Assembly: GCF_044324785.1 (NCBI RefSeq)
Contig: NZ_CP172127.1
Origin: Escherichia coli
Lineage (GTDB): Bacteria > Pseudomonadota > Gammaproteobacteria > Enterobacterales > Enterobacteriaceae
Direction: 5' to 3' (one strand)
Length of the DNA: 64,000 bases
Part shown: piece after piece, positions 1 to 64,000 of the stretch
How positions within the stretch are numbered: the stretch's first letter is position 1
How the letters are laid out: each line of letters opens with the position of its first letter
The notes under the pieces: generated by a model
The model's database searches: none
Told to the model about the DNA's origin: nothing
The model's input: the letters and a program-made list of their open reading frames with translations, nothing else
Position numbers and translations under genes: made by a program

Positions 1-496
1 ACGAGGCAATCCCGGCAGTGCCCAGAATAATCATCGTCATGAGCGGCCCGGACTCCAATGACATCAACACAAATGCCCCAGCTTCTTCTTTTGTGCCGTA
101 CTGCTGCATGATGGAAGCGTAAAGTCCGCCGTTGGTCATATCCATCGCCGCCACCAGCGCCAGCGTTGAAAGTCCGGCAAAGAATCCAACTTCAACACCA
201 TGTTCCGGAATAATGCGCGAGGCAATTGCCGCAACCACCCACGCGACGGCAATTTTTGTTACCACCAGCGTACCGGATTTACGCAATACCGTTCCCGTCG
301 CGCTTAATTTTATTGACGCCCCCATGCAAAAAAACCACACCGCCAGAATGGGCACCGTACCGGTAATCATCCCGTTGGTGAATGATCCAAAATATTTCCC
401 CGCCTCCGGCGAGAAGGTGTGGCACAGTGCGCCAAGGAATAGCGGGACGAGCATCATCCCCCCCGGGATTTTCTCAATCGAGCGTTTTATCTGCAT
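1..496 (-). CDS. kdgT: 2-keto-3-deoxygluconate permease, 3' end cut by window edge
   Basis: Reverse-strand translation from ATG at 496 reads [46 protein letters not shown]..., open to the window start; expected K-12 neighbour of sodA. Confidence 0.85.
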
Positions 497-755
497 TTCC
501 ATCACCTGTCGGCATATTTTTAAGGGCTGATGCGTAATTCCTCAATGGAGCATCAGTGTTGATGGAAACGAAGATAGACATTCATTTAATCAATAAAAGT
601 GATCAAAATCACATCAATTGAAACACTGTTTTATTTTTATCGGATCATTGTTTTTATTTTGAAATTGATCACAAAAAAACCACCGCCGTTGGCGATGGTT
701 CATTTTTTAAGCTGATATGCGGCGTAAACGCCTCATTGCAGCAGGCGGCAAATGA

Positions 756-1376
756 TTATTTTTTCGCCGCGAAACGTGCCGCTGCTTCGTCCCAGTTCAC
801 CACGTTCCAGAACTCTTTGATGTAGTCCGGACGGCGGTTCTGGAATTTCAGGTAGTAAGCATGTTCCCACACATCCAGGCCCAGAATCGGGAAGCCGGAA
901 GCGCCAGAAATAGCTTCACCCATCAGCGGGGAGTCCTGGTTAGCAGTAGAAACCACCGCCAGTTTATCGCCTTTCAGCACCAGCCATGCCCAGCCGGAAC
1001 CAAAGCGGGAAGCTGCCGCTTTCTCAAATTCTGCTTTGAAGTTATCAACGGAGCCGAAGTCACGTTCGATAGCCGCTTTCAGGTCACCCTGCAGGGTGGT
1101 GCCTTTTTTCAGACCTTTCCAGAACAGGCTGTGGTTAGCGTGACCGCCAGCGTTGTTGCGCAGTACGGTTTTCTTGTCTGCTGGCAGCTGGTCCAGTTTG
1201 GTGATCAGCTCTTCAACCGGCAGGTTGGCAAATTCTGGCAGGCTTTCCAGCGCCGCGTTGGCGTTGTTGACGTAGGTCTGATGGTGTTTGGTGTGGTGGA
1301 TTTCCATGGTCTGCTTATCGAAGTGCGGTTCCAGGGCATCGTAAGCATACGGCAGGGATGGCAGGGTATAGCTCAT
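756..1376 (-). CDS. sodA: Mn superoxide dismutase
   Basis: ORF 756..1382; product [32 protein letters not shown]... matches SodA; start set at second Met to give the 206-aa form. Confidence 0.95.
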
Positions 1377-1446
1377 ATTCATCTCCAGTATTGTCGGGCG
1401 GCCGATTGTTAATGCCGCGTAAGCAGTTGGTTCATTATAGTTAATT

Positions 1447-1472
1447 AAATGATATTGAAAATGATTATCAAT
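1447..1472 (-). promoter_or_regulatory. Fur-box-like AT-rich palindrome in sodA promoter region
   Basis: aaatgatattgaaaatgattatcaat lies about 70-95 bp upstream of the sodA start; resembles the Fur consensus (GATAATGATAATCATTATC). Confidence 0.45.
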
Positions 1473-1660
1473 GCCGTACTTTTCGTAAGGGTATGGTTTT
1501 GCAGGAAAATGCCCGAGATGTGAAGCAAATCACCCACTTAATGCCGTGATTGCCAGTAAATCGACAACGGCGGCAACAGGCGAAAGGTTAATCGACAGCA
1601 CGATTTTTACACTCATCTCGTCGGAGATGTGACGCGACGAAAAATGATGAGGATAAGAAG

Positions 1661-2695
1661 ATGAGTAACGCGATTACGATGGGGATATTTTGGCATTTGA
1701 TCGGCGCGGCCAGTGCAGCCTGTTTTTACGCTCCGTTCAAAAAAGTAAAAAAATGGTCATGGGAAACCATGTGGTCAGTCGGTGGGATTGTTTCGTGGAT
1801 TATTCTGCCGTGGGCCATCAGCGCCCTGTTACTGCCGAATTTCTGGGCGTATTACAGCTCGTTTAGTCTCTCTACGCTGCTGCCTGTTTTTCTGTTCGGC
1901 GCTATGTGGGGGATCGGTAATATCAACTACGGCCTGACCATGCGTTATCTCGGCATGTCGATGGGAATTGGCATCGCCATTGGCATTACGTTGATTGTCG
2001 GTACGCTGATGACGCCAATTATCAACGGCAATTTCGATGTTCTGATTAATACCGAAGGCGGACGCATGACGTTGCTCGGCGTTCTGGTGGCGCTGATTGG
2101 CGTAGGGATTGTAACTCGCGCCGGGCAGTTGAAAGAGCGCAAGATGGGCATTAAAGCCGAAGAGTTCAACCTGAAAAAAGGGCTGGTGCTGGCGGTGATG
2201 TGCGGCATTTTCTCTGCCGGGATGTCCTTTGCGATGAACGCCGCAAAACCGATGCATGAAGCCGCTGCTGCACTGGGCGTCGATCCACTGTATGTCGCTC
2301 TGCCAAGCTATGTTGTCATCATGGGCGGCGGCGCGATCATCAACCTCGGTTTCTGCTTCATTCGTCTGGCAAAAGTGAAGGATTTGTCGCTAAAAGCCGA
2401 CTTCTCGCTGGCAAAACCGCTGATCATTCACAACGTGTTACTCTCGGCACTGGGCGGGTTGATGTGGTATCTGCAATTCTTTTTCTATGCCTGGGGCCAC
2501 GCCCGCATTCCGGCGCAGTATGACTACATCAGTTGGATGCTGCATATGAGTTTCTATGTATTGTGCGGCGGTATCGTCGGGCTGGTGCTGAAAGAGTGGA
2601 ACAATGCAGGACGCCGTCCGGTAACGGTGTTGAGCCTCGGTTGTGTGGTGATTATTGTTGCCGCCAACATCGTCGGCATGGGCATGGCGAATTAA
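1661..2695 (+). CDS. rhaT: L-rhamnose-proton symporter
   Basis: 344-aa ORF, multi-TM hydrophobic protein, position and length match RhaT. Confidence 0.93.
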
Positions 2696-3540
2696 TCTTT
2701 CTGCGAATTGAGATGACGCCACTGGCTGGGCGTCATCCCGGTTTCCCGGGTAAACACCACCGAAAAATAGTTACTATCTTCAAAGCCACATTCGGTTGAA
2801 ATATCACTGATTAACAGGCGGCTATGCTGGAGAAGATATTGCGCATGACACACTCTGACCTGCCGCAGATATTGATTGATGGTCATGCCAGTCTGCTGGC
2901 GAAATTGCTGACGCAAAACGCGCTCACTGCACGATGCCTCATCACAAAATTTATCCAGCGCAAAGGGACTTTTCAGGCTGGCCGCCAGCCGGGTAATCAG
3001 CTTATCCAGCAATGTTTCGCTGGATGTTGGCGGCAACGAATCACTGGTGTAACGATGGCGATTCAGCAACATCACCAACTGCCCGAACAGCAACTCTGCC
3101 ATTTCGTTAGCAAACGGCACATGCTGACTACTTTCATGCTCAAGCTGACCGATAACCTGCCGCGCCTGCGCCATCCCAACGCTACCTAAGCGCCAGTGTG
3201 GTTGCCCTGCGCTGGCGCTAAATCCCGGAATCGCCCCCTGCCAGTCAAGATTCAGCTTCAGCCGCTCCGGGCAATAAATAATATTCTGCAAAACCAGATC
3301 GTTAACGGAAGCGTAGGAGTGTTTATCGTCAGCATGAATGTAAAAGAGATCGCCACGGGTAATGCGATAAGGGCGATCGTTGAGTACATGCAGACCATTA
3401 CCGCGCCAGACAATTACCAGCTCACAAAAATCATGTGTATGTTCGGCAAAGACATCTTGCGGATAACGGTCAGCCACAGCGACTGCCTGCTGATCGCTGG
3501 CAAAAAAATCATCTTTGAGAAGTTTTAACTGATGCGCCAC
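2692..3540 (-). CDS. rhaR: AraC-family transcriptional activator RhaR
   Basis: ORF 2692..3651; C-terminal AraC HTH; start placed at the GTG (plus-strand cac at 3538..3540) giving [13 protein letters not shown]..., the 282-aa form; longer in-frame starts are possible. Confidence 0.85.
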
Positions 3541-3613
3541 CGTGGCTACCTCGGCCAGAGAACGAAGTTGATTATTCGCAATATGGCGTACAAATACGTT
3601 GAGAAGATTCGCG

Positions 3614-4450
3614 TTATTGCAGAAAGCCATCCCGTCCCTGGCGAATATCACGCGGTGACCAGTTAAACTCTCGGCGAAAAAGCGTCGAAAAGTGGTTACT
3701 GTCGCTAAATCCGCAGCGATAGGCGATGTCAGTAACGCTGGCTTCGCTGTGGCGTAGTAGATGTCGGGCTTTCATCAGTCGCAGGCGGTTCAGGTAACGC
3801 TGAGGCGTCAGTCCCGTTTTCTGCTTAAGCTGCCGATGTAGCGTACGCAGCGAAAGAGAAAATTGATCCGCCACGGCATCCCAATTTACCTCATCGGCAA
3901 AATGGTCCTCCAGCCAGGCCAGAAGCAAGTTGAGACGTGACGCGCTGTTTTCCAGGTTCTCCTGCAAACTGCTTTTACGCAGCAAGAGCAGTAATTGCAT
4001 AAATAAGATCTCGCGACTGGCGGTCGAGGGTAAATCATTTTCCTCTTCCTGCTGTTCCATCTGTGCAACCAGCTGTCGCACCTGCTGCAACACGCTGTGG
4101 TTAACGCGCCAGTGGGAAGGATACTGTCCGTCCTGCTCTTGTGGCAGCAACTGATTCAGCCCGGCGAGAAACTGAAATCGATCCGGCGAGCGATACAGCA
4201 CATTAGTCAGACACAGATTATCGGTATGTTCATACAGATGCCGATCATGATCGCGTACGAAACAGACCGTCCCACCGGTGATGGTATAGGGCTGCCCATT
4301 AAACACATGAATACCCGTGCCATGTTCGACAATCACAATTTCATGAAAATCATGATGATGTTCAGGAAAATCCGCCTGCGGGAGCCGGGGTTCTATCGCC
4401 ACGGACGCGTTACCAGACGGAAAAAAATCCACACTATGTAATACGGTCAT
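3614..4450 (-). CDS. rhaS: AraC-family transcriptional activator RhaS
   Basis: 278-aa [47 protein letters not shown]..., cupin plus AraC HTH; divergent from rhaB. Confidence 0.93.
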
Positions 4451-7464
<3,014 letters not shown>

Positions 7465-7469
7465 ACACT

Positions 7470-7680
7470 GCCGGATGCGGCGCGAGCGCCTTATTCGGCC
7501 TACGGGTCGAATGTCCATGCGGGCTGTCACCCTCACCCCGGCCCTCTCCCTGAAAGGGCGAGGGAGAAAAACATAGCCTCGTTCAGCAACGGAGCTGAGC
7601 ACCGCTCCGGACAGTCCCCTCGCCCCTACGGGGAGAGGGTTAGGGTGAGGGGAACAAGCCGCACCATGTCTAAACAAGGC
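7470..7680. repeat. Intergenic palindromic repeat cluster (REP/BIME-like) between rhaA and rhaD
   Basis: Imperfect long inverted repeat gtcaccctcaccccggccctctccc (7527..7550) versus ggggagagggttagggtgaggg (7630..7651), plus internal hairpin ctccctgaaagggcgagggag. Confidence 0.7.
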
Positions 7681-7705
7681 AACCTAATTTACAGGAACAC
7701 AGAAC

Positions 7706-8530
7706 ATGCAAAACATTACCCAGTCCTGGTTTGTCCAGGGAATGATCAAAGCCACCACCGACGCCTGGCTGAAAGGCTGGGACGAGCGCAATGGTGGTAA
7801 CCTGACGCTGCGCCTGGATGACGCCGATATCGCGCCTTATCACGGCAACTTTCATGCACAACCGCGCTATATTCCGCTCAGCCAGCCCATGCCTTTACTG
7901 GCAAATACACCGTTTATTGTCACCGGCTCCGGCAAATTCTTCCGCAACGTCCAGCTTGATCCTGCGGCTAACTTAGGCGTCGTAAAAGTCGACAGCGACG
8001 GCGCGGGCTACCACATTCTCTGGGGGCTAACTCACGAAGCCGTTCCAACCTCTGAACTTCCGGCGCACTTCCTCTCTCATTGCGAACGCATTAAAGCCAC
8101 CAACGGTAAAGATCGGGTGATCATGCACTGCCATGCCACCAACCTGATCGCCCTTACCTACGTACTGGAAAACGACACCGCGGTCTTCACTCGCCAACTG
8201 TGGGAAGGCAGCACCGAATGTCTGGTAGTGTTCCCGGATGGCGTCGGCATTTTGCCGTGGATGGTGCCCGGCACCGACGAAATCGGCCAGGCGACCGCAC
8301 AGGAAATGCAAAAACATTCGCTGGTGTTGTGGCCCTTCCACGGCGTCTTCGGCAGCGGTCCGACACTGGATGAAACATTCGGTTTAATCGACACCGCAGA
8401 AAAATCAGCACAAGTATTAGTGAAGGTTTATTCGATGGGCGGCATGAAACAGACCATCAGTCGTGAAGAGCTGATAGCGCTCGGCCAGCGTTTCGGCGTT
8501 ACACCACTCGCCAGTGCGCTGGCGCTGTAA
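7706..8530 (+). CDS. rhaD: Rhamnulose-1-phosphate aldolase
   Basis: 274-aa [40 protein letters not shown]..., class II aldolase. Confidence 0.95.
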
Positions 8531-8539
8531 GGAGCAAAC

Positions 8540-8854
8540 ATGATCCGCAAAGCCTTTGTCATGCAGGTTAACCCCGACGCCCACGAAGAGTATCAGCGTC
8601 GGCATAATCCAATCTGGCCGGAACTGGAAGCAGTGTTGAAATCTCACGGTGCGCATAACTACGCCATTTACCTCGACAAAGCGCGTAATCTGCTGTTTGC
8701 CACGGTAGAGATTGAATCTGAAGAACGGTGGAATGCGGTAGCCAGTACTGATGTTTGCCAACGTTGGTGGAAATATATGACCGACGTTATGCCAGCTAAC
8801 CCGGATAACAGCCCAGTCAGTAGCGAGCTGCAAGAAGTGTTTTACCTGCCTTAA
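8540..8854 (+). CDS. rhaM: L-rhamnose mutarotase
   Basis: 104-aa [49 protein letters not shown]..., immediately downstream of rhaD. Confidence 0.92.
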
Positions 8855-8894
8855 TGAGTTGCGGTGCCGGAAAATATCCAGCACCGCGCCTTCA

Positions 8895-10289
8895 TCAGAA
8901 GAAGTATTTAAAGCGAACGCGTGCGCCGTAACGGTCATCAGTATCATCACCGTGTTTTTTATCACCGTCGCTATCCAGAATGGAGTAATACGTCCCGAGG
9001 TAAATATTAAAGTTCTCCATATCCATCACATTAGCGAACTGATAAGACGCATGAATGGTGTGAATGGTGTACGTCCCTTCATCATCAATCCAGCAGTCGT
9101 TATCACAAACTACACCGCTGAATTCATCAATCTTATTGTGCGCGTAGATATAACCCAGCTCGAAACGTTTCCACAGCGCGTTAATCCCGGCAGTGAAATC
9201 TTTCTCATTATTAGCATCTAAATAGGCGGTATTAAGATTAACCACGACACCATTTTCCGGATCCGTTTTTAGGCCATTCCAGGTCATGCTCATACCATAG
9301 CCGGTACGATCGGACTGATCGACAAAATTACCCTTGCTATCGGTATAACCATAAGCATTATTTACCACGTTCGCTTCCATCGCTGCGGAAACGGTAAATT
9401 CTTCCGTCGGCGACCAGGCAATTACCGGACGCAGATAAGCAACATTTTTCTGCTGCTCCATATCGCGTCCATGATAATTACCGTCATTATATAAAGATGT
9501 TCCGTCTTCAAGTAACGTGTTTAATTCAAAATACCAGTTATCGAGTTGTTTGCTGACGAGGAAATTACCGCCAGCGTTAGAGCGCCCGCGGCCCTCTTTC
9601 ATCATATAGATATAACCGCTGCCATCGTCATAAAGATCGTTCGCAGTATTACCGGAATGTTCAACAAAGGTATCCTGATTCAGCGGGAACATATCGTAGG
9701 CTTCAAAACGGCCTACTTTGACCTTCCAGTCGTTTTCTTTGCCAAAGAAGAATACCGCATCATCGATATTTACTGAACCGTGCATGTCCCCCAGCGGTTG
9801 TGCGGAGAACCCGGCGAAATAACCATTATCCAGTTTTCGCATACCATCAAAACCTAACAGAATACGACCATTGAGATTCCACTGTTCATTAGTGGGATCG
9901 CTATTCACATCAGCGTTGGTCATTGCCAGCAGGCCATGATTACTTTCTGCATCCATATTAAATTCTACGTCGCCGTAGATTTTTAAATCGCCATAACCTG
10001 AGAGCAAAAGATTAGGTGAGGTGGAATTTTTCTTTGCAGATTCCGCCGTTGCCTGTCCATTTACCGGCGTATTGCCCTGGGCAGCCTTAATTTCGCGGAT
10101 CTCAGCGGCTTGTTGTGTCTGCAGCTGTTTAACCTGGCTCTCTGCTTTTGCTGCCCGCATTTCTGCCGCTTCCAGGCGTTCTTCCAGCAATGCCATGCGT
10201 TGTTCCAGCGTTAAATGCTGTGTTTTTGCCATTCCGGTACTACATGCCAATAATAAACCGATGGCTAAAGATAATGTCGATTTTTTCAT
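8895..10289 (-). CDS. Outer-membrane carbohydrate-type porin with N-terminal coiled-coil extension (ScrY/LamB-like)
   Basis: 464-aa ORF; signal peptide MKKSTLSLAIGLLLACSTGMA; about 60 residues of heptad-like helix (LEQRMALLEERLEAAEMRAAKAESQVKQLQ); aromatic/Gly-rich beta-strand-like body; C-terminal RFKYFF typical of OMPs; AT-rich upstream region 10290..10640. Confidence 0.7.
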   Translation of the reverse strand: MKKSTLSLAIGLLLACSTGMAKTQHLTLEQRMALLEERLEAAEMRAAKAESQVKQLQTQQAAEIREIKAAQGNTPVNGQATAESAKKNSTSPNLLLSGYGDLKIYGDVEFNMDAESNHGLLAMTNADVNSDPTNEQWNLNGRILLGFDGMRKLDNGYFAGFSAQPLGDMHGSVNIDDAVFFFGKENDWKVKVGRFEAYDMFPLNQDTFVEHSGNTANDLYDDGSGYIYMMKEGRGRSNAGGNFLVSKQLDNWYFELNTLLEDGTSLYNDGNYHGRDMEQQKNVAYLRPVIAWSPTEEFTVSAAMEANVVNNAYGYTDSKGNFVDQSDRTGYGMSMTWNGLKTDPENGVVVNLNTAYLDANNEKDFTAGINALWKRFELGYIYAHNKIDEFSGVVCDNDCWIDDEGTYTIHTIHASYQFANVMDMENFNIYLGTYYSILDSDGDKKHGDDTDDRYGARVRFKYFF

Positions 10290-10765
10290 TATTTACGTTC
10301 CCTGAAATAAAGGAGACCCTACGCTTTCCAAAAGGAATACATATATAGGGAAATATAAGGTGTGCACTTTCGAATTTTTAATCCAACTTCAGCAGACCGA
10401 TGGATAGTATCCCGCCATATAATATGAGTAAATCCGCTGATTTCCTGGAACGTGAGGAATATAACAATAGTGCCGTTTTTAACTAAATATCGTAAAAAAT
10501 ATTAGATATGATTCACGCTGACTCATAAGCCACAAATATAAATAACCTTGCTGCAAAACATGTGCGGCAGTTAAACATTCACAACATCATTAAATAATGA
10601 TTTTTTATTCACTGCATTTATTTTGTCCATCAATATGTGCCTTACACCGCAAAATTTATCCTTCACTCTGCCTTATATTGTCACGACTTCACGACATATC
10701 CGCGCTCATCACAAAACCGCCCCGCCGTTACAATTAACTATAATATTTTTTCATGGAGTCCAATA

Positions 10766-11276
10766 ATGGCAGCACTTACTGCAAGCTGTATTGACCTGAA
10801 TATTCAGGGCAATGGCACTTATTCCGTTCTGAAGCAGTTGGCGACAATGGCGTTACAAAACGGTTTTATCACCGACTCACACCAGTTCCTGCAAACTCTG
10901 CTGCTGCGCGAAAAAATGCACTCCACCGGTTTTGGTTCCGGCATCGCCGTGCCGCACGGTAAAAGCGCCTGCGTTAAACAACCGTTCGTGTTATTCGCCC
11001 GCAAAGCGCAGGCCATTGACTGGCAGGCCAGCGATGGCGAAATTGCTGGAGCGAACAGGAACGACGTTTTCGTGGATTTTTTATTACCCTCGCCCAACCG
11101 GTTGAGGTGAATAACGAAGTCGTTAACCATGTGCTGATCGCCTGTGCCGCCGCCGATGCGCGTCATGAGCTAAAAATATTTAGCTATCTGGCAAGCGTAT
11201 TGTGTCAGCATCCGGCAGAGGTTATTGCCGGGTTAACAGAATATGAGGCATTTATGGAGTTACTTCACAGGGGGTG
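10766..11276 (+). pseudogene. frvA: PTS EIIA (fructose-like) component FrvA, apparently frame-disrupted
   Basis: N-terminal EIIA-2 region MAALTASCIDLNIQGNG...GSGIAVPHGKSAC...WQASDGE runs to a stop at 11110; the expected C-terminal EIIA segment VNNEVVNHVLIACAAADARHELKIFSYLASVL... is in a different frame (stop 11276). No frvB/frvX/frvR follow. Confidence 0.6.
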
Positions 11277-11280
11277 AACG

Positions 11281-11305
11281 GTGTCGGATGCGCCGCATCC
11301 GACAC
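11281..11305. other. Perfect 25-bp hairpin (REP-like) at frvA / yiiG junction
   Basis: gtgtcggatgcgccgcatccgacac is a perfect inverted repeat; no flanking T-run on the plus strand. Confidence 0.5.
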
Positions 11306-11332
11306 TGCATTTATCACCACAATCAAAAACGT

Positions 11333-12388
11333 TTAACGCAAGCTATTATAGTCATCGACCATTTCGTTGTACTCGCGTAACGCTCGCGGAAATGAGTCGT
11401 CGACCATCCAGCTTGTGTTTGCATCCTGAAGATGCTCTTTATCCCAGTCAGAGTACGGAACTTTATCTCTGACGCGGCGAACATATTTTTTAGCCTCGAG
11501 TTGATACTGGTCTGCCGAATTAATGAACGAGAAATTCATACCGCCTTTATCCGCTTCTTTGGCCTGCGCCACCAGCGTTTCCAGTTCAGAGACTTTCTTC
11601 ATTGCCGCATCAACATCAAACTTCTCTTGCGAAATCAGGTTATTAATTTGTTTCGCTGAAATCATGACTGCCAGAGAGTAGTAGTGGAATGTTTTCCCTT
11701 CTCTTTGTTCAATATTTTTCAGTTCCGCAAGCTGGCGCTTATCGTTAATTTCCTGAATCGCCGCATGATAAGATTCTGCTACAGGTTCAAAGGCTTCAAG
11801 ATTTTTTAAGAATGTCTGGTGCAGCGTTTTCCCTTTCGCAAACGCATCGTCTTTATAATTTTCCTGGGTGTAATATTTATCCATTTCGTTAATGGTATTA
11901 CCCAACGCCACGGCAGCATCAATATAACTCACCGCCACGCCATCAATAGGTTGCAGCGCAGGCGTTAACGCCACGACTCTTTTTATTCCTTTTTGACACT
12001 CAGAGAGATTGGATTCACTAATGCCATAGATGCCATAAACAAGGCTCTCTTTACCCGTTGGCCCCTGTTTAAAATCTTTCAGCCAGTCAGCGTAACGCGC
12101 CAGACTGTTCTGTACAGGGATCTGTAACTTGTTGTAGCACTTGATATAGACATCCATTTTTTCGTCGAAGACCGCTTGTTCATCGACCACCGGTTGCGCA
12201 GGCGTTTCAGGTTTAACTTCTGCTTTTGCAACGGGAGCTTCAGTAGGTTTCGCTTCAGGAGCTGGTGCGGCAGGTTGACTATTGGCAGGCGGGGGCGTTT
12301 CTGTTTCGGCTTTTTTATCATCACAACCCGTGAGACCGAGGGCCATGATGGCGACTATAATAGCGGAAGATAATAAATTCCTTTTCAT
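11333..12388 (-). CDS. yiiG: Lipoprotein YiiG (DUF3829 family)
   Basis: 351-aa ORF with lipoprotein signal MKRNLLSSAIIVAIMALGLTGC and Pro/Ala/Glu-rich linker. Confidence 0.85.
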   Translation of the reverse strand: MKRNLLSSAIIVAIMALGLTGCDDKKAETETPPPANSQPAAPAPEAKPTEAPVAKAEVKPETPAQPVVDEQAVFDEKMDVYIKCYNKLQIPVQNSLARYADWLKDFKQGPTGKESLVYGIYGISESNLSECQKGIKRVVALTPALQPIDGVAVSYIDAAVALGNTINEMDKYYTQENYKDDAFAKGKTLHQTFLKNLEAFEPVAESYHAAIQEINDKRQLAELKNIEQREGKTFHYYSLAVMISAKQINNLISQEKFDVDAAMKKVSELETLVAQAKEADKGGMNFSFINSADQYQLEAKKYVRRVRDKVPYSDWDKEHLQDANTSWMVDDSFPRALREYNEMVDDYNSLR

Positions 12389-12582
12389 TTAATTGCCTTA
12401 TAAATATATAGATAAGAGAGATAATATTTTAAATGAAAAAATGATCCGTCACTATACACATTTTGCTTATAAACAAACCGAAATCATTCACACCCCGAAT
12501 AATTCCTGCGACTTAAAATATAAATCGCAGGAAGCTATTTTAATTACCCGCTCTACCACTGGCGCAGGATATAAACTCTCAC

Positions 12583-14889
12583 CTACATTCCATAACGTTC
12601 AGAAATAGCAGCATGCTTCTCTTCATTCGCCCCGGCTTCTTTGGCAAGACGCCACCAGCACAACGGATGTTCCCAGTCAGCGGTCAATTCGTGCAAGGTC
12701 TTATCGATATCACCTTTAGAAACTGAACGCGGCGCGCTGATAACAAAGTAGAACGCGGGCAGCGGCTGTGCATCTTCTCCCTGCTGGCTGTCCGTTAACG
12801 TATAGTCCTCGTTACTGTTGCTCCAGTAGTACCAGTTTCGTTCACGGAGCGCCTCACGGAAGACATTAAACTGTTCTTCCCCAGGCATGACACCTTCACA
12901 GAACCAGGACTCGCCGTACTCAGTCGGGATAATGGTTTGCAGGCAGGCATAAAGTGGCGTGAAATTCTTCCGTTCTTCCTCATCCTCTGGTTGGGTGTTC
13001 AACATTTCTGCATCGAATACCACAACTTCATCAACATGTTGCGGATAATCGGTCCGGTAAGTTGGCTCAATGATCCTTGCTGTTACCGGCCCAATACGTT
13101 GAGCATAGTAATAGCGGTATTCATAATTTTCCCGGAAGCGAATGTTTAGCAGCCCCCATTTTTCGTCGATAAAACCTTCACCTTCCGTAAGTTCGATTTC
13201 CAGTTCAGCAGCAATAGCACGAACCAAATCCCATTGTTGCAGGATGCTGGCGGTCGCCATGATATCCCACTGGAGATTTCGAATATCTTCTTCACGGCTA
13301 ATCATCAGTTGCTGCAATTGTTGTAAATAATCCAGCTGTCGATCCCAGGCTTCCTGTTTTTGTGCTGCCCAGGAGCACATGCGATAAACGCCAACCCATT
13401 CACGCCCTTTTTCGTTTTGCAGCAACTGTTGCCCAATCGACTCCAGTTCACTCCAGTCTTCCTGTTGGTTGATCACTCGCGCACGGAACCACAAGGCCAT
13501 ATGTAGCAGCCCCGCCTGTTCATACTGCTTCGCCAGGTGCTCAATGGTTTGCAGATCGTCACGGTGGAGCAATAAATCCAACAGATCGAAGCAGAGATTG
13601 TTATCTTCCTGGAGGTGGCTTTCGACGTAGCGTTGCAGAAGTTCAATCGACTCATCAATCGCATTACAGGCATTTAACGCATTGACCAGTTTGCCCAGCA
13701 ATTCCGCATCATCTGGCGCGTTCAGGTAAGCGCGGCGGAATGTTTCGACGTCTTTTTCTGGATCTGGCTGCGTTTCTTCGTCGCTATTTTCAGGTACTTC
13801 TACAACCGGACGAGCAAGCAACTCCGCCTCTTTGGCGGCGATTTTTTCACTCAGTTCGAGAAACTCGCGATCAACCCCCAGTAACGCGCGTAATTTTGGC
13901 ATGTGTCGCTGGGCCAGTTTCATCGCTATTTTGGCAACCCAGACGGATTCACGCTCCAGCGCCAGGGTGATTTGCAGTTTTGCCAGATTAACCACTTTGC
14001 GATGCGCCCCGGCCTGTGAACGTTGCTCCAGCATTTTCTGGATGATGCGCGCCAGTTGCCAGTTGTTTCTTTGTGGATGACGGGGAAGTAACACAGTAAT
14101 GATTTTCAGCCATGACCCCCATGAATGGGGAGTCAGATCTGACCAACGCGGTAATTCCTCCCAGACTTCTTCGTCCTGCCCGCATAACGCCATGATGTAC
14201 AGTTTTTTGAGGTGATTACTAATGCGGTCGCGGCCCCAGTAATCATTGGCTTCTGTCAGCTCATCAATCAGTATGCGTGCTTCATCATAACGCTGAAGTT
14301 CAATCAGAATATCGGCACGAGTATAAAGTAATGCATCAATATCATCTTCCCCGGCTGCTTTAACTGCGTCGATTTGTCGATCCAGATAAGCCAGTGCCTC
14401 CTCTATTCTTTTGGAATCTATCAGTGCACTGGCATATTCAGTGGACAAACACTGAAAACAGCTCCAGGTCGGATCAATCCGCGCGATGGTTTCTTCACAT
14501 ACCGCCATGCGTTCATTCGCCCAGCCAGGTGCATCAATATTTTCGTAGCAGGCGGATAAATCCTGGGTAACGCAGATAGATTGTGGGCAATCTTTTGTCT
14601 CTTCCCGGTGCGCTTTTTCAAACAGCGCCACCACGTCTGGCAGTACTTTTTCGCCTTCTTCGCGGTTAGTGAGACGATGGCGCATTTCCCAATGACCAAT
14701 AAAAATCTCCAGCCACGGATTTTTTGCCACCTGGGTAAGTGCTTTTACTTCAGGTAACAGCGAATCGCACTTTTCCATTTGCAGGTGCATAACGCCTTCC
14801 GAATAATCATCGATAAGTTGCGGAATATACTCCTGCCCGGCATCGCGTAACTCCTTAGTATATTTGTGATACCACTCCCATATATCCAT
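12583..14889 (-). CDS. Large acidic helical-repeat protein of unknown function, operon partner of the GHKL ATPase
   Basis: 768-aa ORF, start 1 bp downstream of the preceding gene's stop (translational coupling); Trp/Glu/Leu-rich, predicted alpha-helical (TPR/HEAT-like by eye); no catalytic motif recognised. Confidence 0.6.
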   Translation of the reverse strand: MDIWEWYHKYTKELRDAGQEYIPQLIDDYSEGVMHLQMEKCDSLLPEVKALTQVAKNPWLEIFIGHWEMRHRLTNREEGEKVLPDVVALFEKAHREETKDCPQSICVTQDLSACYENIDAPGWANERMAVCEETIARIDPTWSCFQCLSTEYASALIDSKRIEEALAYLDRQIDAVKAAGEDDIDALLYTRADILIELQRYDEARILIDELTEANDYWGRDRISNHLKKLYIMALCGQDEEVWEELPRWSDLTPHSWGSWLKIITVLLPRHPQRNNWQLARIIQKMLEQRSQAGAHRKVVNLAKLQITLALERESVWVAKIAMKLAQRHMPKLRALLGVDREFLELSEKIAAKEAELLARPVVEVPENSDEETQPDPEKDVETFRRAYLNAPDDAELLGKLVNALNACNAIDESIELLQRYVESHLQEDNNLCFDLLDLLLHRDDLQTIEHLAKQYEQAGLLHMALWFRARVINQQEDWSELESIGQQLLQNEKGREWVGVYRMCSWAAQKQEAWDRQLDYLQQLQQLMISREEDIRNLQWDIMATASILQQWDLVRAIAAELEIELTEGEGFIDEKWGLLNIRFRENYEYRYYYAQRIGPVTARIIEPTYRTDYPQHVDEVVVFDAEMLNTQPEDEEERKNFTPLYACLQTIIPTEYGESWFCEGVMPGEEQFNVFREALRERNWYYWSNSNEDYTLTDSQQGEDAQPLPAFYFVISAPRSVSKGDIDKTLHELTADWEHPLCWWRLAKEAGANEEKHAAISERYGM

Positions 14890-14890
14890 T

Positions 14891-16726
14891 TTATTTTCCT
14901 TGATTAATTAAGACAGGAATAACCTGAGTAAAATCTTCCAGTGCCTGATGTAAATCCCACTGCTGTTCTTTATTACCGCTGGAGCACAGAATCACTTTCA
15001 GCGATTTTAATAACCGTAATGCTGCCGCTGGCTGTTGATGGTGTTGTAATGCCGTCACCAGTTGCATGACACAGGGGTTATTAAGGTTGATATAGAGACT
15101 TGAAGTTTTAGATTTTTGGATTTGCGAGGTAAATTGCCGCGCCAGCATTAATGCAGCGGTACTGATGCGTTTATCTGCGTCATCCTGTTCGAGAATTTGT
15201 TTTAATTCTGCTTCGCGGTCTGGCGTGACCACGAGCGGTAAAACCGCTGGTTCGAAGCGGGAGATAATTAATTGCTCGCCATCACAGAGATGCTCTTCCA
15301 GATATGCAACCTGCTCTTCGGGTAATTCTGCCAGGCTGAACAACTGCTCATTACCCGTTTGCGTACCGACTTCGATAATCCGGCAGTGATATAACAGCGC
15401 CCAACGACGTAAAAATGGCACCACCGCATAACGATCGCCACGGGCTACGGGCCGTTGCAGAATATGAAACAACATCTCTTCAAAACCGCCGTCGCGGCTT
15501 AACAGAATATGAATACTGTTATTAACGCGTAAATCCTTCGCCAGCAGCGCACCTTTTGACGTTGGCACCTGCAGGCGGTCTTTGAGTAAATCAAACAGAC
15601 GATCATCACACAAGGCCGCACCCAGCAACGCTTCGTTGTGGCGCATTAATACACGCCGCCAGATTTCTGGCTGGTTTTGTGCGAGATCGGACAAACCTGA
15701 AATCAGCGCCTCTTTTAGCGCCTCCTGTACCGCAACCCAGGTTTCATCCCGCTGGAGATCTTCCCGGCTCGCCGTCGGCGTCAGTTTCGATGACTCAATC
15801 ACGCCGCCAATAAATCCGGCCCAGGGCGGTAACAACTCACGCGCTTCATCATCCAGTAACATACCGCGCAAAAACAACGACAGGTTGCGGTTATCGCTGG
15901 TGCCGTAGGTTGCGCCATCCTGAATCCATAAAATCCCGACCGCATCGCTCATCCCCGCAGGTACTACCGGAATGGTGCAAATCGGTTCGAAGGAGGATTC
16001 AAACTGGGCGGCAAAGGCGAGATTTTTACGCTGCACCAGCGCGCGGTGCATGGTTACGCCTTCGGGGGCAACTTCACGCCACGGTGGTTGAAGTTTATTT
16101 ACCGGCTCGCCGGCATCGCCGACATAGACCGGTTCGTGCAGCAATATGCAGTAGCGGGAAAGAACGCGGTTCAGCAAATTGTTACTCGCCAGATGGCTAT
16201 ACTCTTCTTTGAGCGTCAGAATCACCTGCGTTCCCGTTTCCGAGGACTCATACGGCGTAACGGTATATTTTTGCCCGTCAGTAGAGTGGTATTTCCAGCG
16301 CTGATCCGGCGTTTGCCAGGATGTGGTCAACACCGTAACCTCTTTTGCCAGCACAAAGGCCGACAAAAAACCGAGGCCGAACATACCAATTAAACCGGTG
16401 TTGTCATCCTGCTGGCGCAACATTCGGGTATAACCCACGCCCACTGTCGCCAGGAAGCCGTGAATTTCACTTTCTGTCAGTCCCGCACCGGTATCGGTAA
16501 TGGTGATGATGGACTTCGCCACGTCTGCCACCACACGAATCGCGTTATCCTTTGGCGCATCGGGCTGCTCAATCCTGCGGCGAACGATCGCATCATGGCC
16601 GTTCTGCACCAGCTCGCGCACGGCAACCACGGGAGTGGAGTAAAGATGCTTACTAAGCACCTCAATTAAACCGTTTAAATTAACTTCTGTAGAATATGAA
16701 CTGCCAGGTAACTGTAATGTACTCAT
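14891..16726 (-). CDS. Hsp90/MORC-type GHKL ATPase paralog (HtpG-like, not housekeeping htpG)
   Basis: 611-aa ORF with Bergerat-fold motifs in order: ELVQNGHDA (motif I, cf. Hsp90 ELISNASDA), DTGAGLT (motif II, cf. DNGIGMT), GMFGLGFLSAF (G-loop, cf. GQFGVGFYSAF); AT-rich promoter region 16727..17037. Confidence 0.7.
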   Translation of the reverse strand: MSTLQLPGSSYSTEVNLNGLIEVLSKHLYSTPVVAVRELVQNGHDAIVRRRIEQPDAPKDNAIRVVADVAKSIITITDTGAGLTESEIHGFLATVGVGYTRMLRQQDDNTGLIGMFGLGFLSAFVLAKEVTVLTTSWQTPDQRWKYHSTDGQKYTVTPYESSETGTQVILTLKEEYSHLASNNLLNRVLSRYCILLHEPVYVGDAGEPVNKLQPPWREVAPEGVTMHRALVQRKNLAFAAQFESSFEPICTIPVVPAGMSDAVGILWIQDGATYGTSDNRNLSLFLRGMLLDDEARELLPPWAGFIGGVIESSKLTPTASREDLQRDETWVAVQEALKEALISGLSDLAQNQPEIWRRVLMRHNEALLGAALCDDRLFDLLKDRLQVPTSKGALLAKDLRVNNSIHILLSRDGGFEEMLFHILQRPVARGDRYAVVPFLRRWALLYHCRIIEVGTQTGNEQLFSLAELPEEQVAYLEEHLCDGEQLIISRFEPAVLPLVVTPDREAELKQILEQDDADKRISTAALMLARQFTSQIQKSKTSSLYINLNNPCVMQLVTALQHHQQPAAALRLLKSLKVILCSSGNKEQQWDLHQALEDFTQVIPVLINQGK

Positions 16727-17002
16727 TTTTCAATACTCATAATCCATCACCCACTATTGAAAATACATTGCTGTTTTTACAACCGGTGCAAGGTTTGTTA
16801 TTTTCATTCACGCATCGGAAACATTTATTTATTGACGCGATGATTAAAACAAAATGTCTTATATAAATAATGATTAATTCTTAATAGGATTAATGCGACT
16901 GGAGTATATCGATATAAACCGGAGTTAACGAGATAATTTCTTGTGGTGAAATTATTATTTAAATGCTGAATAATATATTGAGGATTATTTAATAGAAAAA
17001 TA

Positions 17003-17036
17003 AAACCGCAATCCAGAATCAGAATTGCGGTATTTC
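17003..17036 (-). terminator. Hairpin terminator downstream of fdhD
   Basis: accgcaatccagaatcagaattgcggt hairpin directly after the fdhD stop, followed by a T-run on the minus strand. Confidence 0.55.
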
Positions 17037-17037
17037 T

Positions 17038-17874
17038 TTAATTATGAATCAAACGCTGCGGATGGGTATAAACCGTTGCCCGACCCAGTTTACAAAAGCC
17101 CACCAGCGTCAAATTACAGCGTTCAGCCACTTCTACAGCAAGCGTGGTCGCGGCAGACACCGCAAACAAAATCTCTACGCCACACATCGCCGACTTTTGC
17201 ACCATTTCATAACTGGCACGGCTGGAAACCAGCACCGCACCTTGCTGCCAGCTTTCCCCTTCTTGTGACCGGCGGCCTAACAGTTTGTCCAGCGCCACAT
17301 GGCGACCCACGTCTTCATGCCCGCCGACCAGTTCGCCAGATGGCAACATCCATGCAGCGGCGTGAGTACAACCGGTCAGTTGCCCCACTGGCTGGAAATC
17401 ATTGAGATGACGTAATGCATCATCCAGTTTGTTGAGATCAAACGTCTGGGTGAACGGCAGCGGCTGCACCGGTTTTCCGATATCGTTAAGCTGTTCCACG
17501 CCGCACACGCCGCAGCCTGTACGCCCGGCCAGCGCCCGGCGACGTTCCTTCAACCCCATAAAGCGGCGGCTGGAAAGCTCAATTTGAACTTCAAGACCAT
17601 TACAGGAAGGAGCGACATCCATGCCGAAGATATCGCGCGGACTTTCTATTATCCCCTCGGAAAGCGAAAAACCGAGCGCAAAGTACTCAAGGTCTTTGGG
17701 CGACGCCATCATCACCACATGCGAAATGCCGTTGTAGACCAGCGCAACGGGAACTTCTTCCGCGACCTCATCTAACCGTGGGTGTTGTAAATCATCACGC
17801 CGCCATAACTCAATTTGACGAACACCTGTGATATTTGTCACATTTTCGATTTCTTTTTGCTGTGTTTTTTTCAC
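17038..17874 (-). CDS. fdhD: Formate dehydrogenase accessory sulfurtransferase
   Basis: 278-aa [62 protein letters not shown]...; divergent from fdoG. Confidence 0.92.
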
Positions 17875-18067
17875 TTTCTCTTAACCAGATAAGAACACAC
17901 ACACCAACATTATGGTATTCTGTTACAAACCCTTCCTGGATGGAGGGAAATTGAGCCAATTCTGGACCTTTGCGGCCCCTTCCGCAAAGAAAAATAACTC
18001 CCACTCCCTGCACACGCAGCAAGCGAATGTAAATGGGACGTGACAATGTCGAAACAAGGAGCAATCC

Positions 18068-21000
18068 ATGCAGGTCAGCAGAAGGCAGTTCTTTAAGATC
18101 TGCGCTGGCGGTATGGCAGGCACCACGGCAGCGGCACTGGGTTTTGCACCCAGCGTAGCACTCGCGGAAACTCGGCAGTATAAACTGCTGCGCACCCGCG
18201 AAACCCGTAATACCTGCACCTATTGTTCCGTAGGCTGTGGGCTGTTGATGTACAGCCTCGGTGACGGAGCAAAAAACGCCAAAGCATCTATCTTCCATAT
18301 CGAAGGCGATCCGGATCACCCGGTCAACCGCGGTGCACTTTGTCCGAAAGGCGCTGGCCTGGTGGATTTCATCCACTCCGAAAGCCGTCTGAAGTTTCCG
18401 GAATACCGTGCGCCAGGTTCTGATAAATGGCAGCAAATCAGTTGGGAAGAGGCGTTTGATCGCATCGCCAAACTGATGAAAGAAGACCGCGATGCTAACT
18501 ACATTGCGCAAAACGCCGAAGGCGTGACTGTTAACCGCTGGCTCTCCACCGGGATGCTGTGTGCTTCCGCGTCGAGTAACGAAACCGGCTATTTAACGCA
18601 AAAATTCTCCCGCGCGCTGGGTATGCTCGCGGTCGACAACCAGGCGCGTGTCTGACACGGACCAACGGTAGCAAGTCTTGCTCCAACATTTGGTCGCGGT
18701 GCGATGACCAACCACTGGGTCGACATCAAGAACGCCAACCTCGTCGTGGTGATGGGCGGTAACGCCGCTGAAGCTCACCCGGTCGGGTTCCGCTGGGCGA
18801 TGGAAGCCAAAATTCACAATGGCGCGAAGCTGATTGTGATCGATCCTCGCTTTACGCGTACGGCTGCGGTGGCTGACTACTATGCCCCTATTCGTTCCGG
18901 TACTGACATTGCTTTCCTGTCAGGCGTATTGCTGTACCTGCTGAACAATGAAAAATTCAACCGCGAATATACCGAAGCCTATACCAACGCCAGCCTTATC
19001 GTGCGTGAGGATTACGGCTTTGAAGATGGCCTGTTCACCGGCTACGACGCGGAAAAACGCAAGTACGATAAATCCTCCTGGACTTACGAACTGGACGAAA
19101 ACGGCTTCGCCAAACGCGATACCACGCTGCAACATCCGCGCTGCGTGTGGAACTTGCTGAAACAGCACGTTTCCCGCTACACGCCAGATGTGGTTGAAAA
19201 CATCTGTGGTACGCCAAAAGACGCGTTCCTGAAAGTCTGCGAATACATCGCCGAAACCAGTGCTCACGATAAAACTGCTTCGTTCCTGTATGCCCTCGGC
19301 TGGACGCAACACTCTGTTGGTGCGCAAAACATTCGTACGATGGCGATGATCCAGTTGCTGCTCGGCAATATGGGGATGGCAGGCGGCGGCGTTAACGCCC
19401 TGCGTGGTCACTCCAATATTCAGGGGCTGACGGACCTGGGGCTACTGTCGCAGAGCCTGCCGGGTTACATGACGCTGCCGAGCGAGAAGCAGACCGATCT
19501 GCAAACCTACCTTACCGCCAACACGCCAAAACCGCTGCTGGAAGGCCAGGTAAACTACTGGGGCAACTACCCGAAATTCTTCGTCTCCATGATGAAGGCC
19601 TTCTTTGGTGATAAAGCGACGGCGGAAAATAGCTGGGGCTTTGACTGGTTGCCGAAGTGGGATAAAGGCTACGACGTCCTGCAATACTTCGAGATGATGA
19701 AAGAAGGCAAGGTCAATGGCTATATCTGCCAGGGCTTTAACCCTGTTGCCTCATTCCCGAACAAAAACAAAGTGATCGGTTGTCTGTCGAAACTGAAGTT
19801 CCTCGTCACCATCGACCCGCTGAACACTGAAACCTCTAACTTCTGGCAGAACCACGGTGAGCTGAACGAAGTTGACTCGTCGAAGATCCAGACCGAAGTG
19901 TTCCGTCTGCCATCGACCTGCTTCGCGGAAGAGAACGGTTCTATCGTTAACTCCGGTCGCTGGTTGCAGTGGCACTGGAAAGGTGCGGACGCCCCGGGGA
20001 TTGCGCTGACAGATGGCGAGATCCTCTCCGGTATCTTCCTGCGCTTGCGCAAGATGTATGCCGAACAGGGTGGCGCAAACCCGGATCAGGTGCTGAACAT
20101 GACCTGGAACTACGCCATTCCGCATGAGCCGAAGTCGGAAGAAGTAGCGATGGAGAGCAACGGTAAGGCGCTGGCCGATATTACCGATCCGGCAACCGGT
20201 GCGGTTATCGTCAAGAAAGGCCAACAACTTAGCTCGTTCGCCCAACTGCGCGATGACGGTACGACCTCCTGTGGCTGCTGGATTTTCGCCGGTAGCTGGA
20301 CGCCAGAAGGTAACCAGATGGCGCGCCGTGATAACGCCGATCCGTCTGGCCTCGGTAACACGCTGGGCTGGGCATGGGCATGGCCGCTTAACCGCCGCAT
20401 TCTGTATAACCGCGCCTCCGCAGATCCGCAGGGTAACCCGTGGGATCCGAAGCGTCAGTTGCTGAAATGGGACGGCACCAAATGGACCGGCTGGGATATT
20501 CCGGACTACAGCGCAGCGCCTCCGGGCAGTGGCGTTGGGCCGTTTATCATGCAGCAGGAAGGCATGGGGCGTCTGTTTGCCCTCGATAAGATGGCGGAAG
20601 GTCCGTTCCCGGAACACTACGAGCCGTTTGAAACGCCGCTGGGAACTAACCCGCTGCATCCAAACGTTATCTCGAACCCGGCTGCACGTATCTTTAAAGA
20701 CGACGCCGAAGCGTTGGGTAAAGCCGATAAGTTCCCGTATGTCGGAACCACCTATCGTCTGACCGAGCACTTCCACTACTGGACCAAACACGCGCTGTTG
20801 AACGCGATTTTGCAACCAGAGCAGTTTGTGGAAATCGGGGAGTCGCTGGCGAATAAACTTGGCATTGCCCAGGGCGATACCGTGAAAGTCTCCTCCAACC
20901 GTGGCTATATCAAAGCCAAAGCGGTGGTGACCAAACGTATTCGCACGCTGAAAGCGAACGGCAAAGATATCGATACCATCGGTATTCCGATTCACTGGGG

Positions 21001-21127
21001 CTATGAAGGTGTTGCGAAAAAAGGCTTTATTGCCAATACGTTAACGCCATTCGTTGGTGATGCGAACACGCAGACGCCAGAGTTTAAATCCTTCCTCGTG
21101 AATGTGGAAAAGGTGGATACCCAATAG
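18068..21127 (+). CDS. fdoG: Formate dehydrogenase-O major subunit; selenoprotein with in-frame UGA at 18653..18655
   Basis: Two same-frame ORFs (18068..18655 and 18704..21127) separated only by TGA; Tat signal MQVSRRQFFKICAGGMAGTTAAALGFAPSVALA; conserved ...AVDNQARV-U-HGPTVASLAPTFGRGAMTNHW context. Confidence 0.93.
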
Positions 21128-21253
21128 ATTTCAGATTGCAGGGAGCTGGCGACGCCATGAAGACCGGGAGCATAGAAACACTATGTGACCGGGATGAATA
21201 AGGAAGCCAGCGAACCTGCAAGCTGAAAGATGAAGGGTAAACGGAGACGAAAT

Positions 21254-22156
21254 ATGGCTTACCAATCTCAAGATATCATTCGTCGTTCCGCGACTAACGG
21301 TCTGACCCCCGCGCCTCAGGCGCGGGACTTCCAGGAAGAAGTGGCGAAACTCATCGACGTCACCACCTGTATCGGCTGTAAAGCCTGTCAGGTGGCGTGT
21401 TCAGAGTGGAACGACATTCGCGATACCGTCGGCAATAACATTGGGGTGTACGACAACCCCAATGATTTAAGTGCCAAATCGTGGACGGTGATGCGATTCT
21501 CGGAAGTGGAGCAGAACGACAAACTGGAATGGCTGATCCGCAAAGACGGCTGTATGCACTGTTCCGATCCAGGCTGCCTGAAAGCGTGCCCGGCGGAAGG
21601 GGCAATTATTCAGTATGCCAACGGTATCGTCGACTTCCAGTCCGAGCAGTGCATTGGCTGCGGTTATTGCATTGCGGGCTGTCCGTTCGACATTCCGCGC
21701 CTCAACCCGGAAGACAACCGCGTCTACAAATGTACGCTGTGCGTTGACCGCGTGGTGGTTGGGCAAGAACCGGCCTGCGTGAAGACCTGCCCAACGGGCG
21801 CGATTCACTTCGGTACGAAAGAGTCGATGAAAACGCTGGCGAGCGAGCGCGTGGCGGAGCTGAAAACCCGCGGTTACGACAATGCGGGTTTGTACGACCC
21901 GGCAGGCGTTGGTGGTACACACGTTATGTACGTGCTGCACCATGCTGACAAGCCAAATCTGTATCATGGCTTGCCGGAGAACCCGGAAATCAGCGAAACC
22001 GTGAAATTCTGGAAAGGCATCTGGAAACCGCTCGCAGCTGTTGGCTTTGCGGCTACCTTCGCGGCCAGTATCTTCCACTACGTGGGTGTCGGTCCGAACC
22101 GTGCGGATGAGGAAGAGAATAATCTGCACGAAGAGAAAGACGAGGAGCGCAAATGA
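21254..22156 (+). CDS. fdoH: Formate dehydrogenase-O iron-sulfur subunit
   Basis: ORF 21230..22156; start set at [22 protein letters not shown] (300 aa); multiple CxxCxxC ferredoxin motifs. Confidence 0.92.
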
Positions 22157-22788
22157 AACGACGTGACACCATCGTGCGCTACACCGCGCCGGAACGTATC
22201 AACCACTGGATCACCGCCTTCTGCTTCATCCTGGCGGCGGTGAGCGGGCTTGGCTTTTTGTTCCCGTCCTTCAACTGGTTGATGCAAATCATGGGCACAC
22301 CGCAGCTGGCGCGAATTCTGCACCCGTTTGTCGGCGTGGTTATGTTTGCCTCGTTCATCATCATGTTTTTCCGTTACTGGCATCACAACCTAATCAATCG
22401 GGATGATATCTTTTGGGCGAAGAATATTCGTAAGATCGTCGTCAACGAGGAAGTAGGTGACACCGGGCGTTATAACTTCGGTCAGAAATGCGTTTTCTGG
22501 GCGGCGATTATTTTCCTGGTTCTGCTGCTGGTGAGCGGCGTGATTATCTGGCGTCCTTATTTTGCGCCTGCTTTCTCAATCCCGGTGATCCGATTCGCGT
22601 TAATGCTGCATTCATTTGCCGCAGTGGCGTTAATTGTGGTTATCATGGTGCATATCTACGCCGCCCTTTGGGTGAAAGGCACGATTACCGCCATGGTGGA
22701 AGGATGGGTTACCAGCGCCTGGGCGAAGAAACATCACCCGCGCTGGTACCGTGAGGTCCGCAAGACAACGGAAAAGAAAGCTGAATGA
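22153..22788 (+). CDS. fdoI: Formate dehydrogenase-O cytochrome b556 subunit
   Basis: 211-aa membrane protein [38 protein letters not shown]...; overlaps fdoH stop. Confidence 0.92.
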
Positions 22789-23714
22789 GTATTCGCATAA
22801 TCCCGCAAGATGAGCTGGGTTCGAGCGAGAAACGTACGGCGGATATGATTCCGCCGTTATTGTTCCCTCGGCTCAAGAATTTATACAACCGCCGCGCCGA
22901 GCGTCTGCGCGAGCTGGCAGAAAATAATCCGTTGGGTGATTATCTGCGCTTTGCTGCGCTTATCGCCCACGCCCAGGAAGTGGTGCTGTACGACCATCCG
23001 CTGGAAATGGATTTGACCGCACGCATTAAAGAAGCCAGCGCACAAGGCAAGCCCCCGCTGGATATTCACGTTCTGCCGCGTGATAAGCACTGGCAAAAGC
23101 TGCTGATGGCGCTAATTGCTGAGCTGAAACCTGAAATGAGCGGCCCGGCGCTGGCAGTGATTGAGAATCTGGAGAAGGCATCGACTCAGGAGCTGGAAGA
23201 TATGGCCAGCGCACTGTTTGCCTCTGATTTCTCGTCCGTCAGCAGCGATAAAGCGCCGTTTATCTGGGCTGCGCTGTCGCTCTACTGGGCGCAGATGGCT
23301 AATCTGATCCCCGGCAAAGCCCGCGCTGAATACGGCGAACAACGTCAATATTGCCCGGTATGTGGCTCTATGCCGGTGTCCAGCATGGTGCAAATTGGCA
23401 CCACTCAGGGGCTGCGTTACCTGCACTGCAACCTGTGTGAAACCGAATGGCACGTGGTGCGCGTAAAATGCAGCAACTGTGAACAGAGCGGCAAACTGCA
23501 TTACTGGTCGCTGGATGACGAACAGGCCGCGATTAAAGCCGAAAGCTGCGATGACTGCGGCACTTACCTGAAGATTCTTTATCAGGAAAAAGATCCAAAA
23601 ATCGAAGCCGTAGCAGATGACCTCGCCTCTCTGGTACTGGATGCGCGAATGGAGCAAGAAGGCTACGCCCGTAGTTCCATCAACCCGTTCCTGTTTCCGG
23701 GTGAAGGGGAGTAA
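22785..23714 (+). CDS. fdhE: Formate dehydrogenase formation protein FdhE
   Basis: 309-aa ORF with CxxC clusters ([28 protein letters not shown]); overlaps fdoI stop. Confidence 0.92.
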
Positions 23715-23895
23715 TCTCTGACGTTTTCCGGGTGGCGCAGGTCGCCCGGATTACAGTTCATAGGGTGTGACGACACCATCTCTCTTATTCCGCGTTACCA
23801 CCTCAAGCTATGCTGCCAGTGCCTGTTTTGCCTCAATTTTCACACTGAACAAATCGATAACAATATCGATATCAAATAGCCAAATCTTTTTGCCA

Positions 23896-24114
23896 TTACC
23901 ATTCCTCGCGCAGCTTACGCTGGTATTCGACACCATCTTCCTCACTCCCTTGCCAGATGCCAAAAGCACTGGCTCTTGCTGTTTGCGATTGATTTACCAG
24001 GTATTGATCTACCGCTTCCCGTAATAGCTCCGCACGAGGAAGATTACGCTGCACCTCGAGATCATCAAGTTGCTTAAACAACTCATTCGATAAATCGAGT
24101 AAAATTCTGCCCAT
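23896..24114 (-). CDS. yiiF: Small ribbon-helix-helix (CopG/MetJ-like) protein YiiF
   Basis: ORF 23896..24138; start set at [39 protein letters not shown] (72 aa). Confidence 0.8.
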
Positions 24115-24356
24115 ATCTATACCTGCCAGAGAGTTCATAAATATCTCGCCAATATCATTTTTGAATCTATGGAGAGAAAAGTACCCTTGCCGAATCTTTA
24201 AAGAAAGCTCATTTACGCATCATTTTTTATTTTTGCGAGGCGTTTTCCAGATATGATGTAACAGTTGCAGTTATTATAAGTTCAAGTAAAACAGCCTTGT
24301 ATTAATACCAGAATAAGGGCATCTGTTTTTTTATATTCAAGAATGAAAAATTTTTG

Positions 24357-35487: not shown

Positions 35488-36390
35488 ATGCAAATCACCA
35501 ACATGCATTGCAGTGGACAGACCGTTTCACTTGCCGCGGGGGATTATCACGCGACTATCGTGACGGTTGGTGCTGGTCTGGCTGAATTAACCTTTCAGGG
35601 TTGTCATTTAGTCATCCCGCACAAACCCGAAGAGATGCCGCTGGCGCATCTGGGTAAAGTGCTTATTCCGTGGCCGAACCGGATCGCCAACGGCTGTTAC
35701 CGCTATCAGGGGCAGGACTATCAGTTACCCATTAATGAACATAGTTCAAAAGCCGCTATTCACGGGCTGCTTGCCTGGCGTGACTGGCAAATTAGCGAAT
35801 TAACCGCCACCAGCGTTACCCTGACAGCTTTTCTGCCGCCCAGTTACGGCTATCCGTTTATGCTGGCTTCACAAGTTGTTTATTCGCTCAATGCTCGCAC
35901 GGGCCTTTCCGTTGAGATCGCAAGCCAGAATATTGGTACTGTGACCGCACCTTATGGTGTGGGTATTCATCCTTATTTAACCTGTGACTTAACGCCTGTT
36001 GATGACTATCTTTTCCAGCTTCCGGCAGAACAGGTTTATGCCGTCGATGAGCACGCAAATCCGACAACGCTTCACCACGTTGATGAGCTGAATTTAAATT
36101 TCACGCGGGCGACAAAAATAGCCGCGACAAAAATCGACCACACCTTTAAAACCGCTAATGATCTGTGGGAAATGACCATTACCCATCCACAGCATTTGCT
36201 TTCGGTGAGCCTCTGTTCCGATCAACCCTGGGTGCAGGTTTATAGCGGTGAAAAATTACAGCGTCAGGGACTGGCAGTTGAACCTATGAGTTGCCCGCCT
36301 GATGCGTTTAATTCAGGTATCGACTTATTATTACTGGAACCAGGAAAAACGCACCGCCTGTTTTTTAATATTCACGGGCAGCACAATTAA
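35488..36390 (+). CDS. yihR: Aldose-1-epimerase-family protein (sulfoquinovose mutarotase candidate)
   Basis: 300-aa ORF at the expected position in the yih cluster. Confidence 0.8.
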   Translation: MQITNMHCSGQTVSLAAGDYHATIVTVGAGLAELTFQGCHLVIPHKPEEMPLAHLGKVLIPWPNRIANGCYRYQGQDYQLPINEHSSKAAIHGLLAWRDWQISELTATSVTLTAFLPPSYGYPFMLASQVVYSLNARTGLSVEIASQNIGTVTAPYGVGIHPYLTCDLTPVDDYLFQLPAEQVYAVDEHANPTTLHHVDELNLNFTRATKIAATKIDHTFKTANDLWEMTITHPQHLLSVSLCSDQPWVQVYSGEKLQRQGLAVEPMSCPPDAFNSGIDLLLLEPGKTHRLFFNIHGQHN

Positions 36391-36450
36391 TTTTATTAAG
36401 AAAAGAACGAGATCATTGTTTAGGGTTGTATTTACACAACAGGAAAGATT

Positions 36451-37326
36451 ATGGACTTTTTTACATTATTTACGCCGGACGGGGCCATGGTGGAAACAAG
36501 CGTGGTATGTATCGTTATCGCGTTAATGTTTCTTTATACCTTTGTGGGGATATGCGCGGGATTTGGCGGTGGTTTAACCACTATGCCGCTCGTCACGTTA
36601 ATGCTCCCCGTAAAAATGGCAACTCCGCTCTCGGTGATTGTCGGCACCGCAACCGCCTTGTACGCCACCTGGCTGTCACGTAAAGAAACGGATTGGCGAT
36701 CGGCAATGGTACTGATTATTTTCTCGTTTCTGGGAATACCCGTCGGTTTATATGCGCTGTCGTATTTACCCGACCATTTTATGAAAGTGGGCTTAGGCGG
36801 ATTCCTTATCCTTTACTCGTTTTACAGCATGTTTATTCCTCGCCTGCCGATTTATGACCGTAACTGGATCGCCGCACCTATCGGCGCAGTAGCTGGTGCA
36901 TTAGGTGCGGCGTTCTCAACCAACGGACCGCCGATGGTTATCTACGGTATGCTGCGTAACTTAGGCCCGGCGGCATTTCGCGGCACTTTGAACGCTTTCT
37001 TCACCGCAAACAACATCGCGGTGATCGGCGGGCTGGCAACCAGCGGAATTTTGACTGTCTCTATCTTTAAACTGGTGTTGTTTTGTATTCCCACCATGAT
37101 CCTCGGTTCACTGGTTGGACAATATGTGCATAAACGCATTTCGGTCAAAGTGTTCCGTGTGATGGTCTTTTTATTGCTGATTGCCTCCGGTTCTATGTTG
37201 ATAAAAGGCGCGCTGGGAATTCCCGCCGCTGCCGCACTTCTGCCTCCGTTTACCTTGTTAGTTATACTGCAACTGGCATTCGGTAAAAAAGTGGCGGCAA
37301 TCCGCCGGGCTGAAGAAAGTAAATAA
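36451..37326 (+). CDS. TauE/SafE-family (DUF81) anion exporter
   Basis: 291-aa ORF, about 8 TM segments in two halves, each with a Gly-rich motif (ICAGFGGGLTTMP and GAVAGALGAAFSTNGPPMVIYG) typical of TauE/SafE sulfite/sulfonate exporters; lies between yihR and yihQ. Confidence 0.7.
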   Translation: MDFFTLFTPDGAMVETSVVCIVIALMFLYTFVGICAGFGGGLTTMPLVTLMLPVKMATPLSVIVGTATALYATWLSRKETDWRSAMVLIIFSFLGIPVGLYALSYLPDHFMKVGLGGFLILYSFYSMFIPRLPIYDRNWIAAPIGAVAGALGAAFSTNGPPMVIYGMLRNLGPAAFRGTLNAFFTANNIAVIGGLATSGILTVSIFKLVLFCIPTMILGSLVGQYVHKRISVKVFRVMVFLLLIASGSMLIKGALGIPAAAALLPPFTLLVILQLAFGKKVAAIRRAEESK

Positions 37327-37431
37327 TCATTATGCGGGTTTTAATTTATACCCGCACACATTCTTTAATTAATGAAACCTGTAATAACAGGATGGCATGA
37401 AATATTAGCTTTATATCTATGGAGATTATTT

Positions 37432-39468
37432 ATGGATACGCCACGCCCACAGTTACCAGATTTTAAATTTCATCATAATAACGACCGTTTTACCCTACGT
37501 TTTCAGGGCCGTCTTATTTTATCCCATAGTAAAGATAATCCTTGTTTATCGATTGGCTCAGGTATTGCGGATATTGATATGTTCCGTGGCAATTTCAGCA
37601 TTAAAGATAAATTGCAGGAGAAGATTGCGCTTACCGACGCTACCGTCAGCCAGTCACCGGATGGCTGGTTAATCCATTTCAGCCGTGGTTCTGACATTAG
37701 CGCCACGCTGAATATCTCTGCCGACGATCAGGGCCGTTTATTGCTGGAACTACAAAACGACAACCATCACCACAACCGCATCTGGCTGCGCCTTGCCGCT
37801 CAACCAGAGGACCATATCTACGGCTGCGGTGAACAATTCTCCTACTTTGATCTGCGCGGCAAACCGTTCCCGCTATGGACCAGTGAACAAGGCGTTGGTC
37901 GCAACAAGCAAACCTATGTCACCTGGCAGGCCGACTGCAAAGAGAACGCGGGCGGCGACTATTACTGGACTTTCTTCCCGCAGCCTACGTTTGTCAGCAC
38001 GCAGAAGTATTACTGCCATGTTGATAACAGTTGCTACATGAACTTCGACTTTAGTGCCCCGGATTACCACGAACTGGCGCTGTGGGAAGACAAAGCAACG
38101 CTGCGTTTTGAATGTGCTGATACATACATCTCCCTGCTGGAAAAATTAACTGCCCTGCTGGGACGCCAGCCAGAACTGCCCGACTGGATTTATGACGGGG
38201 TAACGCTCGGCATTCAGGGCGGGACGGAAGTGTGTCAGAAGAAACTGGACACCATGCGTAACGCGGGCGTGAAGGTTAACGGCATCTGGGCGCAGGACTG
38301 GTCCGGGATCCGTATGACCTCTTTTGGCAAACGCGTGATGTGGAACTGGAAGTGGAACAGCGAAAACTATCCGCAACTGGACTCACGTATTAAGCAGTGG
38401 AACAAAGAGGGCGTTCAGTTCCTTGCCTATATCAACCCGTATGTCGCCAGTGATAAAGACCTCTGTGCCGAAGCAGCAAAACACGGCTATCTGGCAAAAG
38501 ATGCCTGTGGCGGTGACTATCTGGTGGAATTCGGCGAGTTCTACGGCGGCGTTGTCGATCTCACTAATCCGGAAGCCTACGCCTGGTTCAAGGAAGTGAT
38601 CAAAAAGAACATGATTGAACTCGGCTGCGGCGGCTGGATGGCTGACTTCGGCGAGTATCTGCCCACCGACACTTACCTGCATAACGGCGTTAGCGCCGAA
38701 ATTATGCATAACGCCTGGCCCGCACTGTGGGCGAAGTGTAACTACGAAGCCCTTGAAGAAACGGGCAAGCTCGGCGAGATCCTTTTCTTTATGCGCGCCG
38801 GTTCTACCGGTAGCCAGAAATACTCCACCATGATGTGGGCGGGCGACCAGAACGTCGACTGGAGTCTGGACGATGGCCTGGCGTCGGTCGTCCCGGCGGC
38901 GCTGTCGCTGGCAATGACCGGACATGGCCTGCATCACAGTGACATTGGCGGTTATACCACCCTGTTTGAGATGAAGCGCAGCAAAGAGCTGCTGCTGCGC
39001 TGGTGCGATTTCAGCGCCTTCACGCCGATGATGCGCACCCACGAAGGCAACCGCCCCGGTGACAACTGGCAGTTTGACGGCGACGCGGAAACTATCGCCC
39101 ATTTTGCCCGTATGACCACCGTCTTCACCACCCTGAAACCTTACCTGAAAGAGGCCGTCGCGCTGAATGCGAAATCCGGCCTGCCAGTTATGCGCCCGCT
39201 GTTCCTGCATTACGAAGACGACGCGCAGACCTACACCCTGAAATATCAGTACCTGTTAGGCCGCGACATTCTGGTCGCTCCGGTGCATGAAGAAGGCCGT
39301 AGCGACTGGACGCTCTATCTGCCGGAGGATAACTGGGTCCATGCCTGGACGGGAGAAACCTTCCACGGGGGAGAAATAACCGTTGAAGCGCCCATCGGCA
39401 AGCCGCCGGTCTTTTATCGCGCCGATAGCGAATGGGCGGCACTGTTCGCGTCGTTAAAAAGCATCTAA
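37432..39468 (+). CDS. yihQ: Sulfoquinovosidase (GH31 alpha-glycosidase)
   Basis: ORF 37372..39468; start set at MDTPRPQLPDFKFHHNNDRFTL (678 aa). Confidence 0.9.
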   Translation: MDTPRPQLPDFKFHHNNDRFTLRFQGRLILSHSKDNPCLSIGSGIADIDMFRGNFSIKDKLQEKIALTDATVSQSPDGWLIHFSRGSDISATLNISADDQGRLLLELQNDNHHHNRIWLRLAAQPEDHIYGCGEQFSYFDLRGKPFPLWTSEQGVGRNKQTYVTWQADCKENAGGDYYWTFFPQPTFVSTQKYYCHVDNSCYMNFDFSAPDYHELALWEDKATLRFECADTYISLLEKLTALLGRQPELPDWIYDGVTLGIQGGTEVCQKKLDTMRNAGVKVNGIWAQDWSGIRMTSFGKRVMWNWKWNSENYPQLDSRIKQWNKEGVQFLAYINPYVASDKDLCAEAAKHGYLAKDACGGDYLVEFGEFYGGVVDLTNPEAYAWFKEVIKKNMIELGCGGWMADFGEYLPTDTYLHNGVSAEIMHNAWPALWAKCNYEALEETGKLGEILFFMRAGSTGSQKYSTMMWAGDQNVDWSLDDGLASVVPAALSLAMTGHGLHHSDIGGYTTLFEMKRSKELLLRWCDFSAFTPMMRTHEGNRPGDNWQFDGDAETIAHFARMTTVFTTLKPYLKEAVALNAKSGLPVMRPLFLHYEDDAQTYTLKYQYLLGRDILVAPVHEEGRSDWTLYLPEDNWVHAWTGETFHGGEITVEAPIGKPPVFYRADSEWAALFASLKSI

Positions 39469-39513
39469 TCACGTCCGCCCGTGGGGAAACTCACGGGCAA
39501 AGGGAGAACAACG

Positions 39514-40899
39514 ATGAGTCACATCACAACGGAAGATCCGGCTACTTTACGTCTGCCCTTTAAAGAGAAACTCTCTTACGGTATCGGCGATCTGGCCTCT
39601 AACATCCTGCTGGATATCGGCACGCTTTATCTTTTGAAGTTTTATACCGACGTTCTGGGGCTGCCCGGCACCTATGGCGGCATTATCTTTTTGATTTCAA
39701 AGTTCTTTACCGCCTTTACCGATATGGGTACCGGCATTATGTTGGATTCCCGACGCAAGATCGGTCCAAAAGGCAAATTCCGCCCTTTTATTCTGTATGC
39801 ATCATTCCCGGTCACCCTGTTGGCGATCGCCAACTTTATCGGCACACCGTTTGATGTCACCGGTAAAACGGTGATGGCCACCATCCTGTTTATGCTTTAC
39901 GGACTGTTTTTCAGCATGATGAACTGCTCCTACGGCGCAATGGTCCCCGCTATTACTAAAAACCCCAACGAACGTGCATCGCTGGCAGCATGGCGTCAGG
40001 GTGGCGCTACATTGGGCCTGCTGCTGTGTACGGTGGGATTCGTGCCGGTTATGAATCTTATCGAAGGTAATCAGCAACTTGGCTATATCTTCGCCGCCAC
40101 GCTGTTTTCACTGTTCGGCCTGCTGTTTATGTGGATCTGCTACTCGGGCGTGAAAGAGCGTTATGTCGAAACCCAACCTGCAAATCCGGCGCAAAAGCCT
40201 GGCCTGCTGCAGTCTTTCCGCGCGATTGCTGGTAACCGCCCACTATTCATTCTGTGTATTGCCAACCTCTGCACTTTAGGGGCGTTTAACGTCAAGCTCG
40301 CCATTCAGGTCTATTACACGCAGTACGTGCTTAACGATCCCATCCTGTTGTCGTATATGGGATTTTTCAGCATGGGCTGTATTTTCATCGGCGTGTTCCT
40401 GATGCCTGGTGCAGTCAGACGTTTTGGTAAGAAGAAGGTCTATATCGGCGGCCTGCTGATTTGGGTGCTGGGCGATCTGCTCAACTATTTCTTTGGCGGC
40501 GGCTCGGTCAGCTTTGTGGCGTTCTCCTGCCTGGCGTTCTTCGGCTCAGCGTTTGTTAACAGCCTGAACTGGGCGCTGGTTTCTGACACCGTCGAGTACG
40601 GCGAGTGGCGCACCGGTGTGCGTTCGGAAGGTACGGTCTACACCGGCTTCACTTTCTTTCGCAAAGTGTCTCAGGCGCTGGCTGGTTTCTTCCCCGGCTG
40701 GATGCTGACGCAAATCGGCTATGTGCCAAACGTGGCGCAGGCTGACCATACCATCGAAGGTTTACGCCAGCTGATCTTCATCTACCCAAGCGCACTGGCG
40801 GTAGTCACCATTGTGGCGATGGGTTGCTTCTACAGTCTGAACGAGAAAATGTACGTCCGCATTGTTGAAGAAATAGAAGCCCGTAAACGCACGGCATAA
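39514..40899 (+). CDS. yihP: GPH-family sugar:cation symporter
   Basis: ORF 39481..40899; start uncertain (MGKLTG... at 39481 or MSHITTEDP... at 39514); multi-TM; paralogous to yihO. Confidence 0.85.
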   Translation: MSHITTEDPATLRLPFKEKLSYGIGDLASNILLDIGTLYLLKFYTDVLGLPGTYGGIIFLISKFFTAFTDMGTGIMLDSRRKIGPKGKFRPFILYASFPVTLLAIANFIGTPFDVTGKTVMATILFMLYGLFFSMMNCSYGAMVPAITKNPNERASLAAWRQGGATLGLLLCTVGFVPVMNLIEGNQQLGYIFAATLFSLFGLLFMWICYSGVKERYVETQPANPAQKPGLLQSFRAIAGNRPLFILCIANLCTLGAFNVKLAIQVYYTQYVLNDPILLSYMGFFSMGCIFIGVFLMPGAVRRFGKKKVYIGGLLIWVLGDLLNYFFGGGSVSFVAFSCLAFFGSAFVNSLNWALVSDTVEYGEWRTGVRSEGTVYTGFTFFRKVSQALAGFFPGWMLTQIGYVPNVAQADHTIEGLRQLIFIYPSALAVVTIVAMGCFYSLNEKMYVRIVEEIEARKRTA

Positions 40900-42202
40900 A
40901 TAATAAACAACGCCCTGCGGGGCGTTATAAGGAGTGATTATGTCTGACCATAATCCACTGACATTAAGACTGAATCTGCGGGAAAAAATCGCCTATGGCA
41001 TGGGCGACGTCGGTTCGAATTTAATGCTTAGCATCGGCACTCTGTATCTCCTCAAATTTTATACCGATGAATTAGGGATGCCTGCTTACTATGGCGGGAT
41101 TATCTTTCTGGTAGCGAAGTTTTTTACCGCGTTTACCGATATGCTCACCGGATTTTTACTCGACTCGCGGAAAAATATTGGGCCTAAAGGCAAATTTCGT
41201 CCCTTTATTTTATATGCAGCGGTTCCGGCGGCGTTAATTGCAACGCTCCAGTTTATCGCCACCACTTTTAGTTTGCCGGTTAAAACGACGATTGCCACCG
41301 CGCTGTTTATGATGTTTGGACTTTCATACAGTCTGATGAACTGCTCGTATGGCGCGATGATCCCGGCAATTACCAAAAACCCCAATGAGCGCGCGCAGCT
41401 TGCGGCTTACCGCCAGGGTGGTGCAACCATAGGGCTATTGATTTGTACCGTGGCGTTTATTCCGTTGCAGTCGCTTTTTTCTGACTCCACCGTCGGTTAT
41501 GCCTGTGCGGCACTTATGTTCTCCATTGGCGGCTTTATTTTTATGATGCTGTGCTACAGAGGCGTCAAAGAGCATTATGTGGACACAACGCCAACCGGAC
41601 ATAAAGCCAGTATTCTCAAATCATTTTGCGCGATATTTCGGAATCCGCCATTGCTGGTTTTGTGCATTGCTAACCTGTGTACCCTGGCGGCATTTAATAT
41701 CAAACTGGCGATTCAGGTCTATTACACCCAGTATGTGCTGAATGATATTAACTTATTGTCGTGGATGGGATTCTTCAGTATGGGATGCATCCTCATCGGC
41801 GTATTGCTGGTGCCATTAAGCGTAAAATGTTTTGGTAAAAAACAGGTTTATTTAGCTGGCATGGTGCTGTGGGCGGTGGGGGATATCCTGAATTATTTCT
41901 GGGGAAGTAACTCTTTCACTTTCGTCATGTTCTCTTGTATCGCCTTTTTTGGCACGGCCTTTGTAAACAGCCTGAACTGGGCACTGGTGCCAGATACCGT
42001 AGATTACGGTGAATGGAAAACCGGTATTCGTGCCGAAGGTTCTGTTTATACCGGTTATACCTTCTTTCGTAAAATTTCTGCCGCACTTGCTGGCTTCTTG
42101 CCAGGCATTATGCTGACGCAAATCGGTTATATTCCCAACATCGCGCAGGTGATGCTGCCAACTTACTGATTTAGTGTATGATGGTGTTTTTGAGGTGCTC
42201 CA

Positions 42203-42478
42203 GTGGCTTCTGTTTCTATCAGCTGTCCCTCCTGTTCAGCTACTGACGGGGTGGTGCGTAACGGCAAAAGCACCGCCGGACATCAGCGCTATCTCTGCTC
42301 TCACTGCCGTAAAACATGGCAACTGCAGTTCACTTACACCGCTTCTCAACCCGGTACGCACCAGAAAATCATTGATATGGCCATGAATGGCGTTGGATGC
42401 CGGGCAACTGCCCGCATTATGGGCGTTGGCCTCAACACGATTTTACGTCACTTAAAAAACTCAGGCCGCAGTCGGTAA
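42203..42478 (+). CDS. insA: IS1 protein InsA
   Basis: 91-aa [46 protein letters not shown]... Confidence 0.95.
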
Positions 42479-42900
42479 CCTCGCGCATACAGCCGGGCAG
42501 TGACGTCATCGTCTGCGCGGAAATGGACGAACAGTGGGGCTATGTCGGGGCTAAATCGCGCCAGCGCTGGCTGTTTTACGCGTATGACAGTCTCCGGAAG
42601 ACGGTTGTTGCGCACGTATTCGGTGAACGCACTATGGCGACGCTGGGGCGTCTTATGAGCCTGCTGTCACCCTTTGACGTGGTGATATGGATGACGGATG
42701 GCTGGCCGCTGTATGAATCCCGCCTGAAGGGAAAGCTGCACGTAATCAGCAAGCGATATACGCAGCGAATTGAGCGGCATAACCTGAATCTGAGGCAGCA
42801 CCTGGCACGGCTGGGACGGAAGTCGCTGTCGTTTTCAAAATCGGTGGAGCTGCATGACAAAGTCATCGGGCATTATCTGAACATAAAACACTATCAATAA
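42397..42900 (+). CDS. insB: IS1 transposase InsB frame (expressed as InsAB' fusion by -1 frameshift)
   Basis: 167-aa ORF overlapping the insA 3' end in the -1 frame. Confidence 0.9.
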
Positions 42901-43186
42901 GTTGGAGTCATTACCCATCGCGCAAAGTGATGCGACATTACAGGGTTTGCGTCAGCTCATTTTTATCTGGCCTTGTGCACTGGCAATTATTGCTGCATTG
43001 ACGATGGGATTCTTTTACACACTCAATGAAAAACGGTTTGCGTTGATTATTGAGGAAATCAACCAACGCAAAAATAAAGAGATGGCGACAGAAGAAAAAA
43101 CGGCTTCCGTAACGTTATAAATGTCAATAGCCGCTATTTCCATCCTGGTGGGTGGCGGCCTCCCTACGTTTAAAAATGGACTTATT

Positions 43187-43879
43187 ATGAAAAATATTAA
43201 TGCAATAATTTTATTATCTTCTCTGACCTCTGCCTCAGTATTCGCTGGCGCATACGTCGAAAACAGGGAGGCATATAATCTCGCCTCCGATCAGGGCGAG
43301 GTTATGCTACGTGTGGGTTATAACTTCGATATGGGCGCGGGTATTATGTTAACCAATACCTACACCTTTCAGCGAGAAGATGAACTAAAACATGGATATA
43401 ACGAAATTGAAGGTTGGTATCCTTTATTTAAACCAACCGATAAATTAACCATCCAGCCCGGTGGCTTAATTAATGACAAGAGTATCGGTTCGGGTGGTGC
43501 CGTTTATCTGGATGTTAACTACAAATTTACTCCGTGGTTTAACCTGACGGTGCGTAATCGCTATAACCATAATAATTACAGCTCTACAGATTTGAACGGC
43601 GAATTGGATAATAACGACACCTATGAAGTTGGCACCTACTGGAACTTTAAAATAACAGAAAAATTTTCCTATACATTTGAACCACATTACTTCATGCGAG
43701 TGAATGACTTTAATAGTAGCAACGGGAAAGATCATCATTGGGAAATCACTAACACCTTCCGTTACCGTATTAATGAACACTGGCTTCCTTATTTCGAATT
43801 GCGCTGGTTAGACCGCAACGTCGAACCGTACCACCGCGAGCAAAACCAGATCCGTATCGGGACGAAGTATTTCTTCTGA
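43187..43879 (+). CDS. ompL: KdgM/OmpL-family small outer-membrane porin
   Basis: ORF 43121..43879; start set at MKNINAIILLSSLTSASVFA (signal peptide, 230 aa); C-terminal ...IRIGTKYFF. Confidence 0.88.
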   Translation: MKNINAIILLSSLTSASVFAGAYVENREAYNLASDQGEVMLRVGYNFDMGAGIMLTNTYTFQREDELKHGYNEIEGWYPLFKPTDKLTIQPGGLINDKSIGSGGAVYLDVNYKFTPWFNLTVRNRYNHNNYSSTDLNGELDNNDTYEVGTYWNFKITEKFSYTFEPHYFMRVNDFNSSNGKDHHWEITNTFRYRINEHWLPYFELRWLDRNVEPYHREQNQIRIGTKYFF

Positions 43880-43886
43880 TGTGAAA

Positions 43887-43965
<79 letters not shown>

Positions 43966-43969
43966 CTAA

Positions 43970-45235
43970 TTAAGCTTCAGCCGCCAGCATCTCTTTCTTA
44001 CGTTGGCTAATACGCTTAACCAGCATTACGGAAACCACCGCACCACAGAATGCGAAGCAGGCCATAATGCCAAACACGATTTTGTAGCCAATAATCCCCG
44101 GATTTAAATCCAGAATGTAGCCATACAGACTGAAGCAGAACATCGCCGGGGCGTAACCAATAAAGCTACCCAACGCCATCGCCGCGCCTGTTTTATTTTC
44201 AGCAATTTTTGCTTCGCCGATAGGTGCAAAAAATACGGCTCGCTGTGTAAAGACTATCGCGCCAAAGCCCAGCGTACATGCCATCCCTAAATAGACCGGC
44301 ATACTTTCGTGCGGCAGCATAATCAACAGTACGAGCGCAGCGGTACTGATGATAAAGGTGTAACATAGATATTTACTCGGCGATTTCAGGATCTTATCTG
44401 AAATCATGCCACCAATCGGTCCACCAATCATTTTCAGACAGTATTGGTTAATGATGCCGTAAGCCCCCACCAGCGCAACGGGCAATAGATAGATGTTTTT
44501 CAGGAATGGAATGAAGAATGTCAGGCCACAGTAAACCGCGTAAACGAAGAAGACGTTGAAAGCGATAAGCCAGATAGTTTTGTCTTTCAGCACCGAGGTC
44601 ATACTGGTGTTTTTCGATGCTCCGTCTTCTTTTTTCACCTCAACGGACGGTGCCTCTTCTTTGTCATTCAGAACAAAGAAAATGATAATGCCTACGGCAA
44701 TCACAATAAGGGAATAGAACCAGATGCCTGCTTTAAAACCCAATAAGCCACTGCCAAACCAGGTAAATACTGCCAACGCAGAAAATGCCACCACGGTATC
44801 GACAATGCCACGCCCTGTTTCGAAGAAGCCAAACAACCGACCTTGTTGTTCGCTATTGCCTAATCGACTTACCGACTTGAGCAAGACCGGCCAGTTCATC
44901 ATGTCGCAAGTAACGCCAAATAGCGCCCAGACAAAGAGGATGCCCCAATACCCCGGCATTGTCGTCAAATAAACACCCAGTAATCCTGTCGCAATGAGTG
45001 AGAATGACATGGTGTATCTGCGCGGTAGTTTATCGGCAAAATAAATAGACAGAAAAAAGCCCACTGTCGTGACAAATGAGTTTACCGACATAGCATTACC
45101 AATTTGACCATTGGTCAAATGGAAATATTCCTGCATCGGGATATAAAACGCATCTTTCAGCGACGGTAATTTATAAATTGTACCGCCACACAATGTTAAT
45201 AGACTAAATAACGCCCATTTCTTTTTCGTGAGCAT
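43970..45235 (-). CDS. yihN: MFS-family transporter
   Basis: 421-aa multi-TM ORF MLTKKKWALFSLLTLCGGTIYKLPSLKDAFYIPMQEYFHL... Confidence 0.88.
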   Translation of the reverse strand: MLTKKKWALFSLLTLCGGTIYKLPSLKDAFYIPMQEYFHLTNGQIGNAMSVNSFVTTVGFFLSIYFADKLPRRYTMSFSLIATGLLGVYLTTMPGYWGILFVWALFGVTCDMMNWPVLLKSVSRLGNSEQQGRLFGFFETGRGIVDTVVAFSALAVFTWFGSGLLGFKAGIWFYSLIVIAVGIIIFFVLNDKEEAPSVEVKKEDGASKNTSMTSVLKDKTIWLIAFNVFFVYAVYCGLTFFIPFLKNIYLLPVALVGAYGIINQYCLKMIGGPIGGMISDKILKSPSKYLCYTFIISTAALVLLIMLPHESMPVYLGMACTLGFGAIVFTQRAVFFAPIGEAKIAENKTGAAMALGSFIGYAPAMFCFSLYGYILDLNPGIIGYKIVFGIMACFAFCGAVVSVMLVKRISQRKKEMLAAEA

Positions 45236-45336
45236 AACATCCCCTAAGCGATTTTTAAAATCACTGTTTTAAAGGCAATAAGATACCGACCATTCATATC
45301 GAATGGTTTTATTAACTGCGTATGAGTTAAAACTTA

Positions 45337-46317
45337 TTAGTGGTTCAGAAGATGGTTTGCCTCTTGTTTGATTTGTTGTAGTACGTTACGCACATGATTT
45401 ATCTGATTAATTGCATCTTCTTTTTCTTTACGTAACCGCGCATCCAGTAAATGATTTTCTGGCAATGGTGTTTCACTCATCTGGCGATAAGGGATCCACG
45501 GATTATCATCTTCGTCTTCAAAGCGGAACGCCGGCGCATAGTAATCAACCTCTTCTTCCAGGCCATATGCCGTCACCTGCGGCTCATCATCACCAAGGCA
45601 GATAAGGTGCGTTAATAACGCTTTGAACGGCATATCACCCTGACCTGAAATACAGGCTTTATGACCCAGGCCACCCTGTTCTTTAACGATCAAGGCATCT
45701 TTAATATGGACCTGGGTAATATGCGGTGCCATCGTTTTTAAGGCGTCGATGGGATGCTCATTTGCATTGATCATGTTCGCAAAATCAAACAGTAAGGAAA
45801 GAGACTCCATCTCACTTTCTTTGACCAGCGACACCAGCTCATGACTTTTTAAATCTTCATGCTGCTCAATCGTAAAAGTCAGGCCGCTGTCCTGATACGT
45901 TTCCCGTACATAGGCAATGTCGTTAGCGATAATCGATAATACGTCGCGCAAATTACCTTCATAACGTGGATAAAAACGTACGGACGATGCCCCAGTTTTC
46001 AACGCAATGGCGACGGCTTCGTCAATAGATGCCTTATCTGAAGCGCTGGTTTCAATATGAATATCAAGGTTCAGACGGCGGGCTTTATCCCCAAAGGCAG
46101 AGAGTTCTTTATCGTCCATATTACCAAGAGAAAAACGCTCGCCATCCAGAACATGGATTTTGACGCCACGTAGATTATTTTCACTTGCGATATCAAGTAA
46201 ATCAGCAGGCAACACTCTTTCCAGCCGCATATTTAAATGAAAGGCATAAGCATGTAAATAAAGAGGAAGAGTGTCGACACGTTGTAGAATCTTTCTTGCG
46301 TTATTTATTGTCACCAT
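45337..46317 (-). CDS. yihM: Sugar-phosphate isomerase/epimerase (TIM-barrel) family protein
   Basis: 326-aa ORF at the expected position. Confidence 0.85.
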   Translation of the reverse strand: MVTINNARKILQRVDTLPLYLHAYAFHLNMRLERVLPADLLDIASENNLRGVKIHVLDGERFSLGNMDDKELSAFGDKARRLNLDIHIETSASDKASIDEAVAIALKTGASSVRFYPRYEGNLRDVLSIIANDIAYVRETYQDSGLTFTIEQHEDLKSHELVSLVKESEMESLSLLFDFANMINANEHPIDALKTMAPHITQVHIKDALIVKEQGGLGHKACISGQGDMPFKALLTHLICLGDDEPQVTAYGLEEEVDYYAPAFRFEDEDDNPWIPYRQMSETPLPENHLLDARLRKEKEDAINQINHVRNVLQQIKQEANHLLNH

Positions 46318-46324
46318 AAAACAC

Positions 46325-47035
46325 CTACAGATTAATGATGAGGTCTACGGCCTCAAATCGCCAATATTCAATATCTATCTGGACAATATTGCCTTGCTGG
46401 TCGGCGCGATGCTTTTCAATTAAGATCGCTGGCATACCCGCAGAACCGCCAAGATACTTGCTGATATCGCCCGGCATTCTGACGGGTTTGAAAATCAATT
46501 TTTTTACTACCGTCTCTTTTTGGTAGCACTTTTCCCAGACTGCAGAAAATGAGTGGTTTTCAAGTTGTTCAATAAAACCCGGAGCAACTTCAGGATTAAT
46601 ATATGTTTCGTGATAGAAAACTTTATGTCCTTCCAGCGCCCCCCAGCCGGTGATGCGATAGAGTTCAGTTGATGGTGTCACTGCAATCAGTGGCGCGAGC
46701 GTCTCGGGAATATCGCTGGTACGGTTTTTCTCGGTAAACCCCCAGGAAGGCTCTCGTCTTTGCTCAATTGCGGCCCGCTGAAAGCTCGCTGACAGCTCCG
46801 GACTGTAATTAAATCGCGGCTGGGTCACGAACCACCCCTTACGATCCTTACGGAAGATTTTGGATTCTGCCTCGAGGTTCAACAACGCCTGGCGCAGCGT
46901 CATACGTTTAATGCCCAGCAGTTCTCCCAGCTCTCTTTCTGAAGGGAGTTTTCCACCCGGCGTGGTGATGCCATCTTTCAACCACCGATCCAGTTTCTCT
47001 TTTGCATTTTCTACGGTGGATTGATTCTCCGCCAT
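46325..47035 (-). CDS. yihL: GntR-family transcriptional regulator
   Basis: 236-aa ORF with N-terminal wHTH (LPSERELGELLGIKRMTLRQAL). Confidence 0.85.
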   Translation of the reverse strand: MAENQSTVENAKEKLDRWLKDGITTPGGKLPSERELGELLGIKRMTLRQALLNLEAESKIFRKDRKGWFVTQPRFNYSPELSASFQRAAIEQRREPSWGFTEKNRTSDIPETLAPLIAVTPSTELYRITGWGALEGHKVFYHETYINPEVAPGFIEQLENHSFSAVWEKCYQKETVVKKLIFKPVRMPGDISKYLGGSAGMPAILIEKHRADQQGNIVQIDIEYWRFEAVDLIINL

Positions 47036-47250
47036 TGTTTAATCCTTTTGGTTTAAACCAGATGAAGCATCTTACGCTTACGCCAAAAAAGAAAGCAATT
47101 AACGGTGTATGACTTTGCAGATAATTGTGACAAAGCTCTCTATTGACGTAATCACAGACTTATAAGGGAGATACTCGCATTGGTGTGCGCTCACGACAGG
47201 TAAAAAAAACCTGCCAGCGATGGCAGGTTTTTTATGACTGAAAAGCGAAA

Positions 47251-49074
47251 TTAATCGTCTTTCGGTGCGCGGTTGGCGCGACGACGATCGTTTTCCGTCA
47301 GGTGACGTTTACGAATACGGATAGAGGTCGGAGTCACTTCTACCAGTTCGTCATCATCGATGAACTCCAGAGCTTGTTCCAGAGTCATGCGGATAGGCGG
47401 AACCAGAACAACGGCTTCGTCAGTACCGGAAGCACGCATGTTGGTCAGTTTCTTACCGGTCAGGCAGTTTACAGTCAGGTCGTTAGAGCGGCTGTGAATA
47501 CCGATAATTTGACCTTCGTAAACTTCTGCACCGTGACCGAGGAACAGCTTACCGCGATCCTGCAGACCGAACAGCGCGAACGCTACCGCTTTACCCTGAC
47601 CGTTAGAGATCAGTACACCGTTCTGACGCTGACCCACTTCGCCCGGACGTACGTCGTCGTAGTGGCTGAAGGTGGAGTACAGCAGACCAGTACCGGAAGT
47701 CATGGTCATGAACTCAGAACGGAAGCCAATCAGACCACGGCTTGGGATCACGTAGTCGAGACGTACGCGGCCTTTACCGTCTGGATTCATGTTTTTCAGG
47801 TCGCCTTTACGTTCGCCCAGCGCCTGCATCACAGAACCCTGATGCTGTTCTTCAACGTCCAGCGTCACGTTTTCATACGGCTCTTGTTTACGACCGTCGA
47901 TTTCACGGAAGATTACTTTCGGACGGGATACCGCCAGTTCGAAACCTTCACGACGCATGTTTTCGATAAGAACAGACAGGTGCAGTTCGCCACGACCAGA
48001 AACGCGGAACGCATCGGCGTCTTCGGTTTCTTCTACGCGCAGCGCAACGTTGTGTACCAGTTCTTTGTTCAGACGATCCAGGATCTGACGAGACGTTACG
48101 AACTTACCTTCTTTACCGCAGAACGGCGAGGTGTTAACGCAGAAGAACATAGAAACGGTCGGCTCATCAACGGAGAGTGCCGGCAGCGCTTCAACGTTTT
48201 GCGTGTCGCAAACGGTGTCAGAAATGTTCAGTTCGCCCAGGCCCGTGATCGCCACGATATCGCCAGCTTCCGCCAGATCGGTTTCAATACGTTCCAGACC
48301 GAGGTGGCCCAGCACTTTACCGACTTTCGCGTTACGGGTTTTGCCTTCGCTATCGATGATAGTGACCTGTTGGTTCGGCTTCACTTTACCGCGCTTGATG
48401 CGGCCAATGCCGATAACGCCAACATAGCTGTTGTAATCGAGCTGAGAAATCTGCATCTGGAACGGACCGTCAAGGTCAACGTCCGGCGCAGGAACGTGGT
48501 CAACAATCGCCTGGTACAGCGGAGTCATGTCTTCCGCCATATCTTCGTGGTCCAGACCCGCGATACCGTTCAGCGCAGAAGCGTAAACGATCGGGAAGTC
48601 CAGCTGCTCGTCGGTCGCGTCGAGGTTAACGAACAGATCGAATACCTGATCCACAACCCAGTCAGGACGCGCGCCAGGGCGGTCAACTTTGTTGATAACA
48701 ACAATCGGCTTCAGGCCGTAAGCAAACGCTTTTTTGGTTACGAAGCGCGTTTGCGGCATCGGGCCGTCAAATGCGTCAACCACCAGCAGCACTGAGTCTA
48801 CCATGGACATTACACGTTCAACTTCACCACCGAAGTCGGCGTGCCCCGGGGTATCAACGATGTTGATACGGTAATCATTCCATTTGATAGCGGTGTTTTT
48901 CGCGAGGATGGTAATCCCACGCTCTTTCTCCAAATCGTTGGAGTCCATCACGCGCTCTTGGGTTTCGGCACGAGAGTCGAACGTACCGGATTGTTGGAGC
49001 AGCTTGTCTACCAGGGTGGTTTTACCATGGTCTACGTGCGCGATGATGGCGATATTACGCAATTTTTCGATCAC
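47251..49074 (-). CDS. typA: Ribosome-associated translational GTPase TypA/BipA
   Basis: 607-aa [59 protein letters not shown]..., EF-G-like G domain. Confidence 0.95.
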
Positions 49075-49225
49075 AACTTTGCCTCAGGCATTAGAAATAG
49101 CGCGTTATTGTACACGGATTAATCGCACTACAAAACAGGATCACAAACATCCTCCGCAAACAAGTATTGCAGAGTCCCTTTGTGATCGCTTTCACGGAGC
49201 ATAAAAAGGGTTATCCAAAGGTCAT

Positions 49226-49363
49226 TGCACCAATATGGTGCTTAATGTTTCCATTGAAGCACTATATTGGTGCAACATTCACATCATGGTGCAGCCCTTT
49301 TGCACGATGTTAAGCATGATAACGCCTTTTAGGGGCAATTTAAAAGTTGGCACAGTTTTCGCT
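49226..49363 (+). promoter_or_regulatory. glnA control region: NtrC-binding palindromes and sigma-54 promoter
   Basis: NtrC-type sites tgcaccaatatggtgct (49226..49242) and gcactatattggtgcaa (49259..49275); sigma-54 -24/-12 element TGGCACagttTTCGCT at 49348..49363. Confidence 0.8.
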
Positions 49364-49446
49364 TTATCTTTTTTACGGCGACACGGCCAAAATAATTGCA
49401 GATTTCGTTACCACGACGACCATGACCAATCCAGGAGAGTTAAAGT

Positions 49447-50856
49447 ATGTCCGCTGAACACGTACTGACGATGCTGAACGAGCACGAAGTGAAGTTTGTT
49501 GATTTGCGCTTCACCGATACCAAAGGTAAAGAACAGCACGTCACTATCCCTGCTCATCAGGTGAATGCTGAATTCTTCGAAGAAGGCAAAATGTTTGACG
49601 GCTCCTCGATTGGCGGCTGGAAAGGCATTAACGAATCCGACATGGTGCTGATGCCAGACGCATCCACCGCAGTGATTGACCCGTTCTTCGCCGATTCTAC
49701 CCTGATTATCCGTTGCGACATCCTTGAACCTGGCACCCTGCAAGGCTATGACCGTGACCCGCGCTCCATCGCGAAGCGCGCCGAAGATTACCTGCGTTCT
49801 ACTGGCATTGCCGACACCGTACTGTTCGGGCCAGAACCTGAATTCTTCCTGTTCGATGACATCCGTTTCGGATCTTCTATCTCCGGTTCCCACGTTGCTA
49901 TCGACGATATCGAAGGCGCATGGAACTCCTCCACCCAATACGAAGGTGGTAACAAAGGTCACCGTCCGGCAGTGAAAGGCGGTTACTTCCCGGTTCCGCC
50001 GGTAGACTCTGCTCAGGATATTCGTTCTGAAATGTGTCTGGTGATGGAACAGATGGGTCTGGTGGTTGAAGCCCATCACCACGAAGTAGCGACTGCTGGT
50101 CAGAACGAAGTGGCTACCCGCTTCAATACCATGACCAAAAAAGCTGACGAAATTCAGATCTACAAATACGTTGTGCACAACGTAGCGCACCGCTTCGGTA
50201 AAACCGCGACCTTTATGCCAAAACCGATGTTCGGTGATAACGGCTCCGGTATGCACTGCCACATGTCACTGTCTAAAAACGGCGTCAACCTGTTCGCGGG
50301 TGACAAATATGCAGGTCTGTCTGAACAGGCGCTGTACTACATTGGCGGCGTAATCAAACACGCTAAAGCGATTAACGCCCTGGCAAACCCGACCACCAAC
50401 TCTTACAAGCGTCTGGTGCCGGGCTACGAAGCACCGGTAATGCTGGCTTACTCTGCGCGTAACCGTTCTGCGTCTATCCGTATTCCGGTGGTTTCTTCTC
50501 CGAAAGCACGTCGTATCGAAGTACGTTTCCCGGATCCGGCGGCTAACCCGTACCTGTGCTTTGCTGCCCTGCTGATGGCCGGTCTTGATGGTATCAAGAA
50601 CAAGATCCATCCGGGCGAAGCCATGGACAAAAACCTGTATGACCTGCCGCCAGAAGAAGCGAAAGAGATCCCACAAGTTGCAGGCTCTCTGGAAGAAGCA
50701 CTGAACGAGCTGGATCTGGACCGCGAGTTCCTGAAAGCCGGTGGCGTGTTCACGGATGAAGCGATCGATGCGTACATCGCTCTGCGTCGCGAAGAAGATG
50801 ACCGCGTACGTATGACTCCGCATCCGGTAGAGTTTGAGCTGTACTACAGCGTCTAA
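49447..50856 (+). CDS. glnA: Glutamine synthetase
   Basis: 469-aa [41 protein letters not shown]... Confidence 0.97.
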
Positions 50857-50916
50857 TAGTTGAAGTTGTACTACCCGGCGCAACAACGCCGGGATTTAGT
50901 TGCCGTGGAAACTTTC

Positions 50917-50942
50917 AGCCCATCTCTGCATGGGCTTTTTTC
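50917..50942 (+). terminator. Rho-independent terminator after glnA
   Basis: Hairpin agccca-tctctgca-tgggct followed by tttttt; a second hairpin cccggcgcaacaacgccggg lies just upstream (about 50873..50893). Confidence 0.7.
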
Positions 50943-51029
50943 TCCGTCAATTCTCTGATGCTTCGCGCTTTTTATCCGTAAAAAGCTATAATGCACTAAA
51001 ATGGTGCAACCTGTTCAGGAGACTGCTTT

Positions 51030-52079
51030 ATGGCAACAGGCACGCAGCCCGATGCTGGGCAGATCCTCAACTCGCTGATTAACAGTATTTTGTTAATCGA
51101 TGACAACCTGGCGATCCATTACGCCAACCCCGCCGCGCAACAACTGCTCGCCCAAAGCTCCCGCAAATTGTTTGGTACACCGTTACCGGAACTGTTGAGC
51201 TACTTCTCATTAAATATCGAGCTGATGCAAGAAAGTCTGGAGGCGGGGCAAGGTTTTACCGATAACGAAGTGACGCTGGTCATCGACGGGCGCTCGCATA
51301 TCCTTTCTGTGACGGCCCAGCGTATGCCGGACGGCATGATCCTGCTGGAGATGGCACCGATGGATAACCAGCGCCGCTTAAGTCAGGAACAGCTACAGCA
51401 CGCCCAGCAGGTTGCTGCCCGTGATTTAGTGCGCGGCCTGGCACATGAGATTAAAAATCCGCTTGGCGGTTTACGTGGCGCGGCGCAGCTACTCAGCAAA
51501 GCATTACCTGACCCGTCACTACTGGAATATACCAAAGTGATTATCGAACAGGCGGACCGGCTGCGAAATCTGGTCGACCGTCTGTTGGGGCCGCAGCTGC
51601 CCGGTACGCGCGTTACCGAAAGTATTCACAAAGTAGCTGAACGCGTGGTAACGCTGGTGTCGATGGAACTGCCGGACAACGTGCGGTTGATTCGTGATTA
51701 CGATCCCAGCCTGCCGGAACTGGCGCACGACCCGGATCAAATTGAACAGGTCTTGCTGAATATTGTGCGCAATGCGCTACAGGCGCTGGGGCCGGAAGGC
51801 GGTGAAATCATTCTGCGTACCCGCACCGCGTTTCAACTGACCTTACACGGCGAACGCTACCGGCTGGCGGCGCGGATTGATGTGGAAGATAACGGGCCAG
51901 GCATTCCGCCTCATTTGCAGGATACGCTGTTTTATCCGATGGTCAGTGGCCGCGAAGGTGGCACCGGGCTTGGCTTATCCATCGCCCGTAATTTGATTGA
52001 TCAGCATTCAGGCAAAATTGAATTTACCAGTTGGCCAGGTCATACCGAGTTCTCGGTTTACCTGCCTATCAGGAAATAA
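51030..52079 (+). CDS. glnL: Nitrogen-regulation sensor histidine kinase NtrB
   Basis: 349-aa ORF with H-box [11 protein letters not shown] and HATPase domain. Confidence 0.95.
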
Positions 52080-52090
52080 AGGTGACGTTT

Positions 52091-53500
52091 ATGCAACGAG
52101 GGATAGTCTGGGTAGTCGATGACGATAGTTCCATCCGTTGGGTGCTTGAACGTGCGCTCGCTGGAGCGGGTTTAACCTGTACGACATTTGAGAACGGCGC
52201 GGAAGTACTGGAGGCGCTGGCGAGCAAAACGCCGGATGTGCTGCTTTCAGATATCCGTATGCCGGGAATGGACGGGCTGGCGCTGCTCAAGCAGATTAAA
52301 CAGCGCCATCCGATGCTTCCGGTCATCATTATGACCGCACATTCCGATCTGGATGCTGCCGTCAGCGCCTATCAACAAGGGGCATTTGATTATCTGCCCA
52401 AACCGTTTGATATCGACGAAGCCGTGGCGCTGGTTGAGCGCGCCATCAGTCATTACCAGGAACAGCAGCAGCCGCGTAATGTTCAGCTTAACGGCCCAAC
52501 GACCGATATCATCGGCGAAGCGCCAGCCATGCAGGACGTGTTCCGGATTATCGGTCGGCTTTCACGTTCTTCTATTAGCGTGCTGATTAACGGCGAGTCC
52601 GGCACCGGTAAAGAACTGGTCGCTCATGCCCTTCATCGCCACAGTCCGCGAGCCAAAGCGCCATTTATCGCGCTCAATATGGCGGCTATCCCGAAGGATT
52701 TGATCGAATCCGAACTGTTTGGTCACGAGAAAGGCGCGTTTACCGGCGCGAATACCATTCGTCAGGGGCGTTTTGAACAGGCTGATGGTGGCACATTATT
52801 CCTCGATGAAATTGGCGATATGCCGCTGGATGTGCAGACGCGTTTGCTGCGCGTGCTGGCAGACGGTCAGTTTTATCGCGTTGGCGGCTATGCGCCGGTG
52901 AAAGTGGATGTGCGGATTATCGCTGCCACTCACCAGAATCTTGAACAGCGGGTGCAGGAAGGTAAGTTCCGTGAGGATCTGTTCCACCGCCTGAACGTTA
53001 TCCGCGTTCATCTGCCGCCATTGCGTGAGCGTCGGGAAGATATTCCCCGCCTGGCACGCCATTTTTTACAGGTTGCCGCGCGTGAACTGGGCGTAGAAGC
53101 GAAGTTACTGCATCCGGAAACCGAAGCCGCGCTGACGCGTCTGGCGTGGCCAGGCAACGTGCGCCAGCTGGAAAACACCTGTCGCTGGCTAACGGTGATG
53201 GCCGCCGGGCAGGAAGTGTTGATTCAGGATTTGCCCGGTGAACTGTTTGAATCAACGGTTGCGGAGAGTACTTCTCAAATGCAACCGGACAGTTGGGCGA
53301 CACTTTTAGCGCAGTGGGCAGACAGAGCGCTGCGTTCCGGTCATCAAAACCTGCTTTCCGAAGCGCAGCCTGAGCTGGAGCGGACGTTACTGACGACCGC
53401 GTTGCGACATACGCAGGGGCATAAACAGGAAGCGGCGCGGCTACTCGGCTGGGGGCGTAACACTCTGACGCGGAAGTTAAAAGAGCTGGGGATGGAGTGA
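52091..53500 (+). CDS. glnG: Nitrogen-regulation response regulator NtrC (sigma-54 activator)
   Basis: ORF 52031..53500; start set at [25 protein letters not shown] (469 aa); receiver, AAA+ ([14 protein letters not shown]) and C-terminal HTH. Confidence 0.95.
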
Positions 53501-53611
53501 TTCACGGCTTGTGTGTAAAGATTGATTATTGAGCGCAAATTGCTGGTATTTTGCGCTTTACTGTTCCGATAAGTTCAGTATGATCTTGCCCGGAAAACGG
53601 GGAGAGTCATT

Positions 53612-53722
53612 ATGCTGGAATCAATAATTAATCTGGTATCGAGTGGCGCAGTTGACAGCCACACACCGCAAACTGCCGTTGCTGCCGTGCTGTGTGCCGC
53701 GATGATTGGGCTGTTTAGTTGA
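53612..53722 (+). CDS. yshB: Small 36-aa membrane protein YshB
   Basis: ATG at 53612 preceded by ggagag RBS; MLESIINLVSSGAVDSHTPQTAVAAVLCAAMIGLFS; below the ORF-track length cutoff. Confidence 0.6.
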   Translation: MLESIINLVSSGAVDSHTPQTAVAAVLCAAMIGLFS

Positions 53723-53754
53723 GTTTCAGATTGCTGATGAAGTGCTCTTTGTTC

Positions 53755-53846
53755 ATGCCGGATGCGGCGTGAACGCCTTATCCGGTCTACAAAAGCAATA
53801 TTTTCAACAGGTTTTGTAGGCCTGATAAGCGTAGCGCATCAGGCAA
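53755..53846. repeat. REP elements between glnG/yshB and hemN
   Basis: gccggatgcggcgtgaacgccttatccggtctac and gtaggcctgataagcgtagcgcatcaggc. Confidence 0.8.
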
Positions 53847-53911
53847 TCTTGTTCTCAGCACATTGATGGCGCTTTCGTTTTCTACTTTGTAAACGAAGCG
53901 CCATTCACTAT

Positions 53912-55285
53912 TTAAATCACCCGAGAGAACTGCTGCATCCGCGCTTTCTGGCGCAGATAGGTATCAAAGCACATGCAAATGTTGCGGATCAGCAAGCGAC
54001 CTTTCGCCGTCACCTGTATTCCCTTCTCATCCACATCCACCAGCCCATCTTTTGCTAACGGGGCGAGCAGCTTGAGATCTTCCGCAAAGTAATCAGCGAA
54101 GTGCAAATCCCACTGTTTCTCAATAGGGGCGTAATCCAGACGGAAGTTGCAGATGAGCGACTTAATCACATCGCGGCGAATACAGTCATCACGCGTTAGC
54201 GCAATACCACGCCACAGCGCATTGCCTTGTTCATCCACTTGCTGATAGTACTGCTTCAACTCTTTCTGGTTCTGCGCGTAGCAGTCGCCAATCATGCTGA
54301 TGGCGGAAACGCCCATCCCCAGCAGATCGGTATCGCCCTGAGTGGTGTAGCCCTGGAAGTTACGGTGCAGCACGCCTTCACGCTGGGCCACCGCCAGCTC
54401 GTCATCCGGACGGGCAAAGTGATCCATACCGATAAACTGATAGCCCGATTGCGTCAGGAAGGCGATGGTTTCCTGCAGGATATCGAGTTTTTGCTGCGGA
54501 CTCGGCAGGTCAGCATCTTTGATTTTGCGCTGAGCAGCAAAAATGGTCGGCAGATGCGCGTAGTTAAAGACACTCAGACGATCGGGGTTCAGCTCCGCCA
54601 CGCGTTTCAGGGTAAAAGCGAAACTCTCCGGCGTCTGTTTCGGCAGGCCGTAAATCAGGTCGATGTTGGTGGAGGTAAAACCAATCTCACGCGCATGGTT
54701 AAGCAGTGCAAAGATGAACTCTTCATCCTGCTCGCGGTTAACCAGACGTTGCACTTCTTTGTTGAAGTCCTGCACGCCCATGCTCAGGCGATTAAAGCCC
54801 TCGGCGCGTAAATGATCGAGTACATCCAGTTCGATTTCGCGCGGATCGACTTCGATCGAAATCTCCGCATCGGCATTGAACTGGAAGTTTTCGCGCAGCA
54901 GCTTCATCAGACGGCTGATTTGCGCTTTGTTCAGATACGTCGGCGTACCACCGCCCCAGTGCAGCTGGCTCACCTTGCGCCCGGCAAAAAGCGGTGCACG
55001 ATGGACGATTTCTTGCTCCAGCGCGTCCAGATACTGATCGGCCTTGTGCTGCTGGCGAGTAACAATCTTATTGCAACCGCAGAAGTAACAAAGCTTATGG
55101 CAGAACGGAATATGTACGTAGAGAGATAATGGACGCTCAGGATAGCGCGCCACGGCTTGTAAAAACGCCTGTTCGCCGAAGTCTTCTGAAAACTCCAGCG
55201 CGGTCGGGTACGAGGTGTATCGTGGCCCGGAATAGTTATATTTCTGGATCAGGGCCAGATCCCAGTCGATTTGCTGTACAGACAT
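53912..55285 (-). CDS. hemN: Oxygen-independent coproporphyrinogen III oxidase (radical SAM)
   Basis: ORF 53912..55291; MSVQQIDWDLALIQKYNYSGPRYTSYPTALEF...; radical-SAM CxxxCxxC (CHKLCYFCGC). Confidence 0.95.
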   Translation of the reverse strand: MSVQQIDWDLALIQKYNYSGPRYTSYPTALEFSEDFGEQAFLQAVARYPERPLSLYVHIPFCHKLCYFCGCNKIVTRQQHKADQYLDALEQEIVHRAPLFAGRKVSQLHWGGGTPTYLNKAQISRLMKLLRENFQFNADAEISIEVDPREIELDVLDHLRAEGFNRLSMGVQDFNKEVQRLVNREQDEEFIFALLNHAREIGFTSTNIDLIYGLPKQTPESFAFTLKRVAELNPDRLSVFNYAHLPTIFAAQRKIKDADLPSPQQKLDILQETIAFLTQSGYQFIGMDHFARPDDELAVAQREGVLHRNFQGYTTQGDTDLLGMGVSAISMIGDCYAQNQKELKQYYQQVDEQGNALWRGIALTRDDCIRRDVIKSLICNFRLDYAPIEKQWDLHFADYFAEDLKLLAPLAKDGLVDVDEKGIQVTAKGRLLIRNICMCFDTYLRQKARMQQFSRVI

Positions 55286-55474
55286 GCTCACTCCTTCCGA
55301 TGGCGTCTCTGGCGGCTACGGCGTACCGGCGAATGCCCGTTTCGGGTCATCAACCGGTTGCGCAGCCACTTTTGTCGCCGCGACAACCGCTGTAGTTTAA
55401 CGAATAACCACACCAGATAACATATAACCGGAAGGGTTATCAGCAGAACGGGAAGGCCCACGGCGGCAATTCCG

Positions 55475-55984
55475 TTAGTTGCCCCGCAGCAGACGCATCA
55501 TGTCTTCTTGCTTCTCGTCTTCTTCCTCTTCTTCGTCATCGTCATAAGAGAGGCCGAGTTTCTGCATCAACTCATCAATACGATCCAGTTTGGCATCCAC
55601 CCAGGATTGCTCTTCGGCACTCAGGGTTTCGCCTGCTTCCAGACGTTCCAGCAGCGCATCCAGACGCTCATCCGTTTCCAGTAATTCCAACTCCGCCTGC
55701 GGTGAAAGCATAGGTTTCTCACTCTTCGGTTTGTGCTGTTTGGTGACTTTTTCAGTCACGCCCAATGGAATAGGGGTTTTACTGCCAATACGTGGATCTT
55801 TCGGTGCGTTCTGGCCTTTGCTGCCTGACGTGGTGTTACCGCCCGCTGCGCGGCTGCCCGGCGCATGACCTCGACGTTTTTTCTGACGCTTACGGTCACG
55901 AGCTTCCTGATCCAGCTCCTCGCGTGTTTTTCGACGCGCTTTTGCATGACCTTTGCTGCGTGAGTTTGAAGATGATGGTTTCAT
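55475..55984 (-). CDS. yihI: Der GTPase-activating protein YihI
   Basis: ORF 55475..56047; start set at [23 protein letters not shown] (169 aa); basic N-terminus, acidic C-terminus. Confidence 0.88.
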
Positions 55985-56049
55985 AATGGTTCGTCTTTTA
56001 GCCGTTTTATTCAGTATAGATTTGCGGCGGAATCTAACAGAAAGCAAGC

Positions 56050-56296
56050 AAAGAAAAAAGGCGACAGATTACTCTGTCGCCTTTTTTCCTGACTCATAAC
56101 CCTTAACGGGTCTTACAATCCTTGCAGGCCGCCAACACACCCTGTTTTTCCATTAGCCGGAACAATCCGTGTTGATTCCATTTCCGTTTAATTACGTCTC
56201 CGGACGTTTGTCTTCCTGACAATCCTCTGTCTTCGCCTCCTGGCGCTCCTGACCCTCATCCTGAGTCATTGTTCCTGTTAGCGTCCTCGCTCTATG
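56050..56296 (-). ncRNA. csrC: CsrC small RNA (CsrA-sequestering)
   Basis: Minus-strand sequence starts ATAGAGCGAGGACGCTAACAGGAACAATGACTCAGGATGAGGGTCAGGAGCGCCAGGAGGCG... with many GGA motifs and ends in terminator ggcgacagagtaatctgtcgcc + T-run; lies in the yihI-engB intergenic region; ends approximate. Confidence 0.85.
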
Positions 56297-56565
56297 GGTG
56301 CTACTTTACGCCTTTGCTTTAAACAAACAATCAACCGCCATCAGTATTTGCACATTTTCAGAGTTTTATATAAAAGCAATTAACTGATTTATATAGCTTA
56401 TTTGACATGCATCGCAGAATTTTCTCTGCTATTTCGCATAAAGACTATCGGCAATGTCTCACAAAGCGTATGGCTTTTACTTACAACGCTCACGCCGAAA
56501 AATCCGCCTTTTATTATGGTTCAGGTATAATCGCCGCAAAGCTTTGACTGACGGAGACGACCGCT

Positions 56566-57198
56566 TTGACTAATTTGAATTATCAACAGACGCATTTTGT
56601 GATGAGTGCGCCTGATATTCGCCACTTACCTTCCGATACCGGAATTGAAGTGGCTTTTGCAGGCCGTTCCAACGCAGGTAAATCCAGCGCGCTGAACACG
56701 CTGACTAACCAGAAAAGCCTGGCTCGTACCTCAAAAACCCCAGGGCGCACCCAGCTTATCAACCTGTTTGAAGTGGCTGACGGCAAGCGTCTGGTTGACC
56801 TGCCCGGCTATGGCTACGCGGAAGTCCCGGAAGAGATGAAGCGCAAATGGCAACGCGCGCTCGGCGAATACCTCGAAAAACGTCAGAGCCTGCAAGGTCT
56901 GGTGGTGCTAATGGATATTCGCCATCCGCTGAAAGATTTGGATCAACAGATGATTGAGTGGGCGGTAGACAGCAATATCGCCGTGCTGGTGCTACTGACC
57001 AAAGCGGACAAACTGGCAAGCGGCGCACGTAAAGCGCAATTGAATATGGTGCGTGAAGCGGTGCTGGCGTTTAACGGTGATGTGCAGGTTGAAACGTTCT
57101 CTTCACTGAAGAAACAAGGCGTGGACAAGCTGCGGCAGAAACTGGATACCTGGTTTAACGAGATGCAGCCTGTAGAAGAAACGCAGGACGGCGAATAA
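56566..57198 (+). CDS. engB: Ribosome-biogenesis GTP-binding protein EngB/YsxC
   Basis: 210-aa ORF from a TTG start; [46 protein letters not shown]... Confidence 0.92.
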
Positions 57199-57218
57199 TT
57201 TTCTTGCCTTAATGCTTG

Positions 57219-57300
57219 TGCCGGATGTGGCGTATCCGGCCCGTAAATTCAATAGATTACACTTCTACCGTTGGCCTGATAAACATGGCGCATCAGGCAT
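57219..57300. repeat. REP elements between engB and spf
   Basis: gccggatgtggcgtatccggc and ggcctgataaacatggcgcatcaggc palindromic units. Confidence 0.75.
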
Positions 57301-57323
57301 TACGGATCTTTTCTTTCGCCCAA

Positions 57324-57432
57324 TAAAAAACGCCCCAGTCATTACTGACTGGGGCGGCTAAAATATTCAGCCAAATCCGATTACGTGAAGTAAAAGGTCT
57401 GAAAGATAGAACATCTTACCTCTGTACCCTAC
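57324..57432 (-). ncRNA. spf: Spot 42 small RNA
   Basis: Minus strand reads GTAGGGTACAGAGGTAAGATGTTCTATCTTTCAGACCTTTTACTTCACGTAATCGGATTTGGCTGAATATTTTAGCCGCCCCAGTCAGTAATGACTGGGGCGTTTTTTA (109 nt), including its intrinsic terminator. Confidence 0.95.
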
Positions 57433-57579
57433 GCGACTAACTTTACTCTTTTTTGTTCAGTTCAGAAAGCACTTTTTGTAATTTTTTTTCAGTTGTTGCA
57501 TAGGAATTTCTAATAGCCATCACAAAACGTGACAGCTTATGTTGCTTACTTACGAAAAAAGGGCATGTTCAGGTGAATC

Positions 57580-60366
57580 TTAGTGCGCCTGATCCCAGTT
57601 TTCGCCACTCCCCACTTCCACCAGCAGCGGCACATCCAGACGGGTACAGTTTTCCATCAGTTGATGAATCTGCTTCGCGACGGCATCGACATCATCTTTA
57701 TGAACTTCAAATACCAGTTCATCGTGTACCTGCATGATCATACGCACACGCGGTTGCTCAGCCTGTAGCCACGCATCAACGGCAATCATCGCCCGTTTGA
57801 TAATGTCGGCGGCGGTTCCCTGCATTGGCGCGTTAATGGCTGCACGTTCAGCCGCTGCACGACGAGCCCCATTGCTGGATTTGATATCCGGCAGATACAG
57901 ACGGCGTCCGTCCAGCGTTTCAACGTAGCCCTGCTCTTTCGCCTGAGCACGGGTGCGTTCCATATACTCCAGCACGCCAGGGTAGCGTTCGAAGTAAAGG
58001 TCCATGTACTTCTGCGCTTCTTTACGTGGAATGTTCAATTGCCGCGCCAGACCGAAAGCACTCATGCCATAAATCAGACCAAAGTTGATCGCTTTCGCGC
58101 TACGGCGTTGCTCGCTGGTTACGGTTTCCAGTGGCAAACCAAACACTTCTGCCGCCGTAGCCCGGTGGATATCTTTTCCTTCCGCGAATGCGGTCAGCAA
58201 GCCTTTGTCACGCGAGAGATGCGCCATAATGCGCAGTTCAATCTGCGAGTAGTCCGCTGAGACAATCACATAATCCTCTGGCGCAATAAACGCCTGGCGG
58301 ATACGACGACCTTCTTCGTTACGCACCGGAATGTTTTGCAGGTTAGGATCGGTTGACGATAAACGTCCCGTTGCAGTTACTGCCTGGTGATAAGAGGTAT
58401 GCACACGCCCGGTTTTCGGGTTGATCATCAGCGGCAGCTTGTCGGTGTAAGTCGATTTCAGCTTCGCCAGACCACGATACTCCAGAATCACTTTTGGCAA
58501 CGGATAGTCCAGCGCCAGTTCTTCCAGTACCTCTTCCGACGTTGACGGCGCGCCACCCGGCGTTTTCTTCAGCGGTTTAATTCCCTGTTTTTCAAACAGA
58601 ATGGTTTGCAACTGCTTGGTGGAGGAAAGGTTAAATTCTTCACCTGCAATTTCATGCGCTTTCTTTTCCAGCTCAGCCAGACGAAGAGTGAGCTCTTCAG
58701 AATGATTGTGCAGCACTTTCGGATCGATCTTCACACCGTTACGTTCAATGCGTGAAAGCACCGGCACTAGCGGCATTTCGATATTCTCGAAGACGTTCAA
58801 CGGCCCTTTGTGTTTTTGCAGATCCGGCCACATTTTCAGATGCAACTGCAAGGTGACATCTGCATCTTCGGCGGCGTAACGTCCGGCCTCTTCGAGAGCA
58901 ATCTGGTTAAAGGTCAGTTGATTTTTGCCTTTACCCGCAATCTCTTCAAAAGTGATGGTTTTGTGCTTCAACCAACGTTCCGCGAGGCTGTCCATATCGT
59001 GACGCCCGGCAACGCTATTGAGAATGTAGGACTCCAGCATGGTATCAAACGCAATCCCACGCAGCTCAATGCCGTAATTCGCCAGAATACCGCGATCGTA
59101 TTTCAGGTTTTGCCCAACCTTCAGCGCCTTTTCATCTTCCAGCAGCGGTTTTAGCAACTCGAGTGCACGCTCGCGAGAGATTTGATCGGGCGCATCAAGA
59201 TAATCATGAGCAACCGGAATATATGCCGCTACGCCTGGCTCGATAGCAAAAGAAAGCCCGACCAGGTTAGCAGAGATGTTATCAAGGCTGTCGGTTTCGG
59301 TATCAAATGCAAATACCGGCGCTTTTTCCAGCTTCGCAATCCACGCTTTCAGTGTTTCTTCATCAAGGATGGTGACGTAGTTGTCATAAGAAATCACCGT
59401 TGCCGTCACTTCTGGTGCTTCGTCTGCAACACTGGTTTCCTGTGGCTTCGCGGCTGGTTTTGCCCCTTTGGCCTGTAACCATTTGCCCGCTTCGACATCA
59501 GCAGTCCAGCGTTTGAACTCATACTTTTTGAACAGCCCCAACAACTCTTCCGCTGCCGGTTGCTGCACTTCCAGTTGTTCACAGGTCAGCTCCAGTTCAA
59601 CGTCGGTTTTAATCGTCGCCAGCTGGTATGAGAGATAAGCAACTTCTTTGTTTTGCTCGAGCTTCGCTGCCATTGTTTTCGCGCCACGGAAGCTCAACCC
59701 AGCAATTTTTTCTGGCTCGGCATACAGCGTATCCAGGCCGCCAAGACCTTGCAGCAATGCCTGCGCGGTTTTTTCACCGACGCCCGGTACGCCAGGAATG
59801 TTATCAGAGGAGTCACCCATCAGCGCCAGGAAATCGATGATCAGTTCTGGCGGCACGCCGTACTTATTCACCACCTCTTCCGGTCCGAGGATGGTATTCG
59901 TCATGGTATTGATAAGCGTAATATTTGGCGTCACCAGCTGCGCCATATCTTTATCGCCAGTGCTGATCAGCACCGGACGCCCGGCTTTTTCGGCTTCGCG
60001 CGCCAGAGTACCGATAACGTCGTCCGCTTCTACGCCAGAAACCGCCAGCAGCGGCAGTCCCATCGCTTTAACCATCGCGTGCAAGGGTTCGATTTGTGCA
60101 CGCAGATCGTCCGGCATTGGTGGGCGATGTGATTTGTAATGTTCAAACAGTTCATCACGAAAGGTTTTTCCCTTGGCGTCAAAGACCACCGCTGCATGCG
60201 TCGGTTTATATTGCATGATCAGACTGCGCAGCATGTTGAGGACACCATACATCGCACCGGTCGGCTCGCCTGCGCTGTTAGTCAGCGGGGGAAACGCGTG
60301 ATATGCGCGATAAAGATAAGATGAACCATCTACAAGGATAAGTGGATTTTGGGGGATCTGAACCAT
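57580..60366 (-). CDS. polA: DNA polymerase I
   Basis: 928-aa [49 protein letters not shown]... Confidence 0.97.
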
Positions 60367-60729
60367 AATGTCCGTGCCTGTTTATCAGATTATGGGTAAA
60401 GGATGCCACAGACAGGATGAAAACATGAGTTTTTCACCGCTTTTCGTGAAAATCTTTTGTAGATCTTCTGGATCGCTCGCAAATCGTCATGTGGATAACT
60501 TTGTGCATAAATTATTTACATCGCTTTTAATTTATTATCATGCTTTTTACAGCATGATGTTTGTCTTTGTTTTTCATGAAGTTAAAAATAAGACCATCCC
60601 TAATAATTGAGATAATGGGATTTTTTCTAATGTGGATAGATATGAATTATTTTTCTCCTTAAGGATCATCCGTTATTTGGGTCGTTTTCTGCTAAAATCT
60701 GCGCCTTGCGCTTCTTTAGCGCACTGTCT

Positions 60730-61662
60730 ATGGCTAACCTTTTGAATAAATTCATTATGACGAGAATACTCGCTGCGATAACCCTTTTGCTGAGTATCGT
60801 ATTGACCATTTTGGTCACTATTTTTTGCTCCGTCCCGATCATCATTGCCGGGATTGTAAAACTATTGCTCCCTGTGCCAGTCATTTGGCGAAAGGTTTCG
60901 CGGTTTTGTGATTTTATGATGTATTGCTGGTGTGAAGGTCTGGCGGTATTACTGCATCTGAACCCACACCTGCAATGGGAAGTTCACGGGCTGGAAGGGT
61001 TAAGTAAGAAGAACTGGTATCTGCTTATTTGTAACCACCGTAGTTGGGCAGATATTGTCGTACTGTGCGTGCTGTTTCGTAAGCACATTCCGATGAATAA
61101 ATATTTCCTCAAGCAACAGCTGGCCTGGGTGCCATTTCTTGGCCTAGCATGCTGGGCGCTGGATATGCCGTTTATGAAGCGTTATTCCCGCGCTTATTTA
61201 TTACGTCATCCGGAGAGACGTGGTAAAGATGTTGAAACTACTCGGCGTTCTTGTGAAAAGTTTCGCCTGCATCCCACCACCATTGTCAATTTCGTTGAAG
61301 GCTCCCGTTTCACGCAAGAAAAACATCAGCAAACGCACTCCACTTTTCAAAACTTGTTGCCACCAAAGGCGGCAGGCATTGCGATGGCGCTAAATGTACT
61401 GGGTAAACAATTCGATAAACTGCTTAATGTTACGCTGTGTTATCCGGACAATAACCGTCAGCCGTTCTTAGATATGTTAAGCGGTAAACTGACGCGAATT
61501 GTCGTACATGTGGATTTACAGCCTATTGCCGATGAGTTACATGGCGACTACATCAATGACAAAAGCTTTAAGCGCCATTTTCAGCAATGGCTGAACTCAC
61601 TGTGGCAGGAAAAAGACCGACTTCTGACGTCTCTCATGTCATCACAGCGTCAGAATAAGTAA
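60730..61662 (+). CDS. yihG: Acyltransferase (PlsC/LPLAT family) YihG
   Basis: ORF 60706..61662; start set at [21 protein letters not shown] (310 aa); acyltransferase HX4D-like NHRSWADI motif. Confidence 0.88.
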
Positions 61663-61702
61663 GTTTTACTCGCCTCTGAATGAGCAGAGGCGAGTGAGTA
61701 TT

Positions 61703-63133
61703 TTAATGAACAAAACGTCCGGCACGAGACATAAATTCTTCTTCGCTCATTTCCTGTCCGTTAAAAACAACTTTACCCGGTGTATAACGCAGTTGCAGCG
61801 AGGCGGTATTGTTGTCAATCGTGATTAACTGAAACATCTGACCTAATGTCATCATCCCGCTGATTTGTTTATCAGCCCGCTTTTGCGCTTTTTCAGCATC
61901 CATTCCTTCAGATAAATTAAGCTGTTTTGCGGTTTCTGTGACGACATTAAGCGGTAACTTCACATCAAAATTGAGCGATTTAATATCTTTGTTTGTGGAT
62001 GATGAGGATTTGGCTGGGTCGGCAATACTGATATCCAGATTGGCATTTAGTTCGCCGAGTGCATTCTTCCATCTTACCGGTTGTTTAATGGTCGGCTCAC
62101 TTTTTTGTAATAACGGTAAATACTCTTTGAACAATGCAGCATTCACTTCTTGCAGAGCAACTTCATCGTTTGCTAACTCAGGGTGTGCAGCAAGCTGCTT
62201 CTGCATCGCAATGTTATACTGGATGACAAATTGGCGCACCGCTGAGGGATCAATAGATTCAGCAATCAATGACCACTCACCACTACCGAGTTGCTGATTC
62301 CCTTTTGTTAACTTATCAAGTTCGTAGGTCAGATTGACATTGATATAATCTTTGTCTTTAACGCGATCCAGCCTGGTTTTTGCAACGAAAGCATCGATTT
62401 GGGCAACGTCTTCCCCGTGATTGATAATGTTAATCTGGTTAAATTTCGACTCGCTTTCGCCAACCGGAAATTTCTTTTCTTCTAATCGCGTTAGAGAATC
62501 AATGGTAAAACTTTTCGCCGTTACTTTGTTCAATGGCGATAGTTCTAAAACAATATCTTCGACTTTGCCTTCAATATCCAGGTTAGATAATGAACTACCA
62601 TCACCATTAAAAGTAAACTGGCCCTTACCAAAGGAAAACTTTCCATACTCTGCAGGGGCAACATCTAATGTCGTGGAGAATGAGCTACCAAACGCGAATC
62701 GCAATGTCGCTTCCACGGGCGATTTATTTTTTGCGGCGATAAATAGCGGTTGTGTCAGTTCATTATTCACAAAGTTCACTTTTGCCGCTGCCAGTGCGGG
62801 GATGACATTACCACGCATTAACATTGTGATGGGCAACGGACCGTGCTCAACATCCACATCAAATGCAACTTTCTGGCCTGGCTTGATATTGAGATCGGGT
62901 GCACCGTTATCAAATGTTATTTGCATTTGAAAATGAGAATTAAAAAAGCCTTTGTCAAAGTTTTTATAACTTAACGTCATATCGTAGGCATGTTCACCTT
63001 TCTTTTTAGCATCGTTAAAATCTTTAATAAATTTTTCGACACCAGGCTGAATTTGCGTACCTGTGTACCATGTGCCACCACCCCAGATTACGGCTAACGC
63101 AACAATAACACCTGTAGCTGACTTACGTATCAT
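61703..63133 (-). CDS. yihF: DUF945-family protein YihF
   Basis: ORF 61703..63175; start set at MIRKSATGVIVALAVIWGGGTWYTG (476 aa). Confidence 0.85.
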   Translation of the reverse strand: MIRKSATGVIVALAVIWGGGTWYTGTQIQPGVEKFIKDFNDAKKKGEHAYDMTLSYKNFDKGFFNSHFQMQITFDNGAPDLNIKPGQKVAFDVDVEHGPLPITMLMRGNVIPALAAAKVNFVNNELTQPLFIAAKNKSPVEATLRFAFGSSFSTTLDVAPAEYGKFSFGKGQFTFNGDGSSLSNLDIEGKVEDIVLELSPLNKVTAKSFTIDSLTRLEEKKFPVGESESKFNQINIINHGEDVAQIDAFVAKTRLDRVKDKDYINVNLTYELDKLTKGNQQLGSGEWSLIAESIDPSAVRQFVIQYNIAMQKQLAAHPELANDEVALQEVNAALFKEYLPLLQKSEPTIKQPVRWKNALGELNANLDISIADPAKSSSSTNKDIKSLNFDVKLPLNVVTETAKQLNLSEGMDAEKAQKRADKQISGMMTLGQMFQLITIDNNTASLQLRYTPGKVVFNGQEMSEEEFMSRAGRFVH

Positions 63134-63240
63134 ATAAATATTCCCTGATAAAACAGCAAAACTTTGAATATCCACTTATGCTGAAATAATGTCCAGCGGC
63201 AGGATGCATTATCAGAATGTATTTATATTTATTAAATAAT

Positions 63241-63270
63241 AAAAAAGCCCGTGAATATTCACGGGCTTTA
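63241..63270 (-). terminator. Rho-independent terminator downstream of dsbA
   Basis: Hairpin agcccgtgaatattcacgggct with A-run on the plus strand (T-run on the minus strand). Confidence 0.7.
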
Positions 63271-63286
63271 TGTAATTTACATTGAA

Positions 63287-63913
63287 TTATTTTTTCTCGG
63301 ACAGATATTTCACTGTATCAGCATACTGCTGAACAAAAACATCCATATTGCTGGTATCCATACCCTGCGGATTCAGCTGATATTTACCGTTAACAAACAT
63401 CGCCGGAACACCACGCAATTGCACGTCAGCTGCAGCTTTTTCCTGCTGAGCGACCAGAGATTTCACCACGAAGCTGTTCCACGCCGCGTCGTACTCTTCA
63501 CCTTTAATACCTGCGTTGATAAATACATCGCGGATATCAGATGCTGAACGAATGGTCTGGGTTTTCTGTACGCCTTCAAACAGCGGAACAGTCACTTTGT
63601 CTTCCACGCCCAGCGCCATCGCCACAGCCCATGCCTGAGTCAGATCTTTGCCCAGGTCACCACCCATGAAGTTGACGTGGTATTTAGTCATCTTCACGCC
63701 TTCCGGCAGTTTTTTCTTCACATTATCAGAAATATGCAGAACTTCTTCAAACTGATAGCAGTGCGGGCAGAAGAAAGAGAAAAACTCCAGCACTTGCGGC
63801 GCGCCAGCTACCGGTTTTTCCAGGGTAGTGTACTGTTTACCATCTTCATACTGCGCCGCCGATGCGCTAAACGCTAAAACTAAACCAGCCAGCGCCAGCC
63901 AAATCTTTTTCAT
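63287..63913 (-). CDS. dsbA: Periplasmic thiol:disulfide oxidoreductase DsbA
   Basis: 208-aa [61 protein letters not shown]..., CPHC active site. Confidence 0.97.
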
Positions 63914-64000
63914 GATCTACTCTCTCCGATTAATACATAGGTGTTAATTGCAAAGGGGGTTCTTGTAGAACTTTTGCCTGTTCTATAAAAGTCGCCGTCT

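Follow-up and report, generated by a model that had tools for sequence, protein, structure and literature searches.

A REP unit and an inverted BoxC pair between rhaA and rhaD of Escherichia coli, probably one allele of a hypervariable spacer

The 241-bp spacer between the genes rhaA and rhaD in the analysed Escherichia coli genome very probably consists of a REP unit followed by a head-to-head pair of BoxC repeats and represents one allele of a hypervariable spacer rather than a regulator specific to this locus. Judged from its nucleotide sequence, the elaborate palindromic block within the spacer is one REP plus an inverted pair of BoxC units, which are members of a known repeat family. The BoxC pair, referred to here as the doublet, is most likely a strain-variable passenger repeat that is co-transcribed as a strong hairpin and influences mRNA decay no more than modestly.

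The analysed stretch of DNA (the window, 64,000 nucleotides) contains open reading frames corresponding to rhaB (4715-6208), rhaA (6199-7464), rhaD (7706-8530), and rhaM (8540-8854), all on the plus strand, and the rhaA-rhaD spacer occupies positions 7465-7705 (Table 1). Positions 7265-7905 are 99.8% identical to the sequence of strain N3, which carries annotation of the rha genes. The Shine-Dalgarno sequence of rhaD is located 29 nt past the end of the palindrome and is not paired into it in the minimum free energy (MFE) fold. Downstream of rhaM, the minus strand of the window contains a 464-residue-long open reading frame (8895-10289), and strain N3 has at this position an equally long annotated carbohydrate porin gene, followed by a yiiG pseudogene and fdhD. 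In K-12, rhaM is followed by the frvABX genes, which constitutes a further strain difference beside the rha operon.

Table 1 Features of the rhaA-rhaD spacer and its borders (window coordinates)
Feature	Position	Strand	Basis
rhaA stop codon TAA	7462..7464	+	open reading frame 6199-7464; rhaA annotated in the identical stretch of strain N3
Single REP unit GCCGGATGCGGCGCGAGCGCCTTATTCGGCCTAC	7470..7503	+	5 nt past the rhaA stop codon; one difference from the first K-12 REP
148-bp imperfect palindrome, head-to-head BoxC doublet	7517..7664	.	inverted repeat and MFE; K-12 locus lacks the palindrome
Stretch homologous to the cpxA-yiiM doublet copy	7518..7681	+	local alignment with the strain N3 spacer
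BoxC/TMECO unit of type B, second loop CCG, one stem mismatch	7530..7564	-	exact consensus match
52-nt doublet centre with its own 7-bp hairpin (7581-7587 / 7594-7600)	7565..7616	+	fold results
BoxC/TMECO unit of type A, second loop TTA, one stem mismatch	7617..7651	+	exact consensus match
rhaD Shine-Dalgarno AGGA (7693-7696) and ATG (7706-7708)	7693..7708	+	sequence; both outside the palindrome

Fold and family of the palindrome

The presence of a long imperfect inverted repeat with nested hairpins between rhaA and rhaD, which was the core of the original prediction, is confirmed by a repeat search and by folding. The arms of the repeat (7518-7564 and 7617-7663), each 47 nt in length, are separated by 52 nt and show 79% complementarity. 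They contain 12-nt cores that are 92% complementary (7527-7538 with 7637-7648, and 7529-7540 with 7629-7640), so that the shorter arms recognised at first (7527-7550 and 7630-7651) are the best-matching core of a longer palindrome. Each arm is also predicted to fold on itself (-22.1 and -28.4 kcal/mol), which gives rise to the nested hairpins, and the centre contributes another one. The MFE of the spacer RNA is -122.8 kcal/mol, compared with -83.0 +/- 5.1 kcal/mol for 200 dinucleotide-preserving shuffles (z = -7.9), none of which folded as well. The 148-nt palindrome alone reaches -97.2 kcal/mol on the plus strand and -93.9 kcal/mol on the minus strand. The predicted folding strength of the spacer is far in excess of chance, and the secondary-structure prediction that had been proposed as a check thus returned a stable structure rather than none.

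Both arms conform to the TMECO consensus 5'-CCCTCNCCC N3-6 GGGNGAGGG N3 GGGNGAGGG-3', taken from Holder et al. 2015 (PMC4666352), who regarded TMECO as the same elements as the BoxC palindromic repeat known from the 1990s and the PIT elements described by Maher's group. The consensus matches exactly twice in the 64-kb window, once in each arm, and matched none of 100 shuffles (0 expected). The 35-nt core of the type B unit is identical to K-12 TMECO no. 10 (Table 1 of PMC4666352). The right arm matches the K-12 copy between adk and hemH, known in the literature as TMECO no. 6 and HPGQ 15, over 57-58 nt at 93% identity in a megablast search, which amounts to similarity over the full unit; the complete 56-57-nt BoxC around the type A unit extends from about 7608 to 7664. 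BoxC has been listed as a 56-bp repeat with 32 copies (PMC2267715), and PIT elements were described by Hoyne and Maher in 2000-2002. According to the published rule, inverted pairs always join one type A and one type B unit, and this also holds here, with the TTA loop on the plus strand and the CCG loop on the minus strand.

The arms pass the TMECO consensus and also recur outside the rhaA-rhaD spacer. The BoxC family occupies a median of 18 places per genome and is present in 5,407 of the 5,426 E. coli genomes searched. All seven copies that were inspected lie between genes, as expected of a dispersed, multi-copy, intergenic repeat, and BoxC-family places are almost absent from the plasmid and phage collections. 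The number of places spans 1-29 per E. coli genome. Strains Nissle, O18:H1, and ST131, which we take to belong to phylogroup B2, have only 1-3 places, in agreement with the single copy reported for IHE3034. Two phage records, H161 and H162 ('Campylobacter phage'), each include a 140-nt match that equals the doublet between lldD and trmL of K-12 in coverage and identity, and these matches are probably E. coli DNA within the records. Since the rhaA-rhaD spacer of K-12 lacks BoxC, the locus is missing from Table 1 of PMC4666352, which lists 23 copies in K-12. Two supplementary files of Holder et al. (PMC4666352) do not name it either.

The G-rich strand of each arm corresponds to one of the G-quadruplex motifs of Kaplan et al. 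2016 (PMC5100583): the core of the right arm is HPG1, GGGAGAGGGTTAGGGTGAGGG, and the HPG2 motif GGGAGAGGGCCGGGGTGAGGG is the reverse complement of the left-arm core (minus strand, 7530-7550). The arms might be supposed to act as non-B DNA, as an intrastrand triplex or a switch between G-quadruplex and hairpin, and to regulate transcription of rhaD or block polymerases in this way. The tract GGGGAGAGGGTTAGGGTGAGGGG at 7630-7652 is capable of forming a G-quadruplex, as it fits the pattern G3+N1-7 repeated four times, and single-stranded oligonucleotides adopt triplex (NMR, CD) or G-quadruplex and hairpin states (CD) in vitro. However, these forms have been seen only on isolated single strands, and a duplex forms once the complementary strand is present. 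DMS footprinting in vivo revealed no protection and did not support a stable triplex, and polymerases were unaffected in earlier in vivo tests. When ViennaRNA was run with G-quadruplexes permitted, both the single arms and the complete element still favoured the hairpin. We regard such a role of the arms as very unlikely.

The remaining recognisable repeat of the spacer is the REP unit. It matches the approximately 35-nt imperfect-palindrome consensus of REPs (also called PUs), GCCGGATG...GGCCTAC, which is repeated in the genome, and its hairpin is predicted to fold at -18.4 kcal/mol. REP-like matches occur elsewhere in the window at 43886-43924 (39 nt) and 53756-53790 (35 nt), each sharing about 89% identity with the REP (here 7467-7505). 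A search of the window against Rfam identified no family at the gathering score; below it, the REP hit naRNA4, a REP-derived RNA, and the doublet hit generic miRNA-precursor hairpins. A BIME comprises at least two alternating REPs with conserved linkers, and the spacer of the window holds a single REP, so it contains no BIME. The earlier assignment of the block to the REP/BIME type is accordingly right in so far as the block is made of dispersed palindromic repeats and includes one genuine REP, whereas the long inverted repeat is a BoxC pair.

All alleles whose sequence was read contain the REP. PMC12306157, which summarises the primary work on REPs and translation (reportedly Liang et al. 2015), describes REPs less than 16 nt from a stop codon as lowering translation, and REPs as stabilising mRNA. 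At 5 nt from the rhaA stop codon, the REP falls into the group for which reduced translation of the preceding gene and stabilisation of upstream mRNA have been reported. A functional role more probably resides in the REP, the conserved part of the spacer.

Spacer alleles and a second copy of the doublet

A search with 200 nt of flanking sequence on each side across 5,426 E. coli genomes detected the 241-nt allele in 787 of them (about 14%). The spans of the matches imply other spacer lengths of 82, 92, 174, 266, 358, and 450 nt, of which 82, 92, and 450 nt were read directly and the intermediate lengths were deduced from the spans only. The four short alleles that were read (three of 82 nt and one of 92 nt) each consist of the REP and a 37-47-nt tail. 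The 450-nt spacer of K-12 starts with the same first REP, continues with four 92-nt REP-pair units, and lacks BoxC. The alleles that differ in length from that of the window are composed either of the REP alone, as in roughly one strain in five of an evenly spaced sample, or of a REP/BIME array with one to four extra 92-nt units. The predicted structure of the natural alleles covers about a ten-fold range, from -26 to -250 kcal/mol. TMECO loci were reported to be more rearranged than control intergenic sites, and the variability of the rhaA-rhaD spacer agrees with this.

Some strains contain a second copy of the doublet between cpxA and yiiM, which is about 95% identical to the rha copy, including the centre. 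Strain N3 holds both copies in the same orientation, about 9 kb apart. In the alignment of the rha spacer with the cpxA-yiiM spacer of N3, a core of about 127 nt is about 95% identical, and the similarity in the flanks is weaker. Because it fades gradually there, the ends of the element could not be fixed. The cpxA-yiiM spacer of K-12 is 105 nt long and contains a REP pair, which is a BIME (L010:2498-2602), whereas that of N3 and others is 255 nt long and contains the BoxC doublet and no REP. By its position in N3 (L015:6369-6623), the cpxA-yiiM spacer is located about 1.3 kb before position 1 of the window.

Within E. coli, the doublet centre is common only to the rha and cpxA-yiiM copies. 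An exact 24-mer of the centre had no match in species-representative genomes, and the centre therefore appears to be a strain-level E. coli sequence. We compared the doublet centre of the rha copy in the window with those of four other rha alleles (L136-L139) and of L003, L015, and L140. At three sites, the rha centre of the window carries the haplotype of the cpxA-yiiM copies, and the four other rha alleles differ. Two halves of the centre hairpin (7581-7600) read GTTCAGC...GCTGAGC in the window and in cpxA-yiiM, and GTGCGGC...GCTGAAC in the four other rha alleles. This pattern suggests that the rha copy and its cpxA-yiiM counterpart have exchanged a short tract by gene conversion. In the eight compared copies, the arms differ by a single G-to-A change, and both constraint and a recent origin would account for this.

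The filled allele does not align unambiguously with the 82-nt allele, which does not represent a clean empty site. The only flanking repeat around the palindrome is the 5-nt sequence CCATG. In the limited sample of loci that was compared, neither a target-site duplication nor a clean empty site was seen at rhaA-rhaD or cpxA-yiiM.

BoxC doublets beyond E. coli

A scan of species-representative genomes with exact 21-nt arm cores located at least 120 occurrences of the same head-to-head pair, CCCTCACCCCNNCCCTCTCCC followed after 60-90 nt by GGGAGAGGGTTAGGGTGAGGG. Among the matches listed (L016-L135), the proteobacterial hosts are many Pseudomonas, Enterobacter, Pantoea, Polaromonas, Asticcacaulis, Rhizobiales, and Deltaproteobacteria; the others are Verrucomicrobia, Planctomycetota, and a Peregrinibacteria metagenome-assembled genome (MAG). 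Pseudomonas of the nitroreducens group have a 60-nt doublet centre that is conserved across 51 copies, and the centre in the P. fragi group differs from it. Rfam returned no family at threshold for copies at 13 loci from other genera.

In a Planctomycetota MAG (L046:2-213 and L047:1721-1933) and in Pseudomonas turukhanskensis (L098:2068-2787), BoxC-like units form tandem or alternating arrays. The forms include a tandem with a 45-nt period and clusters of alternating orientation with seven units within 720 nt, which recall the REPs in BIMEs. In the Deltaproteobacteria MAG K_DeepCast_150m_m2_098 (L110-L118, for example L110:5348-5592), the doublet is located inside a MITE of about 245 nt. This MITE ends in terminal inverted repeats of 17 nt, CAATGCGGTTCACTTAAGG, and is accompanied by target-site duplications of about 10 bp at palindromic targets flanked by GGGG/CCCC. 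Its copies are 98-100% identical and occupy at least nine loci, several of them at contig ends.

The wide distribution raises the question of whether the doublet itself is mobile, as a non-autonomous REPIN- or MITE-like element copied as a unit into rhaA-rhaD and cpxA-yiiM by a putative enzyme that recognises the BoxC arms. The rha and cpxA-yiiM spacers share the whole unit and are both polymorphic for its presence, the same pair recurs in distant phyla, the centre is conserved among the copies of nitroreducens-group Pseudomonas, and the units build alternating arrays. However, the two E. coli loci offer no target-site duplication or clean empty site, and both copies could be accounted for by gene conversion and ordinary recombination. 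The open reading frames between neighbouring BoxC units at nine loci, searched for a mobilising gene, share no similarity with one another, and none recurs. In published work, no connection with transposons, phages, or plasmids emerged; the few matches in the phage and plasmid collections do not tie the doublet to a mobile element, and the MITE that carries the doublet in the Deltaproteobacteria MAG is unrelated and has terminal repeats of its own. Mobility of the doublet is conceivable on this evidence, and we consider it doubtful.

A broader proposal, which we put forward tentatively and consider unlikely, is that the doublet, and not the single 56-bp BoxC, is the real unit of a very widespread REPIN-like family of non-autonomous elements, spread by a putative arm-recognising enzyme. 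In such a family, near-invariant arms CCCTCACCCCNNCCCTCTCCC ... GGGAGAGGGTTAGGGTGAGGG would enclose a lineage-specific centre; it is present and multi-copy in Gamma-, Alpha-, Beta-, and Deltaproteobacteria, Verrucomicrobia, Planctomycetota, and a Peregrinibacteria MAG. If this were true, the copies at rhaA-rhaD and cpxA-yiiM would be two of its recent products in E. coli.

Probable role and comparison with known systems

We searched positions 6900-8300 for terminator and promoter signals. No terminator-like site was found on either strand, compared with 1.3 expected, and no promoter-like site was found. In published tests, PIT elements had neither promoter nor terminator activity and left RNA polymerase unaffected, and published work did not link BoxC/PIT to the function of adjoining genes or to operon position.

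A large G+C-rich hairpin downstream of a stop codon resembles an intrinsic terminator or attenuator, which would end most transcripts after rhaA. However, no stem in the spacer is followed by a T-run, terminator-like sites were not detected, and PIT elements are inactive as terminators. Furthermore, two genes of the same orientation, rhaD and rhaM, follow downstream, with no promoter-like site between them and rhaA. Rhamnulose-1-phosphate aldolase is needed for growth on rhamnose, which also counts against termination after rhaA. A terminator function of the palindrome is extremely improbable.

The original prediction attributed to the block a probable influence on rhaBAD mRNA stability or polarity. 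In its strong form, the block would be a selected intercistronic regulator of the REP/BIME type, whose hairpins set the mRNA stability or polarity of rhaBA relative to rhaD. The very stable structure (z = -7.9), its location between two cistrons of a polycistronic transcript, and the retention of at least the REP hairpin in all alleles at the site speak for such a regulator, as do the reported effects of REPs on upstream mRNA and on translation near a stop codon (PMC12306157). The long palindrome, however, is BoxC and not REP/BIME, its relatives lack promoter and terminator activity and any tie to gene function or operon position, and the structure of the alleles varies ten-fold, with roughly one strain in five retaining the REP only. 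Such a range among natural alleles speaks against this hairpin being a tuned requirement, and we find a selected regulator improbable. A weak form of the prediction is plausible, in that a large hairpin devoid of a U-tract inside a polycistronic mRNA may modulate its stability or polarity, and the doublet may affect the rhaA:rhaD ratio. Since every allele retains a strongly folding repeat, the site may be under selection for a structured element instead of being a permissive landing site.

The lack of terminator and promoter signals, the inactivity of PIT elements, the range of alleles, and the unpaired Shine-Dalgarno sequence lead us to read the doublet as a passenger repeat. Based on this reading, a sequence of events can be proposed. 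The doublet presumably reached the rhaA-rhaD spacer, or persists in it, through recombination or copy-paste between repeat copies. It would be co-transcribed in the rhaBAD mRNA and fold into a hairpin of about -97 kcal/mol without a U-tract. The hairpin probably does not stop transcription, because it has no U-tract and rhaD must still be expressed. At most, it may act as a barrier to 3'-to-5' exonucleases, as REPs do, or as a processing site favouring rhaBA over rhaD.

The consequences for the rha operon are probably small, as the spacer tolerates 82-450 nt of palindromic repeats. For annotation, the spacer is best described as a REP and a BoxC pair and not as a new regulatory element. The rhaA-rhaD and cpxA-yiiM spacers, each with BIME and BoxC-doublet alleles, provide a clear example of BoxC/TMECO hypervariability. 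BoxC has been described three times, as a triplex motif, a G-quadruplex motif, and a palindromic repeat, with no agreed function. The paired form recurs with near-identical arms in distant phyla, and its biology may involve mobility or a conserved host factor.

The doublet shares with BoxC/PIT/TMECO/HPG1-HPG2 elements the exact consensus, both loop types (TTA for A/HPG1 and CCG for B/HPG2), and the intergenic location, as well as the opposite-strand A+B pair, the 56-57-nt unit, tens of copies per genome, and hypervariable host loci. The arrangement of the units is different: four of the five BoxC pairs in K-12 are tail-to-tail with gaps of 16-27 nt (coordinates from Table 1 of PMC4666352), whereas the rhaA-rhaD pair is head-to-head around a 52-nt centre, and only the lldD-trmL pair of K-12 is arranged alike.

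The spacer resembles REP/BIME (PU) loci in that it contains one bona fide REP and that its K-12 allele is a BIME of alternating REPs. BoxC units resemble REPs in being found alone, as inverted pairs, and as alternating arrays. In contrast, the long palindrome has no sequence in common with REPs. A RAYT transposase is cognate to the REPs of E. coli, and none is known for BoxC. Intrinsic terminators share with the doublet a G+C-rich stem-loop downstream of a stop codon, but the doublet has no U-tract, its stem is very long and interrupted, and it is followed by cistrons of the same operon that need to be transcribed. The doublet differs from REPINs and MITEs in the systematic difference between its arms, one of type A and one of type B, and in that no associated transposase or target-site duplication was seen. 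With them it has in common two inverted conserved arms around a less conserved centre, a total length of about 110-150 nt, many copies per genome, and, in some Pseudomonas genomes, a centre that is conserved along with the arms.

Follow-up and report, generated by a model that had tools for sequence, protein, structure and literature searches.

The stretch of Escherichia coli DNA analysed here (64,000 nucleotides, referred to below as the window) carries on its minus strand a gene for an outer-membrane porin, which is transcribed towards rhaM and divergently from the stump of frvA (Table 1). The original prediction, made from the letters of the sequence, had placed a gene for a 464-residue outer-membrane protein convergent to rhaM and behind AT-rich DNA. 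Both points hold: the reading frame is intact, and the intergenic DNA upstream has a GC content of 34-37%, compared with 50-57% for the rha genes. The GC content of the porin gene itself is also lower than that of its flanks. A Shine-Dalgarno sequence, AGGGAA, lies 8 nt 5' of the ATG. rhaM and the porin gene end 40 bp apart, and between their stop codons lies a GC-rich hairpin with a folding energy of -21.1 kcal/mol (z = -3.96; none of 200 shuffled sequences folded as well) that is probably a terminator common to the two genes. A scan of positions 8500-11300 of the window against Rfam gave no match, and no raf gene remnants, rafB included, were found 5' of the porin gene within the window.

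Table 1. Features of the porin locus (positions in the window).
Feature	Position	Strand	Basis or remarks
rhaM (L-rhamnose mutarotase)	8540-8854	plus	conserved convergent neighbour of the porin gene
GC-rich hairpin in the gap between the two stop codons	8861-8887		folding energy
Porin coding sequence	8895-10289	minus	464 aa plus stop; ATG start; single ORF in the ORF listing
Beta-barrel domain, residues 98-464	8898-9998	minus	sixteen predicted strands, AF2 model
Low-complexity linker (A, T, S, N, K, P-rich), residues 72-97	9999-10076	minus	modelled by AF2 at pLDDT <50
Periplasmic N-terminal coiled-coil extension of ScrY type (Sugarporin_N-like), residues ~25-71	10077-10217	minus	heptads, AF2
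Signal peptide, residues 1-21	10227-10289	minus	sequence analysis and orthologue N-termini; predicted SPase I site GMA↓K
AT-rich intergenic DNA, porin gene to divergent frvA stump	10290-10765		GC content
Putative core promoter: -35 TTTACT (10427-10432), 17-nt spacer, -10 TACTAT (10404-10409)	10404-10432	minus	inferred from conservation
TGTTA-N6-TCACG, CRP-like site	10451-10466	minus	conservation; centre ~61.5 nt 5' of the putative start of transcription

A search of the protein against Pfam produced a full-length match with PF16966 (Porin_8; E-value 3.7e-154 over model positions 1-372 of 372, porin residues 104-464), a family that was also matched by all 46 aligned relatives. PF02264 (LamB), the family under which a LamB/ScrY-type porin would have been expected, was not matched by the porin even at a domain E-value of up to 10, nor by any of the 46 relatives, and PF00267 (Porin_1, the OmpF/OmpC type) was likewise unmatched in the porin and in these relatives. 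A scan against NCBIfam gave no family match for the porin, and the name 'carbohydrate porin' under which the gene is annotated in RefSeq therefore does not derive from an NCBIfam HMM.

RafY is reportedly the porin of the plasmid raffinose operon rafRABD-rafY (pRSD2), described by Ulmke and co-workers in 1997. The protein studied here is 78.9% identical in amino-acid sequence to the porin encoded behind rafR-rafA-rafB-rafD on IncF plasmids, a raf-linked reference copy that may differ from the RafY of pRSD2. The two have in common the full PF16966 model, a length of 464 residues, the N-terminal motif LTLEQRMALLEERLEAAE and a C-terminal KYFF. They differ in their signal peptides and linkers and in genetic context, the present gene being chromosomal and solitary, and the plasmid copy lacks the conserved CRP-like promoter region described below. 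On sequence grounds the gene is best assigned to the RafY 'glycoporin' family (PF16966, TCDB 1.B.15), as the chromosomal counterpart, by orthology, of the porin of the raffinose plasmids, raf linkage being a feature of context and not one that defines this protein family. In the TCDB scheme as cited in PMC4827864, the RafY family has 16 strands and stands beside the sugar-porin family in the tree, while the LamB family has 18. The literature on O157:H7 knows the gene as rafY2, the name used in PMC4809568. With annotations in thousands of RefSeq genomes, it is an ordinary, already known accessory gene of a described family and not a new insertion of ScrY/LamB type.

The protein is exported to the outer membrane by the Sec route and is built of a heptad-repeat helix, some 45 residues long, followed by a flexible linker and a barrel with 16 predicted strands. 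Its signal peptide, MKKSTLSLAIGLLLACSTGMA↓K, is of the classical type, the corresponding residues of the orthologues reading ...LLLVANTGFA↓K. Residues 22-70 are free of proline and glycine, and in one heptad register 11 of their 14 a/d positions are hydrophobic. AlphaFold2 models a single helix over residues 28-71; in the allele of strain Nissle the helix is short by exactly one heptad. The linker that follows is the site of most of the amino-acid differences between E. coli alleles. In ScrY a periplasmic N-terminal coiled-coil extension likewise precedes a sugar-permeable barrel, and PF11471, the model of the ScrY-type N-terminal extension, matches the porin weakly (E-value 0.06 over residues 27-54). 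Among the relatives, the match reaches an E-value of 0.001 or better in five of 46 and of 0.1 or better in 14 of 46 (best 5.9e-7). The N-terminal extension is therefore probably a module common to ScrY and the porin, whereas the barrel is not.

The AlphaFold2 model of the porin (mean pLDDT 80.5) contains 16 strands, the last formed by residues 449-463, and the chain ends in ...RFKYFF. The signal peptide, the barrel-like body and the aromatic C-terminus of the original prediction are thereby borne out by the GMA↓K site, the modelled barrel and the terminal phenylalanine, and its heptad-like helix is present but shorter than the roughly 60 residues proposed. A sequence search against PDB chains gave only chance matches (E-value of about 0.8), leaving no solved relative detectable by sequence. 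When the model was ranked by structural similarity, twelve 16-stranded porins stood above ScrY and LamB. The resemblance to the 16-stranded trimeric porins (the OmpF/OmpC/OmpU class, OprP, VhChiP and DcaP) is one of fold only; the identities in structural alignments are 8-15%, sequence similarity is not detectable and the Pfam family is a different one. At about 365 residues the barrel of the porin also exceeds theirs in size and has additional long loops; a CxxxC pair in one of these loops is limited to the long enterobacterial forms. A long loop of residues 195-240 joins strands 5 and 6 in the model; in OmpF-type porins the L3 constriction loop sits between these two strands, and by analogy loop 195-240 would be its equivalent. 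DcaP of Acinetobacter baumannii likewise has a coiled coil at its N-terminus and a barrel of 16 strands.

Orthologues convergent to rhaM are present in more than ten genera of the Enterobacteriaceae, including Citrobacter (with C. rodentium), Kluyvera, Klebsiella, Raoultella and Trabulsiella, and the adjacency to rhaM is kept in about 35 species-representative loci. The other flank varies and is occupied by frvA, by rafRAB or by an HTH-cupin gene with azlCD. In Klebsiella and Raoultella the porin gene is the last of a chromosomal rafR-rafA-rafB-porin cluster, and rafRAB lies directly 5' of it in loci L021, L022, L027 and L028; linkage to oligosaccharide catabolic genes is limited to the orthologues of Klebsiella, Raoultella and Enterobacter (these four loci together with L024 and L034). 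The porin has thus been convergent to rhaM since before the split of Escherichia, Citrobacter, Kluyvera and Klebsiella.

Within E. coli the rhaM-frvA junction exists as two alternative alleles. The porin is present in full length in 2557 of 5426 complete genomes (47%), and in 2826 (52%) its place is taken by an unrelated 164-bp filler of the K-12 type, which itself occurs in two forms about 12% apart. In DH1, a K-12 derivative, rhaM and frvA are adjacent across a 300-bp spacer without a porin gene, in agreement with the original prediction that the two are neighbours in K-12; B2 strains retain the porin and have the frv operon deleted. The possibility that the K-12 filler is a decayed piece of the porin gene was considered and rejected (best local score 26; shuffled sequences score 22.4 ± 2.3 on average and at most 29), and the filler matches none of the loci collected for comparison. 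The porin is ancestral at the rhaM site, and K-12 represents the state after its loss.

Comparison of alleles and chromosomal orthologues gives dN/dS values of 0.02-0.09 at dS values of up to 0.39, while the value against the plasmid copy, 0.14, lies above those for the chromosomal orthologues. None of the five E. coli alleles examined has a disrupted reading frame, and the sole indel among the compared alleles, that of Nissle, is a clean deletion which preserves the heptad register. The gene is therefore intact and under purifying selection.

In almost all orthologues linked to rhaM, a CRP-like element lies 177-242 nt 5' of the ATG, its half-sites TGTTA and TCACG being fixed and its spacer variable; the sequence TGTTA-N6-TCACG occurs once in the window, compared with 0.13 occurrences expected by chance. 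Its putative function as a CRP site rests on this conservation and on a match of 8/10 to the core half-sites, to which another regulator could also bind. Across genera the putative core promoter consists of TTTAC and a -10 of the TAAT/TACT/TAGT type at constant spacing. In the window this promoter would start transcription near position 10397 on the minus strand. In a generic sigma-70 scan it falls below threshold, and the four promoter-like sites that the scan reports compare with 5.3 expected. No consensus structure was obtained with RNAalifold for the 5' leaders of the orthologues. By eye, a hairpin can be seen 30-50 nt 5' of the ATG in each orthologue, with the alignment out of register.

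A functional gene is suggested by the low dN/dS values and by conservation of the CRP-like promoter. An alternative is that the porin gene is a silent remnant: a chromosomal raf operon would have been lost except for its final gene, which E. coli would neither express nor use. The E. coli carriers have no adjacent rafR, rafA, rafB or rafD (none occurs beside the gene in the window), compared with the rafRAB-porin arrangement of Klebsiella and Raoultella, about half of the E. coli genomes lack the gene, and the AT-rich DNA in front of it would be in keeping with silencing by H-NS, which could operate under laboratory conditions. In addition, anti-RafY antibody is scarce in mice infected with K. 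pneumoniae (PMC13410258). However, such a remnant would not be expected to show the purifying selection and open frames described above, and conservation of the promoter-like elements and of the Shine-Dalgarno region extends to genera with a solitary porin (for example Citrobacter and Kluyvera). This alternative is considered improbable.

The original prediction, spelt out in full, would be a substrate-specific porin of the ScrY/LamB family, inserted in one E. coli lineage and serving the neighbouring rhamnose or frv PTS genes. The ScrY-like layout with its weak Sugarporin_N match, the low GC content of the gene and its upstream DNA, the absence of the gene from K-12 and the proximity of the RafY and sugar-porin families in the TCDB tree given in PMC4827864 are all consistent with this proposal. 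It is nevertheless very unlikely, since PF02264 is unmatched in the porin and all its relatives, the modelled barrel has 16 strands and not the 18 of ScrY (PF02264 with PF11471), transcription is convergent to rhaM and divergent from frvA, and the porin persists in B2 strains that have lost the frv operon. Because the same slot is filled in more than ten genera and in 47% of E. coli genomes, the gene is to a large extent a conserved resident of this position, neither 'inserted' nor 'lineage-specific', and the proposal can be regarded as largely refuted. Two of its elements survive, namely the architectural parallel to ScrY and an outer-membrane channel of the oligosaccharide or sugar-porin type.

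A narrower form of the link to rhamnose, in which the channel would take up rhamnose-containing oligosaccharides and be co-regulated with rhaBADM, could be read from the adjacency to rhaM that persists in some 35 species representatives despite the variable other flank. This conserved adjacency may, however, merely be gene order passed down. The two genes are convergent with a hairpin between their stops, the porin gene has a promoter-like region of its own, and the same-strand catabolic partners of porin family genes are raffinose genes, as in Klebsiella and Raoultella, or MFS and GH32 genes, never rha genes, so that a dedicated role in rhamnose uptake is very unlikely. The notion that the protein is a lipoprotein and not a classical porin, prompted by the L-L-A-C16 of the E. 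coli allele, which ends within the signal-peptide region and formally fits a lipobox, was rejected as very improbable because rhaM-linked orthologues of other genera (Citrobacter, Kluyvera, Klebsiella and others) have no cysteine there and a normal SPase I site aligned with GMA↓K, the LLAC sequence being limited to the chromosomal alleles of E. coli type and to two clusters resembling plasmid RafY, with lipobox-pattern matches elsewhere (GAC/GC near residues 12-15) in five more distant homologues.

The best explanation overall, to which we assign a probability of about 80%, is that the gene is an intact chromosomal orthologue of RafY encoding a predicted wide diffusion channel under its own, putatively CRP-activated promoter. 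The likely function is that of a catabolite-controlled wide channel for oligosaccharides or for general diffusion; expression, trimer formation and permeability are extrapolated from homologues that are at most 79% identical. Plasmid RafY is described in citing papers (PMC4809568, PMC4827864) as a wide general diffusion pore that admits di- and trisaccharides, and not a LamB-like porin with a binding site, and the title of Andersen et al. (1998), as cited in PMC4827864, states that it is not carbohydrate-specific. By extension, the porin would form a trimeric, wide, water-filled channel through which raffinose, sucrose, maltose (di- and trisaccharides) and other solutes could cross the outer membrane by diffusion, and the periplasmic coiled coil may hold or stabilize the trimer as in ScrY. 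Transcription would start from the weak promoter of the gene itself, with cAMP-CRP bound at TGTTA-N6-TCACG, centred near -61.5, as the putative activator, so that the channel would be produced under shortage of preferred sugars.

Other members of the family offer points of comparison. GlyP of Klebsiella pneumoniae belongs to the RafY family and is encoded in an operon of LacI-type regulator, permease, hydrolase and porin; it makes up for the loss of OmpK35/36 and is described as a wide substitute channel through which nutrient uptake improves in the absence of the major porins (bioRxiv 10.64898/2026.03.29.715108). GlyP is under a dedicated LacI-type repressor, whereas no such regulator gene lies beside the E. 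coli porin gene. Paralogues behind MFS and GH32 genes, about 60-63% identical to the porin and without linkage to rhaM, have the layout described for the glyP operon, a likeness drawn from the order of permease, hydrolase and porin and not from the GlyP sequence. A RafY homologue of Salmonella, RS06040 (58% identity), is induced by a disaccharide (PMC13304739).

A more speculative extension, which we regard as doubtful, is that the junction is an old balanced presence/absence polymorphism, in which the porin acts as a CRP-activated 'hunger' channel without a dedicated operon and a trade-off with antibiotic, phage or colicin exposure keeps both alleles. If the 'hunger' channel were real, permeability to oligosaccharides would be widened, raffinose, for example, then being handled by LacY and MelA. 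If the polymorphism were balanced, antibiotic entry or exposure to phages or colicins would be the cost, which would explain the persistence of both alleles.

The porin is one outer-membrane difference between K-12 and strains in wide use or of pathogenic type, among them BL21(DE3), O157:H7 and Nissle 1917, and its history, ancestral at the site and lost in K-12, is a warning against equating 'absent from K-12' with 'inserted'. RafY-family channels reportedly exceed the major porins in width, and a Klebsiella member of the family offsets porin loss in carbapenem-resistant strains (bioRxiv 10.64898/2026.03.29.715108). A channel of this family, probably catabolite-controlled and present in half of E. 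coli, could therefore affect the use of oligosaccharides in the gut, and could also affect permeability to antibiotics and susceptibility to phages or colicins.

The glycoporin encoded in the window carries a coiled coil like that of ScrY but lies outside the ScrY/LamB family. Its one strong Pfam match is PF16966 (Porin_8, 'porin-like glycoporin RafY'; E = 3.7e-154), with model positions 1–372 of 372 aligned to porin residues 104–464; LamB (PF02264), the family named in the original prediction, gave no Pfam match to the protein when domain E-values up to 10 were admitted. For the periplasmic extension of ScrY type, PF11471 (Sugarporin_N), the score was only E = 0.06, over residues 27–54. When 46 aligned relatives (25–85% identity) were each scanned against Pfam, PF16966 was found in all 46 and PF02264 in none, with PF11471 present in five at E ≤ 0.001 and in 14 at E ≤ 0.1 (best 5.9e-7). 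No NCBIfam model matches the window protein and no PDB chain is related to it by sequence. The RafY family is small (233 clusters at 50% identity with E ≤ 0.001 among 1.84 billion representatives), and many members have 350–390 residues and lack the N-terminal extension. The coiled-coil module appears to be the sole part shared with ScrY; the ScrY likeness first proposed would apply to that module and not to the barrel.

The N-terminus reads MKKSTLSLAIGLLLACSTGMA/KTQH and the C-terminus ends in RFKYFF. Residues 22–70 contain no proline or glycine and a single heptad register places hydrophobic residues at 11 of the 14 a/d positions, as expected of the predicted helix, with a length of about 45 rather than 60 residues. 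An AlphaFold2 model built on the 46-sequence alignment (mean pLDDT 80.5, pTM 0.71) agrees with the anticipated β-barrel and assigns it to the 16-stranded class. The loop between strands 5 and 6 corresponds in position to the L3 constriction loop of OmpF-type porins, and several residues invariant in the 46-relative alignment (G193, D206, Y228, R236) lie in or beside it. Sixteen strands are also predicted by TCDB for family 1.B.15 (PMC4827864). A CxxxC pair (VVCDNDCW; residues 395–399, window 9093–9107, minus strand), located within an inserted loop that joins predicted strands 13 and 14, is restricted to long enterobacterial members (13 of 46 aligned sequences); its cysteines may form a disulfide.

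Features of the porin, its neighbours and its upstream region
Feature	Position	Strand	Remarks
Signal helix	N-terminal		AlphaFold2 model
Single long helix	residues 28–71		AlphaFold2 model
Low-confidence linker	residues 72–97		AlphaFold2 model
16 long β-strands	between residues 100 and 463		AlphaFold2 model
45-residue loop	between strands 5 and 6		AlphaFold2 model
rhaM	8540..8854	+	convergent to porin gene
GC-rich hairpin	8861–8887		between porin and rhaM stop codons; -21.1 kcal/mol, z = -3.96
Candidate -10	10404–10409	-	GATAAT/TACTAT-type; 15–17 nt beyond -35
Candidate -35	10427–10432	-	conserved TTTAC; 18–19 nt downstream of CRP-like element
TGTTA-N6-TCACG	10451–10466	-	unique in window; 0.13 expected by chance

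The earlier observation of the gene itself is confirmed, and its interpretation is partly supported. The reported interval contains a single long ORF (8895..10289, minus strand, 464 aa, ATG start), with a Shine-Dalgarno sequence, AGGGAA, 8 nt 5' of the ATG and with stop codons of porin and rhaM separated by 40 bp. The 5' spacer (10290–10765) is AT-rich as described (GC 34–37%, compared with 50–57% in the rha genes), and frvA starts on its far side at 10766, divergent from the porin gene. In the window frvA is reduced to a stump of ~92 codons joined to a 3' fragment of frvR (10766–11330, plus strand), with frvB, frvX and most of frvR deleted; the identical scar carries two pseudogene annotations in E. 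coli strain 06-00048, which alone among the listed genomes spans the whole query. Past yiiG, a 768-aa ORF ('hypothetical protein'; 12583–14889, minus strand) lies beside a gene annotated 'ATP-binding protein'. The region from 12583 to ~15300 is present in just 246 of 5426 E. coli genomes (e.g. SMS-3-5, 97% identity) and may be an accessory island; in strain 06-00048, unlike the window, fdhD immediately follows yiiG.

The porin had been regarded as a lineage-specific insertion between rhaM and frvA; judged by its distribution, it was neither inserted nor is it lineage-specific. Orthologues convergent to rhaM and immediately adjoining it (66–85% identity) occur in many genera, including several Citrobacter species (among them C. 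rodentium), Kluyvera, Pseudocitrobacter, Superficieibacter, Trabulsiella, Klebsiella spallanzanii, K. michiganensis, K. grimontii, Raoultella terrigena and several Enterobacter-like genomes. Neighbours on the opposite side vary: frvA in Trabulsiella, as in E. coli, and in many Citrobacter genomes an HTH-cupin gene with azlCD behind it. In K. spallanzanii, K. grimontii, R. terrigena and Enterobacter sp. JUb54 the porin gene is immediately preceded, on its own strand, by chromosomal rafR-rafA-rafB, whose products share 65–76% identity with the plasmid-encoded ones; the order is rafRAB-porin/rhaM. Distant paralogues (≤65% identity) lack rhaM linkage; those of Klebsiella, Raoultella, Erwinia and Rahnella stand behind genes for an MFS permease and a GH32 protein, the layout published for the glyP operon of K. 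pneumoniae (bioRxiv 10.64898/2026.03.29.715108).

The gene is largely conserved beside rhaM, an outcome that the original prediction had named as refuting it, and within E. coli the rhaM-frvA site is cleanly dimorphic. The two genes are adjacent in K-12, as first noted: strain DH1 has no porin gene and a rhaM-frvA distance of 300 bp, with 164 bp of unrelated 'filler' (locus L005, 2357–2520) in place of window 8856..10630. Among 5426 complete E. coli genomes, 2557 carry a full-length porin gene and 2826 the K-12-type filler. The latter comes in two forms ~12% apart, with 2137 genomes at ≥99% identity and 690 at 80–90%, suggesting that porin and filler states are both old. Read most simply, the porin has long stood beside rhaM, and the K-12 allele lacks it.

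Nei-Gojobori comparison of the window gene with those of BL21, O157:H7, Nissle 1917, strain E69, C. rodentium and Kluyvera gave dN/dS of 0.02–0.09, the largest dS within E. coli being 0.39. The reading frame is intact in all five E. coli alleles examined, and amino-acid differences fall mostly in the linker. The Nissle 1917 (B2) allele (L093, 2501–3874) lacks exactly seven residues, one coiled-coil heptad (residues 31–37, RMALLEE); in that strain the porin gene is retained, while all of the frv operon and a 5' portion of yiiG are gone. A decaying remnant does not fit these features, and by these sequence measures the gene is maintained. Between the E69 allele (L013, 5650–7395) and the window, dS is 0.39 and dN only 0.007, and the upstream regions are just 78% identical; the other E. 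coli alleles compared lie well below that dS (0.06–0.23). The E69 allele may be old or imported from another Escherichia lineage.

The AT-rich spacer is poorly conserved except for one block, TGTTA-N6-TCACG, kept from Escherichia to Superficieibacter. Its half-sites are fixed and its six central bases vary (TATTCC, GATTCC, TCTCGC, CCTTGC and others), a pattern that fits a CRP site; eight of ten core bases agree with the CRP motif TGTGA-N6-TCACA. The spacing to the candidate -35 and -10 elements would centre the palindrome at about -61.5, where class I CRP-dependent promoters have it, and gives a predicted leader of ~105 nt. The block is absent from the raf-linked Klebsiella/Raoultella copies, plasmid rafY and the distant paralogues. 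We infer a catabolite-controlled promoter of the solitary chromosomal gene, with a putative CRP site. On the conjugative IncI-gamma/K1 plasmid pRHB27-C22_5 (L092, CP057400.1; 1621–7589), Klebsiella-type MFS permease and GH32 genes are fused to 2.75 kb copied from the E. coli chromosome, porin-rhaM-rhaD' (98.7% identical to window 7701–10450), and the breakpoint coincides exactly with an edge of the CRP-like site. By eye, a 5–8 bp hairpin lies ~30–50 nt before the start codon in every orthologue (window 10330–10345, minus strand; comparison loci L006, L012, L021, L025, L037 and L041), with unrelated stems (TTCC/GGAA, GTCTTCCG/CGGAAGAC, AAAATC/GATTTT, GGTGAG/CTCACC) and a conserved TCTTTATTTCAAGGAA after it. 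RNAalifold found no consensus structure in the 5' leader, the alignment being out of register; the leader may be structured or an sRNA target.

The 16-stranded fold, the L3-type loop and the reported function of relatives make a channel the best-supported mechanism. Made under carbon limitation, the porin would form a trimer held by the periplasmic coiled coil, a wide pore that di- and trisaccharides and other solutes would pass without saturation. Plasmid RafY is reported to be a general diffusion pore, and the title of Andersen et al. (1998), as cited in PMC4827864, describes RafY as not specific for carbohydrates. The K. pneumoniae RafY-family porin GlyP, when up-regulated, makes up for OmpK35/36 loss (bioRxiv 10.64898/2026.03.29.715108), and a Salmonella RafY homologue is lactulose-inducible (PMC13304739). 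An IncF-plasmid copy, 78.9% identical to the window protein, is preceded by genes for a LacI-family regulator, an alpha-galactosidase, an MFS permease and a GH32 hydrolase (rafR, rafA, rafB and rafD). A 2016 comparative genomics study reported that O157:H7 is missing the rafRABD cluster but has 'a rafY homolog annotated as rafY2', and raised raffinose uptake via LacY (PMC4809568); a 2026 study found the complete rafABD operon in only 23 of 45 rafY-carrying E. coli isolates (PMC12987596). One possibility is that in E. coli strains without rafAB the porin serves raffinose uptake via LacY. RefSeq lists a 'carbohydrate porin' at this site in BL21(DE3), O157:H7, Nissle 1917 and many further strains, making it an annotated but experimentally uncharacterised gene of a known family. 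The new points are modest: the porin's ancestral synteny with raf genes of the chromosome, its alternation with the filler in E. coli, and a conserved CRP-like promoter.

Follow-up and report, generated by a model that had tools for sequence, protein, structure and literature searches.

The closest described system to the locus analyzed here is the frvABXR operon of Escherichia coli K-12 (b3900-b3897), which encodes the fructose-like PTS EIIA protein FrvA, the EIIBC protein FrvB, the M42-family peptidase homologue FrvX, and the regulator FrvR. In K-12 the four genes lie in the order frvA-frvB-frvX-frvR between rhaM and yiiG, an arrangement that the initial annotation of our DNA had indicated and that we confirm. 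Almost no experimental literature on the operon was found, and the literature on frv deletions yielded passing mentions only; the frv cluster is reported to be absent from ST131 (PMC9205054). Across 5,426 complete E. coli genomes, a set that does not include the genome from which our DNA comes, frvB-frvX is detectable in 4,197 (77%) and absent from 23%, and the 3' end of frvR is detectable in 4,196. NC101 (B2) and HH45 carry different deletions that run from upstream of frvA into yiiG. Truncation of yiiG is seen in several strains: the whole-frv deletions of NC101 (L023) and HH45 (L024) end within the gene, and in NR3736 frv is intact, yet a separate truncation (L002:13239-13880) takes the yiiG N-terminus.

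The window, by which we mean the whole 64-kb stretch of E. coli DNA that was analyzed, holds an frv remnant at the position that the operon occupies in K-12, between the rha genes and yiiG. The gene order is rhaB-rhaA-rhaD, rhaM, a porin gene, the frv remnant, yiiG, two extra genes, and fdhD, and the features are as follows.

7706-8530: rhaD, the end of the rhaB-rhaA-rhaD block
8540-8854: rhaM
8895-10289, minus strand: carbohydrate porin gene, 464 aa, Pfam Porin_8
10290-10765, plus strand: porin-frvA intergenic region (frv promoter side), retained, with 97.1% full-length identity to NR3736, in which frv is intact
10766-11041, plus strand: frvA 5' remnant, 276 bp, codons 1-92 of 148, with the GIAVPHG motif and His64; aligns without gaps to frvA of NR3736 (98.9%), SMS-3-5, and K-12 and ends exactly at 11041
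10766-11110, plus strand: residual open reading frame of 114 aa, FrvA residues 1-92 followed by a 22-aa tail from out-of-frame frvR DNA; ATG at 10766, TGA at 11108-11110
11041-11042: probable deletion junction without inserted bases, at which frvA codon 92 is followed by frvR from base two of codon 505
11042-11277, plus strand: frvR 3' remnant of 236 bp, which begins with two bases of codon 505 and continues through codons 506-582 to the stop at 11275-11277; at the nucleotide level it is 97.9% identical to frvR of NR3736
11278-11332, no strand: native spacer of 55 bp separating the convergent genes frvR and yiiG; it agrees with NR3736 and SMS-3-5 at 53 of 55 positions
11281-11305, no strand: perfect 25-bp palindrome, REP-like hairpin, GTGTCGGATGCG C CGCATCCGACAC
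11333-12388, minus strand: yiiG, intact, 351 aa, DUF3829 lipoprotein family, 94.7-99.4% identity to annotated yiiG
12583-16726, minus strand: two extra genes 3' of yiiG
12583-14889, minus strand: first extra gene, 768-aa protein without a family match, faint TPR match only
14891-16726, minus strand: second extra gene, 611-aa HSP90/HtpG-family ATPase (NCBIfam PRK14083, 285 bits, under the 455-bit cut-off)
17038-17874: fdhD

The nearest complete E. coli genomes over the 10-kb stretch around the remnant are SMS-3-5-like (about 97.2% identity), and all of them carry an intact frvABXR here; for the rest of the window the best identity to a complete E. coli genome is 99.0%. Several features of this neighborhood vary among strains. 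The porin gene between rhaM and frvA is found in many E. coli (NR3736, SMS-3-5, S51, O157:H7, and NC101) and is missing from K-12, as it is from the strains described below whose frvA::frvR fusion is in frame; in Ec-RL2-1X it is split by an IS4-like element. Pfam DUF3829 was matched in the yiiG gene of L006, a locus identical to that of the window. The extra gene pair between yiiG and fdhD is present in SMS-3-5 and missing from K-12, S51, and 06-00048; a PADLOC search of the pair returned only weak matches, of the 611-aa protein to the ATPase domains of TmtA and of a type II REase, and together the two genes may form a small island of accessory or defence-like character. Allelic divergence at frvA, frvR, and yiiG among E. 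coli is unusually high, with synonymous divergence up to 0.3-0.5, and at the 3' end of frvR nucleotide identity falls to 86-87%, with mosaic patterns (window 10766-12388, loci L001-L022). As judged from these alleles, the rha-frv-yiiG-fdhD interval suggests either ancient allele classes or frequent recombination.

Alignment to intact frvABXR loci places the endpoints of the missing segment at window positions 11041 and 11042, and we consider it very probable that 10766-11277 is a scar left when the core of the operon was deleted from the chromosome. A BLAST comparison of window 10300-11500 with the intact loci gives two ungapped blocks. The first, 10300-11041, corresponds to the region upstream of frvA and frvA nucleotides 1-276 (97.7% identity to NR3736), and the second, 11042-11500, runs from frvR nucleotide 1514 to the end of that gene and on into yiiG (97.8%). 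The 4,205 bp absent between them have the same size in all four intact references (K-12, NR3736, S51, and SMS-3-5) and comprise frvA codons 93-148, both frvB and frvX in their entirety, and the first 504 codons of frvR together with one further base. Neither blastn nor tblastn finds frvB, frvX, the deleted segment, or any further part of frvR anywhere in the 64-kb window, so that the EIIBC gene frvB and frvX, both of which an frvABXR operon would hold, are lacking here. The absence of frvB, frvX, and frvR from the locus, as first described, is accordingly right for the first two genes and wrong for frvR, of which the last 236 bp are kept. The retained codons are orthologous to those of the intact operons (92 codons of frvA and 77 of frvR, with nucleotide identity of 95% to K-12 and 98% to NR3736 and SMS-3-5). 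Unlike K-12, however, the window is without the 3' third of frvA, frvB, frvX, and 87% of frvR, and what remains cannot give rise to a transporter, to a peptidase, or to the regulator's DNA-binding portion. B2-type whole-operon deletions such as that of NC101 resemble this case in that a dispensable PTS operon has been lost at the same locus, but in those strains yiiG is truncated and nothing of frvA or frvR is left.

Each of the two remnants can be assigned to its parent gene. In tblastn, window 10766-11041 matches FrvA residues 1-92 with 97.8% identity, and the frvA remnant matches NCBIfam PRK09913 (NF007389) over positions 1-93 of 148 with 171.9 bits, above the cut-off of 151. Window 11044-11274 encodes FrvR residues 506-582, of which 75 of 77 are identical to SMS-3-5 FrvR (97%); the match to NCBIfam PRK09863 (NF007366) covers only positions 510-586 of 586 and scores 126 bits, under the cut-off of 426. 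FrvR carries an HTH_11 domain at residues 5-60, which is deleted here, and a C-terminal Pfam PTS_EIIA_2 domain at residues 455-560 (model positions 11-121), and the frvR remnant encodes the distal half of this EIIA-like domain. At the junction, GAA/ATT (the slash marks the breakpoint here and below), frvA is cut after a full codon and frvR resumes at codon position two, and the fusion is therefore out of frame. The frvA frame from the ATG at 10766 stops, as first reported, at 11110; it reads MAALTASC...DWQASDGE and then the 22-aa foreign tail IAGANRNDVFVDFLLPSPNRLR. The second frame, with codons from 11044 and an open reading frame listed at 11107-11277, reads ...VNNEVVNHVLIACAAADARHELKIFSYLASVL...HRG, or in full (N)CWSEQERRFRGFFITLAQPVEVNNEVVNHVLIACAAADARHELKIFSYLASVLCQHPAEVIAGLTEYEAFMELLHRG, and ends at the TGA at 11275-11277. 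The out-of-frame fusion thus fully accounts for the appearance of two halves in two frames.

The spacer on the far side of the frvR remnant is as first described, with 55 bp (11278-11332) that include a perfect 25-bp hairpin before the yiiG stop. Its arms, 11281-11292 and 11294-11305, are 12 nt each and 100% complementary, with a loop of 1 nt. We considered and rejected the spacer and its hairpin as products of the deletion: the palindrome is identical in sequence in K-12 (whose version of the spacer has 49 bp), NR3736, and SMS-3-5, all with an intact frvR, and it is therefore native and unrelated to the deletion. A scan of 10290-11400 returned no terminator-like site; the bases 3' of the palindrome stem on the plus strand are TGCATTTATCACC, and since these contain no T-run the palindrome is not called an intrinsic (Rho-independent) terminator. 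Among E. coli the spacer occurs in a short form of 49-55 bp with the single 25-bp palindrome and in a long form of 101 bp (L001:6980-7080, L004:7237-7337), which holds a full REP-like element, GGTCGGATAAGGCGTTTACGCC[G/A]CATCCGACC, and is the form of S51 and 06-00048. To judge by its sequence, the short palindrome resembles a pair of fused REP half-sites.

The frvA-frvR junction is real, an inherited allele common to many independent assemblies. One of the 5,426 complete E. coli genomes, that of strain 06-00048 (NZ_CP015229.1), has the same junction nucleotide for nucleotide, and there PGAP annotates abutting pseudogenes, a partial frvA and a partial frvR (GJ11_RS26100, GJ11_RS26095). This genome shares with the window the junction GATGGCGAA/ATTGCTGGAGCG, the 276-bp and 236-bp remnants, and the porin and yiiG neighbors. 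It differs from the window by 14 and 30 substitutions in the frvA and frvR remnants, respectively, by an extra internal stop in frvA, by a REP-containing spacer that is 46 bp longer, and by the lack of the 768-aa/611-aa gene pair after yiiG. The 114-aa product is encoded in exactly this form on at least 103 contigs in NCBI, ENA, and Logan, and GCA_013183545.1 is 100% identical to the window over the compared segments of the 6.3-kb locus. Four further 114-aa variants (P0122, P0123, P0126, and P0001) all have the junction GGCGAAATTGCTGGAGCG, and the same junction is found in L006-L017. In total it is represented by at least five protein variants on more than 130 contigs, including Logan SRA assemblies and ENA metagenome scaffolds; GTDB species-representative genomes and JGI metagenome contigs gave zero matches to it.

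A second type of fusion, which looks independent, occurs at the same place. E. coli 2013C-4282, WL297, and loci L025-L029 carry an in-frame frvA::frvR fusion of 182 aa (P0028; gene at L025:4001-4549), whose junction lies inside the first of two sequence blocks described below, ...GACGGCGAAG/GCGAAAACCTG..., and whose product is FrvA(1-92)-FrvR(493-582). This type of fusion is also recorded for L025-L030, with GCA_039787015.1 among its carriers. Its breakpoint in frvA is that of the window, after GGCGAA (codon 92), and frvB and frvX have likewise been lost. Its frvR breakpoint, in contrast, is 37 nt further upstream, inside the quasi-repeat GGCGAAG, as a result of which the reading frame is kept; the allele is also very divergent (identity of about 84-87%), and no porin gene lies upstream. 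GTDB species-representative genomes gave zero matches to the in-frame junction, and a contiguous frvA-frvR fusion of any kind is found in only three complete genomes.

Illegitimate or short-homology recombination would have produced the deletion. In frvA, a quasi-repeat GCCAGCGATGGCGAAG (H1) is followed by ACGTCA and then by ATTGCTGGA (H2); in frvR, GCCCGCGAAGGCGAAG (H1') is followed by 36 nt and then by the same ATTGCTGGA (H2'). The junction of the window consists of H1 minus its final G, directly abutting H2, and at the exact breakpoint GAA/ATT there is no microhomology and no shared base. In frvR the 9-bp repeat ATTGCTGGA is found at the breakpoint, but in frvA it is found 7 nt past it, and the quasi-repeat (14 of 16 positions) lies at the frvA breakpoint but 37 nt ahead of the frvR breakpoint; matches of either kind are common by chance. 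Because 13 exact 9-mers of frvA recur in the downstream 4.3 kb, and because the best local similarity between them is no better than that of shuffled sequences, H1 and H2 do not form a statistically special hotspot. The junction could have arisen in two steps, either through an H1-mediated in-frame fusion followed by a secondary 37-bp deletion or through an H2-mediated fusion followed by a secondary 7-bp deletion, or it could have arisen in one step from a misaligned intermediate paired at both the H1 and H2 blocks. Among complete genomes and the protein hits inspected, we find neither an H2-slippage intermediate that keeps GACGTCA nor an intermediate in the window's own allele background. The 172-aa protein P0011 was examined as a candidate intermediate and rejected, as it is not a fusion. 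We also rejected homologous recombination at equivalent positions of the paralogous EIIA domains that FrvA and FrvR share: the breakpoints fall at Pfam model positions of about 91 and about 63, the two pieces share no protein similarity, and their DNA similarity is no better than that of shuffles. Nor are the mismatches near the junction (CAG, GAT) repair scars, since the intact SMS-3-5 locus has the same bases.

As to whether all carriers of this junction descend from one event, two histories have to be weighed. The junction-bearing alleles form at least three haplotype groups, namely the window with L006, L007-L017, and 06-00048. Between the window and 06-00048 there are differences at -18, -16, and +20 from the junction and at 30 of the 236 bases of the frvR remnant, and the flanks of the two match different intact classes (NR3736/SMS-3-5-like versus S51/K-12-like). 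These differences are mostly synonymous, with a dN/dS of 0.08-0.13 as between intact alleles, which indicates inheritance from functional alleles and not decay after the deletion. Divergence of the haplotypes by pseudogene decay can be rejected on the same grounds, as dN/dS values of 0.06-0.4 are those seen between intact alleles. At FrvA codon 87 (window 11025-11029; L007-L017), 16-18 nt from the breakpoint, K (AAA), Q (CAG), and H (CAC) are found among intact as well as deleted alleles, which makes three states at a single codon.

On the available allele comparisons we favor a single old deletion that would have spread and had its flanks overwritten by recombination. The other history, which refines the deletion explanation and is not an alternative to it, is a recurrent hotspot at which misalignment of frvA (H1-6 nt-H2) with frvR (H1'-36 nt-H2') repeatedly yields the same junction; we regard it as possible but distinctly the less probable course of events. 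An identical junction on the window family and on 06-00048 despite different flanking alleles, differences between them that are mostly synonymous and inherited from functional alleles, the lack of the two extra genes downstream of yiiG in 06-00048, and the same frvA breakpoint in the second fusion type all speak for a hotspot. However, an identical junction without microhomology is unlikely to arise twice, the region is highly mosaic in E. coli, and the similarity in H1 and H2 does not exceed what chance would give. Furthermore, 06-00048 is the same as the deletion alleles L013 and L015 from -45 to +19, and the combination C, A, A, T at -28, -18, -16, and -7 shared by 06-00048, L013, and L015 occurs in none of nine intact alleles; this combination near the junction fits identity by descent with later replacement of the flanks. 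The divergent haplotypes with the same junction do mean that a single origin is not an easy explanation. A wider proposal, in which frvA codon 92 and frvR codons 493-505 would be a recurrent deletion hotspot and the 182-aa EIIA chimera might in addition be kept as a functional protein in some strains, seems to us doubtful.

Returning to the allele of the window itself, we propose that its frv locus is probably non-functional, with neither a transporter nor a regulator. Several elements are still there, including the upstream or promoter region, the RBS (a GGAG kept 7 nt 5' of the frvA ATG), and an open 114-aa frame with the motif histidine; a simple scan of the plus strand of the porin-frvA intergenic region gave no strong sigma-70 consensus. 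The translation contains the motif GIAVPHG, with His64, which fits the pattern G-x-A-V-P-H-G, and from general knowledge of EIIA(Fru/Mtl/Ntr) proteins we take this residue to be the phosphorylatable active-site histidine. Gene callers label the 114-aa product PTS_EIIA_2. In intact FrvA, however, residues 4-144 cover positions 3-143 of 144 in the PTS_EIIA_2 model (PF00359), whereas the product encoded here holds FrvA residues 1-92 only, and model positions from about 92 to 144 are missing, so that the EIIA_2 domain is incomplete. Because the last third of the EIIA fold, the phosphate acceptor FrvB (EIIBC), and FrvR are all missing, the 114-aa product is best read as a dead remnant. In 06-00048 an internal stop has already been gained in the frvA remnant.

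It has to be asked, nevertheless, whether the remnant works as a new small gene whose EIIA-like product, truncated or chimeric, selection has preserved, perhaps to act as a phosphoryl sink or a regulator. The promoter region, the RBS, and the 114-aa frame with GIAVPHG are conserved in more than 100 assemblies, and the in-frame 182-aa frvA::frvR fusion of other strains is still open at about 15% nucleotide divergence. Against these observations stand the out-of-frame fusion of the window, the missing EIIA_2 positions, the lack of an EIIBC partner in the window, the internal stop in the 06-00048 remnant, and the labeling of both fusion types as pseudogenes by PGAP. The low dN/dS is seen equally between intact alleles and is thus no sign of selection on the remnant. 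We therefore regard a selected small gene as very unlikely.

Still less credible is the model that the initial annotation implied, in which frvA would be complete but split by a frame-shifting indel near 11040-11110, with frvB, frvX, and frvR lost separately. It is true that both pieces look like EIIA, that 92 and 77 aa together come to about the size of an EIIA protein, and that Pfam PTS_EIIA_2 matches both FrvA and the FrvR C-terminus. The second piece, however, shares 97% of its residues with FrvR 506-582, and BLASTP detects no similarity between it and FrvA, so that what was taken for the C-terminal EIIA segment of FrvA is a piece of FrvR; it looks EIIA-like because FrvR has a terminal PTS_EIIA_2 domain of its own. 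The split presupposes a FrvA C-terminus reading ...VNNEVVNHVLIACAAADARHELKIF..., but intact FrvA goes on ...DGEDVNCWICLGVPQSGEED..., and this is missing in the window. No indel lies inside frvA: the nucleotide alignment is ungapped to 11041 and picks up in frvR 4,205 bp later. What could not be read in one frame are thus a piece of frvA and a piece of frvR, not the halves of one gene, and of the suggested loss of the frv PTS operon by decay or deletion it is a single net deletion of 4,205 bp that stands. A false frvA-frvR junction, created in assembly or sequencing by the collapse or misjoining of a contig, was a fair concern because the window's own genome lies outside the complete-genome set, but it can be dismissed as practically impossible given the identical junction in the independent complete genome 06-00048, in GCA_013183545.1, in Logan SRA assemblies, and in ENA metagenome scaffolds, and given that no repeat is long enough for a collapse (the longest exact word shared by frvA and the downstream operon is 10 nt).

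The loss of frv seen here is an ordinary deletion of an accessory operon, one already annotated in RefSeq, and it has little significance beyond correct annotation. The proper annotation is two partial pseudogenes, frvA 5' and frvR 3', not a frameshifted frvA. As a point of method, an EIIA-like C-terminal peptide beside a truncated EIIA gene may belong to the EIIA domain of a regulator. The junction GGCGAAATTGCTGGAGCG is a possible marker with which to track carrier lineages. For the organism, the deletion would leave this genome unable to use the Frv fructose-like PTS, and it adds one more architecture to the several routes by which E. coli lineages have lost the frv operon.

Follow-up and report, generated by a model that had tools for sequence, protein, structure and literature searches.

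The window analysed here, a 64,000-nucleotide stretch of Escherichia coli DNA (RefSeq assembly GCF_044324785.1, contig NZ_CP172127.1), carries two genes between fdhD and yiiG, and the question is what their products do. An earlier note, made from the DNA alone, read them as a two-gene operon for a GHKL ATPase and a large helical partner, and proposed either a MORC/paraMORC-like defence module or a specialised chaperone paralogue. Both open reading frames lie where it had placed them on the minus strand, the ATPase gene (611 aa) at 14891..16726 and the partner gene (768 aa) at 12583..14889. Its statement that fdhD and yiiG are adjacent in K-12 is also correct; the spacing there is 152 bp. Relative to K-12, the genes sit on an extra segment of 4498 bp, flanked by the 8-bp direct repeat TAATTAAA. 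In the K-12 alignment, the left copy (12539..12546) marks the segment boundary and the right copy (17037..17044) holds the fdhD stop codon; a search for terminal inverted repeats found none. Presence/absence mapping, a check that the note had suggested, places the module in 254 of 5,426 complete E. coli genomes; all 254 copies are chromosomal and occupy a single locus.

Read from the ATPase gene into the partner gene, the junction (14887..14901, minus strand) is ...AAGGAAAATAA-A-ATG. The partner's Shine-Dalgarno sequence AAGGA (14901..14897) lies within the end of the first gene, followed by the stop codon TAA (14893..14891), a single spacer base (14890) and the partner ATG (14889..14887). With this spacing the genes are tightly packed and do not overlap, so the translational coupling claimed earlier is plausible. 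A five-codon upstream reading frame, MSIEK plus stop (16723..16740, minus strand), ends in a TGA that overlaps the ATG of the ATPase gene (ATGA); it is kept in five Escherichia lineages and in Salmonella Infantis, and its role is putative. The region further upstream (16741..17004, minus strand; GC 0.38) is highly conserved among the Escherichia alleles compared and is presumed to bear the promoter. It is indeed AT-rich, as had been noted (GC 0.38–0.39 upstream versus about 0.50 in the gene bodies). The promoter itself is an assumption, since no sigma-70-like site turned up when the minus strand of this region was scanned for the consensus and since the adjoining hairpin (17005..17031, minus strand), detected by a terminator scan, is a terminator of fdhD. 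This hairpin is found only in module-carrying genomes and is unlike the K-12 fdhD terminator; the hairpin 3' of the partner gene (12505..12531, minus strand) is the one homologous to the K-12 fdhD terminator, according to the alignment with the K-12 intergenic region.

By sequence and predicted structure, the 611-aa protein is a full three-domain (N-M-C) Hsp90-family ATPase. The three Bergerat motifs described earlier are present in the N-terminal ATPase domain (ELVQNGHDA, residues 38–46; DTGAGLT, 78–84; GMFGLGFLSAF, 114–124), and in a phmmer search of the PDB RELVQNGHDA, DTGAGLT and GMFGLGFLSAF line up with TRAP1 and HtpG (E about 1e-29). In the middle domain TPTASREDLQ aligns to TRAP1 LNLSRELLQ, and the catalytic arginine is R321 of the '...SRE..LQ' motif. 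Residues E38, N42, D45, D78, G80, G82, G114, G117, G119 and R321 are invariant among 22 diverse orthologues, as is E322 beside R321. No residue required to bind and hydrolyse ATP is missing, and activity is predicted. Pfam reports HATPase_c_3 (1.5e-8) and an HSP90 middle-domain match (1.1e-7). NCBIfam NF010683, 'HSP90 family protein', aligns over residues 13–571 with 285 bits against a cut-off of 455, and NF003555 (HtpG) scores 194 bits against a cut-off of 371. Falling below the HtpG cut-offs, the protein is a paralogue, in line with the note's view of a GHKL ATPase distinct from housekeeping HtpG. We take it to be additional to htpG in both E. coli and Pseudomonas aeruginosa; RefSeq names it merely 'ATP-binding protein'.

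The fold was modelled as the note had suggested. The AF2 model (pLDDT 79) matches full-length Hsp90 structures in Foldseek (TM 0.65, E 3e-31), and the best 50 PDB matches are all Hsp90, TRAP1 or HtpG (about 640–680 columns, TM 0.60–0.68). The paralogue thus shares with HtpG and TRAP1 of the Hsp90A lineage the whole-length three-domain fold, the ATP-binding motifs and the middle-domain catalytic arginine; it differs from them in being only about 18% identical in the structural alignments, in scoring far under the HtpG equivalog cut-off and in being followed by a dedicated partner gene. The C-termini of the 22 orthologues are variable and not acidic (e.g., ...VLINQGK, ...LLAR, ...IVEH), and none of the 22 shows a conserved acidic C-terminal peptide (MEEVD). 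The classical EEVD-TPR clamp therefore cannot be the docking mode; bacterial and mitochondrial Hsp90 likewise have no EEVD tail.

A MORC or paraMORC identity was considered and rejected, because the best 50 PDB folds are all of the Hsp90 family and the Pfam and NCBIfam matches, the HSP90 middle domain among them, are to Hsp90 and not to MORC/MutL. The locus resembles MORC/paraMORC and other GHKL defence modules in that a Bergerat-fold ATPase is followed by a large partner gene, and in weak PADLOC matches to TmtA (E 1e-5) and a restriction-enzyme GHKL (E 0.002), both confined to residues 13–138. Unlike in those modules, the middle and C-terminal domains are Hsp90-type and there is no link to restriction-modification or defence genes.

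Bacterial Hsp90 classes hsp90B and hsp90C (HtpG groups B and C) have been described by Chen et al. 2006 (PMC1525184) and Press et al. 2013 (PMC3708813). Both are phylogenetic studies that leave the paralogues aside, and a partner gene is mentioned in neither. Text S1 of Press et al. describes hsp90C as divergent, co-existing with hsp90A, patchy, apparently horizontally transferred and with 'a potentially distinct functional role' (PMC3708813). The 611-aa paralogue also co-exists with hsp90A, is patchy and appears to have been transferred, features that, by the rule Press et al. apply, exclude hsp90B; judged by co-occurrence and distribution, it is probably a member of the 'hsp90C' class.

As previously remarked, the 768-aa protein is acidic, with a pI of 4.7, rich in Trp (3.5%) and largely helical. 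Its N-terminal domain is helical and has four near-invariant cysteines; two TPR arrays follow, and an orphan alpha/beta domain forms the C-terminal part. The N-terminal region (residues 41–160) carries H66-W67, C101-P-Q-x-x-C106 and C144-x-x-C147; four Cys and one His in this best-conserved segment are the hallmark of the family. Helical/TPR repeats extend to about residue 360 and are followed by a disordered acidic linker (364–372), a second TPR array (377–562) and the C-terminal domain (579–768). The TPR arrays are genuine, a domain type shared with the EEVD-clamp TPR co-chaperones of Hsp90, and their superhelical geometry is sensor- or scaffold-like; generic TPR scaffolds (APC/C, IFT-A, Ctr9) score almost as high as sensor-type TPRs. 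From the modelled helix positions, the two pairs of Cys may be some distance from each other in a monomer. The note saw no catalytic motif in the partner, and our searches agree: they detected no output domain, whether DNA-binding, kinase, phosphatase, cyclase or other, and found no nuclease, TIR, protease or pore motif.

Both proteins have hundreds of full-length homologues, and the family is found in 157 species-level genomes. The Hsp90 paralogue lies directly upstream of the partner, on the same strand and with a gap of -4 to +122 nt, in about 70 of the 71 species-level loci with sufficient upstream DNA, which upholds the operon-like unit. These paired loci come from Gamma-, Beta- and Alphaproteobacteria, Acidobacteria (Holophaga) and Chloroflexi (a MAG), and the order is kept in the most distant metagenomic members. 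Across the loci there is no third conserved neighbour gene. In Thorsellia the partner gene has no Hsp90 paralogue beside it. The pairwise identities of one protein correlate with those of the other (r = 0.94 overall, 0.88 for distant pairs), with mean identities of 59% for the ATPase and 42% for the partner. The two genes are passed on together across phyla and keep a fixed order. Strong purifying selection acts on both (dN/dS 0.03–0.06 for the ATPase and 0.05–0.11 for the partner, no partner domain exceeding 0.23), and, at dS up to 0.55, both frames are intact in every allele compared, five from Escherichia and one from Salmonella. The many homologues and low dN/dS put both genes far beyond chance reading frames.

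Nine neighbourhoods were inspected, from E. coli (three strains), Salmonella, P. aeruginosa, Xanthomonas, Stenotrophomonas, Cronobacter, a Rhodocyclaceae MAG and two metagenomic contigs. They contain metabolic and housekeeping genes, and none holds a defence, integrase or transposase gene. The pair is flanked by fdhD in Escherichia, Salmonella and Superficieibacter, by radA...ffh in Stenotrophomonas and by LysR/braG in P. aeruginosa; in Xanthomonas and Stenotrophomonas the surroundings are core genome.

In P. aeruginosa the locus is found upstream of flgB, with a LysR gene on one side and braG-braC on the other. Judged by synteny with the PAO1 map, the copy is apparently PA1068 ('hsp90 family') and PA1069 (hypothetical protein). 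In strain PA7 the ATPase is 57% and the partner 40% identical to those of the window. PA1069 is reported to share an operon with an Hsp90 gene and to be induced by Ca2+ and in biofilms (PMC4053335), to be activated by AmrZ (PMC3946381) and to be elevated in a crc mutant (PMC3003667). The protein has been detected and is physiologically regulated. Its mRNA is about fourfold lower at 46 °C (PMC4957987) and not heat-induced, a difference from the HtpG/TRAP1 lineage; this is unlike a general heat-shock chaperone. The literature searched contains omics-level observations only, with no assigned function for PA1068/PA1069 and no functional study of the pair. To that extent the system is uncharacterised, as the note said, yet with 157 species-level genomes it is no peculiarity of one strain.

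Of the two proposals, a specialised chaperone paralogue fits best, and we give about even chances to a dedicated Hsp90 machine whose co-chaperone or adaptor is obligate and carries TPRs and a putative metal site. Such a self-contained cytoplasmic machine would comprise a second ATPase-competent Hsp90-type clamp and its obligate partner, with one transcript yielding the two in about equal amounts. Judging from the genomic coupling, the partner would bind the paralogue as its dedicated co-chaperone or adaptor, and it may serve as the main client or scaffold as well. Extended segments of a specific substrate, or of a few, would lie in the TPR grooves, a putative zinc or redox-sensitive site formed by the conserved H66, C101, C106, C144 and C147 would gate binding, and the Hsp90 dimer, closing with the energy of ATP, would remodel the bound protein or let it go. 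We would place the role in conditional proteostasis or assembly rather than in the heat-shock response, given that biofilm growth, Ca2+, AmrZ and Crc all affect the P. aeruginosa partner. In favour of this reading, eukaryotic Hsp90 works with TPR co-chaperones (PMC11687934). The closest known systems include its pairings with Hop/Sti1, PP5, CHIP, and Sgt1 with the zinc-binding CHORD protein Rar1. If the reading is correct, the partner could be the first co-chaperone known for a bacterial Hsp90. As the family is widespread and classes B and C were described phylogenetically in 2004–2013, the novelty lies in the obligate partner and the function, not in a second Hsp90.

Several observations were counted against a co-chaperone: E. 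coli can do without the pair, which 95% of its complete genomes lack; Thorsellia has the partner with no Hsp90 paralogue next to it; the Cys pairs may lie apart; there is no EEVD-type tail; and PA1069 mRNA falls at 46 °C. It is possible, if unlikely, that the partner is instead a conformational-switch sensor whose closed TPR superhelix detects a small ligand or peptide, by analogy with MalT domain III and Rap/NprR/AimR. The Hsp90-type ATPase would then fill the role of the STAND NTPase, with output through contacts of the C-terminal domain, in signalling or regulation and not folding. Such a sensor lacks a detectable output domain and a conserved neighbouring target gene, and the near-equal scores of generic scaffolds weaken the analogy. 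In a bolder and improbable form, the clamp would replace the STAND/NLR NTPase and drive a TPR receptor with a zinc/redox site and an unrecognised effector domain, a bacterial equivalent of eukaryotic NLR-Hsp90-SGT1-RAR1 in immunity or stress-triggered cell fate. We also doubt that the repeat protein is the functional scaffold and a difficult client, which the paralogue only folds and maintains. Strict co-inheritance with the chaperone gene first, the higher conservation of the ATPase and the Thorsellia partner would all suit a client; however, TPR solenoids usually fold without dedicated ATP-dependent chaperones, and the partner's most conserved part is a compact N-terminal motif cluster that resembles an interaction or cofactor site, not a folding problem.

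A machine of the co-chaperone type must also be weighed against an anti-phage or conflict system, in which the GHKL ATPase, a TPR sensor and the C-terminal domain as an unrecognised effector would be triggered by infection. GHKL modules with a large partner do occur in defence systems, which was the note's lead. Patchy presence in E. coli and Salmonella, distinct module lineages in Enterobacteriaceae that imply horizontal transfer, the TmtA match to the N-terminal GHKL fold and the AT-rich upstream region agree with it. Nevertheless, the defence-island reading found no support and is improbable: the partner has no match in PADLOC-DB 2.0 (2023 library), the nine contexts are housekeeping ones and the core-genome setting in Xanthomonas and Stenotrophomonas does not suggest conflict, there are no true phage-borne copies beside the single chromosomal locus of E. 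coli, no effector motif of the kinds searched for was found, and the dN/dS analysis gives no arms-race signature or fast-evolving domain. That the pair is a decaying remnant, now functionless in E. coli, is scarcely credible. Its rarity in the species and the missing consensus promoter would fit decay, but the intact frames, the conserved upstream leader and above all the dN/dS of 0.03–0.11 contradict it.

We located two long open reading frames on the minus strand between fdhD and yiiG, exactly where the earlier note had placed them: the gene for a 611-aa Hsp90 paralogue (14891..16726) and that for its 768-aa partner (12583..14889). The TAA codon ending the first gene (14893..14891) is followed by a 1-base spacer and by the partner ATG, which begins at 14889. 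The AAGGA Shine-Dalgarno sequence of the partner lies 7 bases 5' of this ATG and thus within the 3' end of the first gene. The upstream region, whose distal end is the fdhD terminator (17005..17031), had been described as an AT-rich promoter region. It is indeed AT-rich, with a GC content of ~0.38 compared with ~0.50 within the genes, but the promoter half of the description is presumptive: the coding strand upstream of the pair has no consensus match and neither a sigma-32 nor a sigma-70 promoter is identifiable there by eye or by scan. A five-codon upstream reading frame, MSIEK* (16723..16740, minus strand), runs into the Hsp90-paralogue gene, its TGA stop sharing bases with the ATG of that gene (ATGA), and a GGTGATGG stretch sits 5' of the short frame. 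This reading frame is kept across Escherichia and Salmonella Infantis, while the corresponding ATG of Superficieibacter lies in frame; the short frame may represent a translational coupling or leader device. No RNA elements were found inside the module. Upstream of fdoG (17899..18097, plus strand), the Rfam model of the FdoG-1 5' UTR thermometer (RF02778) is matched over its full length, but at 32 bits (E 5e-5) the match stays below the gathering score of 50.

Pfam assigns HATPase_c_3 and part of the HSP90 middle domain to the 611-aa protein, and TRAP1 and HtpG are the best matches in a PDB sequence search (E ~1e-29, residues 10-359). An AlphaFold model made from 22 diverse orthologues has a pLDDT of 79, with the ATP lid region being of low confidence. 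The model aligns with full-length Hsp90, TRAP1 and HtpG chains over ~650 columns (TM 0.60-0.68, E 3e-31), and the top 50 matches in the structure search are all Hsp90-family chains. The catalytic glutamate E38, the Mg/ATP ligands N42, D45 and D78 and the glycine loops do not change among the 22 orthologues, and the catalytic arginine of the middle domain, R321 (in TASRE), is likewise invariant; no acidic C-terminal tail is conserved in this set. Because of the profile and fold matches and the invariant catalytic residues, we identify the protein as a three-domain Hsp90 paralogue that is predicted to be ATPase-competent.

Of the Hsp90/MORC type named in the earlier note, profiles and fold give the Hsp90 family, and a MORC or paraMORC identity was discarded on the basis of the fold search, Pfam and NCBIfam. 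The accompanying proposal of a GHKL ATPase distinct from housekeeping HtpG is borne out: the protein models as an Hsp90 fold and is not a second htpG. Although it belongs to the Hsp90 family, it falls under both curated NCBIfam cut-offs, the best match being the 'HSP90 family protein' equivalog NF010683 (285 bits, cut-off 455) and the second HtpG (194 bits, cut-off 371). The paralogue presumably sits alongside htpG in the same genome and, because of this co-occurrence, probably belongs to the hsp90C class. Bacterial Hsp90 has been divided phylogenetically into groups A, B and C (PMC1525184), of which hsp90A and hsp90B are never found together and hsp90C is patchy and horizontally transferred, with a 'potentially distinct functional role' (PMC3708813, Text S1).

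The partner had been described as acidic, helical and Trp-rich, which agrees with its pI of 4.7, its 27 Trp residues and the helical and TPR arrays of its AlphaFold model (pLDDT 90.8); it also contains 14 Cys. The model comprises a helical array (residues 1-360), a disordered acidic linker (364-372), a TPR array (377-562) and an alpha/beta domain (579-768). Pfam gives only weak TPR matches for the single sequence, and NCBIfam and PADLOC scans of the partner give no match. The family profile has clear matches to TPR proteins in the PDB at positions ~150-250 and 375-535. Two structure-library searches with the full model returned TPR proteins and nothing else, leaving the folds of the terminal domains unmatched, and profiles of the N-terminal 165 and C-terminal 206 residues have no match in Pfam or the PDB. 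Against 1.84 billion representative proteins, the C-terminal-domain profile finds 414 clusters, in which the domain occurs in no architecture other than the ends of ~750-790-aa proteins or their fragments; the N-terminal-domain profile finds fragments only.

Residues 41-160 form the most highly conserved segment of the partner. Among 209 full-length family members, 25 positions are at least 95% identical, 13 of them in residues 47-151, including H66, W67, C101, P102, Q103, C106, D110, C144 and C147. A cluster of this kind, C-x4-C ... C-x2-C together with a His, suggests a site for zinc or redox chemistry.

In a scan of one genome per species, the partner is present in 157 genomes. Carriers include Xanthomonas (~30 species), Stenotrophomonas, Lysobacter, P. 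aeruginosa PA7 and several Enterobacterales, as well as Rhodocyclales, Burkholderiales, an alphaproteobacterial MAG, Holophaga and a Chloroflexi MAG. At all retained loci with enough upstream DNA but one, the Hsp90 paralogue is encoded directly 5' of the partner on the same strand, with an intergenic gap of -4 to +122 nt; one Xanthomonas axonopodis copy is a partial match. The exception is Thorsellia anophelis (locus L066, 4755..7061), which has a full-length partner and no Hsp90 paralogue within 4.7 kb upstream; the upstream reading frame there encodes an unrelated 520-aa protein. Even the most distant relatives (~30% identical, on metagenomic contigs) keep the paired arrangement, and no third gene beside the pair is common to different genera. 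Pairwise identities of the two proteins correlate across 23 genomes (r = 0.94; r = 0.88 for distant pairs), with a mean identity of 59% for the ATPase compared with 42% for the partner.

For the Escherichia alleles, dN/dS ranges from 0.03 to 0.06 in the ATPase gene and from 0.05 to 0.11 in the partner gene, with no partner domain exceeding 0.23. The pair is under strong purifying selection, and its coupling in the genome is obligate. Comparing the window with E2348/69 and two further Escherichia alleles (L002 and L003), we found that dS is strongly uneven along the partner gene; relative to E2348/69 it drops from ~0.5-1.2 over codons 1-160 to 0.11-0.14 over codons 161-562. Such a mosaic suggests intragenic recombination between Escherichia partner alleles.

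The surroundings of the pair are housekeeping or metabolic. In P. aeruginosa it lies between a LysR gene and braG-braC, followed by flgB; in Xanthomonas between an AraC-type regulator and an OYE reductase, with radA close by; and in Stenotrophomonas between radA and ccsA, ffh and rpsP-rimM-trmD-rplS. Other loci have unrelated metabolic genes. In Cronobacter (locus L091, 4894..5596) the pair occupies a different chromosomal site, beside two hok/gef toxin genes, with gltP on the same side and yjdP and phn on the other. As the Cronobacter partner is also only ~41% identical to the Escherichia version, at least two module lineages have been acquired separately in Enterobacteriaceae. No defence or mobile-element genes recur beside the pair in the neighbourhoods surveyed. 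The sole 'phage' match in a phage-collection search is a misfiled Salmonella chromosomal contig, and the matches of the plasmid search were limited to a single P. aeruginosa megaplasmid and two small records from Xanthomonas.

We take the P. aeruginosa locus to be PA1068/PA1069, from its position on the PAO1 map. PA1069 'appears operonic' with an Hsp90 gene, and its abundance is higher with Ca2+ and in biofilms (PMC4053335). AmrZ binds and activates PA1069 (PMC3946381), and the protein is 4.3-fold up in the proteome of a crc mutant (PMC3003667), varies in abundance in surface-attached cells (PMC5541441) and co-precipitates with BatR (PMC13411936), while its transcript is ~fourfold down at 46 °C (PMC4957987). 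None of these six papers assigns it a function, and our literature search under several names found no functional study of the family, in keeping with the earlier suggestion of an uncharacterised system. Bacterial Hsp90 is described as acting without identified co-chaperones (PMC7926864), and divergent bacterial paralogues were left aside in the main functional analysis we found (PMC3708813). The 764-aa P. aeruginosa partner (P0018) shares its 90%-identity cluster with 611-636-aa 'ATP-binding protein' entries resembling the Hsp90 paralogue, which reflects an artefact of the clustering or else gene calls that are fused in some assemblies.

We give about even chances to a reading in which the two proteins form a complex, with the partner serving as a dedicated co-chaperone or adaptor or, possibly, being the principal client or a scaffold. 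In such an assembly, specific substrates would sit in the TPR grooves of the partner, the metal or redox state of the Cys/His site would gate the interaction, and remodelling would fall to the ATP-driven Hsp90 clamp. The partner resembles the TPR co-chaperones of Hsp90 solely in having TPRs, and the feature that defines EEVD-clamp co-chaperones is absent here. It is unlikely that the module is instead a ligand-sensing switch, with an Hsp90 ATPase in place of a STAND NTPase, and slightly less likely still that the paralogue exists solely to fold its partner. A role in defence or conflict, exerted through an effector that is not recognisable as such, is a shade less probable again: the earlier note had invoked a defence-island context, but the PADLOC scan, the neighbourhoods and the phage and plasmid searches give it no support. 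That the pair is a decaying remnant is highly improbable, as the selection analysis contradicts it.

The widespread pair was already visible in databases as 'hypothetical' (RefSeq product names are 'ATP-binding protein' for one protein and 'hypothetical protein' or 'tetratricopeptide repeat protein' for the other). What is new is the fixed partner that this Hsp90 system has in its own operon, a single large TPR protein whose Cys cluster is probably a metal or redox site; gene order ties the two together across phyla. Should the two proteins form a complex, they would constitute the first Hsp90-co-chaperone (or chaperone-adaptor) system in bacteria, offering a simple and genetically tractable model of how TPR partners direct the Hsp90 clamp and giving a function to an orphan family with about 400 sequence clusters or more. 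Direct testing is feasible, with the pair in E2348/69, Xanthomonas, Stenotrophomonas and apparently PAO1, and K-12 lacking it.

The fdhD-fdoG segment of the window shares 99% identity with several E. coli chromosomes, which marks the window as E. coli. In K-12, yiiG and fdhD are neighbours, as the earlier note had stated. A 4498-bp segment of the window is missing there, and both its ends lie at an 8-bp direct repeat, TAATTAAA (left copy 12539..12546; right copy 17037..17044, which takes in the fdhD stop codon). The hairpin 3' of the 768-aa gene (12505..12531) is the homologue of the K-12 fdhD terminator, which matches this hairpin and not the window's own fdhD terminator. The segment has no terminal inverted repeats, integrase, transposase or mobility genes, and insertion as a transposon or island was set aside on these grounds, only the 8-bp direct repeat being present. 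The repeat is compatible with either a microhomology deletion in K-12-like lineages or an old insertion.

Both genes occur in 254 of 5,426 complete E. coli genomes and are thus not core genes of most E. coli. Every copy is chromosomal, single and at the fdhD locus, and the allele groups are about 96.7%, 94.6% and 91.4% identical in nucleotide sequence to the window. SMS-3-5 carries the pair together with yiiG. In the EPEC type strain E2348/69 (L083, NZ_CP059840.2 4720733-4730875), yiiG is absent and the partner gene comes directly after frvR; the yiiG-to-fdhD interval therefore has at least three states in E. coli, namely yiiG only, both, and pair only. E. fergusonii, E. ruysiae, E. whittamii and cryptic Escherichia clades also carry the pair, and Salmonella Infantis and Superficieibacter have it in this fdhD neighbourhood as well. 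Given this shared site and the spread within Escherichia, old residence at fdhD with repeated loss, or recombination through the flanks, is more likely than recent insertion. In the frv operon (region 10637..11166), the window differs from SMS-3-5 by a clean 4205-bp deletion at 11041/11042, which removes frvB and frvX and leaves a truncated frvA fused with the 3' end of frvR.

Follow-up and report, generated by a model that had tools for sequence, protein, structure and literature searches.

We conclude with very little doubt that the region 18068-21127 of the 64,000 nt stretch of Escherichia coli DNA analysed here (the window) is one gene, fdoG, and that the UGA at its codon 196 is recoded as selenocysteine (Sec) by means of a SECIS element directly downstream. 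The source is an Escherichia/Shigella-type genome carrying the respiratory formate dehydrogenase FDH-O. The assignment of Sec196 and its SECIS is correct, and it is also ordinary and already known, belonging to textbook E. coli biology and to a curated Rfam family; the locus is a clean example of dual coding, with protein and RNA signal within 60 nt, that confirms existing knowledge rather than extending it. Its practical consequence is for annotation, in that the two ORFs listed for this gene should be merged into one selenoprotein gene with a transl_except for Sec at 18653-18655. Without merging, the catalytic subunit of FDH-O would pass for a pseudogene or for two fragments. Coordinates of the features discussed are collected in Table 1.

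Translation from the ATG at 18068 to the TAG at 21127 gives a single frame of 1019 codons plus the terminal stop, and the only internal stop within it is the TGA at 18653-18655. The residues around codon 196 read LGMLAVDNQARV before the stop and HGPTVASLAPTFGRGAM after it, or in shorter form LAVDNQARV-U-HGPTVASLAPTFGRGAM, and a further 823 codons are open downstream. The ORF list breaks this frame into 18068..18655 and 18704..21127, which lie in one frame (18704-18068 = 636 = 3 x 212); position 18704 is merely the first ATG past the TGA, and the codons of 18656-18703 are open. This split is not a matter of chance, because the C-terminal 'ORF' holds most of the 1016-aa enzyme and the conceptual protein closely resembles FdoG of K-12. 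The initial annotation had described two long same-frame ORFs parted by this TGA only, in a conserved formate dehydrogenase context, and had argued that a six-frame track thereby divides one selenoprotein gene. All of this holds: the TGA is also codon 196 in both fdoG and fdnG of K-12, and RefSeq has a single CDS across the TGA in each of the four E. coli records inspected.

Table 1. Features of the fdo region, with positions numbered from the first nucleotide of the window
Feature	Coordinates	Strand	Basis
fdhD, accessory sulfurtransferase, divergent	17038..17874	-	TIGR00129, 336.4 bits; syntenic E. coli annotation agrees
fdoG, catalytic (alpha) subunit of formate dehydrogenase-O	18068..21127	+	TIGR01553, 1KQF match, K-12 identity, RefSeq CDS
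SECIS element, UGA included	18650..18708	+	Rfam SECIS_3 (RF01989), full model 1-59
UGA codon 196, very probably recoded as Sec	18653..18655	+	Sole internal stop; alignment with X196 of 1KQF chain A and X of 1H0H
Whole hairpin with lower stem	18656..18698	+	Lower stem 18656/18658-18665 with 18690-18698
Frozen synonymous-site zone, codons +1 to +20 after UGA	18656..18715	+	Codon identity, 106 sequences
Apical stem-loop, expected SelB-binding part	18667..18684	+	MFE and centroid folds, RNAalifold consensus
fdoH, FDH-O beta (Fe-S) subunit	21254..22156	+	TIGR01582, 478.7 bits; ATG 21254 is the E. coli start
fdoI, FDH-O cytochrome b556 (gamma) subunit	22153..22788	+	NF007924, 453.3 bits (cut-off 341)
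fdhE, formate dehydrogenase accessory protein	22785..23714	+	NF002925, 604.5 bits

The product of the gene matches the NCBIfam equivalog HMM TIGR01553 over residues 2-1015 with 1573.9 bits (cut-off 814.2), and FdnG in PDB entry 1KQF over residues 1-1015 with E=0; for both the HMM and the PDB searches, Sec (U) was replaced by C in the query. At the TGA, 1KQF chain A has the non-standard residue X196, and the Desulfovibrio gigas formate dehydrogenase (1H0H_A) likewise has X in the aligned position; the Desulfovibrio PDB entries matching FdoG bear the name 'selenocysteine-containing'. Two further features were read directly from the translation, namely an N-terminal twin-arginine signal, SRRQFFK, at residues 4-10, and an N-terminal cysteine cluster for a 4Fe-4S centre, C50-x2-C53-x3-C57 followed by C92.

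The neighbourhood places the gene in the fdo operon encoding FDH-O rather than in the fdn operon encoding FDH-N. Divergent fdhD is followed by fdoG-fdoH-fdoI-fdhE, an order syntenic with K-12 b3891-b3895, and the NCBIfam models for FdhD, FdoH, FdoI and FdhE all score above their cut-offs. An FdnI-type gamma subunit was considered for fdoI and ruled out, NF007558 giving 243.6 bits against a cut-off of 339. The earlier choice of fdoG over fdnG is thus borne out by the fdhD, fdoHI and fdhE neighbours and by the FdoI-type gamma subunit. The fdo locus is held by 5424 of the 5426 complete E. coli genomes. As for the wider surroundings, searches of three neighbouring unexplained ORFs with PADLOC, Pfam and NCBIfam returned TPR and HSP90-family ATPase assignments only, with no assignment from any of these sources for the 637-aa ORF.

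At the fdoG-fdoH junction lies an imperfect, ERIC-like palindrome some 123 nt long (21116-21238). The insertion falls precisely on the stop codon of fdoG and replaces it, so that the last three codons (DTQ) and the TAG are repeat-derived. It widens the junction from the 12 nt seen in K-12 to 126 nt, and its predicted RNA hairpin has an energy of -59.6 kcal/mol. The fdoH start at 21230 in the ORF list is an in-frame ATG within the inserted repeat. None of the 5426 complete E. coli genomes has the palindrome at the fdoG stop, the rest of the window holds no further copies, and the fetched loci yielded one weak partial match only (60 nt at 77% identity, locus L034). The palindrome is lineage-specific and is the sole feature nearby that is not textbook; it might, in the lineage concerned, affect FDH-O through mRNA stability or the ratio in which fdoG and fdoH are translated, though we consider this unlikely.

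The sequence around the UGA belongs to the Rfam family SECIS_3 (RF01989), which it matches with 84.3 bits against a gathering threshold of 63 (E 1.6e-19) and which was recovered again by a gathering scan of the whole window. Membership of the fdhF-type family SECIS_2 is excluded by a score of 28.1 bits, the gathering threshold there being 70. The element lies inside the coding region, directly 3' of the in-frame UGA, with the hairpin beginning at 18656-18658. Its apical stem (18667-18674/18678-18684) comprises 7 bp, G18667-C18684, G18668-C18683, A18670-U18682, G18671-C18681, C18672-G18680, A18673-U18679 and A18674-U18678, with U18669 bulged and a loop of G18675, U18676 and C18677. The distance from the UGA to the start of the stem is 12 nt, and that from A18655 of the UGA to G18675 in the loop is 20 nt. 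This geometry agrees with what is generally described for bacterial SECIS elements, whose stem has 6-8 bp and whose conserved loop G sits some 20 nt away from the UGA (PMC4605307). For the lower stem the pairing register is uncertain, since the single-sequence MFE fold, in which 18658-18665 pair with 18690-18698 and G18696 is bulged, differs from the Rfam and alifold consensus, and two Rfam consensus pairs of the lower helix are unpaired in the fdoG sequence.

The initial annotation had placed a SECIS immediately downstream of the TGA and proposed RNA folding as a check. Its location stands, but the quoted length of some 32-40 nt (of which 18656-18687 reads cacggaccaacggtagcaagtcttgctccaac) is too short: the hairpin ends near 18698, the Rfam match reaches 18708, and synonymous sites stay frozen as far as about 18715. 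Folding did recover the hairpin, with an MFE of -13.8 kcal/mol, but the energy alone is not decisive (z -1.44), as 21 of 200 shuffled sequences fold at least equally well. Because folding energy does not discriminate, we relied on the covariance model, on synonymous sites and on covariation.

For the latter two we used 118 VDNQARV-TGA sites from the genomes of other species, collected with a search pattern that excluded the SECIS itself; the 59-nt SECIS is identical in 92 of them. In the 20 codons that follow the UGA (+1 to +20) the probability of codon identity is 0.81-1.0, compared with roughly 0.3-0.6 for most degenerate flanking codons (n=106). These low-identity flanking codons encode amino acids as conserved as those of the frozen zone, and where a flanking amino acid is 100% conserved, two to four codons are used freely for it. 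The freeze spans many genera and orders. In the 22 distinct sequences compared, the apical helix remains 98.1% paired, and at two of its pairs, 18670:18682 (AU/GC/UA) and 18673:18679 (AU/CG), both partners have changed. The covariation score of the apical helix, 0.169, exceeds both that of shuffles (0.079, with none of 500 as high) and that of slid controls (at most 0.082); this signal rests on about eight divergent sequences and few independent events, because most of the 118 sites are identical. The lower helix is weaker, with 75% of cells paired. The stretch 3' of the UGA is therefore under selection at the RNA level. Beyond the 3' limit of the hairpin the synonymous freeze continues for some 17-20 nt, as far as about 18715-18720; a minor possibility is that a further constraint acts here or that fdoG and fdnG have undergone gene conversion.

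Conservation past the TGA might instead stem from the need to preserve the protein sequence of the active-site loop, or from conversion between the two paralogues, with no functional RNA involved. The peptide HGPTVASLAPTFGRGAM is indeed invariant or nearly so, the 59 nt are identical in both paralogues of one genome as conversion would yield, and the folding z-score is weak. Protein constraint, however, cannot freeze third positions, and it is codons +1 to +20 that do not vary while the flanking codons do; the freeze reaches well beyond one genome, across many genera and orders; and where the sequence does vary, both partners of an apical pair change and pairing is kept, in a region that attains the threshold of a covariance model that scores structure. 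We consider an explanation without functional RNA very improbable.

That the TGA is a genuine stop, arising by nonsense mutation or sequencing error and leaving a pseudogene made up of a 195-aa fragment and a dead frame, has scarcely any probability left. The six-frame ORF list does break the gene there, albeit mechanically, and there is gene decay elsewhere, with yiiG, csqR and yihU frameshifted in the closest genome, that of strain N3, and frvBXR absent from the window. Against this stand the same TGA at the same codon in both K-12 paralogues, the long open frame beyond it in a protein that equals that of K-12 but for one substitution and the extension, the curated SECIS match directly after the codon, and the coincidence of the position with the Sec residue of solved homologues. 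Were the UGA instead read by a near-cognate tRNA (Trp or Cys), or recoded in some way other than by SelB and Sec-tRNA(Sec), low-level UGA read-through, which E. coli translation shows in general, would be the precedent; nothing specific to this locus speaks for it, and the canonical SECIS at the canonical distance, the deposition of homologous enzymes as selenocysteine-containing and the practically universal presence of selAB in E. coli speak against it, so that this too appears extremely improbable.

Recoding as Sec thus remains the preferred reading, and by homology to characterised E. coli elements it would proceed as follows. The UGA would not be read as a terminator; the mRNA directly past it is predicted to form the bacterial SECIS hairpin, and SelB would bind the apical stem-loop of this hairpin; and given this SECIS, Sec would be inserted at position 196. 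Codon 196 Sec of FdoG is the molybdenum-ligand position of the enzyme, and Sec196 would thus serve as a ligand of molybdenum in the Mo-bis-PGD cofactor. Neither selABCD nor tRNA-Sec was found in the 64-kb window, which has no tRNA genes, and no sel genes appear in the syntenic gene maps. As selAB are present in 5425 of the 5426 complete E. coli genomes, selA, selB, selC and selD are expected from established knowledge to lie elsewhere in the source genome.

The closest characterised counterpart is K-12 fdoG (b3894), with which the gene shares its order of neighbours, the TGA at codon 196 and an identical 90 nt around it. The two are 98.0% identical at the nucleotide level, and their products differ by one substitution (K689 in the window, S in K-12) and in length, K-12 fdoG being three codons shorter whereas the window gene ends …VEKV-DTQ. 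K-12 fdnG, encoding the alpha subunit of FDH-N, is a paralogue in another operon (fdnGHI), with 76.8% amino acid and 74.7% nucleotide identity overall; its Sec codon has the same number, both genes fall in SECIS_3, and the longest run identical to the window fdoG is 71 nt (18650-18720), right across the UGA. More distant is fdhF (FDH-H), whose product is a cytoplasmic 715-aa enzyme and whose TGA is at codon 140, within the same ARV-U-HGP context. In the proposed comparison with the fdnG and fdhF elements, the sequence is that of fdnG over these 71 nt and the geometry is that of fdhF. The fdhF SECIS, the experimentally dissected prototype, likewise has a stem from 12 nt past the UGA, a bulged U and a loop G at 20 nt, but it carries a GGUC loop on a UGCA/UGCA stem where fdoG has GUC on AGCAA/UUGCU, and the two are placed in separate Rfam families, SECIS_2 for the fdhF type and SECIS_3 for fdoG.

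The catalytic (alpha) subunit gene of formate dehydrogenase-O, fdoG (18068-21127), has just one internal stop when translated in a single frame, codon 196 (LGMLAVDNQARV*HGPTVASLAPTFGRGAM), and 18620-18710 reads directly as ...gcgcgtgtc TGA cacggaccaacggtagcaagtcttgctccaacatttggtcgcggtgcgatgacc.... A mechanical list of + strand ORFs divides the gene into 18068..18655 (195 aa) and 18704..21127 (807 aa) in a shared frame. Since 18704 is merely the earliest ATG past the TGA, and the 16 intervening codons are open, the observation is exactly as described in the initial annotation, with two long ORFs split by the TGA alone. The translation begins with a twin-arginine motif, SRRQFFK, and in all four records inspected (N3, K-12 fdoG, K-12 fdnG and SMS-3-5) a single CDS is annotated across the TGA.

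Across its whole length the window is colinear with sodA-rha-frv-fdo-yih-glnALG-polA-dsbA of E. coli; the nearest complete genome is that of strain N3 (99.0-99.6%), with most E. coli at 97.7-98%, and the source is therefore an Escherichia/Shigella-type genome outside that set of complete genomes. Of 5426 complete E. coli genomes, 5424 match 17000-24000 by Megablast (95-99% identity). Divergent fdhD precedes the alpha subunit gene, which is followed by fdoH, fdoI and fdhE. The alpha gene shares 98.0% nucleotide identity with K-12 fdoG; its protein differs by one substitution, at residue 689, and is 3 residues longer at the C-terminus. FdoG, with U replaced by C for the search, scores 1573.9 bits against NCBIfam TIGR01553 (cut-off 814), and the neighbouring products score above cut-off with the models for FdoH, FdhE and FdhD. 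For the gamma subunit, the FdoI-specific model gives 453 bits (cut-off 341) and the FdnI model 243.6 bits, short of its cut-off of 339, which identifies the operon as fdo, not fdn. The codon position is homologous to the selenocysteine (Sec) of solved enzymes: the top solved homologue of FdoG is E. coli FdnG, 1KQF (E=0, residues 1-1015), and the TGA aligns with non-standard residue X196 of the 1KQF chain and with the equivalent X of Desulfovibrio gigas formate dehydrogenase, 1H0H, the Desulfovibrio structure entries being named 'selenocysteine-containing'.

Selenophosphate is supplied by SelD, and Sec-tRNA(Sec) is formed from Ser-tRNA(Sec) by SelA. SelB binds this tRNA and also, with its C-terminal winged-helix domains, the SECIS hairpin that immediately follows the UGA on the 3' side; competing with RF2, it brings Sec to the A site (PMC8124441, PMC4605307). 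We infer that the fdoG UGA at 18653-18655 is served in this way, such that SelB bound to the downstream hairpin would deliver Sec at codon 196. The 64-kb window contains no tRNA genes, and the syntenic gene maps covering it show no sel genes; of 5426 complete E. coli genomes, 5425 carry selAB, which provides a prior for the source genome.

The full SECIS_3 model (RF01989) matches 18650-18708 with 84.3 bits (gathering 63, E 1.6e-19; Rfam). The SECIS element is directly 3' of the TGA, where the initial annotation had placed it, but it is longer than the 32-40 nt quoted. The fdhF-type SECIS_2 family gives only 28.1 bits (gathering 70). Folding predicts the anticipated hairpin, but its energy (-13.8 kcal/mol) is not decisive, with a z of -1.44 and 21 of 200 shuffles equally good.

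Because the fold energy is unconvincing alone, orthologues were sampled without regard to the hairpin, using the pattern GTNGAYAAYCARGCNCGNGTNTGA (VDNQARV followed by TGA) and one genome per species. At least 120 stretches were found, and the matches listed include many genera of Enterobacterales, Chromobacterium, Aquitalea, Hydrogenophilales, Anaeromyxobacteraceae and Coriobacteriia. Among these listed matches, 92 of the 118 usable sites have an identical 59 nt, and there are 22 distinct versions. In pairs drawn from the 106 listed sequences that align without gaps, the same-codon probability stays at 0.81-1.0 throughout codons +1 to +20, compared with roughly 0.3-0.6 at the majority of degenerate flanking codons whose amino acids are fully conserved; synonymous sites are thus frozen for about 60 nt directly past the UGA. 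Again among the matches listed, the Rfam structure imposed on the 22 distinct sequences pairs 85% of cells, compared with 24-50% when the 3' partners are slid, and the covariation score is 0.169 versus 0.079 in shuffles (none of 500 reaching it). In these sequences the apical helix reaches 98.1% pairing; pair 18670:18682 is A-U, G-C or U-A, pair 18673:18679 is either A-U or C-G, and RNAalifold recovers the helix again. The lower helix is weaker (75% paired among the matches listed), two of its Rfam consensus pairs are mismatches in the window and its register varies by method; only the apical helix is firmly established.

The fdnG comparison that had been proposed is also favourable: K-12 fdnG is 74.7% identical to the window fdoG overall, yet the longest identical run, 18650-18720, extends for 71 nt from 3 nt upstream of the UGA. 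Both this run and the frozen synonymous sites overshoot the predicted 3' end of the hairpin by approximately 17-22 nt, to codon +20 and position 18720.

Were the TGA a real stop and fdoG a pseudogene, the 823 codons past it would not be expected to remain intact and nearly unchanged; this reading is contradicted by them, by K-12 fdoG and fdnG, which have their TGA at the same codon, and by the SECIS. The nucleotide conservation past the TGA might be attributed to protein constraint or gene conversion only, but neither can explain third positions frozen across orders together with compensatory changes; the RNA element itself is under selection. Read-through of the UGA by a non-Sec route finds no support. 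The locus is already known: it is Sec196 of E. coli fdoG together with the SECIS described for it, which belongs to a curated Rfam family. The reading in the initial annotation is supported, with two refinements, the greater length of the element and the indecisive simple folding.

Precisely at the fdoG stop is an inserted imperfect palindrome of about 123 nt, predicted to form an RNA hairpin of -59.6 kcal/mol (z -11). FdoG ends in ...VEKVDTQ versus ...VEKV, with a new TAG stop at 21125-21127; the distance from the fdoG stop to the fdoH start is 126 nt with the insertion and 12 nt without it, and an in-frame ATG is created at 21230, upstream of the true fdoH start at 21254. None of 5424 matches covers at least 80% of the query, and the insertion is missing at this site from every one of the 5426 complete E. 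coli genomes; some strains have an element of 72% identity in the spacer between uhpC and uhpT. The Rfam V_AS5 match is weak and full-length (27.9 bits). The central TATGTGACCGGGATGA agrees at 13 of 16 positions with the ERIC2 primer core. Size, palindromic form and this central sequence point to a putative ERIC/IRU element; in PMC6066780 such an element is called a '127-bp imperfect palindrome'.

Other features of the window are listed in the table. The well-aligned part of the match to RF02778, a 5'-UTR RNA thermometer family (Rfam), comprises the Shine-Dalgarno sequence, start codon and initial fdoG codons. The two-gene island, carried by SMS-3-5 and missing in K-12 and N3, specifies a TPR-repeat protein of 768 aa and an HSP90-family (GHKL) ATPase of 611 aa, the latter scoring below cut-off against NCBIfam PRK14083 (284.7 bits) and weakly against PADLOC TmtA (E 9.6e-06). 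At least 80% of 1-25000 is covered in only 959 of 5426 genomes; 25001-50000 includes sequence that occurs many times over in E. coli genomes and plasmids, at a median of 19 places per genome. The 637-aa ORF has no match in Pfam, NCBIfam or PADLOC, and N3 is annotated there with a 'transposase' and a partial hypothetical protein. Relative to SMS-3-5, frvB, frvX and frvR, most of the frv operon, are missing (~10300-11330), and about 1 kb, with a 157-aa ORF, separates yiiG (11333-12388) from the carbohydrate porin gene (8895-10289). The rhaA-rhaD spacer contains REP/BIME-type palindromes, gccggatgcggcg..., and a second GC-rich inverted repeat, caccctcaccccggccctctccc ... gggagagggttagggtgagggg.

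Coordinates of features in and around the fdoG SECIS and elsewhere in the window
Feature	Coordinates	Strand	Basis or details
Apical stem-loop	18667-18684		MFE and centroid folds
Apical stem, 5' to 3'			G-C, G-C, bulged U18669, A-U, G-C, C-G, A-U, A-U
Apical loop	18675-18677		G18675 U18676 C18677
Lower stem	18658-18665 with 18690-18698		MFE and centroid folds
Extended freeze/identical run	18699-18720	+	Codon identity; fdoG/fdnG comparison
Palindrome at fdoG stop	21116-21238	+	
FdoG1_thermometer (RF02778)-like match	17899-18097	+	32 bits, gathering 50 (sub-threshold), E 4.5e-05
Two-gene island, yiiG/fdhD interval	12583-16726	-	Pfam, NCBIfam, PADLOC
637-aa ORF, yiiE/fabY interval	25270-27183	-	
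rhaA-rhaD spacer	7465-7700	+	~160 nt longer than in SMS-3-5
CsrC sRNA	56042-56295	-	Rfam 277.9 bits, above gathering
Spot 42 sRNA	57324-57442	-	Rfam 122.8 bits, above gathering
ES222 sRNA	49156-49263	-	Rfam 133 bits, above gathering

The geometry of the fdoG apical hairpin fits the general rule for bacterial SECIS hairpins, in which the stem has 6-8 bp and a conserved G in the loop lies about 20 nt from the UGA (PMC4605307). From the fdoG UGA it is 12 nt to the start of the apical stem and 20 nt to the loop G, and both distances are equal in K-12 fdhF, in keeping with the suggested comparison. In fdhF, the minimum for SelB binding reportedly consists, from the work of Böck, Engelberg-Kulka and colleagues, of the apical 17 nt, 11 nt past the UGA, with the loop G/U and a bulged U; the fdoG element of the window has the same layout.

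Follow-up and report, generated by a model that had tools for sequence, protein, structure and literature searches.

The locus described here touches on the question of how the end product of sulfoglycolysis leaves the cell, a step for which reviews presume the role of the permease YihP. Between yihR and yihQ, inside the sulfoquinovose (SQ) catabolic cluster of an Escherichia coli strain, we observe an additional membrane protein gene, and we ask what this protein is, where it occurs, and which compound it might carry in which direction. The window, i.e. the whole stretch of 64,000 nucleotides analyzed, is an E. coli chromosomal segment that includes pfkA, cpx, rha, fdo, yih, glnA, polA, and dsbA. 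Its nearest strain is N3, with 99.5% identity over the compared yih segment (positions 28000-46500 of the window).

The interval 36391..37431 (1,041 bp) corresponds exactly to the segment that separates the yihR stop codon from the start of yihQ, and it contains an intact open reading frame (ORF) of 291 amino acids on the plus strand (36451..37326), with an ATG start and a TAA stop, separated from yihR by 60 nt and from yihQ by 105 nt and co-oriented with both. Its position in the yih cluster is thus the one given by the initial annotation of this DNA. The rest of the cluster starts with two genes on the minus strand, csqR (yihW, 30483..31268), which encodes the DeoR-family repressor of the cluster and whose intact ORF was identified by tblastn and from RefSeq records of collinear loci, and yihV (31302..32198), encoding sulfofructose kinase. 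On the plus strand follow yihU (32366..33262), for the sulfolactaldehyde reductase that produces 2,3-dihydroxypropanesulfonate (DHPS), yihT (33286..34164), for sulfofructose-phosphate aldolase, yihS (34180..35421), for sulfoquinovose isomerase, yihR (35488..36390), for sulfoquinovose mutarotase (aldose-1-epimerase), and, after the additional gene, yihQ (37432..39468), for sulfoquinovosidase; yihV to yihQ were assigned from the ORF list and collinear loci. Next comes yihP (39514..40899, plus strand), encoding a GPH/MFS permease presumed in the literature to be the DHPS exporter of K-12.

The SQ importer gene yihO, also on the plus strand, is interrupted in this strain. Its 5' part (40940..42147) is broken at about codon 403 by a 768-bp IS1 (42148..42915, plus strand; insA 42203..42478 and insB 42397..42900), which is flanked by a 9-bp target duplication, CATCGCGCA, and the displaced 3' part (42916..43120) is followed by the porin gene ompL (43187..43879, plus strand; assigned from collinear loci). 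Because IS1 disrupts the importer gene, the SQ pathway, and hence any role of the additional gene in it, may be inactive in the source strain.

The 60-nt spacer between yihR and the additional gene (36391..36450) includes an AGGA sequence, resembling a Shine-Dalgarno site, 7-10 nt 5' of the ATG, and a consensus scan recognized no sigma-70-like promoter on the plus strand between 35300 and 37700. As the gene shares its strand with yihUTSR and yihQPO and follows yihR after only 60 nt, with its own Shine-Dalgarno sequence and no promoter of its own, it would most likely be co-transcribed with the yih cluster. Nevertheless, its transcription unit is uncertain, since a hairpin occurs right after its stop codon and since Kaznadzey et al. 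inferred that yihR and yihQ are transcribed independently in K-12. This hairpin (37333..37356, plus strand, arms TGCGGGTTTTAA and TTTATACCCGCA) was found by an inverted-repeat search and RNA folding, the segment 37321-37380 folding at -13 kcal/mol; having no clean T-run, it would be at most a weak terminator, and a terminator scan of the plus strand did not call it. Apart from this hairpin, consensus scans of the plus strand gave no convincing promoter or terminator between yihR, the additional gene, and yihQ. A near-perfect palindrome, CCTGTAATAACAGG, is located 5' of yihQ (37378..37391) and is possibly a protein-binding site. It does not qualify as a repeated operator, as the window contains 7 matches with up to three mismatches against 3.4 expected, which is not beyond chance.

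The initial annotation had read the gene product as a TauE/SafE-type membrane protein and had called for a search with the corresponding Pfam model. This search gives a significant, near full-length match to PF01925 (TauE; E=4.7e-35, residues 23-248, model positions 2-235 of 237). The RefSeq protein WP_042002955.1 is 100% identical, and the product name "sulfite exporter TauE/SafE family protein", found in the records inspected, including O157:H7, is a label for the Pfam family, since no curated NCBIfam model matches the protein. The two Gly-rich motifs quoted in the initial annotation occur in the protein, the first (AGFGGGL) spanning residues 36-42 and the second (GAVAGALGAAFSTNGPP) residues 145-161, and they include the family columns that are invariant or nearly so in an alignment of 98 sequences, G37, F38, G39, and nearby P46 in the first case, and G145, G149, G152, A154, G159, P160, and P161 in the second.

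An AlphaFold (AF2) model, computed from this alignment, for which a library of 1.84 billion representative proteins was scanned in full, has a mean pLDDT of 94.4 and a pTM of 0.90. Its core consists of helices 16-48 (kinked at 36-40), 54-75, 82-105, and 108-128, followed by helices 138-168 (kinked at 155-159), 173-198, 203-227, and 232-255, and an extra C-terminal helix (259-290) extends beyond this core of about 240 amino acids. The breaks in helices 1 and 5 coincide exactly with GFGGG and TNGPP, so the Gly-rich motifs occupy equivalent broken helices in the model. The hydropathy profile agrees with this polytopic topology, and Shlykov and co-workers reportedly described in 2012 the TSUP family as having eight transmembrane segments. 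A Foldseek search of AFDB50 returned more than 2,000 matches at E<=0.001, to models named 'Probable membrane transporter protein', and superposition on TSUP models typically gives target-normalized TM-scores of 0.93-0.97 and rmsd values of 1.0-1.5 Å at 27-36% identity. Among solved structures, there was no sequence match and no significant Foldseek match, the best being BacA with a TM-score of 0.42-0.49. An internal 4+4 duplication was considered as well; the profile-profile comparison of the N- and C-terminal halves with hhalign gave no significant signal (E=0.032, probability 1.6%, 38 columns only). Taken from the Pfam profile and the predicted fold, the 291-residue product is assigned to the TauE/SafE (TSUP, PF01925) inner-membrane permeases, and we refer to it as the TauE permease.

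The namesakes of the family, TauE of Cupriavidus necator H16 and SafE of Neptuniibacter, share with this protein the Pfam family, the predicted fold, and the Gly-rich motifs in helices 1 and 5, and their genes are likewise located in organosulfonate catabolic clusters. The protein differs from its nearest non-orthologous relatives in TauE/SafE, which are only 31-38% identical among the 1.84 billion representative proteins, and it carries the extra C-terminal helix 259-290. Its expected substrate would also be different, DHPS instead of sulfite or sulfoacetate.

The initial annotation had further suggested that the gene is absent from the K-12 cluster and might be specific to a lineage. The first of these points holds, as the BW25113 and MG1655-derived records show a 198-bp spacer between yihR and yihQ that lacks the TauE gene; the canonical 10-gene K-12 cluster (ompL, yihO-yihW) differs from that of the window in this respect. 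The second does not, for 1,296 of the 5,426 complete RefSeq E. coli genomes contain the 1,041-bp interval, the gene occupies this slot in Salmonella enterica too, and many other Enterobacterales possess it. The interval lies on the chromosome in all carriers, nearly always as a single copy (the median being one place per genome). With yihS present in 4,017 of these E. coli genomes and the yihR/yihQ flanks in 3,980, about one third of the yih-positive genomes contain the TauE gene and about two thirds do not.

Comparison of the spacers indicates which of the two states is derived. The left end of the K-12 spacer is homologous to the window spacer between yihR and the TauE gene, through the ATG (z=4.0 against shuffled sequences), and its right end is homologous to the spacer between the TauE gene and yihQ, through the palindrome CCTGTAATAACAGG, which K-12 thus retains (z=4.9 against shuffled sequences). 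A remnant of the ORF was sought inside the K-12 spacer as well; the best local alignment scored below the shuffled mean, and homology is limited to the spacer ends. Since both ends are homologous, nothing of the ORF interior is left, and the outgroup Salmonella carries the gene in the same slot, the sequence comparison identifies the K-12-type cluster as the derived state, produced by loss of the TauE gene.

A rare third state is found in strain MLI104K2, in which the segment equivalent to 36580-37316 of the window is swapped for about 650 bp of unrelated DNA carrying a 238-aa ORF on the minus strand without a Pfam match. The yih cluster is mosaic among strains, with 92-99% identity in 300-bp windows, and sliding identity revealed no clean haplotype of carriers as opposed to non-carriers in the cluster. 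An origin of the polymorphism from two haplotypes or from foreign DNA was discarded, as carriers near the indel differ from each other as much as from non-carriers and the GC content of the gene (49.5%) equals that of the window (49.7%).

Such a variable slot, empty in most yih-positive E. coli, filled with unrelated DNA in MLI104K2, and embedded in a mosaic cluster, is what we would expect if the TauE gene were a passenger or a decaying gene without a role in SQ metabolism, kept by linkage at a recombining spot. We consider this very unlikely, given that the gene has dN/dS ratios of 0.08 in comparison with O157:H7 and 0.04 in comparison with E. whittamii, which shows that it is under purifying selection where it is present, and given that its reading frame is intact at every locus inspected, in more than 15 genera and always in SQ clusters, of two kinds and with three gene orders. 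The amino acid identity of 75-87% across genera, together with these dN/dS values within Escherichia, also excludes a chance ORF.

Comparison with the yih clusters of other Enterobacteriaceae, which the initial annotation had also proposed, shows a widespread orthologue in three arrangements. The orthologue group is tight, its members being at least 75% identical and falling into a single 50%-identity cluster; outliers in AFDB come from Azospirillum (76%) and Craterilacuibacter (64%). All orthologues that could be placed in a genome lie inside SQ clusters, which belong to two pathway types. In the first arrangement, the TauE gene lies between yihR and yihQ, as in E. coli, E. whittamii, and Salmonella enterica, whose orthologue is 87% identical and occurs as that exact protein in 23,831 indexed collection blocks. 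In the second, it lies between yihQ and an MFS gene, as in Kluyvera (with gaps of at most 13 nt), Pantoea allii, P. stewartii, two Atlantibacter species, two further Enterobacteriaceae, Lelliottia nimipressuralis, and Klebsiella quasipneumoniae. The last two have, besides TauE, a single YihO-like MFS protein and no YihP, and are in this sense the mirror image of K-12.

In the third arrangement, found in Edwardsiella, Hafnia, Morganella, and Raoultella, the TauE gene is the last of an operon that encodes, in this order, an IlvD/EDD dehydratase, an HpcH/HpaI aldolase, a mutarotase (aldose epimerase), an SGL lactonase, a YihU-like reductase, and an SDR dehydrogenase, and that is flanked by a divergent SSF symporter gene and a LacI regulator gene. 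The SDR matches sulfoquinovose 1-dehydrogenase of Pseudomonas putida (PDB 9gwu) with E=4.9e-99 and 334 bits, against 207 bits for the next match, and this orthology identifies the operon as being of the sulfo-ED type; as it ends in a reductase, it would form DHPS. A pentose pathway (Dahms/Weimberg) was also considered, as the dehydratase resembles L-arabinonate dehydratase and the SDR matches xylose dehydrogenase below the cut-off, and was ruled out because the SDR is nearest to the SQ dehydrogenase. Results from tblastn and ORF patterns suggest the same layout in Vibrio owensii, Mixta, Leminorella, Enterobacter sp. 10-1, and C. amalonaticus. From this gene context, the TauE orthologue appears as an accessory but conserved component of enterobacterial SQ clusters.

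What, then, would this permease transport? The initial annotation had proposed a sulfonate exporter. This is reasonable, and it is strengthened by the fact that one orthologue travels with two SQ pathways, whereas the opposite direction, import, is assigned in PMC8940949. In the cluster of the window, YihU would reduce sulfolactaldehyde to DHPS, an anionic C3-sulfonate end product, and the TauE permease would carry DHPS out of the cell, in parallel to or redundantly with the MFS protein YihP. The gene context makes it probable, in our judgment, that the TauE permease is such a DHPS exporter, redundant with YihP. Indeed, the sulfo-EMP and sulfo-ED-type pathways share only SQ itself and the conversion of sulfolactaldehyde to DHPS at their end, a separate importer of the sugar type is already available in each cluster (the GPH proteins YihO/YihP or the SSF symporter), TauE occurs without YihP in Lelliottia and K. 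quasipneumoniae, and TauE-type proteins are the predicted exporters of C2- and C3-sulfonates in other SQ clusters, all of which favor export of DHPS.

The predictions for these other clusters concern SftE of the sulfo-TAL pathway in Bacillus and other Firmicutes, a TauE-type predicted sulfonate exporter (PMC7491151), as well as SqwE of the sulfo-TK pathway, the TauE permease of Arthrobacter AK04, and the 'SL exporter' of the sulfo-ED pathway, which are predicted to expel the sulfonate end product. All four resemble the protein of the window in being TauE-type permeases encoded within an SQ cluster, with a proposed function in sulfonate efflux. They differ from it in that the latter belongs to an orthologue group of Enterobacterales and Vibrio, associated with DHPS-forming sulfo-EMP and sulfo-ED-type clusters, and mostly coexists with YihP.

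The sequence does not reveal in which direction the protein transports, and the main rival to DHPS export is that the TauE permease imports SQ, sulfoquinovosyl-glycerol, or another sulfonated substrate. The TSUP family is named after an uptake permease, its founding member being a 4-toluenesulfonate uptake permease, and SQ, no less than the end product, is shared by the two pathway contexts. Moreover, according to PMC8940949 (2022), TauE/TSUP transporters of sulfo-EMP and sulfo-ED clusters had been described before, by Denger 2014 and Felux 2015, and the paper gives these proteins exactly such an import role. We regard import as unlikely, since a symporter of the sugar type is already present in each of the clusters examined, either YihO/YihP or the SSF protein encoded divergently from the sulfo-ED-type operon, and YihO alone is required for growth of K-12 on SQ. 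The sulfo-ED-type operons also lack a sulfoquinovosidase, so a second importer for glycosides would be unneeded, and elsewhere in the literature TauE-type proteins encoded in SQ clusters are predicted to be exporters.

Outward transport of sulfite, protecting the cell against sulfite released from sulfonates, would be in line with the RefSeq product name and with the TauE of Cupriavidus necator, which has been proposed to be a sulfite exporter. As seen above, the name is a family label taken over from Pfam without a matching NCBIfam model. Both contexts end in a YihU-type reductase yielding DHPS, which leaves the cell intact, and neither includes a desulfonating enzyme, which makes the export of sulfite highly improbable.

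Export of DHPS, our preferred reading, has to be weighed against what is known of K-12, where YihO is the importer needed for growth on SQ and where DHPS is excreted, its export being attributed to YihP. The TauE permease is therefore not required for DHPS excretion, since K-12 excretes DHPS without it. The absence of the gene from about two thirds of yih-positive E. coli counts against the export reading; redundancy with YihP would explain why the gene is lost so often. YihP and the TauE permease would thus have the same proposed task in the same cluster and are complementary in some genomes, K-12 on one side and Lelliottia and K. quasipneumoniae on the other. They are nevertheless unrelated in fold and family, YihP being a GPH/MFS_2 protein about 65% identical to YihO and TauE a TSUP protein. 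Reviews up to January 2026 name YihP as the DHPS exporter of E. coli and do not mention the TauE gene.

A bolder, rather doubtful version of the export hypothesis is that enterobacterial sulfoglycolysis ancestrally had TauE as its dedicated DHPS exporter, and that YihP is a second importer of sulfosugars. If this were true, the textbook assignment of YihP as exporter would be wrong for K-12, which would then export DHPS by other means.

The gene, its family, and the link between TauE proteins and sulfoglycolysis were already known. The present analysis adds that the K-12-type cluster represents a state of loss, and that a single orthologue is common to sulfo-EMP and sulfo-ED-type clusters, sometimes without YihP. 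The efflux step in which the TauE permease would probably take part is the one that supplies DHPS to the sulfite- and H2S-producing bacteria of the gut.

The yih cluster, which encodes sulfoquinovose (SQ) catabolism, is unusually mosaic among Escherichia strains: comparison of window positions 32366-42100 with four loci from other genomes (L002, L003, L004, and L006) gave identities from 86% to 100% per 300-bp block. The most variable gene is yihR, with 87.7-99% amino-acid identity within Escherichia, and identity to K-12 falls to 86% in the block of the yihS-yihR spacer (about 35365-35590). The slot between yihR and yihQ, which is occupied by the gene of a TauE/SafE (TSUP) family permease in this strain, carries a rare third allele in E. 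coli MLI104K2 (L003 8283-9002, corresponding to window 36580-37316), where about 130 bp at the TauE start are kept and about 650 bp are substituted for the gene interior. The substituted segment contains a 238-aa minus-strand ORF, for which a Pfam search returned no match.

Some 40 nt before yihQ begins, we observe a near-perfect palindrome, CCTGTAATAACAGG (37378-37391), which is kept in K-12 and in TauE-carrying strains, has no second copy beyond chance within the window, and is interrupted in strain TUM20902 by a 6-nt ATAACA duplication. A regulator may bind here.

The TauE protein itself has an extra predicted C-terminal helix, LLPPFTLLVILQLAFGKKVAAIRRAEESK (residues 259-291, window 37225-37323; pLDDT about 85), a feature of the orthologue group associated with SQ clusters that is missing from typical TSUP proteins of 235-250 aa. 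The hydrophobic start of this helix suggests a ninth membrane segment, in which case the C-terminus would sit on the opposite side of the membrane.

TauE is also encoded in a second kind of SQ cluster, a sulfo-ED-type operon found in Enterobacterales and Vibrio, namely in Edwardsiella anguillarum (L014 2040-8885), Hafnia (L024/L025), Morganella (L028), Raoultella (L030), and, as tblastn and ORF patterns suggest, Vibrio owensii (L016). The other genes encode a dehydratase, an HpaI aldolase, a mutarotase, a lactonase, a YihU-like reductase, and an SQ-dehydrogenase orthologue (match to PDB 9gwu, E=4.9e-99). Genes for a LacI regulator and a divergently transcribed SSF symporter flank the operon; sulfoquinovosidase is absent. 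The YihU-like reductase stands where P. putida has a sulfolactaldehyde dehydrogenase, and the expected product would be 2,3-dihydroxypropanesulfonate rather than sulfolactate. In Raoultella, the operon adjoins typA-glnA, near which E. coli carries its yih cluster.

In this strain, the SQ importer gene yihO is split into two pieces (40940-42147 and 42916-43120), broken near codon 403 of 467 by a 768-bp IS1 (42148-42915; insA 42203..42478, insB 42397..42900) flanked by a 9-bp target duplication, CATCGCGCA. Growth of this strain on SQ is probably not possible. The insertion is absent from N3, the closest E. coli genome. The N3 annotation lists csqR and yihU as pseudogenes with frameshifts (L001 6095-6879 and 7977-8872), but the window carries intact copies of the two genes. 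The N3 frameshifts reflect either real pathway decay in that lineage or assembly errors. A megablast search with yihS found no match in 1,409 of the 5,426 complete E. coli genomes in RefSeq (about 26%), and the SQ cluster is therefore not as widespread in the species as the literature wording "core feature" implies.

Follow-up and report, generated by a model that had tools for sequence, protein, structure and literature searches.

The window analysed here, a stretch of 64,000 nucleotides (64 kb) from Escherichia coli, carries an IS1 element inside yihO, and we regard it as nearly certain that a single, active-type IS1A transposed into this chromosomal gene. In the proposed course of events, the InsAB' transposase would have been made via a -1 frameshift at the A6C motif and would have cut the target CATCGCGCA with a 9-bp stagger, and gap repair would then have duplicated CATCGCGCA on both sides of IS1. 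The frameshifted InsAB' protein, the staggered 9-bp cut and the duplication by gap repair are established IS1 biology, and yihO::IS1 is an ordinary event of an already known kind. The features of the locus are listed below, with the basis of each assignment in parentheses.

39514..40899, + strand: yihP, 461 aa, second GPH transporter, intact (TIGR00792, 536 bits)
40940..42147, + strand: yihO 5' part, codons 1-402 and two bases of codon 403
42139..42147, no strand: target-site duplication, left copy, CATCGCGCA (sequence reading and repeat search)
42148..42915, + strand: IS1 (IS1A type), 768 bp (length and 100% identity to IS1A-family copies)
42148..42170, + strand: IRL, left inverted repeat, GGTGATGCTGCCAACTTACTGAT (inverted-repeat search)
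42203..42478, + strand: insA, 91 aa, GTG start, intact (ORF list and translation)
42454..42460, + strand: A6C motif for the programmed -1 frameshift from insA to insB' (read in the sequence)
42457..42900, + strand: insB' frame from slip site to stop (open from 42397; ORF 42397-42900, 167 aa)
42893..42915, + strand: IRR, right inverted repeat, ATCAATAAGTTGGAGTCATTACC (inverted-repeat search)
42916..42924, no strand: target-site duplication, right copy, CATCGCGCA (sequence reading and repeat search)
42925..43120, + strand: yihO 3' remnant, third base of codon 403 to the stop, separated from the start
43187..43879, + strand: ompL, porin, 230 aa, intact, 66 bp downstream of yihO (NF007434, 472 bits)

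The insertion is a member of the IS1 family: its length, ends, reading frames, profile match and target duplication all fit. The transposase genes are oriented in the same way as yihO, and the terminal inverted repeats are imperfect (23 nt, 78% complementary), beginning with GGTGATG and GGTAATG. An end of the IRL type occurs once in the 64-kb window, which therefore holds a single IS1 copy. Overlapping IRL, at 42155-42182, is a promoter-like site (CTGCCA-16-TATGAT) that we take to be the insA promoter. The InsAB' product of the -1 fusion is intact, 232 aa without stops; it matches NCBIfam NF033558 (transpos_IS1) with 243.2 bits (cutoff 100, E 2e-72), and it also matches NF050000, a model of the N-terminal zinc-binding domain. 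Along its whole 768 bp the element shows 100% identity with numerous RefSeq E. coli copies annotated as IS1A family, and the RefSeq annotation of these identical copies carries the term 'programmed frameshift'. Among 5,426 complete RefSeq E. coli genomes, 4,950 have a copy that spans 80% or more of the query. With its intact ends and intact frames, the copy appears to be of the active type and would be capable of transposition. Compared with simple insertions of IS1A or IS1R type on the chromosomes and plasmids of E. coli and Shigella, the element itself is without any difference: the 768-bp length, the 23-nt ends, the insA-A6C-insB' arrangement and the 9-bp duplication are all shared, and the location alone, yihO codon 403, is lineage-specific.

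The 9-bp direct repeat CATCGCGCA is perfect and abuts both IS1 termini. As a 9-mer it is found five times in the 64-kb window, against an expectation of 1.6, and the chance of its exact abutment on the IS1 ends is about 4^-9 at fixed positions. IS1 interrupts yihO at codon 403 of 467, and deletion in silico of IS1 together with one copy of CATCGCGCA yields an uninterrupted YihO of 467 aa. The original prediction, made from the sequence alone, had described a complete 768-bp IS1 with intact insA/insB frames, flanked by a perfect 9-bp direct repeat and lying within a yihO frame that continues across the element. On re-inspection the IS1 ends and the duplication are both present where they had been placed, and this description holds throughout, including the restored frame.

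The site without IS1 can be observed directly in other genomes. When IS1 and one copy of CATCGCGCA are removed, the window matches locus L008 (GCA_044703925.1) over 21,404/21,404 bp and locus L012 (GCA_018769445.1) over 12,187/12,187 bp, in both cases with 0 mismatches and 0 gaps, and yihO is intact in both assemblies. Strain N3 is 100% identical over the 400-bp reconstructed empty site, and it is collinear with the window, at 99.2-99.7% identity along most of it and 98.5% in the segment 17037-21115. With this collinearity, the identity to other E. coli assemblies and a single IS1 end in 64 kb, Shigella or a genome heavily loaded with IS elements was rejected as the source. In N3 and L008, CATCGCGCA is single-copy at the empty site. 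The site is also 98.8% identical to K-12 yihO DNA over 400 bp. Among the 5,426 complete RefSeq E. coli genomes, 3,878 have the uninterrupted site and none has this exact insertion; the genomes that carry IS1 near the site (18 + 18) all carry it at other positions. At the protein level, the restored YihO is an exact match to P0016 (e.g. AXO82562.1), which is found on 241 contigs, and the truncated fusion is found on 2. The comparison with an uninterrupted allele that had been proposed as a check gives a perfect match.

An independent observation of the left junction comes from the Logan assemblies, in which contig ERR13187251_196 matches window positions 37940-42176 (4,237 bp, 0 mismatches) and ends 29 bp into the left end of IS1; the exact 409-aa truncated product is encoded in that assembly. 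We consider the insertion to be real, simple and recent because of the identical IS-free relatives, the identical IS1A copies and this independent junction. It postdates the split from IS-free relatives that are identical over 21.4 kb of flank. Both parts of the original reading are upheld in this way: a simple insertion by the single CATCGCGCA of the IS-free genomes and the collinearity of both flanks, and a recent one by the 100.000% identity to IS-free assemblies, the 2 contigs against 241 and the count of 0/5,426.

Two alternative origins should be weighed against this one. The element might be the leftover of a larger IS1-mediated rearrangement, for instance a deletion next to it, an inversion involving two IS1 copies or a composite transposon that has decayed. 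Rearrangements of this type are known for IS1, and strain PEC41 offers a nearby case: its ompL contains an IS1 whose flanks do not match and which adjoins a deletion extending to yihN. Here, however, a perfect 9-bp repeat abuts both IS1 ends, the window contains no second IS1 end, and the flanks are collinear with L008, from which they do not differ at all in about 10 kb to either side, as well as with N3 from position 21233 onwards through the remainder of the window, so that the probability of this explanation is practically negligible. The insertion might instead be an assembly artefact caused by a misplaced repeat copy, or it might have arisen during laboratory culture of the isolate, as its absence from all 5,426 complete RefSeq genomes could suggest, together with a right-junction ORF (72 aa, TTG start in IRR) that an exact look-up did not find on record. 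However, a misplaced repeat would not generate a perfect target duplication, the left junction recurs without a mismatch in the independent short-read assembly, and the contig concerned is common to three samples, which speaks against acquisition in culture; we consider an artefact or a culture-acquired origin very improbable. Transposition of a single IS1A into yihO is the explanation adopted in what follows.

The interrupted ORF (40934-42169) runs into IS1, where translation now stops 6 codons into IRL, after Q403, at a TGA at 42167-42169. The truncated product consists of 403 YihO residues followed by VMLPTY (409 aa), and the remainder of loop 11-12, together with helix XII and the C-terminal tail, is encoded by the 3' remnant. 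The restored YihO matches the GPH symporter model TIGR00792 with 527.9 bits (cutoff 231), and since YihP matches the same model, the element does disrupt one of two GPH transporters, as had been claimed. Restored YihO aligns to MelB (4M64) over residues 11-439 with an E-value of 3e-40; in this alignment residues 404-439 lie opposite MelB residues 403-438, and the insertion point falls in the loop preceding helix XII. The final hydrophobic segment of YihO (residues 408-437) is downstream of the break. By the MelB alignment, truncated YihO is thus predicted to lack transmembrane helix XII and the C-terminal tail. A K-12 ΔyihO strain does not grow on sulfoquinovose, either aerobically or fermentatively (PMC6278857), and it is by genetics that YihO is a putative transporter of sulfoquinovose or its glycosides, biochemical demonstration and experimental characterisation of the mechanism being still to come according to the literature (bioRxiv 10.1101/2021.11.10.468170). 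Because helix XII is lost and K-12 ΔyihO does not grow on sulfoquinovose, loss of YihO function is likely, and the truncated protein is very probably non-functional. Although its other yih genes are intact, the strain is predicted neither to take up sulfoquinovose nor to grow on it.

By the NCBIfam assignments of the neighbours, yihO sits between yihP and ompL in the order csqR-yihVUTSR-yihQPO-ompL, and the RefSeq annotation of the locus in N3 and K-12 W3110 agrees on its position. The gene call of yihP is likewise 461 aa in the 100%-identical locus L008 (GCA_044703925.1). For ompL, the NF007434 match covers residues 23-252 of ORF 43121-43879. No + strand terminator-like site was found between yihO and ompL. 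A polar effect on downstream genes is classical behaviour of IS1, and the element probably lowers the upstream transcription that reaches ompL, which may also have a promoter of its own. The yih cluster of the window also holds an extra gene for a TauE/SafE-family membrane protein that is absent from K-12.

Two known situations are close to the one described here. Denger et al. 2014 and Burrichter et al. 2018 reportedly used a Keio-type K-12 ΔyihO deletion. In that deletion and, by prediction, in the window, YihO function is removed from an otherwise intact sulfo-EMP cluster. In contrast to the deletion, the gene in the window is truncated after residue 403, IS1 lies between the yihO remnant and ompL, and the TauE/SafE gene missing in K-12 is present. 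E. coli Nissle 1917 and numerous pathogenic strains, whose yih cassette is of the short form (yihTUVW), have lost the front end of sulfoquinovose catabolism by a different natural route (PMC12608037). However, that cassette is without ompL and yihOPQRS and is phylogenetically widespread, whereas the window has a one-gene, potentially reversible interruption of the long cassette. A literature search on yihO together with IS1 returned nothing relevant.

Other IS1 insertions into the yihO-ompL region are found in GN03590, PSS-08-1, HUM3355, EC22, HeN100, SW071610, the EC-JS426 group, fS25a and G47-1. They belong to the same family, affect the same transporter/porin pair and have 8- or 9-bp duplications; they lie between 27 bp upstream and about 0.8 kb downstream of the site described here, with others at the 5' end of yihO, several are of other IS1 subtypes (93-99% identity), and both orientations occur. 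Among the yihO-ompL insertions compared, the exact nucleotide struck in the window is shared only with ERR1622284 and GCA_036033365.1, each of which has one visible junction. ERR1622284 has the same junction as the window, and its yihO 5' part agrees with K-12 W3110 in 1208/1208 positions; relative to the window it has 26 differences, of which two are located no more than 25 bp from the junction. GCA_036033365.1 reads ...CATCGCGCA followed directly by GGTAATGACT, that is, IRR first, in an allele 95.6% identical to that of the window, and it shows only 10 nt of IS1. By these junctions, the same nucleotide has been used independently in at least two other lineages.

The target preference of IS1 has long been known, and the use of the same nucleotide in separate lineages suggests that the yihO site is a preferred IS1 target. 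A stronger version, that CATCGCGCA at yihO codons 400-403 is a sequence-specific hot spot reused in both orientations across unrelated lineages, is proposed here only tentatively and seems to us rather doubtful; it is built on two extra events. If the site is such a hot spot, a possible reason is that the DNA adjoining the target (AGTGATGC) mimics an IS1 end (GGTGATGC). In a survey of the complete genomes, in which each IS1 orientation was queried separately, about 15 genomes, representing 8 independent events, carry IS1 within ±500 bp of the site. The resulting density, about 15 genomes per kb, does not clearly exceed the approximately 12 that would follow, under a uniform distribution, from a chromosomal IS1 load of about 10.9 copies in a genome of roughly 5 Mb. 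All 8 events are in the AT-richer downstream half (34-49% GC). Truncated forms in the 90% cluster are skewed to query-like lengths and were not counted as evidence for a hot region, and the evidence for a hot spot was restricted to exact-nucleotide coincidences in different alleles. Four predicted fusion proteins (K-12 allele with IRR first, PEC41-type in both orientations, and the window allele with IRR first) were not on record in an exact-sequence look-up, a result that carries little weight for that reason. Two metagenome matches to the junction CCCAACATCGCGCAGGTRATG were rejected as chance matches in unrelated high-GC DNA without similarity to the window.

It is conceivable that selection, rather than target preference, is responsible for the recurrence, either for lost sulfoquinovose uptake or for altered ompL expression, as part of a convergent decay in host-associated E. 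coli. The same nucleotide was struck in three lineages, at least 15 IS1 insertions in yihO/ompL have been mapped across strains, and the short cassette without yihO-S is widespread and enriched in pathogens (PMC12608037). However, selection would accept any disruptive site, and the reuse of a single nucleotide points instead to target preference; furthermore, the regional IS1 density is not clearly raised, and the allele is rare, on 2 contigs against 241 for the intact one. We therefore consider selection unlikely. A different objection concerns the phenotype: the truncated YihO might still transport, having eleven of its twelve helices left, or another carrier might substitute for it, such as the intact YihP, cited as 65% identical to YihO, or the extra TauE/SafE-family protein of this cluster, in which case there would be no sulfoquinovose phenotype. 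An MFS carrier usually misfolds when an entire helix is missing, and helix XII is within the conserved GPH/MFS core that is aligned in MelB. As for substitution, K-12 ΔyihO fails to grow on sulfoquinovose despite its yihP (PMC6278857). An absence of phenotype is accordingly somewhat more unlikely still than selection, and a loss of sulfoquinovose uptake remains the expected outcome of the insertion.

The importance of the finding is small beyond the annotation of the strain, for which yihO::IS1 is the appropriate designation. Both import of sulfoquinovose and growth on it are predicted to fail in this strain despite a complete remaining sulfo-EMP cluster; this defect would be relevant to any use of the strain in studies of gut sulfoquinovose metabolism. 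Since the 9-bp repeats are perfect, precise excision could, by general IS biology, restore yihO. That three lineages were struck at the same nucleotide offers a natural example of IS1 target preference, and the site is a possible substrate for a hot-spot test. If the hot spot is real, yihO would serve as an 'off switch' for sulfoquinovose uptake, recurrent in nature and reversible.

The IS1 element interrupting yihO occupies 42148-42915 and is 768 bp long; direct reading of 41900-43200 gives GGTGATGCTGCCAACTTACTGAT as its left end and ...ATCAATAAGTTGGAGTCATTACC as its right end. According to the repeat finder, the termini form 23-nt inverted arms that are 78% complementary, and an exact direct repeat, CATCGCGCA, lies at 42139-42147 and 42916-42924 (spacing 777 nt), both copies adjoining the IS1 termini directly. 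The weight of the duplication evidence lies in this exact abutment at both ends and not in the word count of the 9-mer, of which the window has five copies where 1.6 would be expected. No further IS1 ends were found in the 64-kb window with up to three mismatches allowed. The coding content of the element is as follows.

Coding features of the IS1 element
42203-42478, insA, 91 aa, frame open
42397-42900, insB' ORF, 167 aa, frame open
42454-42460, A6C slip site, where a -1 shift gives a 232-aa InsAB' without stops

InsAB' scores 243 bits against the IS1 family transposase model NF033558 of NCBIfam (cutoff 100), and the left inverted repeat (IRL), where the insA promoter of IS1 sits, contains a promoter-like site (42155-42182). 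Every testable defining feature of IS1 was found in the element, and over all 768 bp it shows 100% identity to many IS1A-family copies annotated on RefSeq E. coli chromosomes and plasmids. Of the 5,426 complete E. coli genomes, 4,950 have a copy that spans 80% or more of the IS1 query. The original prediction of a complete IS1 with intact insA and insB frames and a perfect 9-bp direct repeat was thus borne out, with both ends and the duplication found again where it had placed them.

When IS1 and one repeat copy are deleted in silico, the yihO frame continues across the site, as had been claimed, and a 467-aa YihO is restored. This protein is residue for residue a known YihO allele (P0016, e.g. 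AXO82562.1), its score against the GPH symporter model TIGR00792 is 528 bits, and all testable defining features of yihO were found in the gene. The insertion splits codon Q403 of yihO between its second and third bases; Q403 is retained through a G from IRL and followed in frame by VMLPTY and a stop. In an alignment to the melibiose permease structure (MelB, 4M64), YihO ...GYIPNIAQSDATLQGLRQLIFIWPCALAII... stands opposite a 30-residue MelB segment, which therefore places the insertion in the loop preceding the last helix; a hydropathy scan puts the final hydrophobic segment at residues 408-437. The truncated YihO is predicted to keep eleven helices and to lack helix XII and the tail.

The window is collinear with the E. 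coli N3 locus, the two alignment blocks joining at one CATCGCGCA, and in the proposed check against an uninterrupted allele the reconstructed 400-bp empty site was 100% identical to N3. An uninterrupted site is found in 3,878 of the 5,426 complete RefSeq genomes, and none of the 5,426 carries the insertion. Most genomes without an uninterrupted site are missing this section of the cluster, consistent with the published "short cassette" (PMC12608037). Two IS-free assemblies with the exact YihO allele match the window, minus IS1 and one repeat copy, without gaps at 21,404/21,404 positions (GCA_044703925.1) and 12,187/12,187 positions (GCA_018769445.1), in agreement with the single recent transposition that had been proposed. 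If E. coli is assumed to accumulate a few 10^-7 substitutions per site and year, the absence of any difference over 21.4 kb between two diverging lineages would give the insertion, as a rough bound, an age of no more than about one to two centuries, and possibly a much lower one. The element is likewise free of differences from widespread IS1 copies, and the intact YihO allele occurs in 241 contigs versus two for the truncated fusion. The insertion is not an assembly artefact: the exact 409-aa fusion is also encoded in the Logan short-read assembly ERR13187251, on a contig that is reported in three samples, has zero mismatches to window 37940-42176 and stops 29 nt inside IRL. Short-read assemblies typically break inside IS ends.

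By NCBIfam hits and the RefSeq annotation of the collinear N3 locus, the gene order around the insertion is csqR(-), yihV(-), yihU, yihT, yihS, yihR, a TauE/SafE-family gene, yihQ, yihP, yihO::IS1, ompL, yihN(-), yihM(-), yihL(-), where unmarked genes are on the + strand. The TauE/SafE-family gene (36451-37326, +, between yihR and yihQ) encodes a 291-aa membrane protein, which the N3 annotation assigns to the sulfite exporter family and which matches Pfam PF01925 on the identical locus of GCA_044703925.1; K-12 W3110 has just a 198-bp gap at this position, and this version of the cluster therefore contains an extra putative transporter. csqR and yihU are open and full length in the window (30483-31292 and 32366-33262), whereas in N3 (3484-4268 and 5366-6261 of the locus extracted) they are annotated as frameshifted pseudogenes; these frameshifts could be real or sequencing errors.

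Elsewhere in the window, a two-gene island (12583-16726, -) between yiiG and fdhD is missing in N3, a close relative, and present in 246 of the 5,426 complete genomes, e.g. SMS-3-5. One gene encodes a 768-aa protein, for which the only hits were weak ones to TPR, and the other a 611-aa HSP90-family/GHKL-type ATPase (285 bits against NF010683, below the cutoff); PADLOC gave no convincing match for the island, only a weak TmtA hit. Neither Pfam nor NCBIfam gave a match for a 637-aa ORF (25270-27183, -) between yiiE/yiiF and fabY; the segment occurs in 974 of the 5,426 genomes, and in N3, where the DNA is 100% identical, the annotation shows a "transposase" and a partial hypothetical protein. No tRNA genes were found in the window, and Rfam gave the following elements, all of them standard for E. 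coli.

Rfam elements in the window
18650-18708, +, SECIS of the formate dehydrogenase alpha-subunit gene
49156-49263, -, ES222 sRNA
56042-56295, -, CsrC
57324-57442, -, Spot 42

An IS1 end is joined to the same nucleotide of yihO in two other lineages. Among the members of the 90% cluster of YihO, P0014 is a partial YihO ending ...IAQVMT; its contig in GCA_036033365.1 terminates ...CCCAACATCGCGCA|GGTAATGACT, that is, with the right inverted repeat end of IS1 at this nucleotide in the opposite orientation, in an allele 95.6% identical to that of the window. Similarly, the fusion predicted for the K-12-type allele with IRL first is on record as an exact 409-aa protein in Logan ERR1622284. Its yihO 5' part is identical to K-12 W3110 (1208/1208) and has 26 differences from the window, two of them within 25 bp of the junction, the junction itself being identical. 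Importing IS1 by recombination would need a crossover within the last 16 bp, so that this insertion is an independent one. In these two clearly different alleles the site has been hit independently. IS1 also lies 27 bp upstream in GCA_001286445.1, in the opposite orientation, and 25 bp downstream in GN03590, as a 93%-identical subtype with an 8-bp duplication.

In the target DNA, the duplicated 9-mer is directly followed on its 3' side by A-AGTGATGC, as compared with GGTGATGC at the IS1 end. Seven consecutive bases are common to the target (42925-42933) and the IRL tip (42148-42155), and because of this match the BLAST flank alignment ran 8 bp into the element. In early studies of IS1 hot spots, targets reportedly resembled the IS1 ends.

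The case for a hot spot at this nucleotide is moderate. Thirteen other IS1 insertions in yihO or ompL were mapped in complete genomes and one in a draft assembly; these at least 14 further elements, of several subtypes and in both orientations, are spread over yihO, the yihO-ompL spacer and ompL (40935-43761), and that of PEC41 carries a deletion into yihN. Within 500 bp on either side of the site there are eight independent events in about 15 genomes. Given about 10.9 chromosomal IS1 copies in a genome of roughly 5 Mb, the expectation is about 12 genomes per kb, so that there is no clear regional excess. All eight events fall in the AT-richer downstream half (500 bp; 34-49% GC versus 50% for the window). 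That coincidences at the exact nucleotide turned up when so little of a very large collection had been searched argues for a preferred site. Four other predicted fusion proteins were not on record in an exact-sequence look-up, and a junction scan of metagenomes yielded just two hits, each a chance match to high-GC DNA unrelated to the window.

As to function, loss of a whole helix should inactivate YihO. Since IS1 insertions are classically polar, the element probably also lowers ompL expression driven from upstream promoters; ompL starts 66 bp past yihO, with no + strand terminator-like site in between. The remaining genes of the cluster are intact: they are identical to those of GCA_044703925.1, which are called as full-length. 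YihO is the proposed importer of sulfoquinovose (SQ), and a K-12 ΔyihO mutant shows no aerobic or fermentative growth on SQ despite yihP (PMC6278857). SQ co-induces ompL with yihO and yihP (PMC12608037). In one highly quinolone-resistant strain, ΔyihO lowered multidrug resistance (bioRxiv 10.1101/2021.11.10.468170).

Both the observation and the interpretation of the original prediction are supported. It has been known for decades that IS1 insertions duplicate 9 bp of target DNA, are polar and favour certain target sites. Natural isolates that have lost the front end of the yih cluster are likewise on record (PMC12608037). The insertion is an ordinary finding, and the repeated hits at one nucleotide are a small curiosity that merits a single line of annotation.
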